Virus record (IMG/VR): IMGVR_UViG_3300032125_000014
Span: 1 to 36,809 of that record
Length of the DNA: 36,809 bases
Origin: a virus
Lineage: Duplodnaviria; Caudoviricetes
Reading direction: 5' to 3' (one strand)
In this document: piece by piece, positions 1 to 36,809 of the stretch
Layout: the number at the start of each line of letters is the position of its first letter
Numbering within the stretch: the stretch's first letter is position 1
The notes under the pieces: generated by a model
Database searches by the model: none
What the model was told of the DNA's origin: nothing
The model's input: only the letters and a program-made list of their open reading frames with translations
Position numbers and translations under genes: made by a program

Positions 1-127
1 TCAGAAGAAGAGCAGGCATTATTAGAAGAAGTCCTAAATACTTTACCAGAGATAGAACGTTCAGTTTACATATCTATTTATGGCAAAGGCAACACTCAAG
101 AGCAGACTGCAGAGTTTATTGGCATAC
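1..127. repeat. Terminal direct repeat (circular contig overlap), left copy
   Basis: Identical to 36683-36809. The 127-bp length matches a typical assembler k-mer overlap, and an ORF reads through the junction. Confidence 0.97.
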
Positions 128-216
128 CGTGTGGATCAGTTGATTATCGTCTGAAGAGAGCGCAAAGCTTAATAGACCATCAACTATTATACGGTAAACA
201 AATAGCTTTACTGTAA
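1..216 (+). CDS. 3' part of Xpf-like sigma70 region-4 late transcription activator (continues from 36335)
   Basis: Frame 1 reads SEEEQALLEEVLNTLPEIERSVYISIYGKGNTQEQTAEFIGIPCGSVDYRLKRAQSLI..., a sigma r4 HTH pattern; stop TAA at 214-216; directly upstream of terS. Confidence 0.85.
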   Translation, partial: SEEEQALLEEVLNTLPEIERSVYISIYGKGNTQEQTAEFIGIPCGSVDYRLKRAQSLIDHQLLYGKQIALL

Positions 217-220
217 TCAT

Positions 221-245
221 TAGGTAAAAGCGAGTAAGAAGTAAA
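221..245 (+). promoter_or_regulatory. Candidate late promoter/activator site, copy 1
   Basis: TAGGTAAAAGCGAGTAAGAAGTAAA, 21/25 identical to 5238-5262; intergenic upstream of terS. Confidence 0.55.
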
Positions 246-264
246 AGGAGGTGGCATTCATGCT

Positions 265-1056
265 ATGAACTGGGAAGCGATAAGAATCGAGTTTGAAGAA
301 ACGACTATAACGATGAAAGCTCTCGCGGAAAAGCATGGTGTTAAACCTGCTACTTTACGAAGCAGAAAGAACCGTGAGAAATGGGTGCAACGCAACGCTA
401 AAAAGGTTGCAACGAAAAAGGCAACGCAACGCAAGAACGTTGCAAGAAAGAAAGCAGAAAAGATTATAGAGGGTAACCATGAATTAAAAGGTTGGGAAAT
501 GGAATTTTGCTATGAGTATCTAAAAGAATTTAATGCGACTAAAGCATATAGGACTGTTAGGGATGTAACGTATAATACTGCAGCTACAGAAGGCATGAGA
601 GCCCTTAGAAAACCCTATATACAGGAAGCTATTAAAGATATAAAGAAAGAAACGAATGCTGATTTATTGATAAGCGTTGAAGATATAAAGAAAGAGTATC
701 TCAAACAGTCATTCGCTAACGTAAATGATTATGTTGAATATGGTTCACATGAAATAGTGGTTAGTGATAAGCACGGTAATCAGTTGGTTGATGTTGATGG
801 AAACCCGGTCACCTATAAAGATTCGTTTATCCACTTTAAAGATATGGACGAGATAGACGGAACGTTGATTAAAGAAGTCAGAATGGGTAAAGATGGGCCA
901 GTCATTCAGTTATACGATAAACAGAAAGCTATGCAAGAGTTGCTGAAATTAATGAGCAATGACGGTCCAGGTGGAACAGAGAAAGTAGTCTTCTTGAGTA
1001 GTGAAGAACAAATGAAACAATGGATTACTGAAAACGGTGATTCAGATGGTGATTAA
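265..1056 (+). CDS. terS: Terminase small subunit
   Basis: N-terminal HTH (LAEKHGVKPATLRSRKNREKW), Terminase_2-like FCYEYLKEFNATKAY and LYDKQKAM motifs; AAGGAGG RBS; precedes terL. Confidence 0.9.
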   Translation: MNWEAIRIEFEETTITMKALAEKHGVKPATLRSRKNREKWVQRNAKKVATKKATQRKNVARKKAEKIIEGNHELKGWEMEFCYEYLKEFNATKAYRTVRDVTYNTAATEGMRALRKPYIQEAIKDIKKETNADLLISVEDIKKEYLKQSFANVNDYVEYGSHEIVVSDKHGNQLVDVDGNPVTYKDSFIHFKDMDEIDGTLIKEVRMGKDGPVIQLYDKQKAMQELLKLMSNDGPGGTEKVVFLSSEEQMKQWITENGDSDGD

Positions 1057-2356
1057 AGTAAACGATCCATTTAAGAAGCTGAACCCTAAATTTTATTCGT
1101 TATGGATGACTAATAAATCAAACAACTTAGTCAAGGGTGGACGGTCCAGCACGAAGTCATCTGTTGTTAGTCAAAAGCTTGTAGAAAAGAAAATGAAGTA
1201 TCCAATGGGCAACGCGGTCATTTTGCGTAAGGTTGCAAATACGTTGCGTAAATCAGTTTATTCTCAAATACAATGGGCGCTAATTGATGCAGGCGTTGCA
1301 GACCAGTTTCTGTTTCAAAAGAACCCGTTGCAAATCATTCATAAAGAATGGGGAACAGGCTTTCACTTTAGTGGAGCTGATGATCCAGAGAAACTAAAGT
1401 CATTAAAGATTCCTATTGGATACATTCAAGATTTGTGGTTAGAAGAAGCCGATTCATTCGATAGTGTGGAAGAAGTCGATAAGATTCAAGACACGTTCAT
1501 TCGTGAGGATTTGCCGGATGGTAGAGAAGTTCAGACATGGTTGACTTGGAATCCTCCAAAGAACGCCTATCACTGGATAAATGAATTTGTAGAGAAGAAT
1601 CGTAACAACAAGGACTTTCTTATTCATCATTCAACTTATATGGACGATGTAAGAAATTATAACTCGGCCCAAATAAAAAGGAAGATAGAAAACTACCGTT
1701 TGAATGATATCGATTATTGGCGCTGGATGTATAAAGGCGAAGTAATCGGCATGGGTGATAACGTCTATAACGTATCAACGTTCCATCCTATTCACGAGTT
1801 ACCAGATGATGATAGATTAGCTGGTTTATTCTTTTCAACCGATACAGGTCATCAAGTATCAGCTACAACAACACTTGCTTTCGCGTTGACTGTTAAACAA
1901 AACGTTATCTTGCTAGATACTTATTACTACAGTCCAGAAGGTAGGACGGTTAAGAAGGCACCTAGTGAGCTAACAAAAGAGTTGCATGACTTCTATGAGA
2001 AAGTAAGAAAAGAATATAGTTTACCTATCTATCAGAAAACAATTGATTCTGCTGAAGGTGGTATTCGTAATCAATACTTCTTAGATTACGGCGAAAGGTT
2101 ACATCCAGTCGCTAAAGGTAAAAAGGTAGATATGATTGACTATGTGCAGGACTTATTGGCACAAGGTCGATTCTTTTATTTAGACATACCAGATAACAAG
2201 ATATTTATTGATGAACACAAGAAGTATCAATGGGATGAGAAGTCTTTAAAGAAAAATCCAGATAAGCCAGAAGTAATTAAAACTGATGACCATACTTGTG
2301 ACGGGTTCCAATATTTCGTGAAGGATAATTTACAACAGTTAGGACTTAAATATTAG
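1037..2356 (+). CDS. terL: Terminase large subunit, PBSX/SPP1 family (pac type)
   Basis: Walker A KGGRSSTKS, Walker B LWLEEA, TWNPP, nuclease STDTG and DDHTCDGFQY. Confidence 0.95.
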   Translation: MIQMVIKVNDPFKKLNPKFYSLWMTNKSNNLVKGGRSSTKSSVVSQKLVEKKMKYPMGNAVILRKVANTLRKSVYSQIQWALIDAGVADQFLFQKNPLQIIHKEWGTGFHFSGADDPEKLKSLKIPIGYIQDLWLEEADSFDSVEEVDKIQDTFIREDLPDGREVQTWLTWNPPKNAYHWINEFVEKNRNNKDFLIHHSTYMDDVRNYNSAQIKRKIENYRLNDIDYWRWMYKGEVIGMGDNVYNVSTFHPIHELPDDDRLAGLFFSTDTGHQVSATTTLAFALTVKQNVILLDTYYYSPEGRTVKKAPSELTKELHDFYEKVRKEYSLPIYQKTIDSAEGGIRNQYFLDYGERLHPVAKGKKVDMIDYVQDLLAQGRFFYLDIPDNKIFIDEHKKYQWDEKSLKKNPDKPEVIKTDDHTCDGFQYFVKDNLQQLGLKY

Positions 2357-2368
2357 GAGGAATATAAA

Positions 2369-2653
2369 ATGATATATAAAAAGAAACCGATAGAAATAGA
2401 AGCGATTCAATGGACGGGCGATTTAGATAGTTTTACCGAATTAGTAAATTTTGCAAACGTTACTCAATATAGTCAAATAACCACTGCGCAAGATATGATT
2501 GACGACACGAACGAAAGCAATTGCATCTATATCCATACACTCGAAGGAGAAATGAGGGCAAGTGTAGGCGACTATATTATAAAAGGTATTCAAGGAGAAT
2601 TTTATCCATGCAAACCAGATATATTCGAACAAACGTATGAATTAGTAGAATAG
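2369..2653 (+). CDS. Conserved small phage protein (PGDYG-like: GDYIIKG..GEFYPCKPDIF..TYE)
   Basis: Recognisable widespread motif; strong AGGAGG RBS. Confidence 0.75.
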   Translation: MIYKKKPIEIEAIQWTGDLDSFTELVNFANVTQYSQITTAQDMIDDTNESNCIYIHTLEGEMRASVGDYIIKGIQGEFYPCKPDIFEQTYELVE

Positions 2654-2664
2654 GCGGTGGTTGA

Positions 2665-4152
2665 ATGTTTGCAAAGACAATAGCAACAGTAAAGGGGTGG
2701 TTATCAAAAATGGGATTAATTAAGCAGTTAGCAGATGTTAGTGAGCATAAAGGTTTAGTCGTGAACGAAGAAGCCTATTCGCGTATTGCAAAGAATAAAC
2801 AAATCTATGCAGGTTTTGTTGACGAATGGCATAAGGTTTCTTATCGGACATCCGAAGGAGTATCTAAAACTAGAAACATGCTTACTTTTGGCATGGGTAA
2901 AGTATTAGCCGAAAAGATGGCAACATTAATATTTAACGAGAAAGCACAAATTAATATTGATGACGACAAGGCCAGTGAGTTTGTATTAGATGTATTAAAC
3001 AGCAATGGATTCCATAAAAACTTCCAACGATACCTGGAATATGGTTATGCGTTATCTGGAATGGCGGTAAAAGTTTATCAATATGACGGCAAAGTTAAAT
3101 TAGCTTATGCGGTTGCTGATGCCTTTTATCCATTATCGAACGATAGCGAAAACATAGATGAAGCACTGTTCGTGAGCGAAGAGTTCAAAGATGGTAAATA
3201 CTATACCTTGCTTGAATGGAATGAGTGGGAAGGTCCTGTTTACGTCATTACAAATGAATTGTTTATGTCTGAAACAAAAGGTGAGCTAGGAATTAAAGTT
3301 CCGCTGGCCACGCTATACGAGGACCTAGAAGAAAGAACGCCTATCAATAAGTTGAGACGACCCTTATTCGTTTACTTCAAATTAAATTCTGCAAACAACA
3401 AAGATATGACTAGTCCATTAGGCATCAGTATCTTTGAAAACAGCTATGACACACTTTACATGCTGGACTACCTTTATGACTTTTGGCATAACGAATTTCA
3501 GTTAGGTAAACGTCGAATAGCAGTAGACAGAGCTATGATTAAACCTTTTATTGATGTTAACGGTGATCAGCGAACAGCCTTTGACCCAGAAGAAACTGTT
3601 TTTACTACTGTGAATGCTGAGAACATGGATGTAAAAGATTTATCTGTTGAATTAAGAGCGGATGACATCATATCTAGTATTAACGCATTGCTAGACATCT
3701 TATCTATGCAAGTTGGATTTAGTTCTGGAACGTTTAACTTTGATGGTAAGAGCATGAAAACAGCTACTGAAGTCGTTGCAGAGAACAGCGCTACATTCCA
3801 AACTAAAAACAGCCACGAAACATTAGTTGAAGAAGGCATAAAAGAATTAATCACGACTATTGTTGACGTTGGTAATTTATATAGCTTATATACAGGAACG
3901 AATGATTTTGAAGTAGCGATTGATTTTGATGATTCGATTGCACAAGATAGAACCGAAAACATGAACTACTACTCATCTGCTGCAGGTCAAGGATTGATGC
4001 CTAAATTGATTGCTATTCAACGTATCTTTGATGTTCCGAAAGAGACAGCTCTCGAATGGATAAAAATAATGGATAAAGAATCTGCTATAAACGTAGACAC
4101 AAATGCAACGGATCTATTCGGAATTGGTGCAACTAATGTAGGACGTGATTAA
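2665..4152 (+). CDS. Portal protein, A118/SPP1 gp6-like
   Basis: 495 aa; SPLGISIF, KTATEV and IDFDDSI motifs; position after terL. Confidence 0.93.
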   Translation: MFAKTIATVKGWLSKMGLIKQLADVSEHKGLVVNEEAYSRIAKNKQIYAGFVDEWHKVSYRTSEGVSKTRNMLTFGMGKVLAEKMATLIFNEKAQINIDDDKASEFVLDVLNSNGFHKNFQRYLEYGYALSGMAVKVYQYDGKVKLAYAVADAFYPLSNDSENIDEALFVSEEFKDGKYYTLLEWNEWEGPVYVITNELFMSETKGELGIKVPLATLYEDLEERTPINKLRRPLFVYFKLNSANNKDMTSPLGISIFENSYDTLYMLDYLYDFWHNEFQLGKRRIAVDRAMIKPFIDVNGDQRTAFDPEETVFTTVNAENMDVKDLSVELRADDIISSINALLDILSMQVGFSSGTFNFDGKSMKTATEVVAENSATFQTKNSHETLVEEGIKELITTIVDVGNLYSLYTGTNDFEVAIDFDDSIAQDRTENMNYYSSAAGQGLMPKLIAIQRIFDVPKETALEWIKIMDKESAINVDTNATDLFGIGATNVGRD

Positions 4153-4154
4153 TT

Positions 4155-5240
4155 ATGGTCCAAACAAGTTTATTTATTGAAAGACTCTATCAACAAATCG
4201 AATACGAAATGTTGCAGAATATCGGTAAAATCATCGGAAACGGTGAAGGAATAGATTCAGAGGATGTAGTTAATTGGCAAGTTAGCAAATTAAGAGACTT
4301 GGGTCTCTTAAGAACAGAACAAATAAAGGTATTGTCTAAATATTCTGGAATGACGGTCAAACAAATGCAGAATTTCATTCATGAAGAAGGCATTGCTGAA
4401 ATTGAAGCGTTTGACGGTCGATTGACCGGATTGTATAAAGCAGGCGTTGACTATATTGAACCAACTAACACTGTTTATACCCGCTTACTTGCTTTAGAGA
4501 ATCAAGGCGCCGATGTAATGAACATGGTTAATTCAAACATGATTAGCGGTAGCGAACAAGTATACAAAGACATCATAACAAAGGCATCTGCTGAAGTTCT
4601 GACAGGTAACGCAACTCTTTCTCAGTCCATGATTAAAACAGCAAAGGAATGGGCTGAATTAGGCGTACCTGTCTTGATTGATAAAGGCAACAGAAGATGG
4701 AGTGCTGAAGCTTATACAAATATGGTTATTCGCAATACTCAAAAGAATGTAGCAGTATCCATGCAAGAAGGTAGGATGGACGATTACGACATTGACTTAG
4801 TTGAGATAACAAGTCATGCGGGTTCTCGTCCAAGTCATGTTGATTATCAAGGGCGTATCTATTCAAGAAGTGGCAAGAGTAAGAAGTATCCAGCTTTAAG
4901 CAGCACGAGTTACGGATTGATTGATGGGATCGTGACAGGAATCAATTGTTCTCATTTGATGTATCCGTTCATCAATGGTTTGTCTACAAAACGAAATGAA
5001 CCATACAACAAAAAGGAATCAGAAGAGAAGTATATAGAATCACAGCGACAACGACAGATTGAAAGGAATATTCGTAAAGCTAAAAAAGAGAAAGCCATGT
5101 TAGAAGCAATGAAAGTGGACGATAACGAAATCAAGTCTGCTACAGCTAAAATTAGTAAGCGTCAAAAAGAAATGCGTGATTTTATCGATGATACTAATAG
5201 AACTAGAAAACGCTCAAAAGAACAAATCGTAAAAGTGTAG
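4155..5240 (+). CDS. Minor head protein (phage minor capsid 2 / SPP1 gp7-like)
   Basis: SHAGSRPSH..YQGRIY, GINCSH and QRQIERNIRKAK motifs; follows portal. Confidence 0.9.
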   Translation: MVQTSLFIERLYQQIEYEMLQNIGKIIGNGEGIDSEDVVNWQVSKLRDLGLLRTEQIKVLSKYSGMTVKQMQNFIHEEGIAEIEAFDGRLTGLYKAGVDYIEPTNTVYTRLLALENQGADVMNMVNSNMISGSEQVYKDIITKASAEVLTGNATLSQSMIKTAKEWAELGVPVLIDKGNRRWSAEAYTNMVIRNTQKNVAVSMQEGRMDDYDIDLVEITSHAGSRPSHVDYQGRIYSRSGKSKKYPALSSTSYGLIDGIVTGINCSHLMYPFINGLSTKRNEPYNKKESEEKYIESQRQRQIERNIRKAKKEKAMLEAMKVDDNEIKSATAKISKRQKEMRDFIDDTNRTRKRSKEQIVKV

Positions 5241-5262
5241 GTAAGAGCGATTAATAAGTGAA
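5238..5262 (+). promoter_or_regulatory. Candidate late promoter/activator site, copy 2
   Basis: TAGGTAAGAGCGATTAATAAGTGAA, 21/25 identical to 221-245; upstream of the scaffold/capsid block. Confidence 0.55.
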
Positions 5263-5299
5263 GAGCTAAAAAATAGACAGACAGAGAGGAAGATAGAAC

Positions 5300-5521
5300 A
5301 TGATTTTACAAATAAACGAAGTTATCGAAGAAGAACATGTAGAAACGTATATTGGAGAAGTTGATAAGGCAGGTTTTGTAGATGATCGCTTATATTACAA
5401 TAAAAAAGGACTTTCACATGAAATTGATTATTCAAAAGGAGATTTAAAACAAATTTTCTTGCTGAATGAGAACGGTAAAACTATAAAAGGAATTTACGGT
5501 CTATCTAAATTTAAAGAGTGA
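5300..5521 (+). CDS. Hypothetical protein
   Basis: 73-aa ORF with GAGGAG RBS. Confidence 0.7.
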   Translation: MILQINEVIEEEHVETYIGEVDKAGFVDDRLYYNKKGLSHEIDYSKGDLKQIFLLNENGKTIKGIYGLSKFKE

Positions 5522-5553
5522 TAATACAGAAATGTAAATGAAGGGGTGAAAAA

Positions 5554-5787
5554 GTGGGTAATGCAGTGGATTTTAAAGAAATCAAACGTAAGAATGAACG
5601 CGGAATGAGTAATAACGAGTTCTTTGATAATTCTAAGAAAGTTTTGATTGATAGCAAGACTGTTGTAATCGTTGCATTGAGTGAAGAAGGGATAATTACT
5701 ACCTACCGTACATCTGATTCACAACTAGAAGCTTTAGGAATGATTGATGTTGCTAAGGACCAACTGCTGAATGATATGGAATTGTAA
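5554..5787 (+). CDS. Hypothetical phage protein
   Basis: 77-aa ORF, GTG start with AGGGGTG RBS. Confidence 0.7.
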   Translation: MGNAVDFKEIKRKNERGMSNNEFFDNSKKVLIDSKTVVIVALSEEGIITTYRTSDSQLEALGMIDVAKDQLLNDMEL

Positions 5788-5802
5788 ATAAAGCTTAATA
5801 CT

Positions 5803-5870
5803 CGTCCTTGTTCAAGACGTTAAAAGGTACGCCCATCGTGGACGTTACCACGTTAAACAATCGAAAGGGG
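5803..5870 (+). ncRNA. Candidate GP20-type cis-regulatory RNA (tandem pseudoknot-like hairpins) in scaffold leader
   Basis: CGTC-cttgttcaa-GACG-TTAAAAGG and CGTGG-acgtta-CCACG-TTAAAC directly upstream of a GP20-family scaffold gene. Confidence 0.55.
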
Positions 5871-5879
5871 AAACAACAA

Positions 5880-6434
5880 ATGAATAGAGAATTTTTAGAA
5901 GCTTTAGGTTTAGAGAAAGAAACGATTGATAAAATCATGGGAGAGCACGGGAAGAGCGTTCAATCGGTTAAAACTAAAGCAGAGGATGCGCAAGCTACTG
6001 TTGATGGATTGCAATCGCAACTAGCTCAACGTGATAAAGATATCGTTGAATTAAAGAGCAAGAGCGGTTCAAGTGAAGAAGTGCAAAAACAACTTGAAGC
6101 GTTGCAAGGAAAGTACACAGAAGAAACAGAAGATTTACAGAAACAAATCTCTAAAACTAAGTTAGATTCTGCAATTGATTTAGCACTAGCTAAGAACAAA
6201 GCGCGTAATGGTAAAGCGGTGCGTGCGTTGCTTGAAACGGATAAGTTGGAATTGTCAGATGAAGGCGTAAAAGGTTTGGAAGAACAACTTGCTACCGTTA
6301 AGACTGATAACCCTTATTTATTTGAAGAAGAAGAGGAAAATACTAATCCTAACTTCTCAAGGAACGGCAATCCAGGAAAGAAAATAAAAGATACCGGAGC
6401 TTTCGGCGCAATAGCTGAAAAATATAAAAAATAG
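5880..6434 (+). CDS. Capsid scaffolding protein (Phage_GP20 family)
   Basis: MNREFLEALGL..IDKIMGEHGK, coiled coil, DNPYLF; ATG 5880 has an AAGGGG RBS (ORF-track start 5808 lies within the RNA element). Confidence 0.9.
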   Translation: MNREFLEALGLEKETIDKIMGEHGKSVQSVKTKAEDAQATVDGLQSQLAQRDKDIVELKSKSGSSEEVQKQLEALQGKYTEETEDLQKQISKTKLDSAIDLALAKNKARNGKAVRALLETDKLELSDEGVKGLEEQLATVKTDNPYLFEEEEENTNPNFSRNGNPGKKIKDTGAFGAIAEKYKK

Positions 6435-6449
6435 AGGAGTTAATATATA

Positions 6450-7328
6450 ATGGCAATTAAAATGTATACAAAAGAATATGCTGGTATGTTTAAAAACATT
6501 TTTGAAAGCAAATCTAGATTCTTACGTACTTTCGGAGGATCTATTCAAGTCATGGACGGGGTAAAAGATACAGATAACTTCTTGCATCTTAAAACAACTA
6601 CCGCTGACGTAGTTATCCAAGCTTATGATACAGGTGCGAACATTGGCTTCGGTACAGGAACGGGTAAATCAAGTCGCTTTGGTAACCGTAAAGAAATTAA
6701 AGCCGTCGATACTGAAGTTCCTTACGAAGCGCCTATGGCTATTCACGAAGGTGTAGACAGCGTAACGGTTAATGATATTCCTGACCAAGTAGTAGCGGAA
6801 CGTTTAGAAGCACAAGCATTGGCTTGGGTTGAGCACGTAAATACATTGCTTTCTAAAGCGATTTCTGACAACGCGAGTGAAGTTTTACCTGGAGAATTAT
6901 CTTCTACAAGTATTTCTGGAGTTTTTGCAACCGCTCGTAAAAAGTTTGTTAATAACAAAGTATCTCGTAGTGTCCCTTGGGTTGCTTACGTTAATACTGA
7001 TGTTTATAACTTCTTAGTAGATGGAGGGTTAGCAACAACTGATAAAAACTCTTCTGCTAATATCGATGAACAATATTTGTACGCATTCAAAGGGTTTTTG
7101 TTAGAAGAAACGCCTGATGAGTATTTCCAAGCAACTGAACAAATCATGTTTGCTGCTGACGGAACAGGGGTAGTCGGAACTGGTATTTCAATGGTTCGCA
7201 CAATGGATTCAGAAGACTTCTACGGTGTGGCTATTCAAGGTGCTGCTAAGTATGGTAAATACATCCCAGATGCAAATAAGAAAGCTATCTTAAAAGCTAA
7301 ATTGACTGAACCAGTTCCTGTAGTTTAG
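6450..7328 (+). CDS. Major capsid protein
   Basis: 292 aa after scaffold; FGTGTGKSSRFG and AIHEGVD..TVND motifs. Confidence 0.9.
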   Translation: MAIKMYTKEYAGMFKNIFESKSRFLRTFGGSIQVMDGVKDTDNFLHLKTTTADVVIQAYDTGANIGFGTGTGKSSRFGNRKEIKAVDTEVPYEAPMAIHEGVDSVTVNDIPDQVVAERLEAQALAWVEHVNTLLSKAISDNASEVLPGELSSTSISGVFATARKKFVNNKVSRSVPWVAYVNTDVYNFLVDGGLATTDKNSSANIDEQYLYAFKGFLLEETPDEYFQATEQIMFAADGTGVVGTGISMVRTMDSEDFYGVAIQGAAKYGKYIPDANKKAILKAKLTEPVPVV

Positions 7329-7363
7329 GAACTGGTTTCAAATAAAAAATAGGAGTGATTTGA

Positions 7364-7579
7364 TTGGTTTATGAAGTAACTGCTAAATTTAAAGATATCA
7401 AGGATGGAAAAATATATGAAATTGGTGACAAGTACGATAAAGAGCTAACAGAAGAGCGTACAGTAACTTTGAGCACAAAAGCTAATGCTTATCAAACTGT
7501 ATTTCTCAAGTTGATTGAAGAAAAAGAAGATGGAGAAGAAGACAGAGAAGACGTAAAGGAAGAAAAAAAGAAGAAGTAG
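7364..7579 (+). CDS. Small head-associated protein
   Basis: FKD...G.IYEIGD.Y pattern commonly found after capsid genes; acidic/basic tail; TTG start with AGGAGTG RBS. Confidence 0.65.
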   Translation: MVYEVTAKFKDIKDGKIYEIGDKYDKELTEERTVTLSTKANAYQTVFLKLIEEKEDGEEDREDVKEEKKKK

Positions 7580-7975
7580 GTGGTTAGCGTGATCTATACT
7601 ACACCAGATTATTATAAAAGTGAGTATGAGGGTATTGAAGTGAACGCTGAATTGCTACCAAAATTAATCAAGAGAGCCAGTCGGGATATTAATTCCTTGA
7701 CTGGCTTTCGTATTCGTTTTGGTGAAATGTCAGCAACTAACCAGATGCTCGTGCAACAAGCTGTTTGCGCTCAAGTTGAGTTTTTGGCTATCAATGGAGA
7801 ATCATCTTCAACAGTTTTAGAAGGCGGTGGTTCAGTCTCTATTGGTGCTTATAGCGAGAGTTCAGCTTCAAAAGGAACTGCAAGTAATCAGCAATCATCA
7901 ATCCATGCAGAAGGAGTTTTGAATTATCTTTTCGCTGCCGGGTTAATGTATGCAGGAGTTGATTACATTGGCTAA
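7580..7975 (+). CDS. Head-tail adaptor (A118 gp8-like)
   Basis: LIKRASRDIN, AVCAQVEF, SVSIG.YS and GLMYAGV motifs; start probably GTG 7589. Confidence 0.8.
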   Translation: MVSVIYTTPDYYKSEYEGIEVNAELLPKLIKRASRDINSLTGFRIRFGEMSATNQMLVQQAVCAQVEFLAINGESSSTVLEGGGSVSIGAYSESSASKGTASNQQSSIHAEGVLNYLFAAGLMYAGVDYIG

Positions 7976-8294
7976 ACCAATTCAAAAGAGATTGTTGATT
8001 CATACGGTTATTTATAAAGAAAAGCAAGCTGATGATGGTTGGGGAAACGAATATAAGGAACCTGTAATAATTAATCAAGTTAGGATAGAACCTAAGACAA
8101 AACTTGTACGTTCCAATACAGGTGAGAGTGTAGAAAGCACGACAACTATTTTTTGGGATTGCGTATTTAGTAGTCCAGCTACTTTTATTAACGGCTCTAA
8201 AATAACGTTTGAAGGAATCGAATACGAATTAAGACAAACGGATAAGTTCTACGATGCTGATAGATTGCACCATTTAGAATTGAGGGTGATTTAA
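7950..8294 (+). CDS. Head closure protein (minor capsid 1 family)
   Basis: LLIHT...DDGWG..Y..P...VRIEP and HHLEL motifs; synteny. Confidence 0.8.
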   Translation: MQELITLAKPIQKRLLIHTVIYKEKQADDGWGNEYKEPVIINQVRIEPKTKLVRSNTGESVESTTTIFWDCVFSSPATFINGSKITFEGIEYELRQTDKFYDADRLHHLELRVI

Positions 8295-8635
8295 TGGGCG
8301 TTAAAGTTAAATCTGATTTTTCAGGTGCTTTAAAAAAAGTCAACAAAAAAATAGAGAAAACTCAATTCATACTAGATCAACAAATTGTAAAAGATTCTAA
8401 TAACTATGCACCTTTCGCTGATGGATTGTTAATTGGAAGTGCATTAATAGCATCTGAATTTGGCAAAGGTAAATTGATTTGGGATACACCATATAGTCGC
8501 AAATTGTACTGGAATCCACAATATAACTTTAGTACGGATAAGAACCCTCAAGCTGGTGGAATGTGGTTTGAGAGAGCCAGAAGTGCACACTTAAGCGAAT
8601 GGATTGCATTGGCTAAAAGTGAGGTGAACAAGTAA
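8294..8635 (+). CDS. Neck protein (minor capsid 2 family)
   Basis: DSNNYAP..G.L..S, WDTPYSRKLY and NPQAGGMWFERA motifs. Confidence 0.85.
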   Translation: MGVKVKSDFSGALKKVNKKIEKTQFILDQQIVKDSNNYAPFADGLLIGSALIASEFGKGKLIWDTPYSRKLYWNPQYNFSTDKNPQAGGMWFERARSAHLSEWIALAKSEVNK

Positions 8636-9015
8636 TGTTTGAGTTTTATAAGTCTTTAAGAATGCACATGGAATCGAATATGGTCTTGTTCTCAACCGTT
8701 GCATTGAACGGGTTAACAACTAATCCGAAAAGCATATCAATCGGCTCTATGCCTTCTCCATTGGGAAGTAAGTACTATGATGATAAAAGAGAAAGGATCG
8801 TTCAGATTCAAGTGCTAGTCAAAAGTACTGACCCAAAAGAAGCAATGGATACAGCAGAATTTATTGATAGCTTTCTGGATGATTCTTCATTTTTAGTTGC
8901 AGGTTATAAAGTTAATAGTTGTGAAACTTATGTTCCACCATCTTATTTAGAGAAAACAGCAAACAGCGAATACATTTACACAGCTGCTTACAGAGCAGAA
9001 ATTATGAAGGAGTGA
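8635..9015 (+). CDS. Tail terminator (minor capsid 3 family)
   Basis: Size, synteny and YIYTA C-terminal strand. Confidence 0.75.
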   Translation: MFEFYKSLRMHMESNMVLFSTVALNGLTTNPKSISIGSMPSPLGSKYYDDKRERIVQIQVLVKSTDPKEAMDTAEFIDSFLDDSSFLVAGYKVNSCETYVPPSYLEKTANSEYIYTAAYRAEIMKE

Positions 9016-9020
9016 TAAGG

Positions 9021-9467
9021 ATGGCAAGAAATAAAAACGCGTTACGTAAACATGAAATAGCACCTTGGATGGCAGAACCACCTATTACAGGATATTTAGA
9101 ATTTGCTACTTGGATTACGTCTATCACAGATGATACGGATGAAGAAGTTGACGACACAGGATACTACGACGGAGATGGCACTCCGGGCAATGAAGTTATT
9201 TCACTTTCTGAAGTGTGGACGGTTGAAGGAACTTATGACGTATTAGATCCCGCTCAAAAATTTATTGCTGATATGAAGCGTAAATTAGGTGCAAGTCGTA
9301 AGATTTGGCACAAAATCACTTACGTTGACGGAACAGTGGTTGAAGGACCAGCAAACGTTACAGGTATTGTCGCAGGTGGCGGTGAAGCTACAGAATACGA
9401 AGCGTTTGGATGTGTTCTCAATTATACTCGTATCCCAACAGTAACGCCTGCAGTACCAGTAGTTTAA
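9021..9467 (+). CDS. Major tail (tube) protein
   Basis: MARNKNALRKH, DDTDEEVDDTGYYDGDG and GGGEATEY motifs of A118-type tail tube proteins; ATG 9021 preferred to GTG 9012. Confidence 0.9.
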   Translation: MARNKNALRKHEIAPWMAEPPITGYLEFATWITSITDDTDEEVDDTGYYDGDGTPGNEVISLSEVWTVEGTYDVLDPAQKFIADMKRKLGASRKIWHKITYVDGTVVEGPANVTGIVAGGGEATEYEAFGCVLNYTRIPTVTPAVPVV

Positions 9468-9473
9468 AAATAG

Positions 9474-9504
9474 AAAGGTTATCCGAAAAGGGTAGCCTTT
9501 TTTT
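9474..9504 (+). terminator. Rho-independent terminator after major tail gene
   Basis: AAAGGTTATCC-gaaaa-GGGTAGCCTTT followed by a T tract. Confidence 0.8.
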
Positions 9505-9531
9505 ATTTGAAAAATTAGGAGGAATTTAATC

Positions 9532-9918
9532 ATGGCAATAAAAATTCAATTAGGTAATTCATTAGTAGATGTTGATTTAGGTGGAAAAGTTTTTGAAGCA
9601 GATATTTCAGATAAAAATGTAGAGAAATTCACTAATGCAGTTGCTTCAATGGAGAACTCATTAGATAAATTCGATAACGCTCAAACAGAACAAGATGTTT
9701 TTGACATTTTGACAGAGGAATTCAGAGCGGTATTAGGTATTTTATTTGCAGAAAACCCTTGTGACTATATTTTAACTAAAGTTGGCCGTGCTACTGGTCT
9801 TGTGGATGTTGTCATTGACATAAGAGAAGGCATTACGCATCAATTAGGAGTATCCGCAAAACAAAAAATCGCTAAATATACAACTAAACCTAAAGATAAA
9901 CAGAAAAAGAAAAAATAG
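9532..9918 (+). CDS. Tail assembly chaperone (A118 gp14-like)
   Basis: Position between tail tube and gp15-like gene; AGGAGG RBS. Confidence 0.75.
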   Translation: MAIKIQLGNSLVDVDLGGKVFEADISDKNVEKFTNAVASMENSLDKFDNAQTEQDVFDILTEEFRAVLGILFAENPCDYILTKVGRATGLVDVVIDIREGITHQLGVSAKQKIAKYTTKPKDKQKKKK

Positions 9919-9929
9919 AAGGTGGTTAA

Positions 9930-10520
9930 ATGCTTTCACTAGGTTATCCATTAGAAAATGAAATAGAAATAAACGGCAATATTTATCCGGTTGATATGTC
10001 ATATGACAATATTATCCGGTTATTTGACTTGTTGGAAGACAAGGATATTGACAGTTTAAGCAAAGTGTTTATCGGAATGACAATGCTTTTAGATTGCAAT
10101 GTCTTAGAGGAAGATGAAAGTTGCGACGAAGAAACGCTTATATCTGCTTTCTTAACTATTCGAACAGAATTTATCATTGAAGAATCTAACGTTGAAGAGC
10201 CTAAAGATTTAAAAGGGAATCCTTTGCCACAACCCAAGAGCAAGGAAACTTACTCTTTAAAGCATGATGCTGATTACATATACGCGTCTTTCATTCAAGC
10301 GTATGGCATTGATTTGATTGAGGTTAGAGGAGAATTGGATTGGAGAAAGTTTAATGCACTACTTCAAGGATTGCCTTCAGATACTAAATTCAAAGAAGTG
10401 GTCGAGATTAGACAAAGGCCTTTTGAAAAAGGTAAAGGTACTCAAGATTCAAATAGAAGCTTAGCTAAATTAAAAAACACATATGCGTTACCAGGTCAAA
10501 ACGTGGAAGTAGGTGAGTAA
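9930..10520 (+). CDS. Gp15-family tail assembly protein
   Basis: DMSYDN, DADYIYASFIQAYGIDL and LDWRKFNALLQGLPSDT motifs. Confidence 0.88.
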   Translation: MLSLGYPLENEIEINGNIYPVDMSYDNIIRLFDLLEDKDIDSLSKVFIGMTMLLDCNVLEEDESCDEETLISAFLTIRTEFIIEESNVEEPKDLKGNPLPQPKSKETYSLKHDADYIYASFIQAYGIDLIEVRGELDWRKFNALLQGLPSDTKFKEVVEIRQRPFEKGKGTQDSNRSLAKLKNTYALPGQNVEVGE

Positions 10521-10522
10521 AT

Positions 10523-13500
10523 ATGTCAGATGGAAAAGTTCTAATAGAGGTGGATTTAAATGATGATGGTGTTAATAACGCTCTTAAAAGGGTAGAAAAC
10601 GATGCTATAAACAGTGGTAGTAAAATCGGAAGGTCAGTATCAAAACTTTCTGAACAGTCGCTGGACGTGGCAAAGAAAGCCGCTTTAGGTATCTTAGCTA
10701 TTGGCGGAGCATTCGCTGGTTTCAGTATTAAATCAGCTGGTGAGTTGCAAGCAACTAATGCACAATTTACAGAAGTATTTGGAAAAATGGAAAAAGATGC
10801 TTCTAAAAGCGTTGATAAAATAGCTAAAGAGACAGGGATACTACCTAGTCGTTTAAAAGGAACCTTTACGCAAATGGCTGCTTTCGCTAAAGTTGGTGGA
10901 TTAGAAACAGCAGAAGCGCTTGACCTTTCAGGAAGAGCGACCTTAGCGGCTGCAGATAGTGCAGCGTTCTATGACAAGTCAATAGAATCAACTACCGAAT
11001 CGTTGCAGTCGTTTTTGAAAGGGAACTATGCTAATGATGCTGCATTAGGTATTTCTTCAACAGAAACAACTAGAAATGCAGCGGCAAATAAACTGTATGG
11101 TAAATCATTTAATGATCTAGAAGAGTCTCAAAAGCAGTTAACATTATTAAAAACGGTTGAAGATGGGAATAAACTTTCTGGTGCGTTAGGTCAAGCAGCA
11201 AGAGAAACAGACGGCTTAGAGAACGTTATGGGTAACTTGAAACAAGGGGTTATAGACGTAGCGGCCGCTTTTGGTACGCCACTATTAGGACCGTTCATCG
11301 TAGCTGCTAAAGCTGCCGCTAAGGTCTTAGGTGATTTCGGAAAAGCTTTGACAGCAAACCCAGCGTTAGTTTATGCAATCGTCGGAGCGTTAACAACATT
11401 AGCAGTTGCCTTTGGAACAGTTTATTTAGCAGCTAACAAAATGAAAATACTAGCATCGGTAAAATCTGGTTTAGCCGTTTTAACCAATCCGTTATTCTTA
11501 GTAGTATTAGCGATAGGAGCTTTAATCACAGCTTTTGTATACTTTTATAAAACTAGCGAAGGATTTAGGAATGCTGTAAACAAAATAATCGCTCCATTGA
11601 AATCGTTGGTACCAGTTTTTAAGAATATAGGAAGTGTTATGAAAATTATCGGAAGTATTATGAAGGCATTTTTTACAGATATGCAGCAAGTAGGAAAATT
11701 AAACGGAATGTTGCATGAGATACTACCAAAAAGTGTGGCTGATTCTATATTTAACGGTGTAATGAAAATTACTCATACCATTTACTATTTGATTAATGCT
11801 TTTAAAGTAGTGGCTGGTGTTGCTAGCGGATCTATTTCTAACATGGAAGATTTAGGTAAATTATTACCTAAGATTTTTGACAAAGGCGGACGCTTTAGCG
11901 AAACGTTTTCTAAACAATTATTTGATGTAGGTAGCGCAATAAAATCTGTCATATCTTTCTTTAAGGATTTATTTAACCCAACTAAAAAAGCAGGAGAATC
12001 AATAGATTTCGTAAAAATAGGATTTATGATTTTAAAAACTGTCGCTTTGGGGCTATTAGGACCAATTGGTTTAGTGATACGAGTGATTGGCCTTGTTGCT
12101 AAAGCTTTAGGCGGTGGCGATGTAAAAGCGGGTATTCAAGCTATGTTAGATGGTTTCACGTCTTTAGCTGATGGTATAAGAGATAACGGTGGGAAAGTAG
12201 GCGCTAGTGTTGGCGACATGTTAGCGGGAATATTAATTGCTATCGGTGCAGCGTTACCTGGTATTATATCTGGTGCTTTATCGATTATTGCTGGATTCAT
12301 AACGGGACTGGCTCAAGGATTACCGCAAGTAGCTTTTGCAGCGTTTAGATTAATAAATGCTTTTACCGGAAGTATGTTGTTACTGATTCCTACAATTGCT
12401 GCATCCGCAACACTAATGATCGTGGCTTTGCTTGGGAGTTTAGCGGCGGGTTTGCCACAAATAATACTAGCAGGTGTCAATTTGCTTATATCATTTATCG
12501 CCGGTTTAACAATTGGAATACCAAGATTCGTATTAGCTGTAACAAATATAATTGTTGTATTTCTAAATAGTATTTCAAATAATTTACCTCGTATCATAGC
12601 AGCCGGTATTAATTTATTGGTTTCATTTTTACAAGGTATCACAGACAACTTACCTAAATTAAGCGCAACAGTAACGACGTTAATCACTACATTTTTAAAT
12701 ACCTTATCTGATAATCTACCTAGAATTATTGCAAGTGGATCTAATTTGCTTGTTAAATTCTTAAATGGAATTGCAGATAATTTACCGAAAGTAATTACCG
12801 CAGCAGTCAATGTGATTGTTTCATTCTTAAATGGAATAGCGAACAACTTACCTCGTATCATAACATCTGCAGTCAATTTGATTGTGGCTTTTTTACGTGG
12901 TATAGCTAGTCAGATTGGCAGAATTGTGAACGCAGCTATGGACTTAGTAGATGCAATGGTTAGAGGAATATTACAAGCTCAAGGCAGATTATCAAAAGCT
13001 GTTATTGATTTAATGAACGGAATGGCCAAGAACATAAATAACAGCGCTCCTCAAATGAAAAAGGCAGCAGGCAATTTACTAAGAGCCATTATCGAAGCTT
13101 TTCCTGGCGGCGGTTTAGTAACAGCTGGATTTGATTTAATGGCTGGATTGGCAAAAGGTATTGGCAATGCGGTTGGCGGAGTAATATCAAAAGCGAAAGA
13201 AGTTGCCGGTAACATTGTCGGTGCTGTTAAAGGAGCTTTCAAAATACATTCTCCTTCACGTGTTATGGAAGATGAAGTCGGTAGATATATACCGGAGGGT
13301 ATAGCAGTTGGTATGGAAGGTAATACAAGCAAAGCAATTAAATCAGCCAGATTAATGGCAAGTAAAGTTGTTAGTTCTATCCCCACTGCTGAAATGGCAA
13401 TGGGAATAAACGCTAAAATGAGTACCAGCATGAACCGTGCTTCATCAGGCAATGTAACAAATAATAATTATTCAAATGATGATAACAATAATGAAATAGT

Positions 13501-13645
13501 AAACTTATTAAGAGAAATTGCTGCTAAACCATTCGTCGCAAACATGGATGGAAAAAGAATTAGTAAAGCTATTGGAAGAGAAGTAGATAGAACACAAGGT
13601 GAAAGAATCAAGCGGTCAGATTGGGGGTTAGAGATTGATGGGTAA
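10523..13645 (+). CDS. Tape measure protein
   Basis: 1040 aa, Ala/Gly-rich; AAADSAAFYD..LQSFLKGN motif, 22-aa amphipathic repeats, IHSPSRVM motif. Confidence 0.95.
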   Translation: MSDGKVLIEVDLNDDGVNNALKRVENDAINSGSKIGRSVSKLSEQSLDVAKKAALGILAIGGAFAGFSIKSAGELQATNAQFTEVFGKMEKDASKSVDKIAKETGILPSRLKGTFTQMAAFAKVGGLETAEALDLSGRATLAAADSAAFYDKSIESTTESLQSFLKGNYANDAALGISSTETTRNAAANKLYGKSFNDLEESQKQLTLLKTVEDGNKLSGALGQAARETDGLENVMGNLKQGVIDVAAAFGTPLLGPFIVAAKAAAKVLGDFGKALTANPALVYAIVGALTTLAVAFGTVYLAANKMKILASVKSGLAVLTNPLFLVVLAIGALITAFVYFYKTSEGFRNAVNKIIAPLKSLVPVFKNIGSVMKIIGSIMKAFFTDMQQVGKLNGMLHEILPKSVADSIFNGVMKITHTIYYLINAFKVVAGVASGSISNMEDLGKLLPKIFDKGGRFSETFSKQLFDVGSAIKSVISFFKDLFNPTKKAGESIDFVKIGFMILKTVALGLLGPIGLVIRVIGLVAKALGGGDVKAGIQAMLDGFTSLADGIRDNGGKVGASVGDMLAGILIAIGAALPGIISGALSIIAGFITGLAQGLPQVAFAAFRLINAFTGSMLLLIPTIAASATLMIVALLGSLAAGLPQIILAGVNLLISFIAGLTIGIPRFVLAVTNIIVVFLNSISNNLPRIIAAGINLLVSFLQGITDNLPKLSATVTTLITTFLNTLSDNLPRIIASGSNLLVKFLNGIADNLPKVITAAVNVIVSFLNGIANNLPRIITSAVNLIVAFLRGIASQIGRIVNAAMDLVDAMVRGILQAQGRLSKAVIDLMNGMAKNINNSAPQMKKAAGNLLRAIIEAFPGGGLVTAGFDLMAGLAKGIGNAVGGVISKAKEVAGNIVGAVKGAFKIHSPSRVMEDEVGRYIPEGIAVGMEGNTSKAIKSARLMASKVVSSIPTAEMAMGINAKMSTSMNRASSGNVTNNNYSNDDNNNEIVNLLREIAAKPFVANMDGKRISKAIGREVDRTQGERIKRSDWGLEIDG
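12452..12913 (+). repeat. Seven 66-bp (22-aa) tandem repeats in TMP
   Basis: Units such as LPRIIAAGINLLVSFLQGITDN and LPKVITAAVNVIVSFLNGIANN. Confidence 0.9.
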
Positions 13646-14591
13646 TAACATACACGACTACGGAATTTGGTTCAATGGTCACCATAGTACAGAGTTTGGA
13701 CTTGACGTTTTAGAAGATAAACAGATTGGTTTTCCTAGTAAAAATAAAGCGTTAAGATCTGTTCCCCTTTCCAACCGTTCTTTTGATTTCTCTAAAGTAA
13801 CAGGGAAAAATACTTGGACTGAAAGACAAATAAAAATACCTTTTCAAGTTGTTAATCGTCAATTTTATACTCAAGAAACACTATACAGTTTGTGGACGAA
13901 AGTTATGAAATGGTTAATGGAAACGACGGAAAAGACACGTTTATACGACGATACAATGAACAAGTATTATTATATGGCTGAAGTAATAGATGCGCCTAGC
14001 TTTGAAGAAATGAGAGCTAGGGGCGTTATTACTGTAACGTTCCAGTGTTATCCATTTAGAATAGCAGAGAAAAAAGAAGGTACTCAATTGTGGGATGATA
14101 TAAACTTTGATCTCGACTACTTCCAGACTACTAAATTTGATATAAATAGAAAATCGTTCGAACCATTATCAATCGGTAGTCAAGCAACTTTAACAGCTTG
14201 GGCCACGCATTATGGTGGAGGCGTTAGAATACCAGTTAGTTCTTTAGGTGTCTCTTACAAGATAACTGGTTCCAAAGATTTCGTAACAAGTTACAGCAGA
14301 AGAGCATACATGCTCGAAGGGTTAACGGAGTGGACTTTAGAACAAGATATTATACAAGCTCAACAAAGTGCTGAAATTTTAAAAATTTACAATCCTGGTA
14401 TTGCTGAAGTTGTTCCGAAGATAACATCAAGAGAATTGATAAGTGTCATAATGAACGGTTATGTATTTAATATCGGAAAAGGAATACATCTATCTGAACT
14501 GTTTATGTTCGATCCTGGTATGAATGACATTAAAATAGTTAGCTTACATCCAACAACTGTTGATTTTGAGTTTTTCAAGGAGCTGATTTAA
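13635..14591 (+). CDS. Distal tail protein (Dit) with inserted SH3-like module
   Basis: FNGHHSTEFGL start, ITVTFQCYPF, position after TMP; insert at about aa 178-240. Confidence 0.85.
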   Translation: MMGNNIHDYGIWFNGHHSTEFGLDVLEDKQIGFPSKNKALRSVPLSNRSFDFSKVTGKNTWTERQIKIPFQVVNRQFYTQETLYSLWTKVMKWLMETTEKTRLYDDTMNKYYYMAEVIDAPSFEEMRARGVITVTFQCYPFRIAEKKEGTQLWDDINFDLDYFQTTKFDINRKSFEPLSIGSQATLTAWATHYGGGVRIPVSSLGVSYKITGSKDFVTSYSRRAYMLEGLTEWTLEQDIIQAQQSAEILKIYNPGIAEVVPKITSRELISVIMNGYVFNIGKGIHLSELFMFDPGMNDIKIVSLHPTTVDFEFFKELI

Positions 14592-16153
14592 TGTACCAAG
14601 TTAAAATATATAATAATGGAACTGAAACAGAAATTCATTCTCCTAAACCTAACAGAATAAAAGTGTTGGAAGGTTCGAACATAAAGAAAGGGATTAATAC
14701 CTTTGAATCGTTCGAGCTTTCAATATTGCCAGACAATCCTGGATTTCAAAAATTGACTCCAATGCAAACTTTAATTACGGTACAAGATACCTTGAGAAAC
14801 AAAGAGGTATTTAGAGGCAGGGTCCTCATTCCTTCAAACGAAATGAATGAGGACGAATCGTTTAACTACGACTATGTTTGCGCTTCTGTTTTAAGTTATT
14901 TGCAAGATACTATTCAAGACTATGCTAAGATTCAAGATACCTCACCTGCTGATTTTTTTATATATTTAATCAATGTTCATAATTCAAAAACACGAGAAAA
15001 TCATAAAAAATTTACTGTTGGTACTATTGATGTTACGAACAATACGGATAATGTATATAGGTATGTTGATGAAACAAAAACTACTTGGGAAACAATAAAG
15101 GAAAAGTTAATAGATAGAATTGGTGGAGAAGTTCGCGTTAGATACGAAAATGGAATTAATTATATTGATTACTTGAAAGTTGCTGGTAAGAAATCTAAAA
15201 CAACTATTGAAGTAGAACATAATATGCTTTCTTTTAACAAAGAAATTGATCCTACAGAAGTCATAACTGTTTACTATCCGAGAGGGGCAAGACCAGAAAG
15301 CACGCAGAGCGGAGCAAGCGTGGACGATTATAATGCAGCAGAACCTAGATTGACAATAGAATCTGTAAGCGGCGGAAAGGGTTACTTACTAGCTACTCAA
15401 GAAATGATAAATGAGTTTGGATATATTGAGGGGTCCGGTACTTATGATGGGATAAGCAATGCACAAATACTGAAAACAAGAGGCCAACAATTTTTAGATA
15501 GTCAAAAGGCAGCTTTGGTTAAGTACCAATTACAAGCTTTAGATTTATCATTATTAGATATTGATCCAGAAACATTTGAAGTTGGTAATTATCACGAAGT
15601 TAAAAATAAATATTTAGGCGTTAGAGAAAACCTAAGAATCGAAGGAATAACGTTAGATATCATTAATCCAGAAGTTTCTAGCTTGACTATTGGAGACAAA
15701 ACAAAGTCATTAAGTGATTATCAAAAAGAGGTTAATGCTGCAAATAGAGCCTATAAAGAAATACAAAACACTATAGCAGAAATTAGCCGTAATAACATTA
15801 CTTTAGGCGCATCTTTAAAGCAAGCTAAAGAGGATTTAGCAGGTATTCAACAAAATTTAGTTGATGTTGATCTAAATAACCTACCAACAGAGCTACAAAA
15901 TATCGTGTTGCAGTTAGATACAATACAAGGGACTGTTTCAGATATTGAATTAGCTGTTGGAGAAATACCTATCTATTTACCAGCAAGTAGCACTAATAAC
16001 GGTTTGTTAACCTCTGAGCTGTTTATGAAGTTAAGCAGTATCCAATTAGCGACTAAATTAATAGATGGGTTATTAAGCAAAGAAGATAAAAAGAAAATTG
16101 ATGAGATACCGTTAGATTTAAAAGCAAGATTAGAGACACTCGAAGGGAATTGA
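14591..16153 (+). CDS. Tal / baseplate hub (prophage tail protein) with C-terminal coiled coil
   Basis: FRGRVL, YIDYL, N.LSF...D...VIT..YPRG motifs; follows Dit. Confidence 0.85.
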   Translation: MYQVKIYNNGTETEIHSPKPNRIKVLEGSNIKKGINTFESFELSILPDNPGFQKLTPMQTLITVQDTLRNKEVFRGRVLIPSNEMNEDESFNYDYVCASVLSYLQDTIQDYAKIQDTSPADFFIYLINVHNSKTRENHKKFTVGTIDVTNNTDNVYRYVDETKTTWETIKEKLIDRIGGEVRVRYENGINYIDYLKVAGKKSKTTIEVEHNMLSFNKEIDPTEVITVYYPRGARPESTQSGASVDDYNAAEPRLTIESVSGGKGYLLATQEMINEFGYIEGSGTYDGISNAQILKTRGQQFLDSQKAALVKYQLQALDLSLLDIDPETFEVGNYHEVKNKYLGVRENLRIEGITLDIINPEVSSLTIGDKTKSLSDYQKEVNAANRAYKEIQNTIAEISRNNITLGASLKQAKEDLAGIQQNLVDVDLNNLPTELQNIVLQLDTIQGTVSDIELAVGEIPIYLPASSTNNGLLTSELFMKLSSIQLATKLIDGLLSKEDKKKIDEIPLDLKARLETLEGN

Positions 16154-17838
16154 TACAATTGGCAGTTAATCCAGACATTAAAGTAATGACCGATGAAATA
16201 AGAAATCAACCTGATGCGGATAAAGTTAGAAAAAATATAGCTAATGGAATGGATGCTACAAGTAATATTGCTGATATTTCAAATCAGATTAGTGAAGATT
16301 CGAAAGCAACATCTTTAGCAATACAAGAAAGATATGAAGAACAAATATTAGCACAAGATTTAAACCCAAATAAGGATCCCGAACTAGTAGACTTAAGAGG
16401 TGGGAAAGCTACTGCGGGAGAAAGAATTACTCAATTTGAACAACAAACTAATTCGCAGTTGGCACATAATGTCAATAATCTTAATACCAGAGAAATTAAC
16501 GTCATGTATCCACCAATTCCAATGGCTGGAGCAAAAGGTAATAATATAGAAAATGATACTTTGGCGTTTGTAGGTTGCATTGATTATTTAAAAGAAAATG
16601 GGGGAGGTGTATTAAGGGTTCCGGCAGCTATATATAAAGTCGATCCCGACCAACTCATATTGGGTAACTCGGTCATATTAAAAGGTGCGGGTAAAGGTCG
16701 ATGGGGAGAAATGTTTGGTAGTATTCTTTTTTTTTCCTCTTATGCGGGAGAACAAGCTTTATTTGGAATACAAGTTGCCTATAACAAAATCGGTCAAGGT
16801 TTAGAAGATATTCGGTTAATTGGAAATAAATCAATCAGTCGCGGATTGATGGTCAGCGATGGCTCTTATAACAACACATTTAGAAATATTGACATAAAGG
16901 GTTTTTCTGATAGCGTCTATATTGGAGAAACTTGGAACAACATTTGGGAAAAAGTCACTGTAGATGATTTTATTAATGGTTTTAGAATAGAAGGTACGAA
17001 TACTTCTAGTACATTTAGTGGTTGCCTTTCATATAACGGAGATACAGGCTTCAAAATAAATAGTAGCATGCCTTACTGTGGTTTTATTAATTGTGGTACA
17101 GACCATTCAAGCACAGGAGTAGAAATATCTACTGAAGCCAACGTATCAAATACAGGTTTTTACAACTTTGGATTTGAAGATTATGACATTTGTTGGAAAG
17201 TAGATTCCGAAACAACGTTAAATATATATGGTTTTAGCCAATATAAACCACGTTTTTCAGGTCGCTTGTTTTATATTTTTAAAAATAAACGTATTAATTT
17301 ACATGGGTGTGACTTTACAAAATTAAAAGTTGGTACAAGATTATTTGAAATAAGCAATTTAACGACTTTTAAGGTTGGGTCATTAAGAAGTTATGGTTGT
17401 CAGTTTCAAGAGGGCGTTTCAGAAACACTTAATTTGGATAAAGTTGTCCAAGACGGGAATCTTCCATATGGATATTTGAAAAAAACACTGATTAAAGAAA
17501 AAACAATTAGATATGACGGGTATGTTGAAGGTATTTCATTTAATTACCGAGCTAATGTGCCAAACAATGGAGACTATGTCCGCCTTAACATTGATATACT
17601 AGGAGGCGCAAGTGGTGGCACAGCCTCCACAACGATAAAAAATGTTAATGGAGTTATAACTGCTACAAATAATATAGTCCCAAACGTATCTTTTGCAAGC
17701 TGGGCTGTAACTATCCCTTCAGGGAGAGGTGGTACTGTCACACCTACTGAGTACAGTTTCTATAAAGTTGAAGCTTTTGCATATGGAACAGGTGAATTAG
17801 CTTCAATCACTCAACTCAAAATAGCACCAGAATATTAA
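16150..17838 (+). CDS. Receptor-binding tail spike with pectate-lyase-3-like beta-helix (putative depolymerase)
   Basis: N-terminal anchor (DPELVDLR), then NVMYPP..GAKGNNIENDTLAF...GGGVLRVPAAIYKV and N/G-rich beta-helix rungs; start may be TTG 16159. Confidence 0.8.
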   Translation: MIQLAVNPDIKVMTDEIRNQPDADKVRKNIANGMDATSNIADISNQISEDSKATSLAIQERYEEQILAQDLNPNKDPELVDLRGGKATAGERITQFEQQTNSQLAHNVNNLNTREINVMYPPIPMAGAKGNNIENDTLAFVGCIDYLKENGGGVLRVPAAIYKVDPDQLILGNSVILKGAGKGRWGEMFGSILFFSSYAGEQALFGIQVAYNKIGQGLEDIRLIGNKSISRGLMVSDGSYNNTFRNIDIKGFSDSVYIGETWNNIWEKVTVDDFINGFRIEGTNTSSTFSGCLSYNGDTGFKINSSMPYCGFINCGTDHSSTGVEISTEANVSNTGFYNFGFEDYDICWKVDSETTLNIYGFSQYKPRFSGRLFYIFKNKRINLHGCDFTKLKVGTRLFEISNLTTFKVGSLRSYGCQFQEGVSETLNLDKVVQDGNLPYGYLKKTLIKEKTIRYDGYVEGISFNYRANVPNNGDYVRLNIDILGGASGGTASTTIKNVNGVITATNNIVPNVSFASWAVTIPSGRGGTVTPTEYSFYKVEAFAYGTGELASITQLKIAPEY

Positions 17839-17871
17839 AATTATCAAACGAAAAAAACGGAGGAATACAAT

Positions 17872-18189
17872 ATGAATAACTTATTAGCTAATTTAACACC
17901 AACCAGACTATTTCTAGGAGTACCACAAACGTCAAAAATACAGGTTTATGCAGTTGCTCAATCGCGAAGCGTAATCGTAACACAAGCGATTCTGACAAAT
18001 ACAAGCGAGGTAGATACCGCTTTAAACTTAACTGTGAACACTACTGATGTAATGCGGGATTTCAAAGTAGCTTCAGGCGAAACAAAAATTATTGACTTAT
18101 ATATCGTATTAAATGAAGGTGACACTGTCTCTTTGCAGCAAGACAAAGAAAACGCCATTAACATTACTTTAAACGGTGCTGTTGGGTAA
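17872..18189 (+). CDS. Small beta-rich tail-associated protein
   Basis: 105 aa, GGAGG RBS, follows RBP. Confidence 0.7.
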   Translation: MNNLLANLTPTRLFLGVPQTSKIQVYAVAQSRSVIVTQAILTNTSEVDTALNLTVNTTDVMRDFKVASGETKIIDLYIVLNEGDTVSLQQDKENAINITLNGAVG

Positions 18190-18209
18190 GAACCGTAATG
18201 CGAACTAGA
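18190..18209 (+). repeat. Cassette-boundary direct repeat, left
   Basis: GAACCGTAATGCGAACTAGA, 18/20 identical to 19325-19344. Confidence 0.8.
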
Positions 18210-18235
18210 AAAATATTCTATATATTGGTTGTATG

Positions 18236-18264
18236 ATGCAATTAATATGTGTATATGGTAAAAT
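18236..18264 (+). promoter_or_regulatory. SigA-type promoter (extended -10) for candidate sRNA
   Basis: ATGCAA-17 bp-TAAAAT with TG at 18256-18257. Confidence 0.55.
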
Positions 18265-18270
18265 ATAACT

Positions 18271-18341
18271 AAAGTGGATGGCTCACCTGCACCATCGTAA
18301 CCCCTCCAGGACAGACAGGTAAATTTGAGGGGGCTTTTTTT
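18271..18341 (+). ncRNA. Candidate ~70-nt two-hairpin sRNA ending in a terminator
   Basis: GATGG/CCATC and CCCCTC/GAGGGG stems, T7 tract, complementary loops ACCTG/CAGGT; GC-rich island in AT-rich DNA. Confidence 0.5.
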
Positions 18342-18371
18342 AAAAGTATAAAAAATAAGAAAAAGAACCTA

Positions 18372-19109
18372 TCAATTGATAGATTCTTTATTAATTAACT
18401 CATTTAATTCTTTAATATAAGCAGAAACGCCTGTATAAATGACTTCCAAAGTATTTAATACTTCTTTTTGAGAATCACCAAAAGTTAATTTATAATAAAA
18501 ATCAACATCATATTTTCTTACGTAAGGATGTGTTGCAGCAGTTTTTTCGTTAAACGGAATATTGCCGATAACTATGTTATCCTTTCCTGAGTCAAACGCT
18601 CCACAATCTATAAGTTTGTTACCTGATGTCGTTTCTAAATATTTAATTTGTATGCCTTTTTCTTTAATTGCTTGCTTAGATAAATTATTATGTTTATTTG
18701 AATTAACTAAATTATTGAACTCTTGCAACCATTTATTACTGTTATAATATTGCATTGATTCAATTAGTTTATAAACATCCGGATTACTAATGCTTAGATT
18801 CTTGAATTTCTTACTCATATTTTTTTCAAATTCTGTTTTACTCTTATTTAATGGAAACTGAGGCCTGTCAGCACAGTTTCTTCTTATGTCAGAATTTGAA
18901 TTGTATTGATCTCTGCAATAAGTATCGAAAACAAAGTTTGCAGAATAATCTAATGGTGACCGTAAATTTTCTAGAGTGTTTTTAACATATACTTTTATAA
19001 AAGGTATCATGTTGGTGTCTTCTAATGACTTTGGAACTAAAGTTTCTAGATTTTCTAATGTTTCTTTTGATACGCTTAAACACGCATTAGAATCTTTTAG
19101 CCAGTTCAT
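18372..19109 (-). CDS. Moron protein, possibly HEPN-like (ENLRSPLDY...FP...LVNSNKH)
   Basis: 245 aa, AT-rich, opposite to the late operon; GAGGTG RBS and TATAAT (19134-19139, minus strand). Confidence 0.75.
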   Translation of the reverse strand: MNWLKDSNACLSVSKETLENLETLVPKSLEDTNMIPFIKVYVKNTLENLRSPLDYSANFVFDTYCRDQYNSNSDIRRNCADRPQFPLNKSKTEFEKNMSKKFKNLSISNPDVYKLIESMQYYNSNKWLQEFNNLVNSNKHNNLSKQAIKEKGIQIKYLETTSGNKLIDCGAFDSGKDNIVIGNIPFNEKTAATHPYVRKYDVDFYYKLTFGDSQKEVLNTLEVIYTGVSAYIKELNELINKESIN

Positions 19110-19160
19110 AATATCACCTCACTTTCTAATTCAATTATATAGCAAAGGGTGTAAAAAGAT

Positions 19161-19343
19161 ATGGGTGAAGAAAAACTTAAAATATTAACATATGAATTGT
19201 TAGAAAGATGGTATAACTGTGAATCAACACTTAACCAAGATTGGGTGACTTTCGAGAACCCTAATATACAAGATGAGACAGATGAGGATTACGAAGATTA
19301 TAAAAGAAGAATAAATATAGCCTTGAACCATAATGCGAATTAG
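19161..19343 (+). CDS. Small acidic hypothetical protein
   Basis: 60 aa, AGGGTG RBS; ends inside the right boundary repeat. Confidence 0.55.
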   Translation: MGEEKLKILTYELLERWYNCESTLNQDWVTFENPNIQDETDEDYEDYKRRINIALNHNAN

Positions 19344-19344
19344 A
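19325..19344 (+). repeat. Cassette-boundary direct repeat, right
   Basis: GAACCATAATGCGAATTAGA. Confidence 0.8.
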
Positions 19345-19362
19345 TGAAAATGAATGAAAGCG

Positions 19363-19390
19363 AGGTTGTCCAATTGTGGACAGCCTTTTT
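19363..19390 (+). terminator. Rho-independent terminator upstream of lysis cassette
   Basis: AGGTTGTCCA-attg-TGGACAGCCT followed by TTTT. Confidence 0.75.
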
Positions 19391-19408
19391 ATTATGTAAA
19401 AAATTTAA

Positions 19409-19837
19409 TTGAAAGTCGGTGATGAAGTGGAAAATACAAAGTTAAAAAAAGAATTAAAAAAGGCTTCGAATAAGAGGCCTAGTGACTTTTGGGGCACTCT
19501 GATTGCTGCGGTAAGTATTTTGTACGGAGAATTCATTTTTAGGGTGGATGGATATTTGGTTGCTAATGCTGAACCGTATCTAAGTGATCTACCAGAAAAC
19601 ATTATAGGAATACTATTAATAGTCATAGGTCTGTTTAAACTATTAGGTTTATTTCTACAATATAAACCATTTAAGAAGATGGGTATTTGGCTTTTAAGTG
19701 GTATATGGAGCGGACTATTTTTCGTTGCTTTGACCTATTCATTCGGCACAGGCTATCCTCATCCAACGTATGTATTCATTGGAATGATAGCAATAGGATG
19801 CTTTAGAGTATCGCTCAAAGGAGACTATGTTAAATGA
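19409..19837 (+). CDS. Four-TM membrane protein of lysis region
   Basis: Four hydrophobic segments; start possibly GTG 19427. Confidence 0.75.
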   Translation: MKVGDEVENTKLKKELKKASNKRPSDFWGTLIAAVSILYGEFIFRVDGYLVANAEPYLSDLPENIIGILLIVIGLFKLLGLFLQYKPFKKMGIWLLSGIWSGLFFVALTYSFGTGYPHPTYVFIGMIAIGCFRVSLKGDYVK

Positions 19838-20112
19838 GCTTGGAGTGGTTAGTCGGCATATTAATTGGAAGTGGAGGTGCAGGGGCAATACTTTCTGCTT
19901 ATTTTACAAATAAAAGCAATAACCAAACTCATGAATTAAATCTACTGGATCGTGCAAGAAAAGAAATTGAGCGATTGGATATAAAGATAAAAGAGTTGGA
20001 AAAAGAAATTGAGGATAAAGAAGAAGAGAACGCCGAATTAAAAAAAGTCATAGATGACTTGAGACGTCGCAAGAATGAATTAGAACTAACAATAAAAAGG
20101 AGTGTTAAATGA
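19834..20112 (+). CDS. N-terminal TM plus coiled-coil protein (XhlA-like lysis accessory)
   Basis: WLVGILIGSGGAGAILSAYF followed by heptad repeats; ATGA/TAA-type coupling with neighbours. Confidence 0.7.
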   Translation: MSLEWLVGILIGSGGAGAILSAYFTNKSNNQTHELNLLDRARKEIERLDIKIKELEKEIEDKEEENAELKKVIDDLRRRKNELELTIKRSVK

Positions 20113-20474
20113 TGGAAGAACTACAAACAGCAATTCTAGGCGCATTAGGGGTCATACTATTAGCTTTAATAAGGAACGTCACCAATAAGGTGGTTTTCTA
20201 TCTGGACAGCAAAGGCATTACGGAAAAACTCAACAGAAAGCAGTACTTAGTTGATATTGCTGTTAATGCTGCTGAACAGATTTGGCAGAACGAAGACGGT
20301 GCTACTAAACTAGCGAATGCTCGAACAGAGGCCATTAAGTTATTAAATGAGAACGGAATAAACATTACTTCTACAGAATTGCAAAACTTAATTGAAGCAA
20401 GTGTAAAAGCAATGAATGATGCGATTAACAGTACGAAAGTCGGAGTTATCAAATTAGAAGAGGAGGTAAAATAA
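20109..20474 (+). CDS. Holin, LL-H family
   Basis: One N-terminal TM, AVNAAEQI...G..K...A and LIEASVKAMN motifs; precedes endolysin. Confidence 0.85.
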   Translation: MMEELQTAILGALGVILLALIRNVTNKVVFYLDSKGITEKLNRKQYLVDIAVNAAEQIWQNEDGATKLANARTEAIKLLNENGINITSTELQNLIEASVKAMNDAINSTKVGVIKLEEEVK

Positions 20475-20475
20475 T

Positions 20476-21597
20476 ATGAGTAAAGTTATCAAAATATTTC
20501 GGGATGATATAATTAACGGCATAGCAGGCAAACGTCAAGGTAAACCAAAGGGTGGAGTTTTTCATAATGATTATGGGGCAATGACACCAATGGAATACGC
20601 AGTTTGGTTAGTAAGGCGTAAAGTTTTAGAACAACTTAATAAAGGTTTCGCTCCATACTATATCAATAGTAAAGAGATCTTACGTTCAGATAATACAGGA
20701 AATAAGGCATGGCATACAGCAACTATTGAAGGTAACACATGGTATCTAGGTTATGAATCAACCCAAAGTTACTACGGTGTCCTTTCTGATGCCGAATTTA
20801 TTCTGAACGAAAATATGACATTAAGACAAATGGCCGAAGACTTTCACTACTATAGTATAAAGCCTAATAGAAACACGGTGAGACTGCATAAAGAATTTTC
20901 TTCCACATCGTGTCCTCATAGAACTTGGGAATTACATGGTAAATCATTGAATGTAGTTAAGGACTATTTGGCTAACAAAGTGTCATATTATATGTCTCTT
21001 GGTAAAACGGTTGAAGAAATGTTAAATAAAGAAGGCTCGACTGTTAATTTACCATCTCTACCAGTTAATAATAATACACCTCAACCTTACGGAAAAACTT
21101 TAAAAGTCGGTAAGCAAGCAAAACAATGGCAAACAGGTTCTAATATTCCTGGTTTTGTCATTGGTGGAACGTATGACGTTATTGCTTCTAAACCAGTCAA
21201 TCAGTCACGATCTAAAAAAGCTTACCTTATTGGTAAAGGTTCAATTGCTACAGGTTGGTTGCTAGAACAAGACGTAGAAGGATTCAAGACAGCCGGAGGA
21301 GGAAATACAAACAAACCTGCTGGTTACAGCAAGAACTACAACTTGCCAACAGGTGTGTATAGATACCGTAAAGGAGCAACCTATCAAATTGGTAACGATG
21401 TTCTAACTATTCAGAAAGCTCTATCAAGTATTTATTTCTATCCTAACAAATCAAAATCTAATAACGGTTGCGACAGTGTATATGGAAAGAATACAGCAGA
21501 TGCAGTTAGAAGATTCCAATCAGTTCACGGATTGAAGGCTGACGGAGTATACGGACCAGCAACAGCTAAGAAACTAGATTCAATTGTAAATAAATAA
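20476..21597 (+). CDS. Endolysin: Amidase_2 domain, SH3-like module and PG_binding_1 domain
   Basis: FHND, AWH, GYE, LHKEFSSTSCP (Zn amidase); C-terminal DVLTIQKAL..DSVYGKNTADAVRRFQ..GLKADGVYGPAT. Confidence 0.92.
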   Translation: MSKVIKIFRDDIINGIAGKRQGKPKGGVFHNDYGAMTPMEYAVWLVRRKVLEQLNKGFAPYYINSKEILRSDNTGNKAWHTATIEGNTWYLGYESTQSYYGVLSDAEFILNENMTLRQMAEDFHYYSIKPNRNTVRLHKEFSSTSCPHRTWELHGKSLNVVKDYLANKVSYYMSLGKTVEEMLNKEGSTVNLPSLPVNNNTPQPYGKTLKVGKQAKQWQTGSNIPGFVIGGTYDVIASKPVNQSRSKKAYLIGKGSIATGWLLEQDVEGFKTAGGGNTNKPAGYSKNYNLPTGVYRYRKGATYQIGNDVLTIQKALSSIYFYPNKSKSNNGCDSVYGKNTADAVRRFQSVHGLKADGVYGPATAKKLDSIVNK

Positions 21598-21601
21598 AGT
21601 T

Positions 21602-21637
21602 AAAGACCCTATTCTTAATTGAGTAGGGTCTTTTTTT
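21602..21637 (+). terminator. Terminator after endolysin
   Basis: AAAGACCCTATTC-ttaatt-GAGTAGGGTCTTT followed by a T tract. Confidence 0.88.
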
Positions 21638-21692
21638 GTTTATAATTATTGAAACGTAACATATGGTTATAATAGGAAGGCTTTTTTTAAAC

Positions 21693-21714
21693 AAGGTGCA
21701 GAGAAGGTGCATAA
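21693..21714. repeat. Integrase arm-type sites (left arm)
   Basis: AAGGTGCA-gag-AAGGTGCATAA; same tandem pair recurs at 21933-21954. Confidence 0.8.
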
Positions 21715-21818
21715 ATATGTTAACTCATATTGTTTAGTATTGCTTTTAGGTTTCAAAAACCCTTATAAATCAATATTAGTGACTATACATTTACTCGTGT
21801 TTATTCGCGAGCGTTTAA

Positions 21819-21860
21819 CTGGCAGCCAAAAGGTCAGGGGTTCGAACCCCCTTACTTCCA
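21819..21860 (+). other. attP core: 3' half of tRNA-Ala(GGC)
   Basis: CTGGCAG anticodon loop, T arm AGGGG-TTCGAAC-CCCCT, acceptor 3' strand TACTTCC-A (U70, A73 fit Ala); 5' half absent. Confidence 0.88.
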
Positions 21861-21869
21861 TAAGCTAAG

Positions 21870-21916
21870 AACGTTTATACGACGGTGTTTGTTGCCGATT
21901 GTATAAACGTTTTTTT
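21870..21916. terminator. Long hairpin/terminator between attP core and integrase end
   Basis: AACGTTTATAC...GTATAAACGTT followed by a T tract. Confidence 0.7.
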
Positions 21917-21932
21917 ATGCAAATTTATAGAA

Positions 21933-21954
21933 AAGGTGCAGGAAAGGTGCATAA
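21933..21954. repeat. Integrase arm-type sites (right arm)
   Basis: AAGGTGCA-gga-AAGGTGCATAA. Confidence 0.8.
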
Positions 21955-21956
21955 CT

Positions 21957-23132
21957 TTAAAAAAGGTTCTTAAATGTATCGCCAGCACCTTGGTCAGCCT
22001 CTTTTAAAACATGAGCATAGATGTCCATTGTAGTACCTATTTTTTTGTGACCTAGTCGTTCTTGAATGACTTTCATGTTAACACCCTGATGAAGTAGCCA
22101 AGTAGCTGAAGAGTGTCTTAAATCGTGAAATGTAATGTATCTTAAATCATGACGTTTAATAAATCTGTTCCAACGTTGATAGAAAGAGGAGACACGTTTC
22201 GGTTTGCCCTCAACATTGCTGAATAAGAATTTATGTTTCGACCATTCATTGTCTATTCCGACGAAATCACGATCAGCTCTTTTATTAAACATGTGTCTTT
22301 TTATCATAACCATTAATCCATCTGGAACGGAAACTTCTTTAACTGTTTTTGTTTTAGTGTAATTTTGGAGAGTAGAACCAATTTTACTTTTATCAATAAT
22401 CATTTGTTCAAATGTAATGGTATTTTTGGAGAAATCAATGTGCTTATCTTCTAACGCTGCAATCTCGCCTTCACGGCCACCAGTAGTGACAGCTATTGAA
22501 ACAATAACCTGGTATTCTAACGGTTCTTTTTTTAATGCTTCAAACAACAATCCTATCTCATGAGTGTTGTAGGGTTCTGTCTTTTTAGAATAAACTCTTT
22601 CATCGGGACCAACATCTATTTTCTTAATAGGATTAGCGTCTATGAATTGCCATTCAGTGGCCAAATTGAAAACAGATGTAATAGAGAGTAAGGCATTCTT
22701 TTTTGTTTTGCGAGATAGACCACCTTCTTTGCCGTCTATTCGTTTTAAGTTATTAATGATGTTGACTATGTGCATTGTTTTAATATCTGCAACCATCATT
22801 CCACCAATGACAGGCAAGAATCTATTTTCTAACATATGCAAGTAAAGAGTAATAGTCTTATATTCCATTTTCTTTTCAGCATACTTTGGTAACCATTCAT
22901 TATAGATAAAATCATCTAGCTTTATTTTAGTTGGTTTGTAATAATTTGATCCTTCTAATTCAACAATGAAATCACGTAACGCTTTTTCAGCTTGTCGCTC
23001 ACTTTTAACACGAATGCTTTTAGTTCGACGAACGGGATTGCCTTTCTGATTATAGCCAACCGTTACATATAGTTTGTAGTGGTCGTCAGCAAGTTCTTTG
23101 ATGCTGCCATTCAATCTTCTTTTCTTATCCAC
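21957..23132 (-). CDS. int: Tyrosine integrase (ICEBs1/Tn916-like architecture)
   Basis: TGGREGEI, FHDLRHS, ERLGH and DIYAH catalytic motifs; N-terminal arm-binding domain; adjacent to attP. Confidence 0.96.
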   Translation of the reverse strand: MDKKRRLNGSIKELADDHYKLYVTVGYNQKGNPVRRTKSIRVKSERQAEKALRDFIVELEGSNYYKPTKIKLDDFIYNEWLPKYAEKKMEYKTITLYLHMLENRFLPVIGGMMVADIKTMHIVNIINNLKRIDGKEGGLSRKTKKNALLSITSVFNLATEWQFIDANPIKKIDVGPDERVYSKKTEPYNTHEIGLLFEALKKEPLEYQVIVSIAVTTGGREGEIAALEDKHIDFSKNTITFEQMIIDKSKIGSTLQNYTKTKTVKEVSVPDGLMVMIKRHMFNKRADRDFVGIDNEWSKHKFLFSNVEGKPKRVSSFYQRWNRFIKRHDLRYITFHDLRHSSATWLLHQGVNMKVIQERLGHKKIGTTMDIYAHVLKEADQGAGDTFKNLF

Positions 23133-23443
23133 GTTTCCACATCCTCATAGTTTAATTTAGCGTGAAACTGTTGTTGTTCTTCGTTAATCCACACATCATC
23201 TACATTGTTTAAAGCAACGTCTGGATAAATCATGCCAACACTCTGTAACTCATACCATAAGTCTTTAGTTATATCTTTATCATCATACCTAGATAAAGAG
23301 AGGTGGATGTAATCCTTAAAATAATAGATAAATAAACTGTATTTCATATCAATATCCATTGACCTCACACGCAATGCTTTTGTGTTTTTCGTAGCTTGAC
23401 GGCAGAAATCCTTTTCTAGTGAAGATAAGTCTTTGATTATCAT
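23111..23443 (-). CDS. Hypothetical protein overlapping the int start
   Basis: 110 aa, AGGGG RBS, 22-nt overlap with int. Confidence 0.7.
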   Translation of the reverse strand: MIIKDLSSLEKDFCRQATKNTKALRVRSMDIDMKYSLFIYYFKDYIHLSLSRYDDKDITKDLWYELQSVGMIYPDVALNNVDDVWINEEQQQFHAKLNYEDVETWIRKED

Positions 23444-23483
23444 AATATTTTCCCCCTGTTATCGTATATTTGATTAAAAGATA

Positions 23484-23497
23484 CGAACTTATGTTCT
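23484..23497. promoter_or_regulatory. LexA/DinR SOS box (Cheo box)
   Basis: cGAAC-ttat-GTTCt matches the Firmicute GAAC-N4-GTTC consensus, about 40 bp upstream of the 110-aa gene. Confidence 0.75.
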
Positions 23498-23507
23498 TTC
23501 CCACGTG

Positions 23508-23529
23508 AAAAGAAAAGGCTGTTAAGCCT
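23508..23529 (-). terminator. Terminator after lipoprotein gene
   Basis: Minus strand AGGCT-taac-AGCCT-TTTCTTTT. Confidence 0.6.
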
Positions 23530-23535
23530 AGTCTT

Positions 23536-24111
23536 TTATTTGACTTCTATCGTTTTCTCGCCTAAATCTTTACCATCTATACCTTGATTGGCTTTTAGTT
23601 CAACCGGTGTAATATCGTCATCAAGTTCATAAGCAATGGCATTAGCAACAGTCCCATTTTGCTTGATAACTTCAGATTGAGTATCCAAGAACTTTTCATC
23701 TGGAAGAGAAGCAACATTTAGTTCATTCACGCTATCAGGGTTATTATCTTGAAAAGCAGAAAATACTGCTATCCAAGCAATCAAAGGATCAAGTTCTTTC
23801 TCAGTTAAATTAGTAGTATCATACCAAAAAGCGATAACAGGTTTCTCACCATATTCGTTTCCTGTTTCACCGACCGGTATAATTTTCGTGTCAGTTATAT
23901 TTATTTCTAGATCATTAATAACTAACTCATCATCTTTAAAATAGAAGTCTTCATTTTTACTTTCAGATTCAACAGCCTTACTTTCTTCTTTTGCTACATC
24001 AACTTGAGATGCTGCTTGTTTTTCTGGTGTATTAGACTCTTCTTCATTGCCACAAGCTCCTAAAACTAAACCACAAACTCCAAGCGCTACAAGTAACTTA
24101 ATCTTCTTCAT
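23536..24111 (-). CDS. Lipoprotein (DUF5067-like), possible superinfection exclusion
   Basis: Signal peptide with LGAC lipobox; PVIAFWYDTTN, AFQDN and AIAYELDD..TPV motifs; in the cI transcript. Confidence 0.82.
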   Translation of the reverse strand: MKKIKLLVALGVCGLVLGACGNEEESNTPEKQAASQVDVAKEESKAVESESKNEDFYFKDDELVINDLEINITDTKIIPVGETGNEYGEKPVIAFWYDTTNLTEKELDPLIAWIAVFSAFQDNNPDSVNELNVASLPDEKFLDTQSEVIKQNGTVANAIAYELDDDITPVELKANQGIDGKDLGEKTIEVK

Positions 24112-24130
24112 ATGTATCTCCTCCTATTTT

Positions 24131-24757
24131 TTAAAAGTTTCTTTGAATATTAATTAATCTGCCTATTATTTTTACTTCATTTAATTCTTCTCCAGATATA
24201 AAAGTAGGCGAGTGTTCTGGATTAGAAGGAGTGAGCATGATTGCTCCGTCCATTCTATTGACGCGTTTTAATGTTGCCTCGTCTCCATTAATTGCAACAG
24301 CGTATATCTTATTTTGAATAAAATCAGCTTCTTTTTGTATTAAAGCTAAATCTCCGTCTGCAATACCATCTCCAGACATGGAATCTCCCTTTGTTTTTAA
24401 AACAACATAGTCATGACTCATATCTAAGTTTGATTTTGAATAGGCCTGTGTACCTTCGTATTCAGTATAAGAAATGCCACCAGAGCCACATTTAATTGTC
24501 CCGACGATTGGAATGTAGACCATATCCTCCTTATCTAAAGAAGCTAAAGTTATATTTTTTATATTAGTTCTACCATATAAGTAATCAACTGAGACATCGA
24601 AATAATCGGCCATCTTATTTATTATATCTTGAGAAGGTTCATTTCTCTCGTTTTCGAAATGAGAGTAAGCTCCTCTTGTTACGCCCAAGTATGCAGCTAC
24701 TTCATCTTGTGTCTGTTGCTTACCTGTTCTTAAGTCTCTTAAACGTTGACCTAGCAT
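24131..24757 (-). CDS. cI: CI-like repressor (XRE HTH plus S24 autoprotease)
   Basis: LTQ-type HTH, VSVDYLYG, IPIVGTIKCG (Cys-Gly cleavage site), GDSM (Ser), ATLKR (Lys); ATG 24757 has an AGGTGG RBS. Confidence 0.93.
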   Translation of the reverse strand: MLGQRLRDLRTGKQQTQDEVAAYLGVTRGAYSHFENERNEPSQDIINKMADYFDVSVDYLYGRTNIKNITLASLDKEDMVYIPIVGTIKCGSGGISYTEYEGTQAYSKSNLDMSHDYVVLKTKGDSMSGDGIADGDLALIQKEADFIQNKIYAVAINGDEATLKRVNRMDGAIMLTPSNPEHSPTFISGEELNEVKIIGRLINIQRNF

Positions 24758-24797
24758 TATCGCCACCACCTTATTAGCTATATTTTAACAGAACAAA

Positions 24798-24904
24798 GAT
24801 ACAAAAAGTATCACTAGTAAAGAAATATACAAAATGTATCAACTAATGCTTGACGATACATAATGTATCGTGTATATTAAATACATAGAGATACAAAACG
24901 TATC
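24798..24904. promoter_or_regulatory. Four operators GATAC-N5-GTATC in the cI/cro intergenic region
   Basis: 24798-24812, 24826-24840 (TATAC variant), 24855-24869, 24890-24904. Confidence 0.9.
24850..24878 (+). promoter_or_regulatory. Early lytic promoter (P cro)
   Basis: TTGACG-17 bp-TATATT with an operator in the spacer. Confidence 0.85.
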
Positions 24905-24922
24905 AAAGGAAGGAAGTGAATT

Positions 24923-25168
24923 ATGATGTGTGAAAGAAGGAAAGGGTTAATCCAAGAGAGAGAATCAAAGAACTTAACCCGTGAGGAACTAGCGGAGAAA
25001 TTAGGAGTAGCAGAGATAACTGTTAGGAAAATAGAAGAAGGTGGCAGAAATCCCAGCATCAATATGGCTAAGAGATTTGCTATCTATTATAAAAAAGATC
25101 TAACAGAATTGTTTCCTGATATTTTTTTACTCTCGTTCGATACGAAACGTATCGGAGTTAAGCGCTAA
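24923..25168 (+). CDS. cro: Cro-like XRE regulator
   Basis: LTREELAEKLGVAEITVRKIEEGGRNPS HTH; divergent from cI. Confidence 0.88.
   Translation: MMCERRKGLIQERESKNLTREELAEKLGVAEITVRKIEEGGRNPSINMAKRFAIYYKKDLTELFPDIFLLSFDTKRIGVKR
25139..25153. promoter_or_regulatory. Fifth operator within the 3' end of cro
   Basis: GATAC-gaaac-GTATC. Confidence 0.8.
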
Positions 25169-25283
25169 TGACTTATATTCAGTATAACCCAATAACAATC
25201 GTAGTTAAATAATCTCATCTATGTAATTAAGTGGTGAAACAAGTGAGCAAATCTTAAATAAAAATAGAAAGAAGGAAAATGAT

Positions 25284-25481
25284 ATGTCAGACGGAAAAGT
25301 AATAGTAGATGTATTGGTTACTGATGAAGCATTAGGAAAAGCGGTCAAATTGGTTGAGCTATTAAAAGAAGCCAAAACGCTGGCGGGCGAATTGGCTTCA
25401 ATAGAATTCTCAGAAGAAAAAACACTAACTAGCGAAGGATATCTAACTGCAAAAGGACCGAATGTAAGACGAACTATTTAA
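25284..25481 (+). CDS. 65-aa early protein with TMP-like N-terminus
   Basis: AAGAAGG RBS; MSDGKVIVDVLVTDEALGKAVKLVE resembles the TMP start. Confidence 0.75.
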   Translation: MSDGKVIVDVLVTDEALGKAVKLVELLKEAKTLAGELASIEFSEEKTLTSEGYLTAKGPNVRRTI

Positions 25482-25746
25482 AAATATGTTCTTTAATAAA
25501 AGTCCATTGTTCGTCAGAAGCGATACCTTGATAACTATCTTTGAGTTCACATATAAACAACCTATCGTTGTTGTCTATGATGTGATCAAATTCTTTAGCT
25601 ATCTGATTTGGAGTAGAAGATGTATTCACTAACCAGAAAGACTTTTGAAGTTTTATATAAGTGTACTTTTTAATAACTTCAAATATTTGGTCATATTTCT
25701 GACCAGGGCTGTTTAAATCATAACTAATTAAATATGGTTTAAACAT
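25474..25746 (-). CDS. Stand-alone Cas2/VapD-like ferredoxin-fold protein
   Basis: YLISYDL..PGQKY, KLQKSFWLV and DNNDRLFI motifs; AAGGAGGTG RBS before ATG 25746; TGnGATAAT extended -10 upstream. Confidence 0.75.
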   Translation of the reverse strand: MFKPYLISYDLNSPGQKYDQIFEVIKKYTYIKLQKSFWLVNTSSTPNQIAKEFDHIIDNNDRLFICELKDSYQGIASDEQWTFIKEHIFK

Positions 25747-25811
25747 TTTTTTCACCTCCTTTATAGGAGATTATCTCATTCAAATTAAAAAATAGGAAGA
25801 AGGAAATTAAC

Positions 25812-26576
25812 ATGTCAAATTTAGTAATTATGAAAGATAGACAAGCCGTAACAAGTTCGTTAGATGTAGCAGAAACTTTTTCAAAAAGGCACGATCACGT
25901 ATTAAGAGATTTAGACGAACTTAAAGAGGGGGTTACCCAAAATTGGGGAGACCTATTTTGGGAAGATACTTACATTCATCCACAAAATAAACAGCCCTAC
26001 AGAATTATTTACATGAATCGAGACGGATTTACATTACTGGCAATGGGCTTCAATGGTAAAAAGGCAATGAGTTTTAAACTAAAATATATTCAAGCTTTTA
26101 ATCACATGGAAAAAGAATTAATTGAATTAGCGAAAGATTCTTACATGATTGATGATCCTGTCAAAAGAGCTGAAAAGTGGATTCAAGAAAGAAAGCAAGT
26201 TCAGGCATTAGAACTAGAAAATCAGACGCTTGCACCAAAAGCATTGTTTGCAGATAGCGTATCAGCTTCTGACACATCTATTCTAGTCAGCGACTTAGCA
26301 AAGTTGTTAAAGCAGAACGGTATTGAAATTGGTGGAACTAGATTGTTTGGTTGGTTAAGAGATAACGGGTTCTTGATTAGACGTAAAGGTACGGATTACA
26401 ACATGCCAACGCAGCGCTCGATGGAACTAAAATTGTTCCAGATTAAAGAGACAACCATCAACCATAATAGCGGACGTATCTCAATTTCTAGAACACCTAA
26501 AGTTACCGGCAAGGGTCAATTGTATTTCATTAATAAATTTATTACAGAAAAAAATAAAATCGGAATAGAGGGGTAA
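25812..26576 (+). CDS. Antirepressor (Rha N-terminal plus KilAC/ANT C-terminal)
   Basis: TSSLDVAETFSKRHDHVLRD, MNRDGFTLLAMGF, PKALFADSV and TPKVTGKGQLYF motifs. Confidence 0.93.
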   Translation: MSNLVIMKDRQAVTSSLDVAETFSKRHDHVLRDLDELKEGVTQNWGDLFWEDTYIHPQNKQPYRIIYMNRDGFTLLAMGFNGKKAMSFKLKYIQAFNHMEKELIELAKDSYMIDDPVKRAEKWIQERKQVQALELENQTLAPKALFADSVSASDTSILVSDLAKLLKQNGIEIGGTRLFGWLRDNGFLIRRKGTDYNMPTQRSMELKLFQIKETTINHNSGRISISRTPKVTGKGQLYFINKFITEKNKIGIEG

Positions 26577-26580
26577 AGAT

Positions 26581-27096
26581 ATGGAAGCATTACACGTAAA
26601 CACAGAATTAAGACAGTCAGCAAAAAGAAAGAATATAACACAGCTAACTCTATCTAGAAAAGCACACAAGGCTCACACGACAGTAAGCGGGTATTTCAAT
26701 GGCGAACCTACACCAATTGGAGCGTTAGCTGATTTAGCAAACGTCCTTGACGATTCAACTTTTAGTAATGAAATGGCTCATAAAACATTCGGAACTTTGC
26801 CAGTAATGAAATCTGATACTTACTGCGATTCGCCTTTTGCGTTGGATTTTCTGCAACAAAAAGAATCGAGCGAACGAAAAGAAAGAAAAAGTCATACACT
26901 AATGATCCTTTGTAAAGTTGATGCAGCACTAACCAATCAAGATAAAGACGATTTATTGGTTTATGTAAATGAGTATCTGGATGAAATGTTAATTGAAATG
27001 AAATTAGTTTTATCAATCCTTTCTAAAACGAATATATCCTTTATGAAAGCAATATCTATGCGGAAAGCATTCTGGATTATCAAAAAATATCTTTGA
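26581..27096 (+). CDS. XRE-like HTH phage regulatory protein
   Basis: ITQLTLSRKAHKAHTTVSGYFNG HTH followed by a helical domain. Confidence 0.7.
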   Translation: MEALHVNTELRQSAKRKNITQLTLSRKAHKAHTTVSGYFNGEPTPIGALADLANVLDDSTFSNEMAHKTFGTLPVMKSDTYCDSPFALDFLQQKESSERKERKSHTLMILCKVDAALTNQDKDDLLVYVNEYLDEMLIEMKLVLSILSKTNISFMKAISMRKAFWIIKKYL

Positions 27097-27108
27097 GGAG
27101 ATGAAAAC

Positions 27109-27321
27109 ATGGCCACTAAATTAATTGTAATTAAACCAAAAAAAGCAATGAAATCAGAAGAAGCTTGTGAGTTCTTACAAATCACAAAACCAACTCTTTA
27201 CAAGTTTGCTAGAACGGGCGAAATACCTGGTAGAAAAATTGGAACGGAATGGCGCTTTAGTGAAGCAGCACTAGAAAGATGGTTATCAGAAGCAGAACCT
27301 AAAAGAAAAACAGCTTACTAG
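27109..27321 (+). CDS. Excisionase-like HTH_17 DNA-binding protein
   Basis: EEACEFLQITKPTLYK...GEIPGRKIGTEWRFS. Confidence 0.85.
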   Translation: MATKLIVIKPKKAMKSEEACEFLQITKPTLYKFARTGEIPGRKIGTEWRFSEAALERWLSEAEPKRKTAY

Positions 27322-27336
27322 AAAGGAGCGAGTTAC

Positions 27337-27483
27337 ATGCCATTACATTATTGGTTAACAGTTATTATCATGCTATCTCTAATTTCAGTAGGAGTAGTAG
27401 TTGCTTGGAAGATAGGCTGGTCCACATATTTAGAATGCAAAGATGAACCTGATGAGTATTGGGGAGAAGAAAGTGGGGATTAA
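27337..27483 (+). CDS. 48-aa single-TM protein (not in ORF track)
   Basis: AAAGGAG RBS; MPLHYWLTVIIMLSLISVGVVVAWKIGW... with acidic tail. Confidence 0.7.
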   Translation: MPLHYWLTVIIMLSLISVGVVVAWKIGWSTYLECKDEPDEYWGEESGD

Positions 27484-27484
27484 G

Positions 27485-27676
27485 ATGAATTACGCAGAAC
27501 AAATTACCGAAAATTTAAGCAATGTACCGGATTTACTAGCTGTAATAGTATTAAACGATGTCAGTCAAAGGATAGGTGACTGGTTAGCAACTGGTGGCTC
27601 AGAAAAAGCACCGTATATTCAGCAACAAATTGATCATACAAAAAGAGTTTCTGAAATGTTTGGTTCAGAAAAATAA
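27485..27676 (+). CDS. Conserved small phage protein
   Basis: DVSQRIGDWLATGG...PYIQQQ motif; ATG 27485 after GGGG RBS. Confidence 0.75.
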   Translation: MNYAEQITENLSNVPDLLAVIVLNDVSQRIGDWLATGGSEKAPYIQQQIDHTKRVSEMFGSEK

Positions 27677-27688
27677 AGGAGGGTTTGG

Positions 27689-27832
27689 ATGTCTGAAAAC
27701 GATAAAGCGTGGATTAAATATTTGAATAACCGACTAGAAAAATTAGATGAAAGTTATCAAGAAGAACGCGAATATTTGAAAGGAGAAATTGAGAAAATAA
27801 AAAAAGCCAACAAGGATTGCACTCCTGGTTGA
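27689..27832 (+). CDS. 47-aa hypothetical protein (not in ORF track)
   Basis: AAGGAGG RBS; MSENDKAWIKYLNNRLEKLD... Confidence 0.65.
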   Translation: MSENDKAWIKYLNNRLEKLDESYQEEREYLKGEIEKIKKANKDCTPG

Positions 27833-27885
27833 CCGCTTGGAAAATATCATTTCACTTATTATACCAGAAAAAAGGAGAGATTAAT

Positions 27886-28128
27886 ATGGCTAAGCCAACA
27901 GTAACTGAACCAGCTAATCAAACTAGAATTACCGATGAGCACGGCGATACTTTAGTAATTGAAAAACATGTTAATAGAAAAAAAGAAAATCGTATATCAG
28001 TATTTTTTGAAATGAAGAACGATGTAGACCATAGCATTGTAGAAAAGTTTGATATCTTAACTGATTTTCCAGAGAAAGAGTTTTGGAGATACATTGCAGA
28101 AACTAGATTGATGATTGGTGGTAATTAA
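27886..28128 (+). CDS. Hypothetical protein
   Basis: AAGGAG RBS before ATG 27886. Confidence 0.7.
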   Translation: MAKPTVTEPANQTRITDEHGDTLVIEKHVNRKKENRISVFFEMKNDVDHSIVEKFDILTDFPEKEFWRYIAETRLMIGGN

Positions 28129-29146
28129 AATGAAAGACGATAAAGAATTAAGTCTATTTCAAAGACTTTATGAAACGGATGTATCTAGTTTTATTGAAGA
28201 AAAGAAAGTTGAAACTAAAAAAGGTAAAACATTTACTTTAAACTACCTTTCTTGGGCCTTTGCTCATGCAGAAATGAAAAAAATAGATCCCGATGCAAAA
28301 GTTGTTGAAAGAGAATTTATTCATTACAGATTGTTAGGCGAACATCTTATTGAAGAAAAGAAACCTTGGCTAGCTGACCAAGCAGGAGCGATGGTAAACG
28401 TGACAGTGAAAATGCTTGATAGAGAAGAAAACGAATGGCTATATGTAATGGATAACTCCAATCAATCCGTAAGCGATCCTAATGCAGCACAAATAAATAA
28501 AACGCTTAAAAGATGTTTCGTAAAAGCATTAGCAAAATTTGGCTTAGGGTTGTCTCTCTATGTTGGTGAAGATACTAAAGCGGCAGCAGATAAAAAAACA
28601 GAACCAATGACGTTAGACAAAGCTTTAGCATACACATTAACTTTCGGAAAGCACAATGGTAAAACATTAGAAGCAGTCAACAAAGAGGGAGACGGATACA
28701 TCAAATGGCTCGCTAACAGTGATAAAACGAGGCCAGAAGTTAAAGAAGCTGCGAGCATGATATTAAACCCGCCGAAAGAAGAAAATTCTCCAAAAAAAGA
28801 AGAAACGAATCAGCAAGATTCTGAAAGAAATAGTTACGAAATTAGAGATTCTCAACTCATTGCTGAACTAGAAAGTAAAGTACAACACGTTGCTAATAAA
28901 ACAGGCGCAAGCGTTTCAAAACTAAAAGATTTCGTCCTAAAGTCTGTAAATCAGACTAACAAGGCAACTCATACAAAATTTGAACAAGTAGATAGAGGTT
29001 TAGCAGTTGGAACTCTAAAGACTTTAGAAATGAAATACGACCAAAAGCAAGCTGATAAAGAAAAGAAACGCAAAGAAGTTGAACAAGGTTCGATTTTAGA
29101 AAGTCACACAACTAATCCAGCAGCAGAAATATTTGGAGGTAATTAA
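28115..29146 (+). CDS. Single-strand annealing protein, Sak3/DUF1071-like, with C-terminal extension
   Basis: LNYLSWAFA, WLYVMDNSN, INKTLKRCFVKALAKFGLGLSLYVGED; LTFGKHNGKTL module; start probably ATG 28130. Confidence 0.85.
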   Translation: MVVIKMKDDKELSLFQRLYETDVSSFIEEKKVETKKGKTFTLNYLSWAFAHAEMKKIDPDAKVVEREFIHYRLLGEHLIEEKKPWLADQAGAMVNVTVKMLDREENEWLYVMDNSNQSVSDPNAAQINKTLKRCFVKALAKFGLGLSLYVGEDTKAAADKKTEPMTLDKALAYTLTFGKHNGKTLEAVNKEGDGYIKWLANSDKTRPEVKEAASMILNPPKEENSPKKEETNQQDSERNSYEIRDSQLIAELESKVQHVANKTGASVSKLKDFVLKSVNQTNKATHTKFEQVDRGLAVGTLKTLEMKYDQKQADKEKKRKEVEQGSILESHTTNPAAEIFGGN

Positions 29147-30116
29147 TATGACAAATGAATTAACGGAAACAGGCGAAGTGGAAATTTATGGCGTAGATTT
29201 TACGCCTTCGGTTATCACAATAAATGGTTATGAAGAATTAGAATCAACAATTAAAGGTTATGCAGCTAAATATAGAGGGTTAGTTTTTGAAGAAGAAAAT
29301 ATTGCTGATGCAAAAGCAATTAGAGCCGAAATGAACGGTGTTATCAAATCATTGGACAATAAGCGTAAAGAAGTGAAAAAAGCTTATAACGAGCCGTTAA
29401 ACCACTTTGAGAACCGTATTAAAGCCTTGAACAATCAAATTAAAGAAGTTAACGATCCAATTGACGCAGGCATCAAAGAAGTTGAGCTAAAACAAAAGAT
29501 GGATAAACAACTAGAAATTGAAAAACAAGTTAACAAGCTTTTAACAAATGAACCTGAATATATCAAAGAAAAATTTGAGTACGATTCTAAATGGTTTAAT
29601 AAAACAACTTCGATGAAAAAAATAGCAGACGAAGTTGAAGCACAAGTTACTGCATTAATTGCAGAAGAAACTCAAATTAAAGCGAATCAAGATATCATTA
29701 CGAATTATTGTAAAGCGGTAGATGTGGAGTCTCAAGGGTGGGTATCCCTGTTGAATACAGGACATACAGCACCAGAAGTTATGAAGATGATTGATAACAG
29801 CTTGAAAGAAGAAAAGGCTCGTAAACAAACTGAAATAGAACGCCAAGTTAAATTAGAAGAAGAACTTCAGTATAAGGAAGAACAGCAACGGATTAAAGAA
29901 GAAAGCTACGTTGAAGTAAGTGCAGAATTTTTAGAAGGCCCATTAAGTTTTATGGAAGATGACTTGGATTTCTTAAATGAACCACCTTTCGAATCGCCAG
30001 AAGTAGAGCAAGTTAAACCTTACACAGTCACATTAGAACTAACTGGAACAATGGATCAACTAGAAAAACTAAACGGATATATTAAACAACTAGGATTAAA
30101 AGTAACAGCTTCATAA
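29133..30116 (+). CDS. DUF1351-like coiled-coil protein
   Basis: DAKAIRAEMN...LDNKRKEVKKAYNEP..FE and WFNKT motifs; start probably ATG 29148. Confidence 0.82.
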   Translation: MEVINMTNELTETGEVEIYGVDFTPSVITINGYEELESTIKGYAAKYRGLVFEEENIADAKAIRAEMNGVIKSLDNKRKEVKKAYNEPLNHFENRIKALNNQIKEVNDPIDAGIKEVELKQKMDKQLEIEKQVNKLLTNEPEYIKEKFEYDSKWFNKTTSMKKIADEVEAQVTALIAEETQIKANQDIITNYCKAVDVESQGWVSLLNTGHTAPEVMKMIDNSLKEEKARKQTEIERQVKLEEELQYKEEQQRIKEESYVEVSAEFLEGPLSFMEDDLDFLNEPPFESPEVEQVKPYTVTLELTGTMDQLEKLNGYIKQLGLKVTAS

Positions 30117-30128
30117 GGAAGTGACTAA

Positions 30129-30833
30129 ATGGAATTTCAGGGCAAATTAAAATCGTACGGATCTAATCACATGACAATCGACATTCCAGAAGGCTTTGAT
30201 ATTCAAGAAATCAGACGTAAAACGCTTGATGGAATGTTGGCTGTTGATTTTTACGAGAAAGCAAAGATAACAGCAGAACAAAGAAAGCTTATATTCGCTT
30301 TGGTTGGTGACATATGTCAGCACACTGGTTATCCAGATGATGAAATGCACATCAAAATGAAGTATTACTTTATGGCCGAAACAGGATGCGAAGTATTTAG
30401 TCTTGCTAGAAACAAAGTGACTAAAGAGTTCGCTGCAACATACATTGAATTCATTATCGAGTGGTGTTTAAAAGAAAACATACCGTTTATGTATCGTGAG
30501 TATCATTTATCAGCAGATATAAACAGGACATTATTTATCTATTTGAAGTATAGAGCTTGCTTCGTTTGTGGAAAGAAAAACTCACAAATAGCACACGTCG
30601 AAACAGTTGGTAGCGGTAGGAATAGAAACAAGATAGATCATAGGAATCATCATTTCATGTGCTTATGCGGTGAGAAACATCATCCAGAACAGCACAATAT
30701 CGGAATTGACACATTCATGAAGAAGCATCATCTGGCACCTATTAAGCTAGATGAACAGACAATCATATCGCTTGGGTTAATGAGTAAGAAGCAACTGTAT
30801 GAACTGAACAAGGAGGAAATTTCTAATGTCTGA
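30129..30833 (+). CDS. Putative HNHc nuclease (DUF968-like)
   Basis: ITAEQRKLIFAL..DI, CFVCGK, AHVETVGSGRNR and CLCGEKHHPEQH motifs. Confidence 0.85.
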   Translation: MEFQGKLKSYGSNHMTIDIPEGFDIQEIRRKTLDGMLAVDFYEKAKITAEQRKLIFALVGDICQHTGYPDDEMHIKMKYYFMAETGCEVFSLARNKVTKEFAATYIEFIIEWCLKENIPFMYREYHLSADINRTLFIYLKYRACFVCGKKNSQIAHVETVGSGRNRNKIDHRNHHFMCLCGEKHHPEQHNIGIDTFMKKHHLAPIKLDEQTIISLGLMSKKQLYELNKEEISNV

Positions 30834-31713
30834 TAACAAGAAATATTATTACATCAAGTTAAAAGAAAACTTCTTTGAAACGGAAGAAATGATTGTTTTA
30901 GAAAGCATGCAAGATGGGTATAAATATTCAAATATTCTGTTAAAAATGTACCTAAAGAGCTTAAAGCATGATGGGAAAGTAATGCTAAATGAAAGGATTC
31001 CTTATAATTCTAGCATGCTAGCTAGCGTCACTAGGCACAGTGTTGGAGATATAGAAAAAGCGGTGAAAATATTTAAACAGCTTGGATTAATCGAAACATT
31101 CGATAATGGAACAATTTTTATATCAGATATTCAAAATTTTATCGGTCGTTCTAGTACTGAAGCTGAACGCAAGAAAGCTTACAGAGAGCGAATTAAACAA
31201 GAATCGTTGATGATAAACGGACAAATGTCCGGACAAACGTCAGACATTAGTACACCAGAGTTAGAGTTAGATTTAGAACTAGAGAAAGAGTTAGAGATAG
31301 AACTAGAAAAGAACATTGTCCAGCAAGCTGAACCCACGCCTTTTAAAGAAGTGATTGAGTATCTGAATGAGAAGACGGGTAAACAATACCGGTCGTCTAC
31401 TAAATCAACTCAAAGCATTATCAAAGCTAGGTTTAAAGAAGGTTTTTCCCTTGAAGACTTTAAAACAGTTATTGATAACAAGGTTGCTGATTGGTTAAAA
31501 GATACGAAAATGAGCGAGTACTTGAGGCCTAAAACATTGTTTGGCGCTGACAAGTTCGAGGGTTACTTGAATCAAGCTAGCAAAGCTAAAAAGAAACCTG
31601 CTAAAGATCGTTACGACTTGAAGCATTTAACTGGAAGGAGTGGAAACGTTGAAGGACCTGCAACCAATACTAGAGAAACTAATGAGGACTACGAAGACGA
31701 CCTTCCTTTCTGA
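30826..31713 (+). CDS. Replication initiator (replisome organizer N-terminal plus conserved phage C-terminal domain)
   Basis: KKYYYIKLKENFF, ILLKMYLKSL, VIEYLNEKTGK and YLRPKTLFG..KFEGYLNQ motifs. Confidence 0.9.
   Translation: MSDNKKYYYIKLKENFFETEEMIVLESMQDGYKYSNILLKMYLKSLKHDGKVMLNERIPYNSSMLASVTRHSVGDIEKAVKIFKQLGLIETFDNGTIFISDIQNFIGRSSTEAERKKAYRERIKQESLMINGQMSGQTSDISTPELELDLELEKELEIELEKNIVQQAEPTPFKEVIEYLNEKTGKQYRSSTKSTQSIIKARFKEGFSLEDFKTVIDNKVADWLKDTKMSEYLRPKTLFGADKFEGYLNQASKAKKKPAKDRYDLKHLTGRSGNVEGPATNTRETNEDYEDDLPF
31219..31310. repeat. Short repeats within the initiator gene; probable replication origin
   Basis: GGACAAATGTCC-GGACAAACGTCAGACA and (T/C)TAGA-based hexamer repeats encoding ELELDLELEKELEIELE. 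Confidence 0.55.
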
Positions 31714-32482
31714 ACACTGTACTGAAGAAGGTCATGAAAAATATCAATTTATGAAGATGGCAGATGGAACAGTGTTATGCCCGAAATGTGAAGTTGAACG
31801 TAGAAATAATGAACTTGAAGAATCAAACAAAGGGTTGCTTGAAAGGATAGATAACAGAAAGAAACATGCTTACCTTTCTCAAAAAAGTATCTTGTCAGAT
31901 AAGACATTGAAGGATGCAGGATTTAAGAACTATCTGGCCACAAAAGAAGAAGAAGTTAAAAATAAACGATACATGAACATGGTAGTCAAAAGGTATTTAA
32001 GCGGTGAAGTATTTAATACATGGTTGATGGGTGATCCTGGAGTTGGTAAAAGTCATTTGTCTATGGCAGCACTAAACAACATAAACGGCTATAAAGATAA
32101 AGATAAAAAATGTTTGTATATCAGTATATCGGCCATGCTTAGAAAAATAAGAGCCGGTTTTAGTAAAGAGTCCATCTACACAGAAGACTATTTCATTAAT
32201 CTGATGGGTGAAGTCGATTTCTTGGTATTGGATGACATTGGAAGTGAAACAGGCGGTATTGGTACGGATAAAAGAGCAACAGACTTCGTTCATCGTGTTC
32301 TATATGACCTTGGAGAGATAAGACAGGGGAAACCTACGATTATCACAACAAATGCTTCTTGGGATGAATTAGAGGGCATGTATGACAAGAAAGTTATTTC
32401 CAGACTTAGTAGCAAGATTGAAACCATTACGTTTACAAATACGAGCGATAAGCGCTTAGGGATATGGGAGGAGTCAAAATAG
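31640..32482 (+). CDS. DnaC/IstB-like helicase loader ATPase
   Basis: CPKC Zn motif, Walker A GDPGVGKS, Walker B LVLDDIG, TIITTN, SRL. Confidence 0.92.
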   Translation: METLKDLQPILEKLMRTTKTTFLSEHCTEEGHEKYQFMKMADGTVLCPKCEVERRNNELEESNKGLLERIDNRKKHAYLSQKSILSDKTLKDAGFKNYLATKEEEVKNKRYMNMVVKRYLSGEVFNTWLMGDPGVGKSHLSMAALNNINGYKDKDKKCLYISISAMLRKIRAGFSKESIYTEDYFINLMGEVDFLVLDDIGSETGGIGTDKRATDFVHRVLYDLGEIRQGKPTIITTNASWDELEGMYDKKVISRLSSKIETITFTNTSDKRLGIWEESK

Positions 32483-32670
32483 TGAGTAAAAAGTGGGGTA
32501 AATATCAACACGAGATTCACCAAATTTATTGTGGTGACCAGAACGATTGTAATCGCTGGTTAAAAGAAAATAGTGAAGAAGTAATAGTAGATATACAAAC
32601 TAGCGCGAACCATGACGGAGAGTTAGTAACAATTATATATAAAACAGATAAACAGGAGGAAGAAAAATGA
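32482..32670 (+). CDS. Hypothetical protein
   Basis: GGAGG RBS before GTG 32482. Confidence 0.65.
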   Translation: MSKKWGKYQHEIHQIYCGDQNDCNRWLKENSEEVIVDIQTSANHDGELVTIIYKTDKQEEEK

Positions 32671-32861
32671 AATGCAATCATCCAGAATGTTTTGAAGGAG
32701 TTAAGTATGAATCAACAAGTTTCGGCTTACTAAATATAACTAAATGTGAATACTGCACCAGCGAAGAAGATAGCTGGGAACGTTCAAAATTAATGATGAA
32801 ACAAAGGTTTGAAGCAAAAGGACTTAAGTGGGAACAGGAGGAAACCCGAAATGTTTGTTAA
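32667..32861 (+). CDS. Small Cys-containing hypothetical protein
   Basis: CNHPEC...CEYC; AGGAG RBS. Confidence 0.65.
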   Translation: MKCNHPECFEGVKYESTSFGLLNITKCEYCTSEEDSWERSKLMMKQRFEAKGLKWEQEETRNVC

Positions 32862-33036
32862 AGAATACGCTCTTTATAAAGGAGAAAGAATGTTAGCGAT
32901 CGGCACAATGCAAGAAATAGCATATGAAATGAAAATAAAATTAAATTCTGTTAGATACATCAAAACTCCTAGTTACCAGAAAAGAGGAACAGGAAAGAAT
33001 AGACGCGTATTAGTAGATTTGGAGGAAGAAAAATGA
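32851..33036 (+). CDS. Conserved small phage protein
   Basis: EYALYKGE..LAIGT..EIA...TPSYQKR motif; AGGAGG RBS before ATG 32851. Confidence 0.78.
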   Translation: MFVKEYALYKGERMLAIGTMQEIAYEMKIKLNSVRYIKTPSYQKRGTGKNRRVLVDLEEEK

Positions 33037-33362
33037 GAACGATGAAGAAAAGTCGAGTTGGTCAGCCGTTAAATGATTCATTTGATGAAATACGTGATCC
33101 GGACAAGAGAAATGGAGTAGCTGATGACAAAGCATTTATGCGTTCTTTAAGAACTAAAAGGCCGGACAGCCTAACGATTCAAGAAATTAGGAAGATTGGA
33201 ACGGTTGCATTAACAGGCATTGAGTATAGAGAACGAGTTGATTGTGTGATAGCTGGTCTCTACCGAAAGAAAGCAGAATCAATGGTGCGGTTTGATGAAG
33301 AATCAACGATAAAAATAATTAGTGAAATTCAATTGCTGGAAAGTCTGATGGAAGAAGAATAG
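33033..33362 (+). CDS. Hypothetical protein
   Basis: GGAGG RBS; translationally coupled to upstream gene. Confidence 0.7.
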   Translation: MRTMKKSRVGQPLNDSFDEIRDPDKRNGVADDKAFMRSLRTKRPDSLTIQEIRKIGTVALTGIEYRERVDCVIAGLYRKKAESMVRFDEESTIKIISEIQLLESLMEEE

Positions 33363-33372
33363 GAGGATTAGC

Positions 33373-33714
33373 ATGACCAACAGGAAAGAAGCTATTAATT
33401 ACCTACTTGAATTAGAAAAAGAAGAACCCAAATGGACCGAACTACCAGAAGATGATACTAGAATTGTTAAATTAAGATTACTTTTCAGCGCTGAAAGTAG
33501 TAAAGCATCAAGTTCTAAGAGAGGTAAAAGAAGAAAGTGGAAGAAAGTTAGAATGGTCCACAAAGGTAATGAAAAGATTTTTAAAAGCTTATCTGAACTC
33601 TGCAAGCAAATGAATTTTAACAAGGATAGCGTAAAGAACTACCTAGATATGAATAGAGAGTATAAAGGAATGCTCTTCTACAGGGTTTATGAAGATGAGG
33701 AGGTAACTAAATGA
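33373..33714 (+). CDS. Hypothetical protein with NUMOD1-like DNA-binding C-terminus
   Basis: KIFKSLSELCKQMNF...YKGMLFY pattern; AGGAGG RBS. Confidence 0.65.
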   Translation: MTNRKEAINYLLELEKEEPKWTELPEDDTRIVKLRLLFSAESSKASSSKRGKRRKWKKVRMVHKGNEKIFKSLSELCKQMNFNKDSVKNYLDMNREYKGMLFYRVYEDEEVTK

Positions 33715-34094
33715 GAAAAATCAAGTTTAGAGGAATGAGCTTAAATGGTTGGGTGTACGGTCATTATGTTGTTATTGAGGAGAAGGCAAATCCAGCTGAA
33801 TCAACTATTTGGGATTTGATTGGGAATATCGGTACACCTGTTGAATATGAATCAGTTGGGCAATACACAGGTTTAAAAGACAAGAACGGTGTTGAAATTT
33901 ATGAGGGCGATGTTTTAGAGAAAGAATTTCATCAAAGTTATTATGTTTCTTTTGGAAATGGCAAGTTCATAGCTATTTCTACAGAAAGGGTGCAAGCAAT
34001 AAACTGGGAACCTTGGGATTTGAATAAGATTTTGAAATTTGGATATGTAAAAAAAACTAACATATATGAAAAAAACTTATTGGAGGAAATATAA
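33711..34094 (+). CDS. YopX family protein
   Basis: MRKIKFRG, VGQYTGLKDKNGVEIYEGDV and NIYE motifs. Confidence 0.9.
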   Translation: MRKIKFRGMSLNGWVYGHYVVIEEKANPAESTIWDLIGNIGTPVEYESVGQYTGLKDKNGVEIYEGDVLEKEFHQSYYVSFGNGKFIAISTERVQAINWEPWDLNKILKFGYVKKTNIYEKNLLEEI

Positions 34095-34095
34095 T

Positions 34096-34536
34096 ATGAA
34101 AAAACTATTTAAAAAACTAATCATCACACTGTTAATAGGATTCGTGTTCTTAGGTGCAGGACTTAAAGTGTTAGCTGCTACTGGATATATTCAATGGGGC
34201 GGAACTGAAGCGAAAGAACATATGCTTGTAACGTTTGATTCCACTTTAAAGAATATTACCAAGCTTAAATCAGATAACAATAGCAACAAACAAGTAGTTA
34301 ATGATTTAAAGCAGCAGGTTAAAGACAAAGAACAGACGGTTAAGGACAAAGAGCAAGAAATTAAAGACAAGCAACAAGAAGTAAATGATAAACAAAAAGA
34401 AATCGAACGCAAACAGAAGGAAATAGATGAATTAAATAAAAATCATAATAATAACAGCGATCAATTAAAACAGGCCGAAATTGATATTAAAATGCTGGAT
34501 AAAGAAGCGGATAAGTTGCTGGAAGCTAGTAAGTAG
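34096..34536 (+). CDS. Secreted or membrane-anchored coiled-coil protein
   Basis: Signal peptide MKKLFKK...VLA; five 21-bp (KDKEQxV) repeats at 34321-34425; GGAGG RBS before ATG 34096. Confidence 0.8.
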   Translation: MKKLFKKLIITLLIGFVFLGAGLKVLAATGYIQWGGTEAKEHMLVTFDSTLKNITKLKSDNNSNKQVVNDLKQQVKDKEQTVKDKEQEIKDKQQEVNDKQKEIERKQKEIDELNKNHNNNSDQLKQAEIDIKMLDKEADKLLEASK

Positions 34537-34554
34537 GGGATAGGAGGAAACAAT

Positions 34555-34809
34555 ATGAGTAGAAACTTGTTTTTAGAAGAATTATCCGATTTAAAAGATT
34601 TTTTGGAAGTTATTGCGTATCAACCTATAACAGAGTCAGAAACTAAAAAAGAAATCGAAGTAGCTTTAAATTCAGTTTGTAAAATGATTAAAAAATACGA
34701 CATAAAACAACAACCTGTAACGCTGCTAATCAAATCATACGATGAAACGTTACACAAACAACAAATCACGAAACAACAGGCTGATGAGATTGTGGAGGAA
34801 TTGAAATGA
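34555..34809 (+). CDS. Hypothetical protein
   Basis: AGGAGG RBS. Confidence 0.7.
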   Translation: MSRNLFLEELSDLKDFLEVIAYQPITESETKKEIEVALNSVCKMIKKYDIKQQPVTLLIKSYDETLHKQQITKQQADEIVEELK

Positions 34810-35135
34810 AAAGAGAAATTGAAACTATATTTGGTTTAGCATACCAAAACAATTCAGGTGGGTATATTATTCAAAATGATGATGTTGATGGGTATGTGGC
34901 TACTGAAGCGATAAATGAAAATGATTTGCATAACAGATTTGTAAATATAGTTGAAGATAATTCAGAATGGTGCGAATGTTGTGGTCCTAGATGGCAAGAC
35001 ATTTCTTCTGAAGATTGGAATGGGAAATCATATTCTCTTGAAAACTTTAAAACGGTTGATGATGGTAATCACGATTGTATTTTGCATATGCTTGATGGTA
35101 CTAAGAAGAAAGTAAAATTTATAGATAATGATTAA
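34806..35135 (+). CDS. Conserved phage protein with QNNSGG and CxCCGxRW motifs
   Basis: Motifs visible; GGAGG RBS. Confidence 0.75.
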   Translation: MKREIETIFGLAYQNNSGGYIIQNDDVDGYVATEAINENDLHNRFVNIVEDNSEWCECCGPRWQDISSEDWNGKSYSLENFKTVDDGNHDCILHMLDGTKKKVKFIDND

Positions 35136-35424
35136 ACACATTATAAAAGCAATTCAGTTCTTGTTTCCGGAGTATGAAGAGAATCATAGGGAGGATTTAG
35201 CCATGAGCATATTCAAGGGTGAGTTTGAAGCTAACAATACATTTTACTGGTGGAAGTCAAAAATCAATACACCACCAGCAGGGACAAGATATTGCGTTTA
35301 TGGTGTTTTAGGTACGTTGGAGGAACCTGAACCGAAAGAGATCGATCGTTGCGACCTAATCCTCTTTTATTATGGCAGTCGTGACGGAATGGTAGAGAAA
35401 CTTAAATTGGAGCGTGTGAGATGA
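35128..35424 (+). CDS. Hypothetical protein
   Basis: 98-aa ORF overlapping both neighbours. Confidence 0.6.
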
Positions 35425-35873
35425 TTAACAACGTAGTGTTGGTAGGAAGATTAACAAAGGATATTGATTTAAGATACACAGAATCAGGAACAGCAGTTGG
35501 AAACTTTACCTTAGCTGTAAATAGGCAATTTACGAACCAACAAGGAGAACGTGAAGCGGACTTTATCAATTGTGTAGCATGGAGAAAGACAGCAGAAATT
35601 ATAGCTAATTATACTGCTAAAGGTTCAATGATTGGAATACAAGGGAACATCCAAACTAGAAGTTACGATAATAACGAGGGTAAAAGAGTATACGTTACCG
35701 AAGTTGTTGCTCAATCTGTTTCTTTATTAGATAGCAAGAAAACGAATGAAGGTAATCAACAGAATAGCAATAAGGCAAGTAACTCAACCAACACTCCTAG
35801 TAATATTGGTAAAGACCCATTTGACAAGAGCAGTCAACCGATAGATATTTCAGATGATGATTTGCCATTCTAA
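35421..35873 (+). CDS. ssb: Single-stranded DNA-binding protein
   Basis: [23 protein letters not shown] and the acidic DDDLPF tail. Confidence 0.97.
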
Positions 35874-35884
35874 GGAGGTAGCGC

Positions 35885-36040
35885 ATGAAGAAGATTAACG
35901 ACAATATAGGCTATACAATTGGAACGGTATTAACGACAGTAGTTTTATTTATTATCAGTTTAGGAATAGTTGCTGCAATAGGTATTGGAGTATTAAAGAT
36001 ATGGCTCTACTTTTTCGGTTTAATCCAAGTAGTATTTTAG
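35885..36040 (+). CDS. 51-aa hydrophobic membrane protein (not in ORF track)
   Basis: AAGGAGGT RBS; long hydrophobic stretch. Confidence 0.7.
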   Translation: MKKINDNIGYTIGTVLTTVVLFIISLGIVAAIGIGVLKIWLYFFGLIQVVF

Positions 36041-36051
36041 GCGGTGTTTAA

Positions 36052-36243
36052 GTGGATTTCAAACAAATTAAACTAGAAGAAGTGGCGACATTACAGGGTT
36101 TGTGTGGTACAATAGTAGTAACGAATGGCATGCTATATTATAAAGAACTACCAGATTTTGGCAGTACGATATTAAATCTAACAAGCCATGAAGGCAAGGT
36201 AACCATTATCGAAGAAAGCGTTAGCAAGAAAACTAAATTATAG
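36052..36243 (+). CDS. XtrA/YqaO-like small protein
   Basis: IVVTNG....ELPDFG......HEGKVT.IE pattern; position before an Xpf-like gene as in PBSX (xtrA-xpf-terminase). Confidence 0.7.
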   Translation: MDFKQIKLEEVATLQGLCGTIVVTNGMLYYKELPDFGSTILNLTSHEGKVTIIEESVSKKTKL

Positions 36244-36319
36244 ACTGACTGGAAAACCAGAGGTCACGAATATACTACTCAATACGAGTTTTATATTTGT
36301 GGCCTCTTTCTGTTTTTTT
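36243..36319 (+). promoter_or_regulatory. Overlapping antiterminator hairpin and intrinsic terminator (attenuator-like)
   Basis: GAC-tga-CTGG-aaaa-CCAG-ag-GTC overlaps the terminator stem 36259-36274/36292-36307, which is followed by a T tract. Confidence 0.75.
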
Positions 36320-36334
36320 AGAAGGAGGGAAGCT

Positions 36335-36809
36335 ATGAAGTACACTTATCAATTTGCTACTGACTATAGAGGTGAATTAAGACAGCTTAGAAGGCAACGT
36401 GACAAACTAATAAGGGACAAGGCATTAATCAAAGAACTATTGAATAACGCTAATGGAATAGAGCTAGAACTAGAGCTATCGAAGATTGAAGCAGATATAA
36501 AAATAGTCGGTGGCATGATCAGCAGTACAGAATACGCTTTGTTCTGGATAGAGAGTGGATTTGAGCAAGGAGCCTATGAGAAGAGACCTATAACGAATGC
36601 TAACAAGCAAGTGAGAACGCAATTATGGGGTGAGGTAGAAAACGCACCATTCCTGCAGCAAGAAGAAAGTGGCGATCCGTTATCAGAAGAAGAGCAGGCA
36701 TTATTAGAAGAAGTCCTAAATACTTTACCAGAGATAGAACGTTCAGTTTACATATCTATTTATGGCAAAGGCAACACTCAAGAGCAGACTGCAGAGTTTA
36801 TTGGCATAC
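36335..36809 (+). CDS. 5' part of Xpf-like late activator (187 aa across the junction)
   Basis: AAGGAGG RBS, ATG 36335; MISSTEYALFWIESG motif; in frame with position 1 via the overlap. Confidence 0.85.
   Translation, partial: MKYTYQFATDYRGELRQLRRQRDKLIRDKALIKELLNNANGIELELELSKIEADIKIVGGMISSTEYALFWIESGFEQGAYEKRPITNANKQVRTQLWGEVENAPFLQQEESGDPLSEEEQALLEEVLNTLPEIERSVYISIYGKGNTQEQTAEFIGI
36683..36809. repeat. Terminal direct repeat, right copy
   Basis: Identical to 1-127. Confidence 0.97.

Follow-up and report, generated by a model that had tools for sequence, protein, structure and literature searches.

Why should a short early gene of a temperate phage begin like the same phage's tape measure protein (TMP) and also run head-on into a gene for a Cas2-like protein? 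The first-pass annotation of this locus joined the two features, proposing that the Cas2-like protein binds TMP N-termini and that the start of the 65-amino-acid (65-aa) ORF acts as a decoy. We examined this proposal in the window (the whole stretch of DNA analysed, 36,809 nucleotides) and in related phages and loci. The resemblance to the TMP is real, but the conserved element of the partner ORFs turned out to be the C-terminal tail.

A convergent gene pair in the early region

The window covers the complete genome of a temperate siphophage, which has a terminal repeat of 127 nt; two TMP relatives carry Carnobacterium names. The Cas2-like gene and the 65-aa ORF are placed between a cro-like gene and a Rha/ANT antirepressor gene, ant, and they are convergent with an overlap of 8 nt (25474-25481), as annotated at first pass. 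The locations of all features are listed in Table 1. Judging from the five operator-like repeats of 15 nt each, the rightward promoter and the layout of the genes, the 65-aa ORF is likely controlled by CI. Its sequence pattern suggests a strand-helix-strand layout.

A 30-nt direct repeat (26/30 identical) occurs once at the start of the 65-aa ORF and once at that of ant (25260-25289 and 25788-25817), and through it the whole slot could be deleted or exchanged. Elsewhere in the window, a 245-aa antisense ORF between the tail and lysis genes (18372-19109, minus strand; phrog_13652, function unassigned) is a moron candidate. The cI operon carries as cargo (23111-24111, minus strand) a 110-aa ORF without a family and a gene for a DUF5067 lipoprotein, for which superinfection exclusion is a possible role.

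Table 1. Features of the early region and of the TMP gene (positions in the window)
Feature	Position	Strand	Basis or remark
Operator-like palindromes (GATAC-N5-GTATC), four copies, with rightward promoter at 24850-24878	24798..24904	.	Fifth copy at 25139
cro-like HTH gene	24923..25168	+	Upstream of the 65-aa ORF
65-aa early ORF, very probably chimeric (carrier + tail)	25284..25481	+	Sequence; alignments of relatives
Carrier, residues 1-42	25284..25409	+	Phage family of ~50 aa, phrog_19236, E 4.8e-10
Tail, residues about 44-65	25410..25481	+	Homologous to the L177 partner tail; candidate antidote peptide
Swapped segment	25407..25748	.	In G001, a short end and a zinc-ribbon gene instead
Cas2/VapD-fold gene, 90 aa, phrog_1090	25474..25746	-	ATG at 25746
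Strong RBS of the Cas2-like gene, AAAGGAGGTG	25753..25762	-	Sequence; shared with G001 and L177
Candidate extended -10 element, TGnGATAAT	25770..25778	-	Sequence; same in L177; family-level -10 enrichment
Alternative promoter candidate, TTGACA-18-TATTTT	25789..25818	-	Promoter scan; overlaps the ant start
Rha/ANT antirepressor gene (ant)	25812..26576	+	Downstream; antisense promoter block in its 5' end
TMP gene, first 25 codons	10523..10597	+	Whole TMP gene, 10523-13645

The 65-aa ORF as a chimera in a swappable slot

Two relatives divide the ORF into a carrier and a tail. In blastn, the closest phage, G001, matches the window at 86.8% DNA identity over 25256-25406; the match stops at 25406 and resumes at 25749. 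The segment in the gap holds an antisense zinc-ribbon gene in G001 and no Cas2-like gene. The second relative, L177, aligns with the window at the DNA level from 25414 through the tail, the Cas2-like gene and the start of ant, and its partner ORF has an N-terminus unrelated to that of the 65-aa ORF. Because the homologies to G001 and L177 break off in this way and the antisense RBS/promoter block is common to all three, we regard 25407-25748 as a swappable slot. From these alignments, we consider it almost certain that the 65-aa ORF is a chimera of carrier and tail, and residues 44-65 are best read as having come in with the Cas2-like gene.

The carrier family is widespread and comprises 269 clusters at 50% identity. 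Searches did not find the carrier in 51 genomes of one related family or in 5 single genomes, and word-index homologue searches returned almost nothing for either the 65-aa ORF or the Cas2-like protein. At 5 of 23 loci, in distant phages (L021:4563-4863, L036, L038, L053 and L283:1311-1644), the family is opposed by a small CxxC zinc-ribbon gene (phrog_9188), and the two together are a candidate for a second convergent defence/antidote pair. Outside the window, the family has either such a gene or nothing opposite it.

The TMP-like start of the ORF

The start of the 65-aa ORF was said to match that of the TMP without gaps at 12 of 25 residues, and this likeness is indeed more than simple chance. 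Its local score was 64, against a maximum of 50 over 20,000 shuffles, and the pair came top of 2,415 N-terminal pairs from 70 window ORFs. When 1,075 phage ORF starts were compared, only another TMP outscored it. The score was also the highest among 150 members of the carrier family, which had a mean of 27.5 against the window TMP start and a next-best score of 57 (n = 149), while unrelated ORFs had 18.6. Six of the 12 identities (V6, V10, D14, A20, V24 and E25) are common in the ORF's own family, with frequencies of 0.30 to 0.72 among 100 members, and one further identity is the initiator Met. The lineage-specific part of the match is mainly SDGK.

The DNA identity given at first pass, 26/31, holds if counted from 2 nt upstream of the ATG; counted from the ATG it is 24/31, and over 25 codons it is 47/75. 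Different codons are used at six of the 12 identical residues. When the window was searched against itself by blastn, the match (E 0.094) ranked level with two further 26/31 repeats and below the repeat shared by the ORF and ant starts (26/30, E 0.008). Given these codon differences and a self-blastn match no better than other repeats in the window, we rejected recent copying of DNA from the TMP gene.

In both the window and G001, the ORF and the TMP have DGK, a start that is found in 4 of 149 family representatives. The G001 ORF keeps the start MSDGK, its own TMP starts MEDGK, and the ORF scores 55 against the window TMP and 49 against that of G001 itself. A profile of the carrier family gave TMP starts at most 3.2 bits. 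We found no carrier-family member in G828 (92% complete), a genome with the same TMP start in which cro is directly followed by a long same-strand ORF. Neighbours of the 65-aa ORF with TMP names in the similarity atlas stood at 0.76-0.77, below the lead threshold. We infer that the TMP-like start arrived with the carrier; it is confined to this lineage of phages and, for the Cas2-like gene, is probably incidental. This account does not cover the retention of DGK in both the ORF and the TMP of the window and G001. On this reading, a convincing TMP look-alike can be a passenger.

Partners elsewhere do not resemble their TMPs

The decoy proposal did not survive comparison with other genomes. Among 18 records fetched, 16 had a Cas2-like partner together with a TMP candidate, taken as the longest Ala/Gly-rich ORF and not from a family scan. 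None of these 16 partners was similar to its cognate TMP start (scores 15-26, against 64 in the window), two of the TMPs concerned starting MADG. The mean score was 19.8 with the cognate TMP and 20.3 with noncognate ones (permutation p 0.69). The carrier family does not track its own TMP either: in 8 other phages, the cognate mean was 19.1, against 20.2 for noncognate TMPs (p 0.81). That comparison covered 10 records, including the window and G001, with near-duplicates, TMP-less records and a frameshifted ORF (G020) dropped. Two records have identical carrier-family ORFs and unrelated TMPs. As a pair, the carrier family and the Cas2-like gene co-occur only in the window: none of 22 carrier-family records contains the Cas2-like gene, and the 1 of 30 Cas2-like records that contains the carrier family has it 1.2 kb away, facing a zinc-ribbon gene.

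In the available accounts, Tab sensitivity maps to the C-terminus and not the N-terminus of the TMP (PMC10884400), the TMP segment that Avs18 senses is a central one (PMC13581612), and Rta restricts the assembly of tails (PMC12987554). As described there, neither Avs18 nor Rta points to an N-terminal TMP decoy. What stands of the proposed architecture is an antisense gene likely expressed in the lysogen and a partner in the early lytic operon, for which there are tested precedents (TERi, Tha/Ith and Tab); the TMP decoy itself is not supported.

Conserved tails on unrelated carriers

We collected 46 convergent partner ORFs of 38-130 aa from Cas2-like loci with a GC content of up to 47%. Their starts were chosen by a simple RBS rule, and 12 loci (terminase-facing, chromosomal or non-Firmicutes-type) were omitted by name. 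Reduction at <80% Cas2 identity left 40 partners. Over the last 25 residues, a score of at least 30 was reached by 55 of 742 partner pairs with unrelated N-termini. None of the 150 control sets drawn from 345 small phage ORFs, and none of 150 shuffles, gave more than 10 such pairs. A tail match at this level was found for 33 of the 40 partners, against at most 15 in controls. By reading frame, the coding frame gave 55 tail matches, the other two sense frames gave 10 and 9, and the antisense frames gave 26, 20 and 14. Below 45% Cas2 identity, 24 of 555 pairs still scored at least 30. Part of the tail signal is at the DNA level, because the in-register antisense frame also scores high (26/742, and 18/555 at low identity).

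The recurrent tail motifs, whose patterns were defined after inspection of the data, are F-x-P-E-D-S-x-G / D-S-D-G-N-x-Y and, at the end of the tail, N-P-Y. For the Ser of the motif, AGY and TCN codons both occur. From these comparisons, the tails are probably under selection at the protein level. We also considered a conserved terminator behind the tail conservation and rejected it, there being no common hairpin on the Cas2 strand in the 18 loci folded.

The tail of the window is degenerate and has a single match of at least 30, to that of L177, whose Cas2-like protein is 59% identical. The score of this match is 32, whereas all 345 control tails scored 28 or less (shuffle p 0.0015); shared ancestry alone could explain the likeness. 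Seven of the 40 partners have no tail match, and at least two further tail classes exist. A partner class with an 'I-x-V-E-I-K-K' type motif was noted at L082, L083, L088, L095, L248, L250, L251, L256 and L264, and the partners at L094, L191 and L229 have a common end of the 'M-T-x-x-E-Y-E-K-L' type.

The Cas2-like protein and its candidate promoter

The label Cas2/VapD-like held up, with PADLOC Cas2 models matching at E 1.2e-6 and Cas2 proteins as the best structural matches. The predicted structure (pLDDT 89) has a ferredoxin-like fold with an Asp after strand 1, as in CRISPR Cas2, and the top Foldseek match was Cas2 of B. halodurans (E 4e-4). Structural TM scores were 0.66-0.73 for Cas2 or BPSL1038 and 0.55 for VapD. 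The TIGR01573 score of the protein, 21.6 bits, is below the cut-off of 24.5. Pfam CRISPR_Cas2 did not match it at E 0.1, and a sequence search returned no solved structure. No Cas1 match was seen among the window ORFs scanned, and no array-like repeats were seen in the window. Asp10 is invariant and Ser36 nearly invariant across the Cas2-like family, and by the pattern of VapD and BPSL1038 these two are putative catalytic residues.

The gene had also been credited with its own SigA-type promoter. This is plausible, since TATAAT occurs within 90 nt upstream of the Cas2-like gene in 25 of 40 relatives, compared with 4.6% of random windows, but the number of sites in the promoter scan was not above chance (6 found versus 5.0 ± 2.3 expected from shuffles). 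The -35 of the scan candidate TTGACA-18-TATTTT is the antisense of the ant start codon. At L088, L181, L231, L255, L256, L001 and L018, we noticed that the leader separating the -10 box from the RBS is conserved and resembles a small inverted repeat.

Distribution and defence context of the Cas2-like family

Phage records with the Cas2-like family number 86 and plasmid records 72, and the family occurs across phyla. In a Klebsiella P2-like phage, the Cas2-like gene faces the portal gene and adjoins PADLOC Hp1/Hp2, which we take to be part of a system from the P2 hotspot study. Its place there corresponds to that of the P2 hotspot, the gpA-gpQ region having been described as a defence hotspot (PMC9122126; available part). 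Of the 105 neighbours listed, 64 were scanned; they belong to 33 of the 44 genome loci. Defence-type neighbours appeared at 8 of these 33 loci, two of them nearly identical, a count made without a background control. These neighbours were CBASS (twice), AbiEii, type I and III RM, GmrSD, Cas3/Cse1 and RmrT. On balance, we lean towards the Cas2-like gene being an anti-phage defence.

Many Cas2-like copies have no small partner (those of L020/L091 face the terminase gene and that of L087 the portal gene, and most non-Firmicutes copies face none), so an antidote protein is not obligatory. In L020/L091 and L115, the Cas2-like gene is found among the packaging genes, in antisense orientation and next to terminase, in a Tab-like slot. 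At L132:3932-4282, a copy is flanked by cas3 and cse1 within a type I-E CRISPR locus. In Bacillus phage phi4B1 (L084:2001-2261) and several Staphylococcus phage records, the Cas2-like gene is unannotated and the opposite strand has been called.

A model for the cassette

The explanation that best fits the locus, to which we give slightly less than an even chance, is that 25407-25748 is a mobile cassette, consisting of an antisense gene for a Cas2/VapD-fold protein, likely an anti-phage nuclease, and an in-frame tail as its likely antidote. The tail, about 20 sense-strand codons, is joined in frame to the early gene upstream of it. In the lysogen, the antisense Cas2-like gene would be transcribed while CI holds the early operon off, and upon superinfection the protein, with its putative Asp10/Ser36 pair, would damage nucleic acid or block a phage step. 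Upon induction, the early operon would transcribe head-on through the Cas2-like gene, lowering its mRNA, and the tail peptide made by that operon would bind and block the Cas2-like protein. That the tail is a binding antidote we propose only tentatively. More doubtful is the wider claim that this is a widespread Cas2-fold family of prophage defences whose antidote is a portable C-terminal peptide, lacking a start codon and fusing to whichever early gene lies upstream.

If true, a single recombination step would wire self-protection to the lytic switch of a new phage, and such cassettes would have a simple route to staying mobile. A Cas2-fold effector family with members in Firmicutes prophages, P2-like phages and defence islands would be added, and the chimeric nature of many small early phage ORFs would be explained. 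The tails are short peptides open to direct testing. Opposite-strand defence/antidote pairs are already known from a few phages. A literature search conducted mostly without subscription papers or key supplements returned no description of the Cas2-like family, of the tails or of an N-terminal TMP decoy; the family could be listed in the TERi preprint, the P2-hotspot study or the VapD census supplements.

Alternative explanations

Might the defence gene be governed by antisense transcription alone, with the tails as carried-along remnants or in some other role, such as stability or a different partner? Copies without any small partner and the several unrelated tail classes would fit, and polymerase collision is described as switching expression in non-contiguous operons (PMC11087260; PMC11034616; both in part). 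We nevertheless judge this unlikely, since conservation of the tail protein across genera, with its Ser codon switches, needs a selective reason, and in the Tha/Ith system the major inhibitor, as far as the available text goes, is the protein (PMC11087260). It is quite improbable that the prophage makes the Cas2-like protein in the lysogen as an anti-CRISPR, or to modulate adaptation, so as to escape self-targeting by competing with the host Cas2. Cas2 proteins are its top structural matches, one copy lies between cas3 and cse1, and viral cas homologues act as anti-CRISPRs (bioRxiv 2023.06.24.545427), but no Cas2 homologue is named in the available part of that preprint, other copies adjoin defence genes that are not CRISPR genes or lie in the P2 hotspot, and a partner made in the lytic phase would be needless.

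The remaining alternatives concern the TMP-like start. It could be a real mimic, or an old 5' swap, that serves the zinc-ribbon gene, a host TMP sensor or competitor tails, as its top rank among the family members, the MSDGK kept in G001 beside a TMP starting MEDGK and the zinc-ribbon gene facing the carrier family at 5 of 23 loci would allow. Set against this are the absence of TMP tracking in 8 other phages, the identical ORFs with unrelated TMPs, the better fit of the G001 ORF to the window TMP than to its own, the low profile scores on TMP starts, G828 with the same TMP start and no family member found, and the occurrence of a DGK start in 4 of 149 representatives anyway, and we find such a mimic improbable. 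The original decoy model, in which the Cas2-like protein itself binds TMP N-termini, is barely credible: the resemblance is real and the layout fits Tab/anti-Tab, but all 16 other partner/TMP pairs lack similarity, carrier and Cas2-like gene are paired only in the window, and the conserved element of the partners is the C-terminal tail.

Comparison with known systems

The proposed cassette most invites comparison with TERi of Listeria phage phi10403S (bioRxiv 10.1101/2025.02.27.640495), in which, by its available description, an antisense gene likewise lies inside the early lytic module and has a promoter of its own. Both have a conserved promoter, alternating cargo genes (defence genes in TERi) and partners in the early operon, and the window and its relatives show the same three traits, with the antisense gene lying in the early lytic operon, the promoter block shared and the cargo alternating. 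According to the same description, however, TerI is a protein of 65 aa that blocks packaging, and its antidotes (anti-TerI1/2) are whole flanking or overlapping genes. In the window, a protein of Cas2 fold is the cargo, and what is conserved among the partners is a tail borne by changing carriers.

Tha/Ith of Staphylococcus phage 80alpha, as far as described (PMC11087260), is likewise encoded on opposite strands and switched with the life cycle by a protein and by head-on transcription. It differs in that Tha is encoded in the cI operon and is a HEPN RNase that minor tail proteins activate, and in its reversed orientation, the inhibitor being the antisense gene (PMC11087260). We found no HEPN match in the Cas2-like protein, which has the Cas2 fold instead. 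Tab/anti-Tab of Pseudomonas phage JBD26 also places a minus-strand gene with its own promoter opposite a lytic-phase antidote, but it sits between terminase genes, unlike the window pair between cro and ant, and in the available text anti-Tab is not presented as a TMP mimic (PMC10884400).

VapD toxins (PMC11980593) and BPSL1038 (PMC10491678), in the parts available, share with the Cas2-like protein a ferredoxin-like fold and a conserved Asp and Ser at the putative active site. VapD toxins have VapX, VapY and VapW antitoxins, from which the window partner differs in being convergent and neither an SH3 barrel nor an inactive paralogue (PMC11980593, as available). The neighbours, the 65-aa chimera and ant, gave no family match to VapX, VapY or VapW in libraries that may lack VapY and VapW models. 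By fold or position, as judged from these accounts, the Cas2-like cassette stands outside TERi, Tha/Ith and Tab/anti-Tab, combining a TERi-like layout with a Tha/Ith- and Tab-like logic.
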